Shown: positions 1 through 10,296 of the stretch, one piece after another | How the letters are laid out: the number at the start of each line of letters is the position of its first letter | Position numbering within the stretch: position 1 is the stretch's first letter | IMG/VR virus record: IMGVR_UViG_2548876863_000020 | Location: 1 to 10,296 of that record | Direction: 5' to 3' (one strand) | DNA length: 10,296 bases | Origin: a virus | Lineage: Duplodnaviria; Heunggongvirae; Uroviricota; Caudoviricetes | Notes under the pieces: model-generated | What the model was told of the DNA's origin: nothing | Databases searched by the model: none | The model's input: only the letters and a program-made list of their open reading frames with translations | Position numbers and translations under genes: made by a program

Positions 1-201
1 TTACCCATTGGCGCGGCTTAAGAGCTTATTTTTGAATTCACAATGGTCACGATATAACCATCTTGCTCGCCCGTGGATAACTTTGGCTTTAGGCAGGTCT
101 CCGGACTTAATCCGGTCATAGATGAAGGTTTTACCGAAGCCAGTATCAGCCATGATGAATTTCAAATCAACCAGTGAATCAGGCTGTAGTTCGTGTTGCA
201 T
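1..201 (-). CDS. Excisionase-like / AlpA-family small DNA-binding protein (66 aa)
   Basis: Complete ORF, ATG at 201..199 with GGAGA 8 nt upstream, stop at window base 1. Motif IMADTGFGKTFIYDRIKSGDLPKAKVIHGRARW matches the winged-helix AlpA/Xis pattern (TG..K.TIY..I..G.FP..K.G.R..W). Sits at the distal end of the leftward operon where lambdoid phages carry xis next to int. Confidence 0.6.
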   Translation of the reverse strand: MQHELQPDSLVDLKFIMADTGFGKTFIYDRIKSGDLPKAKVIHGRARWLYRDHCEFKNKLLSRANG

Positions 202-242
202 GAGTGCTATCTCCGAATAGGGAATCGAACCTGCAAATCAGG

Positions 243-266
243 CAATAAAAAACCGCATTGATGCGG
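243..266 (-). terminator. Putative intrinsic terminator (minus strand)
   Basis: Minus-strand RNA CCGCA-UCAA-UGCGG followed by UUUUUUAUUG; 5-bp GC-rich stem plus U6 tract, between the 114-aa gene and xis. Confidence 0.4.
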
Positions 267-323
267 CGATGGTAGGTCTGGATATCTTGATAAATGAAAA
301 TGCCTCATCGAGTGTGAGGCGGG

Positions 324-668
324 TTAGTCCTTGCGTAGCTCGCTGATTCTTCTGTAAGTCTCTGGTGCTTTGTTCCCGTACGTCTTCATTTCAGACTTCA
401 ACAGAGCAACGAGTGAATCCCATTCGTTGAGGATTCCTTTGAATGCCGGAACGCGCTTTGCAACCTTGTCGAATGAATCTCTGATTTCTGGAATCTGCTC
501 AACAAGTGCAACGCATCGTCGGAAATCTGCTGCGTCATGTGGAGCGCCGAAGTGATGACCATAGATATTCTTTTTCAGTCCACATGCGATTGAGGCAATA
601 GTTGCGCTACTGATGCCGACATCGCCAGTCGATTGCCATTTCAAAACCTTCATAGCCAAATCTGACAT
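324..668 (-). CDS. Hypothetical protein (114 aa)
   Basis: ORF-track frame 324..695; start refined to ATG 668..666 (MSDLAMKVLKW...) because GGAG lies 8 nt upstream and the upstream extension would run through a terminator hairpin. No family recognised. Confidence 0.6.
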   Translation of the reverse strand: MSDLAMKVLKWQSTGDVGISSATIASIACGLKKNIYGHHFGAPHDAADFRRCVALVEQIPEIRDSFDKVAKRVPAFKGILNEWDSLVALLKSEMKTYGNKAPETYRRISELRKD

Positions 669-675
669 TTCTTGT

Positions 676-702
676 CTCCAATAAAAAACCGCCATCAGGC
701 GG
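676..702 (-). terminator. Putative intrinsic terminator (minus strand)
   Basis: Minus-strand RNA CCGCC-UGAU-GGCGG followed by UUUUUUAUUGG. The stop codon TGA of the 55-aa ORF lies in the loop. Confidence 0.5.
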
Positions 703-862
703 CTTGGTGTTCTTTCAGTTCTTCAATTCGAATATTGGTTACGTCTGCATGTGCTATCTGCGCCCATATCATCCAGTGGTTATAACAGTCGTTGATGTTC
801 TCTGCTTCGATAACCCTGTTGAATGGTTCTCCATTCCATTCACCTGTGACTCGGAAGTGCAT
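695..862 (-). CDS. Small hypothetical protein (55 aa), below the ORF-track size cutoff
   Basis: ATG 862..860 with GGAG 7 nt upstream; translates MHFRVTGEWNGEPFNRVIEAENINDCYNHWMIWAQIAHADVTNIRIEELKEHQAA; stop 697..695 inside the terminator hairpin. Confidence 0.4.
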   Translation of the reverse strand: MHFRVTGEWNGEPFNRVIEAENINDCYNHWMIWAQIAHADVTNIRIEELKEHQAA

Positions 863-870
863 TTATCATC

Positions 871-900
871 TCCATAAAACAAAACTCGCCGTAGCGAGTT
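871..900 (-). terminator. Putative intrinsic terminator (minus strand)
   Basis: Minus-strand RNA AACUCGC-UACG-GCGAGUU (7-bp stem) followed by UUGUUUUAUGG, about 43 nt downstream of the 63-aa ORF. Confidence 0.5.
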
Positions 901-942
901 CAGATAAAAGAAATCCATCAATTGGTTAGGGTTTTTGTAATT

Positions 943-1134
943 CTACGAATTATGTTGTTTTTTAGCTTCAGCTTTCCATTCATCAAAGGCAGTGTCTTTG
1001 TTCATGGTGCTGATATTGATCTTACGGTCAATATCATATACACGCCACTCACCGTTAGGCCTCTCTTCGCATCTAACTAAGTATGAATTGCCATTAATAT
1101 CTATGCGTCTGTCTATTTGCATGAACATTTTCAA
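943..1134 (-). CDS. Small hypothetical protein (about 61-63 aa)
   Basis: ORF-track frame. Start ambiguous: TTG 1134 has AGAGGA 8 nt upstream; in-frame ATGs at 1128 and 1122. No family recognised. Confidence 0.5.
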   Translation of the reverse strand: MKMFMQIDRRIDINGNSYLVRCEERPNGEWRVYDIDRKINISTMNKDTAFDEWKAEAKKQHNS

Positions 1135-1245
1135 TTTTCGAATCCTCTTTAATATGCATTTTTTGCTATTTCAGTAGTTTACTATTGATGAGGCGTTATT
1201 ATACACACTTCATTAATGCAAGCATCTTTATGCTATGCTACTAAT

Positions 1246-1527
1246 TTAGCAATTGATATTCACCTTTATCGCGTATACCTTTACCGGCTTATCACCGAAG
1301 TGGGGGTGTGTGATTGTTTTCACTTCATATCCTCCATACGGAACATCAATTCTGCGACTGGAGTCGTCGCGCTTCGGATATCCCTTTGTGATAATCAGGC
1401 GGTCATACTCCCGGAACATAATTCGCTTATTCCAATAGTCATTACACAGGCGATACTCTTCCGTTTTCTCTCCTCGAATCATGGCATCGAAGTATTCACC
1501 TTTGACGGCAAGTTGTAGGTTAGCCAC
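1246..1527 (-). CDS. ASCH/DUF3850-like (PUA-fold) protein, tentative (93 aa)
   Basis: GTG start 1527..1525 with AGGAGG 6 nt upstream; overlaps the upstream gene stop by 8 nt. N-terminal pattern L.L.VKGEYFDAMIRGEKTEEYR resembles ASCH/DUF3850 as recalled; not verified by search. Confidence 0.4.
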   Translation of the reverse strand: MANLQLAVKGEYFDAMIRGEKTEEYRLCNDYWNKRIMFREYDRLIITKGYPKRDDSSRRIDVPYGGYEVKTITHPHFGDKPVKVYAIKVNINC

Positions 1528-1822
1528 GGTTAACCTCCTGCGGAGTAGCCTTTACAAGCACTGGTGCAAATCCATCTTCATTAAGGTTATGAATATAGAC
1601 TTCTGTTCTCCTGCGCTCTTCAACGTTTAATATTGTTTCTGGATCATAAACCCATACTTTCATTCGACTATTCCATGAAGAAATCGCTTCAGATCTAGTT
1701 CGTTTTTCTGGTCCTTGGGCACCACATTTGCATGACACATAGCGCATTTTCCCTCTGATACTGAATGAGTATCCGATGTTAAGCACAGTGGAACCACAGA
1801 ATGGGCAGCGATATAGATTCAT
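1520..1822 (-). CDS. Zinc-ribbon protein, Lar-like restriction-alleviation family candidate (100 aa)
   Basis: ATG 1822..1820 with AGGTGG upstream and ATGA overlap with the upstream gene. N-terminal CPFCG...CKCG four-cysteine ribbon is the motif I associate with the Lar family; the C-terminal 50 aa is an unrecognised extension. Confidence 0.45.
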   Translation of the reverse strand: MNLYRCPFCGSTVLNIGYSFSIRGKMRYVSCKCGAQGPEKRTRSEAISSWNSRMKVWVYDPETILNVEERRRTEVYIHNLNEDGFAPVLVKATPQEVNRG

Positions 1823-2520
1823 AAATCATCCACCTTAGGCGCAGCTGAGACAGCAACATTCCAGAACTCAGAAAACATATTGTATGCACCAGATAGATTG
1901 GAAGTGGCATACCCTCCAAGCTCACTTCTAATCTGAACGGCTCTCATCATTTCCGGTGTTAACTCCTTCGGCACCATAACCCAACCATCCGGAGTTACCG
2001 GAGAGTTGCCATCCAGCGCGTTCAACTTGTAAGCCTGGCTTACAGGTTCGGCTTCCAGTTCTGCTATGCGCTTCTCTGATGCTTCAAGTAACGCCTGCTT
2101 ATCGCGTAGCGCTTCTTCCAGTTCAGCAACATGGCACTCACTATCAATAAGGTTGTTCTCTGCGGCTTCCAGCTCAACACGCAGCTTCCCTACCGTTAGC
2201 GCAATATCCTCGTTCTCCTGATCACGGTTTTTGATGTATTGCTGGTTTCTTTCCCGTTCATCCAGCAGTGCCAGCACGGTAGCCGGATTGGCTGCAGCGA
2301 TGAATTCAGCATTGGCCTGCTGTTCCATTTGGAAATCTTCATCGAAACCGCTTTCAGGATGCGCTCCTTCAATTCTGCAAATAGGAATATATCCAGCAAC
2401 TTCACGATGAATTAGCGCATCATCACCATCAAATCGGCTTTCTCCATATTCGAGCGACCACTCACCACACGTTGCTTTTTCTGCCGCTTCACGCAGTGCC
2501 TGATAGTTAATTTTGGTCAT
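1819..2520 (-). CDS. Ead/Ea22-like family protein (233 aa), tentative
   Basis: ATG 2520..2518 with GGGTGA upstream. N-terminal INYQALREAAEKAT and internal LLDERERNQQYIKNRDQENEDIALTVGKLRVELE coiled coil resemble lambda Ea22-like proteins as recalled. Confidence 0.5.
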   Translation of the reverse strand: MTKINYQALREAAEKATCGEWSLEYGESRFDGDDALIHREVAGYIPICRIEGAHPESGFDEDFQMEQQANAEFIAAANPATVLALLDERERNQQYIKNRDQENEDIALTVGKLRVELEAAENNLIDSECHVAELEEALRDKQALLEASEKRIAELEAEPVSQAYKLNALDGNSPVTPDGWVMVPKELTPEMMRAVQIRSELGGYATSNLSGAYNMFSEFWNVAVSAAPKVDDL

Positions 2521-2521
2521 A

Positions 2522-2821
2522 TCACATCACCCTGAAGCCGTTGCATTTACGTAAGAAATCGCAGATATAGCCCTTCATTTTTTCATGCCAATCTCGATCA
2601 TTCCCATTGCACCAACCATCAGGTGGAGTCCAGTTTTCTATCAGAGCAGCCATTTTCTTTGCTTTCGCCGGAGTAGCTGTTGCGGTATCGCAGTAATGAC
2701 GAGTGTCAACCAACGCATCCATACCATCGATATCAAGTACGCAAAACCATGTGTGATTCGGCATTTCAACAGATGGTATTTGTTGCCCACGTCGACGTTT
2801 ATCAATAAGACATACAGTCAC
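2522..2821 (-). CDS. Hypothetical Cys/His-rich protein (99 aa)
   Basis: ORF-track frame 2522..2854; start refined to GTG 2821..2819 because AAAGGAGG lies 6 nt upstream and it forms a GTGA overlap with the stop of the 210-aa gene. Confidence 0.55.
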   Translation of the reverse strand: MTVCLIDKRRRGQQIPSVEMPNHTWFCVLDIDGMDALVDTRHYCDTATATPAKAKKMAALIENWTPPDGWCNGNDRDWHEKMKGYICDFLRKCNGFRVM

Positions 2822-3450
2822 TGGTTGCCTCCTTTGCGAAGCTGTTCCGCCCATTCTTCAAGGGATTTCTCCGCATATTCACCAGACAGGCCATCAATCG
2901 GACGCGGTTCATTAGCCAACTCTTCTTTTGCTGACAAAATCATGCGTGTAACGTCGAAAACTTCACGCAAAGACTTATTGATAAATCCGTGATTGAACGC
3001 AGCAGCAAGACGGCTGGCGGCATAGTTAATCCCCTCGTTGCGTGCTTCCGCACGTACTTCAGCAAGGAAAGCGTCGGTGGCTGGGGTATTTTCCATTAGT
3101 TTTTTTGACGTTGACCAAAGCGCGGAAAGCCACTCTTTATCAAACCATTTATCCTTATGGTGAAACATTTCATCAACTGTCTGGTGGCAGCGGGATACCT
3201 CAAAAAGGCACCGCGCATTCTCCGCCGCCAGCGCTGAAAACTTCTCGTGTGCCAACTTAACAGCCGAATCAGCCTGCTTAATTGACTCAATCGCTCTCTG
3301 TTGGTCTTCGGACAGAGCCGAAATCTTGGCCTCCGCTTCAGCAAATTTACGCACCAGATATTCAGCGTTTGTTTCGTTAACCTTTAAATCTCGTGGAATG
3401 CATTTACCTTTCAGAAAACCATCCATCTCAATTAGTGTCATTTGTTTCAT
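2818..3450 (-). CDS. Hypothetical protein (about 210 aa), predicted helical/coiled-coil
   Basis: ORF-track frame 2818..3468 (GTG); ATG 3450..3448 preferred, with GGAG about 10 nt upstream. No family recognised. Confidence 0.6.
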
Positions 3451-3607
3451 TTTTTTCCACTCCGCCACATCGCATTCAGATATTTGTTGTCATTAACAGA
3501 ACCGAAACTCTTTCTCTTAAGCAATTCCTCTCTCGATGGCATTGGTTTTACGCGTTGGCGAATAATCATTTCTGCCGGAAGAATGCCGGGATTGTATGCA
3601 AGTCCTC

Positions 3608-3889
3608 TCATGATTTACTCTCCATGAACTGGTCAACAGCCATGCTAAGTGATACACCTAACGTCTCGATATGCTGCTGAATATCCTGTAGCGTCTGCGC
3701 CTGAGATAACAGGATTTCACGGTTGCATAACTCTTTAACCAGATGCTCAAACTTGCTGTAATAACCGATACGACTGAGCGTTTCTTTCCCTGCATTCTCG
3801 CCTTCTTTGATAATTCCTCTTTCGCTAAGAATCAGGTCGTGTTTGGTTCCGGTAATAACGTATTTTCCGAGGTCGATGTTTAGCTTCAT
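3608..3889 (-). CDS. Hypothetical protein (93 aa)
   Basis: ORF-track frame, ATG 3889..3887, same strand and tight spacing with neighbours; weak RBS. No family recognised. Confidence 0.55.
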
Positions 3890-3905
3890 TGTTAATTATT
3901 CCATG

Positions 3906-4220
3906 TTAATTTATTCGTATGCCTGCTCTTTCTTCATCGAGTTTTTTTAGCTTGTATCGCATAGCCCTTACTGAATAAATTGAGCGGCAGGTTGCAATTG
4001 CTATTTCTTCTGCGGAGAACTTACCGAAAAGTGATACTTCGGCTCTTGTCCAGCGTCTTCCACGAAGTCGGCTAACAATGTCAGCTCCAATCCTTGTTGC
4101 TTTCGCCATTACTGCTTTTTCAGTCCTTTCCAGTTTTTCAGCGATAACTTCAACTGGCATTGTTGCCGCTACTTCGCACAAGAAATCGACTTCCCATTTC
4201 TCCCATGGAGTCTTTTTCAT
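3906..4220 (-). CDS. Hypothetical protein (104 aa) with an internal tandem repeat, possible DNA-binding
   Basis: Two roughly 40-aa halves share a W..EV..F...S/P.EEIA...R pattern (PWEKWEVDFLCEV...VEVIAEKLERTEKAV versus RRWTRAEVSLFGKFSAEEIAIATCRSIYSV). Confidence 0.55.
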   Translation of the reverse strand: MKKTPWEKWEVDFLCEVAATMPVEVIAEKLERTEKAVMAKATRIGADIVSRLRGRRWTRAEVSLFGKFSAEEIAIATCRSIYSVRAMRYKLKKLDEERAGIRIN

Positions 4221-4231
4221 AGTCGATACCG

Positions 4232-4720
4232 TTATTTGATAAGAAGTGAAGGTTTCCCAACTTTGAGTTGAGCGCCGGGGATATTTATTCCTGCTTTTAG
4301 TTGGTGTTTGATTGCCAGTTTGTCGGCTTTAATTGTCGTTTCAAACTCAACGTATTCAGGAGGAAGGGCGCTTGAGTCGATGATTTCTACAGTTTCTGAC
4401 GGTTTGCGGATTGTTACTTGGTGAATACCTGCTCGAATCTTTTTCTTGCCAACCATTTCAAGCGATGACGCTATATACGCCATAATGCTGTCAATCTTAT
4501 TTTGAATTACTGCGGCTCGTTCATTCAGTGACTTTGCCTCGTCCTTGAGGCGTTCAGCATAACCAGATTCATTTTTAATAATGGCGAGAAGTTGCTCTAT
4601 TTTATCGGTAAATTCTCCTTCCATTCCTTCTATTGTGTCAGCAATCATCTCTGGCTCTAAATCTGAATCCATCAATTTTGCGTATTCATTGGCTATTTCA
4701 TATAGTTTGCTCACTGGCAA
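4232..4720 (-). CDS. Coiled-coil recombination-associated protein, possibly Sipho_Gp157-like (162 aa)
   Basis: ATG 4720..4718 with GGAGG 6 nt upstream; overlaps the recT 3' end by 23 nt. Size, predicted coiled coil and position next to recT fit Gp157-family proteins; assignment is from memory only. Confidence 0.4.
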   Translation of the reverse strand: MPVSKLYEIANEYAKLMDSDLEPEMIADTIEGMEGEFTDKIEQLLAIIKNESGYAERLKDEAKSLNERAAVIQNKIDSIMAYIASSLEMVGKKKIRAGIHQVTIRKPSETVEIIDSSALPPEYVEFETTIKADKLAIKHQLKAGINIPGAQLKVGKPSLLIK

Positions 4721-5600
4721 CCTCCAGTTTCGCTTTGCATTCTATGTAAATGGCTTGTACGTTCTGCTGCAATTTCATTCCAGATGTCAGGCGATATGCT
4801 TCTGCAAAATATCGCTTCAAATCATCCATGTTTTCTGCCTGAGCCATTTCATCACAAAGAAGTTGTGCTTTTTCCATTATTTCCTGCTGGCGTTTCCGTT
4901 CATCTTCGCGGATATCTTCCTCTGATTTGTGCGGCATAACTGGTTCCTGATGCATACCTTCATCTTCGTTAAGCAGGTGAATGGCATTATCCAGTCGCTG
5001 GGCTTTAGGCCAGTATTTGCTGGCGCGTTTAACTATGGTTTTACGCGCCATCTCTTCCCAGAATGTCTTCCACGGTCCATTCTTTGCCTTGCTCGTTGCT
5101 TCCACAGCTTTAATTTCTGCCAGACTCATTTCTTCAGTCAGGTAGTCACCATCTGCTGTTTTAACCGTGCAATAACCTCCAACAATAGAGCCTCGCTCAC
5201 CAAATGCGTTGTATTTGTGGGTTGGTGCTGAATCAAGGCCATTTGATTCATAGGTGTCGTTTGAGTACACCAGTTTGCATTGCCCCCACTTAATTGATCC
5301 TGTCGATTGCGCAAGATGAAGTAATCCCATGTAACTGATATCAAGGCACACCATGCCGTCGCGAGGAACCAGATAAGCAAGTTTGCTGGCCGGGTTTAAG
5401 GTGATGCCGATCGCCGCAACATTGATGATGGCGTTCTGTGCGCTGGTTGGATTTGCCAGTGCTGTTTTAGCCAGGTAATCGTTTTTCTGGAAATACTGAA
5501 TTGCAAACTGGCTTTCCTTAGCCCATGTCACCGTCTGTTCAGTCAATGCTCCGCAGAATAACTGCTCTTGCTGTTTAACGAATTCAACGATATTGCTCAT
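4698..5600 (-). CDS. recT: RecT-family single-strand annealing recombinase (300 aa)
   Basis: ATG 5600..5598 with GGAGA 6 nt upstream. Conserved segment NGPWKTFWEEMARKTIVKRASKYWP matches the RecT signature (compare Rac RecT NGPWVTHWEEMAKKTAIRRLFKYLP, recalled). Confidence 0.85.
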   Translation of the reverse strand: MSNIVEFVKQQEQLFCGALTEQTVTWAKESQFAIQYFQKNDYLAKTALANPTSAQNAIINVAAIGITLNPASKLAYLVPRDGMVCLDISYMGLLHLAQSTGSIKWGQCKLVYSNDTYESNGLDSAPTHKYNAFGERGSIVGGYCTVKTADGDYLTEEMSLAEIKAVEATSKAKNGPWKTFWEEMARKTIVKRASKYWPKAQRLDNAIHLLNEDEGMHQEPVMPHKSEEDIREDERKRQQEIMEKAQLLCDEMAQAENMDDLKRYFAEAYRLTSGMKLQQNVQAIYIECKAKLEVASEQTI

Positions 5601-5908
5601 GCAGCTTCTCCATAAATATGTCTGCGTTTGAATATTGCGAAGGCATATTCAGCCTTAACTCTTTCGGTTATTGCATCCCAGAACCATTCAGCGGCTTTTT
5701 CCTGATAGTTACAGTCATCATCTTCCAGCCAGTCGATAGCGTCCTTAGTGTGTTCATCTGGTTTATATGAGCGAAGCATTTCGCTTATTGGGTCGCAACG
5801 TTTGCAGAGGCGATCAACTTCACTGTTGATTCGCTCGTAATCTTCATCAGTAAAACTTGCGATTATTTGCGATATTTCACGCTTATCATTCAGAGTCAGA
5901 ATCATCAT
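5597..5908 (-). CDS. Hypothetical acidic protein (103 aa), immediately upstream of and coupled to recT
   Basis: ATG 5908..5906 with AGGAG upstream; ATGA overlap with the recT start. Occupies the slot that Gam/Abc-type RecBCD inhibitors take in lambda/P22; function inferred from position only. Confidence 0.6.
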   Translation of the reverse strand: MMILTLNDKREISQIIASFTDEDYERINSEVDRLCKRCDPISEMLRSYKPDEHTKDAIDWLEDDDCNYQEKAAEWFWDAITERVKAEYAFAIFKRRHIYGEAA

Positions 5909-5989
5909 CTTTCTCCTGTTCTTTGTGCTGATTGAGCATTTTGTTCATCTGACGAATGAATTCTTCGTCTGACCAGTTATCCGTAAAAC

Positions 5990-6160
5990 TCATGGACGGC
6001 CTTGTTGTTTCAAAATATCCCAAAGCTTTTCGAGCAAACTTTTCATTCTTGGTTGTTTAAAGTCTGCTCCGGTTAAAATATTTTTTCGTGAATGCTGTAC
6101 CGATAAAATCGGGTTGAAAGGGCGAACCGATGCCGCCCCTGCAATAGCGAACTGTTGCAT
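5990..6160 (-). CDS. cIII: cIII-like protein (56 aa)
   Basis: Internal ATG 6160..6158 of the 5990..6265 frame, with AAGGAG 7 nt upstream. MQQFAIAG... start and ...SLLEKLWDILKQQGRP end resemble lambda CIII (MQYAIAG...SLLERI...RLIDILNQPGVP, recalled). The 35 codons upstream in the track ORF lack an RBS and overlap a terminator. Confidence 0.5.
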   Translation of the reverse strand: MQQFAIAGAASVRPFNPILSVQHSRKNILTGADFKQPRMKSLLEKLWDILKQQGRP

Positions 6161-6220
6161 AGGATGCTCCTTCTGTTTGATTGCATAACGAAAACGCCTC
6201 GAGTGAAGCGTTATTGGTAT

Positions 6221-6250
6221 GCATATAAAAAGGCCCTCACACTGGAGGGC
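6221..6250 (-). terminator. Putative intrinsic terminator (minus strand) upstream of cIII
   Basis: Minus-strand RNA GCCCUC-CAGUGU-GAGGGC followed by CUUUUUAUAU. Confidence 0.5.
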
Positions 6251-6384
6251 AAAGAAGATTTCCAATAATCAGAACAAGTCGGCTCCTGTTTAGTTACGAG
6301 CGACATTGCTCCGTGTATTCACTCGTTGGAATGAATACACAGTGCAGTGTTTATTCTGTTGTTTATGCCAAAAATAAAGGCCGA

Positions 6385-7008
6385 CTATGCGGCTTCGGAA
6401 GGAAGTCCAATCATCTTATTCAAATCTTCTACCCGTAAAGCAGGAAGTGCTGTACTTGCTTTATCTGCTTCTTTTGGTAGCAATTCTTTGCTTTCAGGCC
6501 AAACTTCAATAAGTCGCTTAACTGTTGTGACTGAGTTCAAAGCAGCCCATACATTTGATTCGATATCCTTTTTCAAGGCTTCAAGGTTTTGTTGCAATGC
6601 GCAGATTTCATCAAACCTTTTTGTTATTTCGTGTTCTGCGTCAAACATGCATTTATCTTTAGTCGGAGTAGGGAGCAATATATCTTCTCCGTTGCCGTCT
6701 TTCCCATATGAATGCCATCCAACCCTTCTGCCAGATACAGTCAGATAAATCGAAGTAGAACGAACATCGCATGAGTAAAATGAACATCCCAGCTTTTCAA
6801 GTTCTTCACTTATAGCTACTAACTTGGATGATAACTGATCCACTTCCTCAGTTTTATTTTTACCGCCAAACGCAATAACTCTGGCGTCAAGTGCAAGCTG
6901 GTTCTTTAACTTTGTTACTTCTTCAAGTTCAGTGAAAACCCCAGACTTAATTAAAGCGTTACGAGCGATTTTCTCTTTCATTCTCGTAGTTAAGCGGATT
7001 GATGACAT
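6385..7008 (-). CDS. Hypothetical protein (207 aa)
   Basis: ORF-track frame 6385..7023 (TTG); ATG 7008..7006 preferred, with GAGAGGT upstream. Lies between ral-like and cIII-like. No family recognised. Confidence 0.65.
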   Translation of the reverse strand: MSSIRLTTRMKEKIARNALIKSGVFTELEEVTKLKNQLALDARVIAFGGKNKTEEVDQLSSKLVAISEELEKLGCSFYSCDVRSTSIYLTVSGRRVGWHSYGKDGNGEDILLPTPTKDKCMFDAEHEITKRFDEICALQQNLEALKKDIESNVWAALNSVTTVKRLIEVWPESKELLPKEADKASTALPALRVEDLNKMIGLPSEAA

Positions 7009-7021
7009 ATTAATACCTCTC

Positions 7022-7054
7022 AAATAAGAAAATAAAGGCCACCATCAGGCAGCC
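7022..7054 (-). terminator. Putative intrinsic terminator (minus strand) after ral-like gene
   Basis: Minus-strand RNA GGCUGCC-UGAU-GGUGGCC (7 bp including two G-U pairs) followed by UUUAUUUUCUUAUUU; the ral-like stop TGA is in the loop. Confidence 0.45.
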
Positions 7055-7245
7055 TTGTTGTTCTGTTTACCAAGTTCTCTGGCAATCATTGCCGTAGTTC
7101 GTATTGCCCATTTATCGACATATTTCCCATCCTCCATTACAGGAAGCATTTCTTCAGGCTTAACCATGCATTCCGATTGCAGCTTGCATCCATTGCATCG
7201 CTTGAATTGTCCACACCATTGATTTTTATCAATAGTCGTAGTCAT
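7045..7245 (-). CDS. ral: Ral-like restriction-alleviation protein (66 aa), cysteine-rich
   Basis: ATG 7245..7243. Sequence MTTTIDKNQWCGQFKRCNGCKLQSEC... matches my recollection of lambda Ral closely, and it lies downstream of N in the pL operon as ral does in lambda. Not verified by search. Confidence 0.5.
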   Translation of the reverse strand: MTTTIDKNQWCGQFKRCNGCKLQSECMVKPEEMLPVMEDGKYVDKWAIRTTAMIARELGKQNNKAA

Positions 7246-7323
7246 ACGGATAGTCCTGGTATTGTTCCATCACATCCTGCGGATGCTCTTCGAACTCTTC
7301 AAATTCTTCTTCCATATCTCACC

Positions 7324-7623
7324 TCAAATAAGTGGTTTGCTGCCTAATTTCATTTTCTGGCAACCAACACAAGTCACACCCATTTCACTGCGTGGCTTGC
7401 GGTAGTAAATACGGTTCTGTTTACGCTCGACTTCTTCTTTCTTCTTGCAGCAAAGGCTTCCTAGCGATGCTGCTTTGTCTGCTCTGACGCAACCAGAGAG
7501 CTTTAGCGCAATTTTTCGCGCCAGTCGCTGCTCTTGCATCGCCTGTTCACGTTGAGCCTGTCTGCGTGCTCTGCGGCGATTTCTGGCGTTATCGTCAGCC
7601 AGATATGTAATGACTACTGTCAT
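7324..7623 (-). CDS. N: Antitermination protein N (99 aa)
   Basis: ATG 7623..7621 with GGAGG 5 nt upstream (track ORF extends further with a non-ATG start). Arginine-rich motif NARNRRRARRQAQREQ near the N-terminus; C-terminus ERKQNRIYYRKPRSEMGVTCVGCQKMKLGSKPLI parallels lambda N (ERKNQRTWYSKPGERGITCSGRQKIKGKSIPLI, recalled). Confidence 0.85.
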   Translation of the reverse strand: MTVVITYLADDNARNRRRARRQAQREQAMQEQRLARKIALKLSGCVRADKAASLGSLCCKKKEEVERKQNRIYYRKPRSEMGVTCVGCQKMKLGSKPLI

Positions 7624-7678
7624 GTTGACCTCCGATGAAACAACTTTGGAATTGATAGTGATTGCAAAGTGGTTTCTG

Positions 7679-7707
7679 GCCCCTCGAACTGAGGGGCAGA
7701 AAGAGCA
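7679..7707 (-). promoter_or_regulatory. GC-rich hairpin with boxA-like flank in the N leader (function uncertain)
   Basis: Minus-strand RNA UGCUCUUUCU then GCCCCUC-AGUUC-GAGGGGC (7-bp perfect stem), about 55 nt upstream of the N start; no U tract after it, so not a classical terminator. Confidence 0.35.
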
Positions 7708-7936
7708 TCTCGCCACCTAATAGGTCGATGCTCGGATCGAGAGATTTAATTAACCTCGGTTTTGAAGTTATGCATTCACATAAATCCTCCTACCTCTTGT
7801 GCAGCTTTCTTGAATATGGTGGCGGCTGCATAACGCCTATGGAATTGACTTTGGCGGTGACGCGCCGGGTGCTTATCTTCCGGTTGCCGTCGTGCAGCTG
7901 CACTTCACGTCACCCCAAAGCCAACTACTCTTTGGT

Positions 7937-7978
7937 TCCCGCATTTCGGCGGGACAATCCCATCAATGTTAAAGAGCA
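7937..7978 (-). promoter_or_regulatory. nutL (boxA + boxB)
   Basis: Minus-strand RNA UGCUCUUUAAC (boxA-like; consensus CGCUCUUUA) followed after 14 nt by hairpin UCCCGC-CGAAAU-GCGGGA. The same boxA plus identical boxB occurs in the same transcript orientation downstream of cro. Confidence 0.7.
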
Positions 7979-8023
7979 TGCCAATCTGTTCCGTTTGGCT
8001 ACCAGCGTCCTGCTGATGGCTAA

Positions 8024-8052
8024 AGAATACTGTAGGTATTTTATTGTGTAAA
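8024..8052 (-). promoter_or_regulatory. pL candidate (-35 TTTACA, 17-nt spacer, -10 TATTCT on minus strand)
   Basis: Read on the minus strand: TTTACA (plus 8047-8052), spacer of 17, TATTCT (plus 8024-8029). Same -10 hexamer as the pR candidate; overlaps OL1, about 40 nt upstream of nutL. Confidence 0.45.
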
Positions 8053-8110
8053 TACCCAAGGTATTTATTTTTGGTGAAATAATGATAAGCAAATGAATAC
8101 AAAGGATATT
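8026..8110. promoter_or_regulatory. OL operator cluster (three 15-bp palindromic sites)
   Basis: AATAC-TGTAG-GTATT (8026-8040), AATAC-CCAAG-GTATT (8051-8065), AATAC-AAAGG-ATATT (8096-8110). Same AATAC-N5-GTATT motif as in the cI-cro intergenic region. Confidence 0.6.
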
Positions 8111-8197
8111 TATTTTTTTCGGTGTCTGCTTGTTCAGTGCTTTTTATGCGGGATATGTGAAGTGGATCCCGATAGCTATTGCTGCCGGGATTATGAG

Positions 8198-8566
8198 TTA
8201 GTCAGCGAAGGTTAAGACGAGAATTACCTTAATGATGTCTGCTACAACAGACACGGCCATAGATAAACCAAAGACGATCCAAGCCATAGAGATGTCTTCA
8301 CTACCATCGTATAGAGTTCCGTAATCACTGGTGTAAGGCGTAAATGTCGCGCCTTGATACAACAGGTATAAGCTTGAACCATAGAGGATAAATGCAGATA
8401 TCCCTTGTATTGCTATGATCACTAGAATCATGAAACGAGCTGATCTATGCGCCCAAGCCTGGCTTATTTTTTCTGATAGAGATTTCGCAATAAAAGCATG
8501 CGCTAAGCCGTAAATTGTCGAGATTGCCAACATCCCAAAAAAGCTTGCTATAGCGGTTCCAACCAT
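8198..8566 (-). CDS. Small integral membrane protein (about 122 aa, three predicted TM helices) co-transcribed downstream of cI
   Basis: ORF-track frame 8198..8587 (TTG overlapping the cI stop); ATG 8566..8564 with AAGGGG upstream is the more likely start. Three hydrophobic stretches of roughly 25 residues each. No terminator between it and cI. Confidence 0.65.
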   Translation of the reverse strand: MVGTAIASFFGMLAISTIYGLAHAFIAKSLSEKISQAWAHRSARFMILVIIAIQGISAFILYGSSLYLLYQGATFTPYTSDYGTLYDGSEDISMAWIVFGLSMAVSVVADIIKVILVLTFAD

Positions 8567-8583
8567 AAGCGCCCCTTGCGTGA

Positions 8584-9300
8584 TCAAACCAGCCTTAGTT
8601 TTGTCTCAATTGCAACGCCTATAATCTTGCAGTTTCCATTGATTGGCACGAGAGGCCATGCAGGGTTAAGTCCCTTGAGGTATTTATTTCCGCCGTCGAT
8701 TATCAGCTTCTTGAATGTTGCTTCGTTAGAGTCAGAAAGTTTTGCTATGACCAAGCTGCCGTTGATCGCCTCCCTTCCGGTATCGAAAAGAACGAATGTT
8801 CCCTCTGGAATGCTTAACCCAACCGGTGCCGTCATTGAATCACCTTCCACTTTAAGCCAGAACGCATTACCTTGAATATGCGCGTCAGACTCAAGCCAAA
8901 CATCTATGTCTTTAATGGTGTATGGTTCGCATGCTTCACACCACGAGCCAGCCTGGATACTGCTTAACACCGGATACCTCTTTCCTGCTCTGTATTCCCC
9001 TGCATACCTTACGTTGGCATCGCTCTTAAGGCTTTCTGCCTGTTCTGCAACCTTGGCAGCAATTGACTGGCTAAAATCAGCAATTGAGACTTGCAACAGT
9101 CGTGCAAAACCAGATGCAACCTCAACGTTTAGCGCGTTTCTGCCATTAAGATAATGCCCTACCGCTCCTTGGGTGATACCCAGTTCATCAGCGATTGAGT
9201 ATTGGGTTATTCCCAATTCTTTCTTTTTTGACTCATACAAAGCCTTAAGCCGCTTAGCGTCTTCGAGCTGTTCTGTCGTCAGTGATTTTTTATTTTCCAT
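8584..9300 (-). CDS. cI: CI-type prophage repressor (238 aa), HTH plus S24 autopeptidase domain
   Basis: Strong resemblance to lambda CI as recalled (LTTEQLEDAKRLKALYESKKKELG...). Ala-Gly cleavage site in IQAGSW, catalytic Ser in EGDSMTAP, Lys in TFKKLI. Divergent from cro with operators between them. Confidence 0.95.
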   Translation of the reverse strand: MENKKSLTTEQLEDAKRLKALYESKKKELGITQYSIADELGITQGAVGHYLNGRNALNVEVASGFARLLQVSIADFSQSIAAKVAEQAESLKSDANVRYAGEYRAGKRYPVLSSIQAGSWCEACEPYTIKDIDVWLESDAHIQGNAFWLKVEGDSMTAPVGLSIPEGTFVLFDTGREAINGSLVIAKLSDSNEATFKKLIIDGGNKYLKGLNPAWPLVPINGNCKIIGVAIETKLRLV

Positions 9301-9306
9301 AGCTTA

Positions 9307-9335
9307 ATTCTAATAGCTAAGGTACTTAAACTAAA
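9307..9335 (-). promoter_or_regulatory. pRM candidate, leaderless or near-leaderless cI transcript
   Basis: On the minus strand, TAGAAT (plus 9307-9312) ends 6 nt before the cI ATG and there is no Shine-Dalgarno, as for lambda pRM; the -35 is weak (TTTAGT). Confidence 0.35.
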
Positions 9336-9375
9336 AATACCCTAAGTATTGATTGCTTTGAATACCTGTAGTATT
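9312..9375. promoter_or_regulatory. OR operator cluster (OR3, OR2, OR1)
   Basis: AATAG-CTAAG-GTACT (9312-9326), AATAC-CCTAA-GTATT (9336-9350), AATAC-CTGTA-GTATT (9361-9375); centre-to-centre spacing 24-25 bp. Confidence 0.65.
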
Positions 9376-9377
9376 CT
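9349..9377 (+). promoter_or_regulatory. pR candidate (-35 TTGATT, 17-nt spacer, -10 TATTCT)
   Basis: -35 at 9349-9354 overlaps OR2; -10 at 9372-9377 overlaps OR1; about 30 nt upstream of the cro start. Confidence 0.5.
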
Positions 9378-9406
9378 TTGTTCATGGTTAATAACGGAGA
9401 GTGCAT

Positions 9407-9601
9407 ATGATTCGAATGACACTTGCCGATTACGCCAAAATCCATGGACAGGCTAAAGCAGCCAGTGACTTTGGTGTAATCCAGTGCGCTATCAGCAAGG
9501 CCATTCTGGCAGGCCGTAACATTATGGTTACGGTAAAGCCTGATGGCAGTGTGATTGGAGAGGAAGTTCGTCCTTTCCCAAGCAACAAGAAAAACAAATA
9601 G
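9407..9601 (+). CDS. cro: Cro repressor (64 aa)
   Basis: ATG 9407 with GGAGA 6 nt upstream (track ORF begins at GTG 9401). Resembles lambda Cro as recalled (ITLKDYA..FGQTK.A.DLGV.QSAINKAI.AGR...DGSV..EEV.PFPSNKK). Confidence 0.9.
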
Positions 9602-9607
9602 TAACAC

Positions 9608-9652
9608 CGCTCTTTAACAGTCATGGTCCTCATTCCCGCCGAAATGCGGGAA
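9608..9652 (+). promoter_or_regulatory. nutR (boxA + boxB)
   Basis: CGCTCTTTA at 9608-9616 (boxA consensus), then hairpin TTCCCGC-CGAAAT-GCGGGAA at 9633-9652, identical to the nutL boxB, immediately after the cro stop. Confidence 0.75.
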
Positions 9653-9658
9653 TACAAC

Positions 9659-9690
9659 GCGCACAAGTTGATGCGCATAACTTCTTATTA
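9659..9690 (+). terminator. tR1 candidate
   Basis: Hairpin GCGCA-caagttga-TGCGC followed by a moderately U-rich AUAACUUCUUAUU, between nutR and cII. Weak as an intrinsic terminator; could be Rho-dependent as in lambda. Confidence 0.3.
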
Positions 9691-9709
9691 GTTAAGGAAA
9701 TACTTACAT

Positions 9710-9988
9710 ATGCAACTTACAAGTACTCGCAAGAAAGCGAATGCAATTACAAGCAACATCCTGAATCGAATTGCTGTACGTGGTCAGCGAAAGGTTGCCG
9801 ACGCGTTAGGGATTAATGAATCGCAAATTTCGCGATGGAAAGACAGCTTCATCCCAAAAATGGGAATGCTTCTGGCTGTTCTTGAATGGGGTGTTGAAGA
9901 CGAGGAGTTGGCGGAACTGGCTAAGAAAGTAGCCAGAATGCTGACAAAAGAAAAAGCCCCGAAGAACGGCGAATTCTTCGAGGCCTGA
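9710..9988 (+). CDS. cII: CII transcriptional activator (92 aa)
   Basis: ATG 9710 with AAGGAAA upstream. Resembles lambda CII as recalled (KSQISRWK....[14 protein letters not shown]...A.LA..VA..LT). Confidence 0.9.
9944..9980 (-). terminator. oop-like antisense terminator inside the cII 3' end
   Basis: Minus-strand RNA CGAAGAA-UUCGCCG-UUCUUCG (7-bp stem) followed by GGGCUUUUUCUUUUG; position matches the lambda oop RNA terminator. Confidence 0.35.
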
Positions 9989-10022
9989 TGTAGAAAGACT
10001 GGATCAATCCACAGGAGTAATT

Positions 10023-10169
10023 ATGACAAAACAACTCAGTCCTTACCAGGACAAAATTCACAAACACATACTACGTGATCGCTTCCTGTCCAGCTTCAAG
10101 CAGCCTGGTCGATTCCGGGCTGAGTTGGAAAAAGTGAAGCTGATGCAGAAGGAGAAAGGTCATGAGTAA
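10023..10169 (+). CDS. Small hypothetical protein (48 aa), below the ORF-track cutoff
   Basis: ATG 10023 with AGGAG 6 nt upstream; translates [48 protein letters not shown]; stop 10167-10169. Confidence 0.4.
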
Positions 10170-10296
10170 TCTTGCAACCGTAACACATTTAAGGCCTTCA
10201 CAACGGCCTGTGGAGCGTCGTGTGGCAGAAGTTGAAGATGGTTATACTGAACCGCCCCGGGAATCCTGGAGACTAAACTCCCTGAGAAAGAGGTAA
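10162..10296 (+). CDS. Small ORF (44 aa) with an N-terminus reminiscent of replication protein O; ends at the window edge
   Basis: ATG 10162 with AGGAG upstream, overlapping the previous stop by 8 nt. [10 protein letters not shown]...[11 protein letters not shown] parallels lambda O MTNTAKILNF...RNVADLDDGYA (recalled); stop TAA at 10294-10296. Every forward frame has a stop in the last 60 nt. Confidence 0.4.

Follow-up and report, generated by a model that had tools for sequence, protein, structure and literature searches.

The closest described relative of the locus studied here is the immunity region of phage HK620, which Clark, Inwood, Cloutier and Dhillon reportedly presented in 2001 (J Mol Biol 311:657). 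The feature lines of the HK620 record, AF335538, list OL1, OL2, OL3, tIMM, OR3, OR2, OR1, pL and pR, and further annotate nutL, nutR, pRE and a cII site. Repressor, Cro, operators and promoters of this type have thus been on record since that year, but binding, footprinting, transcription start site or cross-immunity data for the HK620 or mEpX2 repressor were not found in the searchable literature. The second reference system is phage lambda. Transcription from lambda pRM begins at the A of the cI ATG, and the operator contacts seen in the structures of lambda repressor are Gln44 to base pair 2, Ser45 to base pair 4, and Asn55 together with Lys4 to base pair 6. Upstream of lambda pL, Giladi et al. 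are said to have located an IHF site and a distant UP element in 1998. For Cro, a published 'evolutionary code' (PMC6649833) assigns A+2 to Gln at helix position H1, A+5 to Ala H3 and C+6 to Lys H6. Nineteen immunity groups have been distinguished among 46 mEp phages (PMC11893012), and one more non-lambda specificity among wild lambdoid coliphages is to be expected.

We have analyzed a stretch of viral DNA of 10,296 nucleotides, referred to in its full length as the window. Positions 7900-9700 of the window (1.8 kb) are 98.7-99.1% identical to HK620, mEpX2, HK630, HK140, HF4s, vB_EcoP_phi296, vB_EcoP_phi367 and two Stx2c phages. Many E. coli prophages and Stx phages carry the module, and at least 80% of this segment is found in 146 of 5,426 complete E. 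coli genomes. The encoded repressor matches that of HK620 in 237 of 238 residues, and Cro in 64 of 64. The operators are likewise the same except for one central base of OR2, where the window has an A at position 9344 and both HK620 and mEpX2 have a G; this is a non-consensus position, and the difference appears consistent with the arms being the constrained part of the site. With cI, Cro and operators essentially identical as judged from their sequences, the immunity region is of the imm-HK620 type and the window can be labelled as such. An earlier note on this DNA had pointed to a repressor-operator set distinct from lambda, and had itself named a match with a known immunity type as the outcome that would make the set non-novel but the reading not wrong. 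This is the outcome obtained: the set equals the one annotated in HK620 in 2001, and the note was right but not novel. The family-wide footprint and a likely misannotation of OL3, both described below, are the mildly new points that remain. Outside the immunity region the resemblance to HK620 ends, in that the backbone left of about position 7900 is mosaic and different from that of HK620. The best overall match of the window, HK140, covers only 63% of it.

Table. Features of the immunity region, in window coordinates, with the HK620 operators as aligned onto the window. Scores are from a weight matrix trained on OR sites only; mismatches are counted against AATAC-N5-GTATT.
Feature	Position	Strand	Description
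OL1	17-mer 8025..8041, core 8026-8040	-	AATACTGTAGGTATT; 0 mismatches; 18.2 bits
OL2	17-mer 8050..8066, core 8051-8065	-	AATACCCAAGGTATT; 0 mismatches; 20.0 bits
Distal third OL site	17-mer 8095..8111, core 8096-8110	-	AATACAAAGGATATT; 1 mismatch; 10.5 bits
OR3	17-mer 9311..9327, core 9312-9326	+	AATAGCTAAGGTACT; 2 mismatches; 13.9 bits
OR2	17-mer 9335..9351, core 9336-9350	+	AATACCCTAAGTATT; 0 mismatches; 19.0 bits
OR1	17-mer 9360..9376, core 9361-9375	+	AATACCTGTAGTATT; 0 mismatches; 17.2 bits
pL	8024..8052	-	TTTACA-17-TATTCT; promoter scan match; within the pL annotated in HK620
pR	9349..9377	+	-35 TTGATT (9349-9354), 17-bp spacer, -10 TATTCT (9372-9377); read from the sequence
Candidate pRM	9307..9335	-	-10 TAGAAT (plus-strand ATTCTA, 9307-9312); weak -35 TTTAGT (9330-9335)
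hkaS homologue	8198..8566	-	122 aa; HK620 annotation; PHROG 6534, listed as unknown function
cI repressor	8584..9300	-	238 aa; lambda-type N-terminal HTH and S24 autopeptidase domain
cro	9407..9601	+	64 aa; lambda-fold Cro, recognition helix QCAISK
HK620 OL1, OL2, OL3	8025-8041, 8050-8066, 8072-8088		17-mers of the HK620 record
HK620 OR3, OR2, OR1	9311-9327, 9335-9351, 9360-9376		17-mers of the HK620 record

A motif search of the 10,296-nt window for AATAC-N5-GTATT retrieved six palindromes, three of them in the cI-cro intergenic region and the other three upstream of N, and in combination with a direct reading of positions 7900-10296 it located all six sites exactly where the earlier note had placed them. 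The consensus of these six is nAATACC-N3-GGTATTn, and the 15-bp palindromes are the cores of 17-bp operators collinear with those of lambda. As seen from the alignment of the HK620 17-mers, five of the 15-mers are cores of operators that are annotated in that phage. The spacings from OR3 to OR2 and from OR2 to OR1 are 24 and 25 bp. OR3, the weakest of the OR sites, shares 2 bp with the -10 element of the candidate pRM; OR2 overlaps the -35 of pR and abuts the candidate pRM -35, and OR1 overlaps the -10 of pR. On the other side of cI, OL1 overlaps the -10 and OL2 the -35 of pL.

The two genes that flank OR are divergent, with cI on the minus and cro on the plus strand and a gap of 106 bp between them, and the gene downstream of cro is a Phage_CII member according to Pfam. 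The repressor contains the Pfam domains HTH_3 (E 8e-10) and Peptidase_S24 (E 5e-24). Its nearest solved structure is the intact lambda repressor (3BDN, E 2.9e-52), with a match spanning the entire length, and the alignment shows the same Ala-Gly cleavage site (A117-G118), Ser155 and Lys197 in this protein and in lambda CI. Cro matches PF09048 with an E value of 3.6e-26 and 91 bits, at a cut-off of 32.7, and its nearest structure in the PDB is lambda Cro (E 4.7e-19). Over their full length the two repressors are 43% identical, and the two Cro proteins 61%. The helix region TQGAVGHYLN that the earlier note had quoted for cI is present as ITQGAVGHYLN in the translated reading frame, and the lambda counterpart GQSGVGALFN given there proved correct in the alignment with lambda CI.

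We further studied how far these elements are retained in more distant relatives. A sensitive DNA search returned two diverged phages, Hafnia phage Pocitis76 (73% DNA identity) and Erwinia phage vB_EhrS_49 (70%), and both retain three plus three AATAC-N5-GTATT sites in intergenic DNA that has otherwise drifted. A genome scan with the CI N-terminal domain as query, limited to one genome per species, yielded 33 loci from about 20 genera of Enterobacterales, among them Serratia, Yersinia, Pectobacterium, Pantoea, Tatumella, Lelliottia, Siccibacter, Lonsdalea, Proteus, Photorhabdus, Providencia, Morganella, Kluyvera and Phytobacter. The CI N-terminal domains of these relatives are 59-74% identical, the CI helix reads GHY[LIM]NGR in all and [ST]QGAVGHYLNGRN in nearly all of them, and wherever cro is identifiable the Cro helix is Q[CTMI]AISKA. 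In nearly all relatives the motif occupies three fixed slots, which lie at about +12, +36 and +60 relative to the cI ATG and are 23-24 and 24-25 bp apart, while the spacers and the centres of the sites vary. In 28 of 29 canonical relatives the OR1 slot is occupied with at most one mismatch. OR3, on the other hand, is imperfect in every locus examined, as one would predict if it is the weak site in a switch of the lambda type. Most relatives carry two or three copies of the motif in OL. Across 166 half-sites, A2 is found in 162, A3 in 155, T4 in 162, A5 in 165 and C6 in 122; position 1 shows a weak T and position 7 either C or T, and no information is held by positions 8-9. Pocitis76, vB_EhrS_49 and about 30 prophages thus have the operator consensus, the OR spacing, the CI helix and, where cro is present, the Cro helix in common with the window. 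Their OL2-OL3 distances differ and form three classes (21, 29-30 and 45-47 bp). The operator model of a 17-bp dyad with half-site tAATAC(C/T), repeated 24-25 bp apart, is now backed by a broad phylogenetic footprint. A subgroup of six loci with degenerate OR2/OR3 of the form CTAC...GTAG (L018, L019, L024, L028, L029, L033) was inspected for covariation of helix and operator, but is uninformative in this respect because its CI helix is nearly unchanged.

The claim that pR and pL share the -10 hexamer TATTCT stands, since pL is a match of the promoter scan and pR coincides with the pR annotated in HK620. Note that pR, with 8 of 12 consensus matches, falls slightly under the threshold of the scan. 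The cI ATG begins 7 nt after the -10 of the candidate pRM, so that the cI transcript would be leaderless, and a Shine-Dalgarno sequence ahead of this ATG is absent. The lambda plus strand reads cat-ACGTTA-AATCTA-TCACC..., that is, the cI ATG, 6 nt and the pRM -10 (TAGATT on the cI strand), and the window has cat-AGCTTA-ATTCTA-ATAGC..., with the cI ATG, 6 nt and TAGAAT; in both, the pRM -10 overlaps OR3 by 2 bp. Among 27 relatives the pRM -10 is kept as TAnAAT with about 2 bits at key positions, and the hexamers flanking the operators are likewise retained in the relatives, pRM as TAnAAT, the -35 of pR as TTGA and its -10 as TATTnT. The leaderless cI message that the earlier note had suggested is a prediction supported by this positional homology with lambda pRM, a start geometry identical to that of lambda, and by the missing Shine-Dalgarno sequence.

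Based on sequence, homology, positional collinearity and conservation, we consider it very likely that this region is an imm-HK620 lambdoid immunity region that operates as a lambda-style bistable switch. CI dimers and Cro dimers would both recognize the 17-bp dyads with half-site tAATAC(C/T), and binding of CI is predicted to be cooperative. CI at OR1/OR2 and at OL1/OL2 would block access to pR and pL, given that their -35 elements overlap OR2 and OL2 and their TATTCT -10 elements overlap OR1 and OL1. At OR2, CI would adjoin the weak -35 of pRM, a promoter whose transcript is predicted to have the A of the cI start codon as its first nucleotide and hence to be leaderless. OR3, the weakest site and located over the pRM -10, may serve Cro or the shut-off of pRM at high levels of CI.

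In comparison with lambda, gene order and, as far as sequence can tell, protein folds are the same. Both systems have 17-bp, odd-centred operators in a three-plus-three arrangement, with OR3 at an equal offset from the cI ATG and small displacements of OR2 (1 bp) and OR1 (2 bp). Of the six informative half-site positions (2-7), four (A2, A5, C6 and C7) are common to tAATAC(C/T) and TATCACC of lambda, and base pairs 3-4 differ, being AT here but TC in lambda. The proteins differ from their lambda counterparts in CI residues 45, 46 and 49-51 and in Cro positions H2 and H5. The CI exchanges matching base pairs 3-4 are S45G, G46A and A49H, and those in Cro are S to C at H2 and N to S at H5 (QCAISK versus QSAINK). 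Gln33, Gln44, Asn52, Asn55 and the Lys-Lys arm of CI are retained, and the common bases A2, A5, C6 and C7 appear to match the retained Gln44, Asn55 and Lys4/Lys5 arm of CI, as well as Gln H1, Ala H3 and Lys H6 of Cro. Given the contacts in the lambda complexes, the retained and changed CI residues would fit the retained and changed bases. QCAISK and nAATACC satisfy all three of these Cro-code pairings (PMC6649833). The earlier statement that lambda operators are different 17-mers holds in so far as the sequences differ at half-site positions 3-4, but it understates the kinship, as the lambda geometry and four of six positions are kept; the set is a close derivative of the lambda design and not an unrelated one. 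Instead of the lambda consensus TATCACCGCCGGTGATA and helix QSGVGALFN, the window has the half-site tAATACC and the helix QGAVGHYLN. Protein families, operator layout, half-site positions 3-4 and recognition helices together support a lambdoid repressor-operator set of non-lambda specificity, and on this basis heteroimmunity with lambda is expected. The footprint shows that a change of two base pairs in the half-site and a few helix substitutions separate this specificity from that of lambda.

As both the motif and the intergenic regions are A/T-rich, the palindromes could in principle be chance products of A/T-rich promoter sequence, or be bound by a regulator other than CI or Cro. At up to one mismatch, however, the window contains five matches, every one of them inside the two control regions, where 0.32 are expected, and none of 200 dinucleotide-preserving shuffles reached five. 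When a palindromic weight matrix trained only on OR sites (those of the window and of its relatives) was applied to the 10.3-kb window, the six sites came out as its top six 17-mers, with 20.0 to 10.5 bits. Positions, the spacing of 24-25 bp and the dyad arms are kept in about 30 diverged loci in which centres and spacers vary, the layout is collinear with the experimentally defined OR and OL of lambda, and the motif occurs together with conserved CI and Cro recognition helices. We regard an origin by chance or a foreign regulator as extremely improbable. The weakest site, at 8095-8111, needs separate consideration: at its score 0.5 matches are expected per shuffle, so that taken alone it is not significant window-wide, and the support for it consists of its location and of comparative data.

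This distal OL site lies 45 bp centre-to-centre from OL2, as opposed to 20 bp for OL3 in lambda, and it differs from the OL3 of the HK620 record at 8072-8088 (TGGTGAAATAATGATAA). It is conceivable, though in our judgment unlikely, that the palindrome at 8096-8110 is no operator but belongs to a different conserved, A/T-rich element that precedes pL, such as an IHF site or a distant UP-element region, or to tIMM, in which case there would be two OL operators only, or OL3 at the position given for HK620. An A/T-rich element does exist there: (atGAAT)TTATTTTTT(g), found at window positions 8104-8118 some 80-95 bp from OL1, is also present in lambda (locus L005, 268-288) and in nearly all relatives of any OL3 spacing class, and may correspond to the IHF or distant UP region upstream of lambda pL. 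Lambda has atGAATTTATTTTTTGcagg at the same distance from OL1 in spite of its different operators, and relatives of the 21-bp spacing class have both a proximal OL3 and, at about 80-95 bp from OL1, gGAATTTATTTTTTg. The flanks ATGAAT and ATTTATTTTT are therefore conserved independently of repressor specificity, and since they are homologous to the element that lambda carries, part of the conservation at 8096-8110 may belong to another function. The low score of the palindrome and the placement of tIMM over it in the HK620 record point in the same direction, and an IHF site together with a distant UP element is reportedly found upstream of lambda pL. On the other hand, a scan of the annotated tIMM region (about 8085-8115) detected no canonical intrinsic terminator on either strand, and the HK620 OL3 scores -22.7 bits, with no 17-mer starting at 8060-8090 scoring higher than -10.6. 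Six diverged loci carry a site at the identical offset of +70 from OL1 (L006, L009, L012, L013, L034, L036). In the seven sequences, the window included, the site has the signature of an operator, with conservation of 0.86 and 0.91 in the arms and of 0.51 in the variable 5-bp centre, and an exact AATAC left arm in four of the seven loci. The 30-bp spacer between OL2 and this site, within which the HK620 OL3 is located, has a conservation of 0.66-0.67, and we rejected the HK620 OL3 as the true third site for its score and its spacer-level conservation (0.67). Note also that the roles of operator and A/T-rich element can coexist.

We thus consider the palindrome at 8096-8110 the probable OL3 of this immunity region, a reading that draws on comparison of sequences. 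The OL3 of the HK620 database entry is unsupported and probably misplaced, and if CI binds 8096-8110, that annotation is wrong. Other relatives have their third site 21 bp or 29-30 bp from OL2, and in four Morganella loci the OL pair is 45-47 bp apart; the 45-bp architecture therefore recurs in several genera beside the 21-bp and 29-30-bp variants. About even chances may be given to a more specific proposal, namely that OL3 was displaced to 45 bp from OL2, from about 20, and built into the A/T-rich element that lambda also carries. If this is true, the OL3 required for long-range looping between OL and OR and for shutting off pRM could accommodate, or even make use of, widely differing spacings, and repression would possibly be coupled to a site for a host factor (IHF/UP). 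The IHF core WATCAANNNNTTR was sought by eye in the 30-bp OL2-OL3 spacer and dismissed, as partial matches only were seen and these were not conserved. In the Kluyvera and Phytobacter relatives (L034, L036) a fourth, weaker copy of the motif with 2 mismatches starts 15 bp before the +70 site and abuts it; in some members of the family the number of OL sites may exceed three.

With respect to transcription termination, tIMM was discarded as an intrinsic terminator for want of a hairpin followed by a U-run; the A/T stem that the operator itself could form is weak. The sole stable hairpin on the cI strand is found downstream of hkaS at about 8166-8191 (AUCCCGGCAGCAAUAGCUAUCGGGAU), and it has no U-run. 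The hkaS homologue is placed for co-transcription after cI and stands in the position of lambda rexAB, but has no match in Pfam. It is a candidate for a prophage-expressed exclusion or membrane protein.

Four Morganella morganii prophages (L027, L031, L032, L035) keep cI, OR1, OR2 and pR and have a degenerate OR3. No cro open reading frame was seen in these four loci, and their last operator is followed, at a distance of about 45-50 bp, by a boxA-like CGCTCTTTAACAG; they may represent a Cro-less or rearranged variant of the switch. In the window, nutL and nutR (7937-7978 and 9608-9653) have identical boxB stems, tcccgccgaaatgcggga, and their boxA is CGCTCTTTAACA, with the first C missing at nutL. 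The N gene at 7324-7716 (PHROG 271) is part of a segment that is not HK620-like, which places a mosaic junction between N and nutL/OL. The pL leader of Hafnia phage Pocitis76 contains an annotated tRNA-Gly (locus L003, 1242-1321), which lies between nutL and N, directly upstream of the latter; this is an unusual place for a phage tRNA.

Follow-up and report, generated by a model that had tools for sequence, protein, structure and literature searches.

The minus-strand hairpin and U-tract at the 3′ end of cII are very probably the terminator (tO) of a prophage oop gene, from which a ~65-nt RNA would be transcribed leftward from the promoter pO, antisense to cII, thereby lowering CII and favouring lysis. 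The site lies near the right end of the analysed window (i.e. the whole stretch of 10,296 nucleotides from a Caudoviricetes virus), and its sequence anatomy, homology, family-wide conservation and covariation are all those of an oop locus. An earlier note, made from the sequence of the window, had claimed an oop-like antisense terminator in the 3′ end of cII. This claim is supported by (i) the Pfam match of cII, (ii) the alignment with phage lambda, (iii) a 33-nt signature sequence, (iv) the annotation of P22-pbi and (v) the RNA detected in phages P22 and BTP1.

Gene context and anatomy of the locus

The window ends on the right in a lambdoid region for immunity and replication, which comprises an S24/HTH repressor gene (8584–9300, minus strand), cro (9401–9601, plus strand), the antisense target cII (9710–9988, plus strand; from the list of open reading frames, with a stop codon at 9986–9988), a DUF2740 gene of 48 codons (10023–10169, plus strand) and an O-like gene that starts at 10162 (plus strand). 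The cII product matches PF05269 (Phage_CII, E = 1.8e-42) and that of the DUF2740 gene matches PF10872 (E = 8.9e-29). The latter gene is a homologue of HK620 hkaW and P22 orf48; it lies between oop and the O-like gene, with pO on the opposite strand inside its first codons. The nearest phage records to the window are phi296/phi367, HK620, HK630 and CP-1639 (97–99% identity), while P22 shares ~82%. A search with the entire window gave no match over its full length in complete E. coli genomes. The O-like replication gene is interrupted by the end of an IS3-family element after 86 nt (10162–10247), and the prophage is therefore probably replication-defective. The last 49 nt of the window (10248–10296) are the left end of this element, annotated as IS629 in CP-1639. 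The stretch has thousands of matching places across E. coli genomes, and in other genomes it runs on into an IS3-family transposase gene.

Several other elements were recognized in the window. Within the 5′ end of cII, GCAA-N6-GCAA (9743–9756) is the complement of the pRE CII box TTGC-N6-TTGC; between cro and cII lie a boxA-like CGCTCTTTA (9608–9616) and a boxB-like hairpin (~9633–9652). These sites agree with the HK620 and HK630 annotations of pRE and nutR. In a related E. coli prophage integrated beside dsdC, the homologue of the first 201 nt (1–201, minus strand) carries a torI annotation (excisionase-like gene, response-regulator inhibitor); the window therefore seems to begin near the left end of the prophage.

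The terminator tO is a stem–loop at 9954–9986 on the minus strand that straddles the cII stop codon and has 14 pairs and a UCGCC loop. Its 5′ arm begins on the A of the stop codon: A9986–U9973 pair with G9967–U9954 around the loop at 9972–9968, with 6 G–C and 3 G–U among the 14 pairs. On the minus strand it reads AGGCCTCGAAGAAT-TCGCC-GTTCTTCGGGGCTT, directly followed by the U-tract TTTCTTTTGT (9944–9953, minus strand). Among 21 terminator-like sites found in a scan of the 10.3-kb window, tO is top-ranked and has the longest stem. For the 70-nt minus-strand stretch that contains it, the folding energy is −27.7 kcal/mol (z = −5.4), a value that 0 of 200 shuffles reached. As plus-strand RNA the hairpin is weaker (−12.6 vs −20.0 kcal/mol on the minus strand), and no T-run follows it on the plus strand. 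The earlier note was thus right to place a minus-strand hairpin with a U-rich run inside the last 45 nt of cII, but the stem has 14 pairs rather than 7. Similarly, its range of 9944–9980 takes in the U-tract and most of the hairpin but omits the outer 6 nt of the 5′ arm, which overlap the stop codon. Two more strong minus-strand terminator-like hairpins with T-tails occur in the leftward early region, at 7035–7056 (9 pairs) and 686–705 (8 pairs).

The putative promoter pO has an extended −10 element, TGTCATAAT (10020–10028, minus strand), which aligns with the −10 of lambda pO. Its hexamer CATAAT runs from 10025 to 10020 with the TG upstream at 10028–10027, and its CAT is complementary to the ATG that starts the DUF2740 gene. 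A −35-like hexamer, TGGTAA (10043–10048, minus strand), lies upstream with a 17-nt spacer and has 3/6 matches to TTGACA. A generic promoter scan does not call the site because this hexamer matches only 3/6 of the consensus. Although the −10 is the sole TGNYATAAT in the window, 0.87 such sites are expected by chance per 10 kb, and the call of a candidate promoter at 10020–10048 therefore rests on position and homology. At exactly the homologous places, the GenBank record of P22-pbi (AF527608) annotates a terminator and a promoter, both leftward, the promoter with the remark "homology with phage lambda". The hexamer of that promoter is TGGTCA, which P22 shares with BTP1 and which matches 4/6 of the −35 consensus, against 3/6 in the window. 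In lambda, pO is inactivated by mutations in its −10 (PMC3985674; PMC3349717). The earlier note had found no clean leftward promoter in 10030–10100. A promoter appears to be present after all: its −10 (10020–10028) was missed because it falls just outside the range searched. Inspection by eye of the pO region revealed no convincing LexA box (CTG-N10-CAG).

The predicted oop RNA is ~63–67 nt long (9947–10012, minus strand), with its 5′ end placed by the lambda alignment and its 3′ end in the U-tract at ~9947. The minus strand aligns with the lambda pO −10 and the first 15 nt of lambda oop RNA. Conserved in this alignment are TGTCATAAT and then (T/G)ACTCCTGT(G/T)GAT(T/A)GATCCAGT. The predicted start, G10012, is the position aligned with lambda +1 (38675), a coordinate that we derived from the statement "94 nt rightward ... 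through base 38769" (PMC5869508) and the lambda sequence; the 5′ end of sRNA-seq reads from P22 aligns with G10009. Our length estimator gives 65 nt for the window allele and 78 nt for lambda, where the true length is 77 nt. The predicted RNA overlaps cII by 42 nt (9947–9988; i.e. the last 13 codons and the stop codon) and is also complementary to the 24-nt spacer between cII and the DUF2740 gene, so that the full complementarity is ~66 nt.

The plus strand at 9998–10030 contains an exact match to a published 33-nt sequence conserved in lambdoid phages, ACTGGATCaATCcACAGGAGTaATTATGaCAAA, which is a known mosaic boundary sequence (PMC3349717). The block takes in the pO −10 together with the 5′ end of oop and, for the gene that follows, the ribosome-binding site and ATG; it is 100% common to HK022, HK97 and Stx phages with other cII alleles. 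The alignment of 23 lambdoid phages by Hayes et al. (2012) lists HK620 and CP-1639 among oop carriers (PMC3349717). CP-1639 is 100% identical to the window over 9930–10060 and HK620 is 98.5% identical. The RNA has been recovered by sRNA-seq from P22 as a 63-nt species (PMC13397905), and the first 30 nt of P22 oop are identical to the window from 10009 to 9980. OOP-BTP1 was annotated from the transcriptome of the Salmonella prophage BTP1 (PMC7067206). Between the predicted start and the end of the U-tract, a single nt separates BTP1 from the window; an RNA that matches the one encoded here at every base but one has thus already been seen experimentally in another phage.

A scan of viral contigs returned only relatives with 98–100% identical cII, which were unusable for covariation analysis but showed a mosaic junction inside the pO spacer (window ~10026–10060). 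The RNA-coding part hardly varies among 64 loci whose cII and oop are nearly identical, while immediately upstream of TTTTGTCATAAT these loci switch to one of at least four unrelated downstream gene modules. The position of this junction agrees with 'sequence 5', a published boundary of lambdoid phages, and with the lambda/P22 hybrid of pO described in PMC3349717.

Conservation and covariation in Enterobacterales

We then compared distinct cII alleles. A scan based on a cII alignment, with one genome per species, yielded 48 distinct cII loci from Erwinia, Rahnella, Yersinia, Serratia, Pantoea, Citrobacter, Enterobacter and other genera of the Enterobacterales. With an RNAfold-based test that required a T-tract (at least 6 T in 8) right behind a hairpin of −9 kcal/mol or lower, a minus-strand hairpin and T-tract were found in the last ~50 nt of cII in 46 of the 48 loci. 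A perfect-stem scanner, which is unable to handle internal mismatches, found 26. By contrast with this minus-strand site, no plus-strand terminator occurs at the cII 3′ end in any of the 48 loci. The background of terminator-like sites is ~0.07 per 75 nt. One of the two cII homologues that lack the terminator hairpin in their own 3′ end is that of Dryocola clanedunensis (801–1094 of locus L095); a hairpin much like that of the window is present on the minus strand ~500 nt further downstream (1590–1642), and the locus may contain a second cII-like gene or a rearrangement. Separately, 14 loci (L132–L148 and others) carry a cII-oop identical to that of lambda on short, low-coverage contigs in assemblies of unrelated bacteria (e.g. 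Pseudomonas, Shewanella, Bradyrhizobium, Neobacillus and Kitasatospora). These are most likely lambda DNA contamination of the assemblies.

A −10 hexamer is found at the place of pO in all 48 loci (CATAAT in 31 and TATAAT in nine), with an upstream TGn in 18. The downstream gene, with its ribosome-binding site and start codon there, could account for part of this conservation. The median distance from the −10 to the T-tract over the 48 loci predicts a 66-nt RNA. Hexamers resembling a −35 are enriched 16–18 nt upstream of the −10 (at least 4/6 matches in 56% of the 48 loci vs 13% in the background), and the DNA upstream of them belongs to several unrelated gene modules. TGGTAA is the commonest −35 (eight of the 48 loci). 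At the right spacing, TTGTAA, TTTACA, TTGAGT and TGGTAA/TGGTCA recur, though the upstream DNA encodes different proteins, and CCTGGTA recurs as Tyr-Gln codons in several small ORFs. Dual coding of a promoter and a protein N-terminus at the −35 is suggested.

When 24 hairpins were aligned plainly with MAFFT, a 1-nt difference in register between the stems kept RNAalifold from finding a consensus structure. We therefore used a covariance model built from eight sequences, by which 35 matches were structurally aligned, and analysed covariation over 32 distinct sequences. At the paired positions, 96.1% of cells are paired, compared with 72.3% in shuffles and at most 52% in slid-partner controls; because the alignment was fitted to the model structure, the paired percentage is inflated, and the per-sequence RNAfold folds are independent of that alignment. 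Changes on both sides (i.e. compensatory changes) are seen in 12 of the 13 stem pairs, and G–U is the commonest pair at three stem positions. The hairpin is stabler as minus-strand RNA in 29 of the 32 sequences (mean −18.2 vs −13.3 kcal/mol, p = 2e-6). The G–U pairs and the greater minus-strand stability indicate that the structure is selected on the leftward transcript, not on cII mRNA. Also, the C-terminus of CII differs between the window and P22 (KEKPQDCGNSFEA in P22) at just the positions where their hairpins differ; the RNA structure was kept as the protein tail changed.

The region was further searched against Rfam 15 at gathering and permissive thresholds, with no useful match and none above the gathering score in the window. 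The oop regions of lambda, P22 and BTP1, used as controls, likewise give no match; Rfam has no oop model and its negative result thus carries no weight.

Proposed function and alternative readings

Expression of this copy and its action on cII are proposed here by analogy with relatives. Sigma-70 RNA polymerase would recognize pO through its extended −10 and weak −35, and start leftward transcription at ~G10012. The transcript would cross the 24-nt spacer between cII and the DUF2740 gene, enter the 3′ end of cII in antisense orientation and stop at the 14-bp hairpin and U-tract (9986 to 9944), giving an RNA of ~65 nt. This RNA would be fully complementary to the rightward pR mRNA (cro-cII-DUF2740-O) over the spacer, the cII stop codon and the 13 codons before it. 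Going by its homologue, lambda oop, RNase III would cut the RNA–mRNA duplex, the cII part of the message would be degraded, and a lower level of CII would mean less activation of pRE and related promoters and a shift to lysis. Convergent transcription from pO may also dampen pR read-through into the replication genes.

The lambda precedent for this mechanism is as follows. As relayed in papers that cite the original work (Krinke and Wulff 1987, 1990; PMC2327240, PMC12197685), OOP pairs with the pR-derived cII-O mRNA and causes RNase III-dependent decay of its cII part. Lower CII favours lytic growth (Krinke and Wulff 1987, 1990; Krinke et al. 1991, again according to citing papers, including PMC2327240, PMC12197685, PMC7067206 and PMC3985674). 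Transcription from lambda pO also lowers pR read-through and affects replication (PMC3985674).

An alternative that we consider unlikely is that the main role lies in this convergent transcription, i.e. that pO tunes replication initiation by reducing pR read-through, as proposed for lambda, and that the RNA is secondary. In its favour, a mutation in the −10 of lambda pO makes phage and plasmid replicate less while pR read-through rises (PMC3985674). Moreover, the part that lambda oop plays during SOS induction is only modest, with a minor effect on CII (PMC2327240), which we count against the antisense reading. However, a role in replication is compatible with an antisense role, which has been shown directly in lambda, and, since an insertion sequence interrupts the O-like gene here, this copy can hardly serve replication control at present. 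The conserved overlap with cII and the compensatory evolution of a hairpin inside coding sequence also point to selection on the RNA and its terminator.

The promoter raises a second alternative: tO may be real while this pO allele is too weak for a meaningful RNA, in which case the hairpin would be a relic or a stop for stray leftward transcription entering cII from the replication region. The 3/6 match of the −35, the failure of the generic promoter scan to call the site, and the TGGTCA hexamer of the P22 and BTP1 alleles whose RNA was detected all fit such a reading. Yet an extended −10 (TGn) usually makes up for a poor −35, the same TGTCATAAT serves in lambda pO, and TGGTAA is itself the commonest −35 among the distinct loci. 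The near-invariance of the RNA-coding part in the 64 close relatives argues for purifying selection, and we regard this second alternative as very unlikely.

The last reading, that the hairpin with its T-run arose by chance or from the coding of cII and does nothing at the RNA level, could appeal to the region being protein-coding and to a T-rich minus strand that mirrors Lys and Glu codons of cII (AAA/GAA), but it is effectively refuted by covariation and positional conservation: the C-terminal residues of CII differ between alleles while double substitutions keep the hairpin, which occupies the same place and strand in 46 of 48 loci, far above the background.

Read as the terminator of an antisense oop RNA, the feature is an already known element, and its allele has been either listed before (CP-1639 and HK620) or detected (BTP1). 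Few antisense RNAs have been known for longer than oop. What matters in practice is annotation: in RefSeq and GenBank the region is recorded with only cII, DUF2740 and O, and the RNA is left out, because Rfam has no oop family. Covariation thus supports oop as an RNA family across Enterobacterales, but for want of an Rfam model the family goes unannotated in genome records; the family-wide covariation reported here would be enough to seed such a model.

The pO-oop unit is intact in a prophage that is probably replication-defective. We see a small chance that it is kept for an effect in trans, by which it would lower the CII of incoming phages with the same allele (i.e. of HK620, Sf6 or BTP1 type). 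If so, the lysis/lysogeny outcome of those phages would be altered, a form of prophage–phage interference.

Comparison with known oop systems

One of the closest known systems is the pO-oop-tO unit of lambda (77 nt, 38675 to 38599). In both, leftward transcription starts, or is predicted to start, just downstream of cII from a promoter with TGTCATAAT as its −10, which overlaps the start codon of the gene that follows; the RNAs have homologous 5′ ends (GTTGATAGATCCAGT in lambda and GTGGATTGATCCAGT in the window); and the RNA, antisense to cII mRNA, ends at an intrinsic terminator within the cII 3′ end. The differences concern (i) length, ~65 nt in the window vs 77 nt in lambda (~12 nt shorter), with ~13 nt absent from the alignment between the 5′ block and the terminator in the window; (ii) the terminator, a 14-bp stem across the cII stop codon in the window vs a ~9–12-bp stem 24–51 nt upstream of the stop codon in lambda; (iii) the overlap with cII, 42 nt vs 55 nt; (iv) the −35, TGGTAA in the window, which is weaker than TTGAGT in lambda; and (v) the next gene, which is the DUF2740 ORF in the window and O in lambda.

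P22 oop, which is antisense to c1, has the same gene order (c1/cII, oop, orf48 and 18/O) and shares with the window the first 30 nt of the RNA, a terminator across the stop codon and the U-tract. It differs in the inner hairpin sequence (GAAGAATTCGCCGTTCTTC in the window vs AAAACTGTTCCCGCAGTCTT in P22), with a corresponding difference in the CII C-terminus, and in the promoter, where P22 has TGGTCA as −35 and TGGCATAAT as −10 context.

The oop loci of BTP1, HK620, CP-1639 and Sf6 have the same hairpin allele as the window. At the RNA level, this group and the window show essentially no difference, and BTP1 has the stronger −35 TGGTCA. In the window, the downstream O-like gene is cut by an IS3-family element.

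Follow-up and report, generated by a model that had tools for sequence, protein, structure and literature searches.

IS629 insertion in the O-type replication initiator gene of a lambdoid Escherichia coli prophage, beside an intact DUF2740 gene

The locus described here has its closest counterparts in the early-right operons of the lambdoid phages and in the IS629 insertions known from E. coli and Shigella prophages. In lambda itself the replication initiator gene O comes directly after cII, and the initial annotation of the present DNA expected the same order here; that expectation holds for lambda but fails for P22, HK620 and many lambdoid phages, in which an extra small ORF is present (PMC3349717). 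In P22 the small gene is orf48, followed by gene 18, and in HK620 it is hkaW, followed by O; according to Hayes et al., orf48 of P22 is naturally absent from lambda (PMC3349717). IS629, of which IS1203 and IS3411 are isoforms, has been described in E. coli O157:H7, where it lies mostly in prophages (62% of sites) and drives prophage diversification (PMC3271280).

Here we analyse a stretch of 10,296 nucleotides, hereafter the window, whose right end carries two short overlapping ORFs where a replication initiator had been expected (Table 1). Overall, we are highly confident that the window records an O-type initiator gene split by IS629 in a lambdoid prophage, together with a genuine DUF2740 gene.

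Table 1. Positions of the features discussed in the text, in window coordinates
Feature	Position	Strand	Remarks
cI-type repressor	8584-9300	-	HTH_3 and Peptidase_S24 domains
cro	9401-9601		context gene, confirmed
cII	9710-9988		directly upstream of ORF1; Pfam Phage_CII, E 1.8e-42
Shine-Dalgarno AGGAG of ORF1	10013-10017	+	5-nt spacer to ATG; read from sequence
ORF1	10023-10169	+	ATG 10023, TAA 10167-10169; 48 aa
Shine-Dalgarno AGGAG of replication gene	10150-10154	+	7 nt before ATG 10162; inside ORF1 3' end; read from sequence
ORF2	10162-10296	+	ATG 10162, TAA 10294-10296, the last codon of the window; 44 aa
Initiator 5' remnant	10162-10247	+	86 nt: codons 1-28 and two bases of codon 29
Target site ATAC	10244-10247	.	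duplicated beyond the IS in related assemblies
IS629 left end (IS3 family)	10248-10296	+	left inverted repeat 10248-10272, then leader to the transposase ribosome-binding site

The early operon and its DUF2740 gene

What the window covers is the early arm of a lambdoid prophage, related to P22 and HK620, that lies in E. coli between dsdC and yfdC/mlaA. It is these flanking genes, together with a torI-like excisionase gene at 1-201, that assign the element to E. coli, and we take the location to be the argW site, used by KplE1. The first base of the window belongs to the stop codon of that 66-aa ORF (1-201, minus strand), and its last three bases are the TAA already reported in the initial annotation, whose suggestion that the window had been cut at gene boundaries, with the 44-aa ORF as an annotated gene, fits the gene calls in public assemblies. 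A complete genome nearly identical to the window names the product of this ORF TorI, a response regulator inhibitor and the excisionase of KplE1; a Pfam search returned no match for it.

Because a cI-type repressor, cro and cII lie upstream, the setting is that of a lambdoid early-right operon. Its order is cro, cII, DUF2740 gene, replication gene, and early transcription would run rightward from cro through cII and the 48-aa DUF2740 gene into the replication initiator, the homologue of lambda O and P22 gene 18. Since the window contains 126 ORFs of at least 30 aa, ORF length alone is no evidence for a gene, and it is homology that lifts ORF1 and ORF2 above chance.

Several other features of this arm deserve a brief description. 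On the minus strand, a strong terminator-like hairpin with a 14-bp stem and a T run lies over the 3' end of cII (9954-9986), and a leftward promoter lies over the start of ORF1 (about 10020-10048), its -10 element CATAAT including the complement of the ORF1 ATG; the P22 record annotates a matching leftward terminator and promoter with the remark 'homology with phage lambda'. Together the hairpin and the promoter look like an oop-type antisense RNA of approximately 70 nt, and a search of the whole window against Rfam at gathering thresholds returned no match, this oop-like element included. In the early-left region, adjoining ral, lies a gene for an Nmad5-family protein (nucleotide modification associated domain 5, E 1.8e-69; 6385-7023, minus strand), in which two synonymous changes, at 6481 and 6484, set the window apart from all relatives read. 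The two ORFs that flank the immunity region, 7324-7716 and 8198-8587 (-), gave no match in a Pfam search. By eye, a 130-aa ORF beside the immunity region has an arginine-rich stretch (NARNRRRARRQAQREQ) and sits at the position of an N-type antiterminator, and a 129-aa ORF just downstream of cI resembles a membrane protein.

The initial annotation had drawn attention to two overlapping ORFs, one of 48 aa with a strong ribosome-binding site and one of 44 aa, and we find both as described. It left open whether these might be genuine small proteins, and on this point the two ORFs part company, for the proposal is borne out for ORF1 and fails for ORF2. ORF1 matches Pfam DUF2740 (PF10872) over profile positions 1-43 of 43, at E 8.9e-29 and 99.4 bits against a gathering cut-off of 27, and it is therefore a full-length member of that family. 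Its product shares 86% amino acid identity with P22 Orf48, and the same gene in E. coli prophages bears the RefSeq name 'DUF2740 family protein'. P22 orf48, HK620 hkaW and HK022 gp53 are like ORF1 in their 48-aa length, in their slot between cII/oop and the initiator and in an 8-nt overlap; apart from the lack of a DUF2740 gene in lambda itself, we see no notable difference between ORF1 and the P22 orf48 family. ORF1 is thus an intact, known and conserved small phage gene, the homologue of P22 orf48 and HK620 hkaW. Phages of this type would be expected to carry it, and finding it here does not point to damage.

The overlap itself merits attention. In the window, as in P22 and HK620, the DUF2740 gene occupies the slot between cII and the initiator and overlaps the initiator start; the overlap of ORF1 with the replication gene is the 8-nt ATGAGTAA, identical in P22 and HK620, so that the same 8 nt (ATGAGTAA) are maintained across three different initiator alleles. 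Because the overlap is conserved, translational coupling of the DUF2740 gene to the initiator suggests itself, and we infer that the most likely role of the DUF2740 protein would be such coupling to, or an accessory part in, the expression of the initiator. Codon differences between ORF1 and P22 orf48 comprise 6 synonymous and 7 non-synonymous changes, a sample too small to show selection. As a side observation, the PHROG family phrog_1913 and the RefSeq records of HK620 and HK630 label the 48-aa ORF 'tail protein'; since the gene sits between cII and the replication gene, that label is doubtful and looks like a propagated annotation error.

IS629 in codon 29 of the initiator gene

The second ORF opens as a replication initiator and does not continue as one. 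The 86 nt from 10162 to 10247 are identical to the start of an intact 861-nt gene (L001:3463-4323), and divergence is complete exactly from 10248. The product of the intact gene, found in other E. coli prophages, is WP_000067062.1, a 286-aa 'replication protein' that matches Pfam Phage_rep_O (PF04492) over residues 20-114 (E 1.1e-37) and the N-terminal region of lambda O (49% identity over 161 aa, E 2e-42). This uninterrupted allele is like lambda O and P22 gene 18 in its profile match, in having iterons within the gene and in its position downstream of cII; it differs from lambda O in its C-terminal half, and its downstream partner gene encodes a 626-aa Toprim/DnaB-like primase-helicase instead of lambda P. 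The iterons of the intact allele are four copies of TGTCAC-N7-GTGACA at gene nt 355-440 (L001 3817-3902), spaced 20-24 bp apart, and they lie downstream of the insertion point and outside the window. When positions 9700-10296 were compared by megablast with complete E. coli genomes, 36 genomes matched query positions 1-548, with up to 100% identity; all 36 are annotated with CII, DUF2740 and 'replication protein' in this region, and none matches past query position 548, which is window position 10247.

Residues 1-29 of ORF2 can be aligned with the beginnings of lambda O and P22 gp18, and they weakly match the first 30 or so positions of three PHROG 'replication initiation O-like' profiles (E 9e-4 to 6e-3). 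The O-like N-terminus noted in the initial annotation is therefore real, and it is short: taken alone, the 44-aa ORF gave no match in a Pfam search, PF04492 included, and the break after residue 29 falls at about position 10 of the 95-position profile, so that ORF2 lacks a complete N-terminal origin-binding domain. Compared with the lambda O family, the window keeps only 29 codons, too few for origin binding.

The break lies between 10247 and 10248, and the final 49 nt of the window are the left end of IS629. These 49 nt are highly repeated in E. coli: of 5,426 complete genomes 3,484 contain them, at more than 22,000 places in all, both chromosomal and plasmid-borne. There they interrupt unrelated genes such as treR and stand immediately before an 'IS3 family transposase, programmed frameshift'; RefSeq annotates that programmed frameshift at identical IS ends, a -1 shift joining two overlapping transposase ORFs being characteristic of such elements. 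The window carries the left inverted repeat only, with the transposase ORFs outside it; the ATG of IS629 orfA would be expected 6 nt beyond its end. In a related assembly, L005, the full element (10087-11396) is 1310 bp long, runs from TGAACCGCCCCGG to CCGGGGCGGTTCA with TG...CA ends and has inverted repeats matching at 22 of 25 positions. Its orfA matches HTH_Tnp_1 and its orfB matches rve and HTH_21 in Pfam, as in IS3-family elements. Over all 1310 nt it shares 99.5% identity with the IS629 annotated in phage JLK-2012, and 95.5% with both IS1203v and the IS629 of VT2-Sakai. In length, ends, orfA/orfB and a 4-bp duplication the element is like the IS629 copies of E. coli and Shigella prophages, and it shares its prophage location with most copies in O157:H7 (PMC3271280); what distinguishes it from known IS629 insertions is its place in codon 29 of a replication initiator gene, with only its first 49 nt inside the window.

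Related assemblies allowed us to follow the gene beyond the window, and sequence across the IS was read in four of them, L003, L005, L013 and L004. In L005 and L003 the DNA reads GGTTATAC, then the IS, then ATACCCGTC, where the intact gene reads GGTTATACCCGTC; in L013, nt 83-86 of the replication gene are present on both sides of the IS. In all three, ATAC flanks the element on both sides and the rest of the gene follows. Target-site duplications of IS629 are usually 3-4 bp. When the IS and one ATAC are removed from L005, an open frame of 286 aa is restored that agrees with the intact allele in 852 of its 861 nt, and the order after the 44-aa ORF in that assembly is orfA, orfB, a 274-aa Phage_rep_O fragment and the 626-aa Toprim/DnaB-like protein. 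What we observe, then, is the junction and an element identifiable as IS629 and, in related assemblies, the duplicated target and the restored 286-aa frame. The event behind them is the transposition of a 1310-bp IS629 into initiator codon 29, with duplication of the target ATAC.

These observations bear on several other explanations. The initial annotation had proposed that the O homologue was either truncated or frameshifted. Truncation is what we find, by IS629 between 10247 and 10248; a frameshift or nonsense pseudogene, with the remainder of the gene directly after the window in another frame, would also explain why ORF2 ends early after 29 O-like residues, and another frame of the last 49 nt does give 12 residues that look vaguely O-like by eye. 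However, alignment to the intact O-type gene, the check suggested for this very purpose, confirms the homology to O and shows no change of frame, for similarity stops abruptly at 10247 and the next 49 nt are an IS629 end present at thousands of unrelated loci. We give a frameshift practically no credence, and a frameshift or point mutation in O was rejected because of the abrupt junction and the IS629 identity.

A different proposal takes both ORFs as genuine small protein genes, the 44-aa product being a selected, functional peptide such as a short O-derived regulator. ORF2 does have a good ribosome-binding site and an ATG, its translation would be coupled to that of ORF1, and 14 contigs have it as a called gene. 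Nonetheless, it consists of 29 residues from the initiator followed by 15 residues and a TAA read from the IS629 end, so that IS629 supplies the stop codon and the C-terminal third; it belongs to no Pfam family; in all carriers with both flanks read the insertion lies at the same nucleotide, as a single inherited event would have it; and 36 complete genomes with this allele carry the intact 286-aa gene instead. We regard a functional 44-aa peptide as very improbable, and ORF2 as a fusion artefact, not a gene in its own right.

The junction might also be an artefact of assembly, a phage contig falsely joined to a repeated IS. IS629 is multicopy, and several draft contigs (L006 and L007) end inside it. 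Yet the same junction occurs in megabase-scale contigs from four assemblies, three of which also show the corresponding right junction with a target duplication of 4 bp, and a false join was rejected because that duplication recurs in several long contigs; we judge it highly improbable.

Carrier assemblies and the history of the prophage

The 44-aa product has exact counterparts on 14 contigs, from public assemblies in which it is a called gene. The insertion site in codon 29 was found in none of 5,426 complete RefSeq E. coli genomes, and an exact-match scan for the 49-nt junction in GTDB species-representative genomes likewise found none. Compared with the window, the assemblies read differ by 1-3 substitutions and by different extra IS elements, and none is identical over the full length. 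In L003 there is an extra IS4 near window position 7050 and an IS21 in the primase-helicase gene, and in L005 an extra IS1 near window position 5945. L013 (GCA_014105715.1) has a second IS629-like copy, 93.8% identical and of a different subtype, in codon 4 of the DUF2740 gene (window-equivalent 10031-10034), 213 bp upstream of the shared IS629 insertion, where the overlap of the flank matches suggests a 4-bp duplication. Since the same insertion and target duplication are present in L003, L005 and L013, the insertion has been inherited within one lineage, and because sister strains carry further IS insertions, the prophage is decaying in that lineage, eroded by insertion sequences.

The downstream check proposed in the initial annotation can be answered from the same assemblies. 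An unrelated full-length replication gene was not found beyond the 44-aa ORF; IS629 comes next in all four assemblies, and after it three of them have the remaining part of the interrupted gene and the fourth a deletion. This fourth assembly, L004, raises the one variant of our account that carries appreciable weight, namely that in the window's own case the IS629 insertion was followed by an IS-mediated deletion that took away the gene's 3' part along with much of the prophage. In L004 the right end of the IS abuts the prophage end that carries the mnt, tailspike, acyltransferase and integrase genes, and ATAC is missing there, which makes this an IS-adjacent deletion. Likewise, the complete genome of E. 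coli OkiPb01684 (L010), from bovine faeces, has an IS629-associated deletion and inversion in the same prophage, with window positions from about 7300 to 10247 lost beside the IS629 copy and the lysis region inverted. Against this stand L003, L005 and L013, which retain the simple insertion with its target duplication, and an ISEc8 (IS66 family) at window position 1146/1147, which accompanies the deleted form in L004 and L010 and is absent from the window. As the window ends 49 bases into the IS, its right flank is known from related assemblies only, and we consider a deletion in the window's own prophage possible, if doubtful. A simple insertion, rather than a deletion, would predict that beyond 10296 IS629 gives way to ATACCCGTCTTGC, the IS ending 1261 nt past the window end and being followed by ATACCCGTCTTGCAAATGCC.

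Erosion is not the only kind of change seen at this position. In L016 (GCA_039774465.1), positions 4644-6986, a different replication module, itself intact, follows the same left arm and immunity region; it comprises a 53-aa ORF that does not match DUF2740, a Phage_rep_O protein of 273 aa and a DnaB-type helicase. Modules have thus been exchanged to the right of cII.

Expected replication defect and wider meaning

Because the break lies only about 10 positions into the 95-position origin-binding domain profile, neither fragment of the initiator should bind iterons, and the insertion would be expected to abolish initiator function. In addition, the origin iterons and the primase-helicase gene would both be separated from the early promoter by the 1.3 kb of the IS. 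In L005 an ORF reads from the right end of the IS into the 3' fragment of the gene, with no ATG, GTG or TTG start before the native Met66. The cut domain, the lack of a canonical start before Met66 and the 1.3-kb spacing together lead us to expect a replication-defective prophage, one that should be unable to replicate on induction. In this context, the prophage should be scored as replication-defective, and the label of the 44-aa 'gene' should identify it as the 5' piece of a replication gene disrupted by an IS, in place of 'hypothetical protein'.

More adventurous readings can be formulated, and we think them unlikely. The insertion might be retained as a 'lock' that stops a useful prophage from replicating and killing its host, or it might be reversible through IEE-promoted excision of IS629; separately, the DUF2740 peptide might act as a translationally coupled regulator of initiator synthesis. 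In L004, the assembly where that end of the prophage was read, an O-antigen acyltransferase gene adjoins the integrase gene. IEE-promoted excision of IS629 restores interrupted genes in STEC, as reported for lacZ (PMC9397093).

All components of the preferred account, an initiator gene split by IS629 beside an intact DUF2740 gene, belong to known families, and inactivation of a prophage gene by IS629 is a well-known kind of event; the specific insertion site, absent from complete RefSeq genomes, is a lineage detail only. The erosion of this prophage by insertion sequences agrees with the published observations on IS629 in O157:H7 (PMC3271280). The case is thus an example of the erosion of prophages by IS629 in some lineages of E. 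coli, and the shared insertion could serve as a marker of the lineage that carries it.
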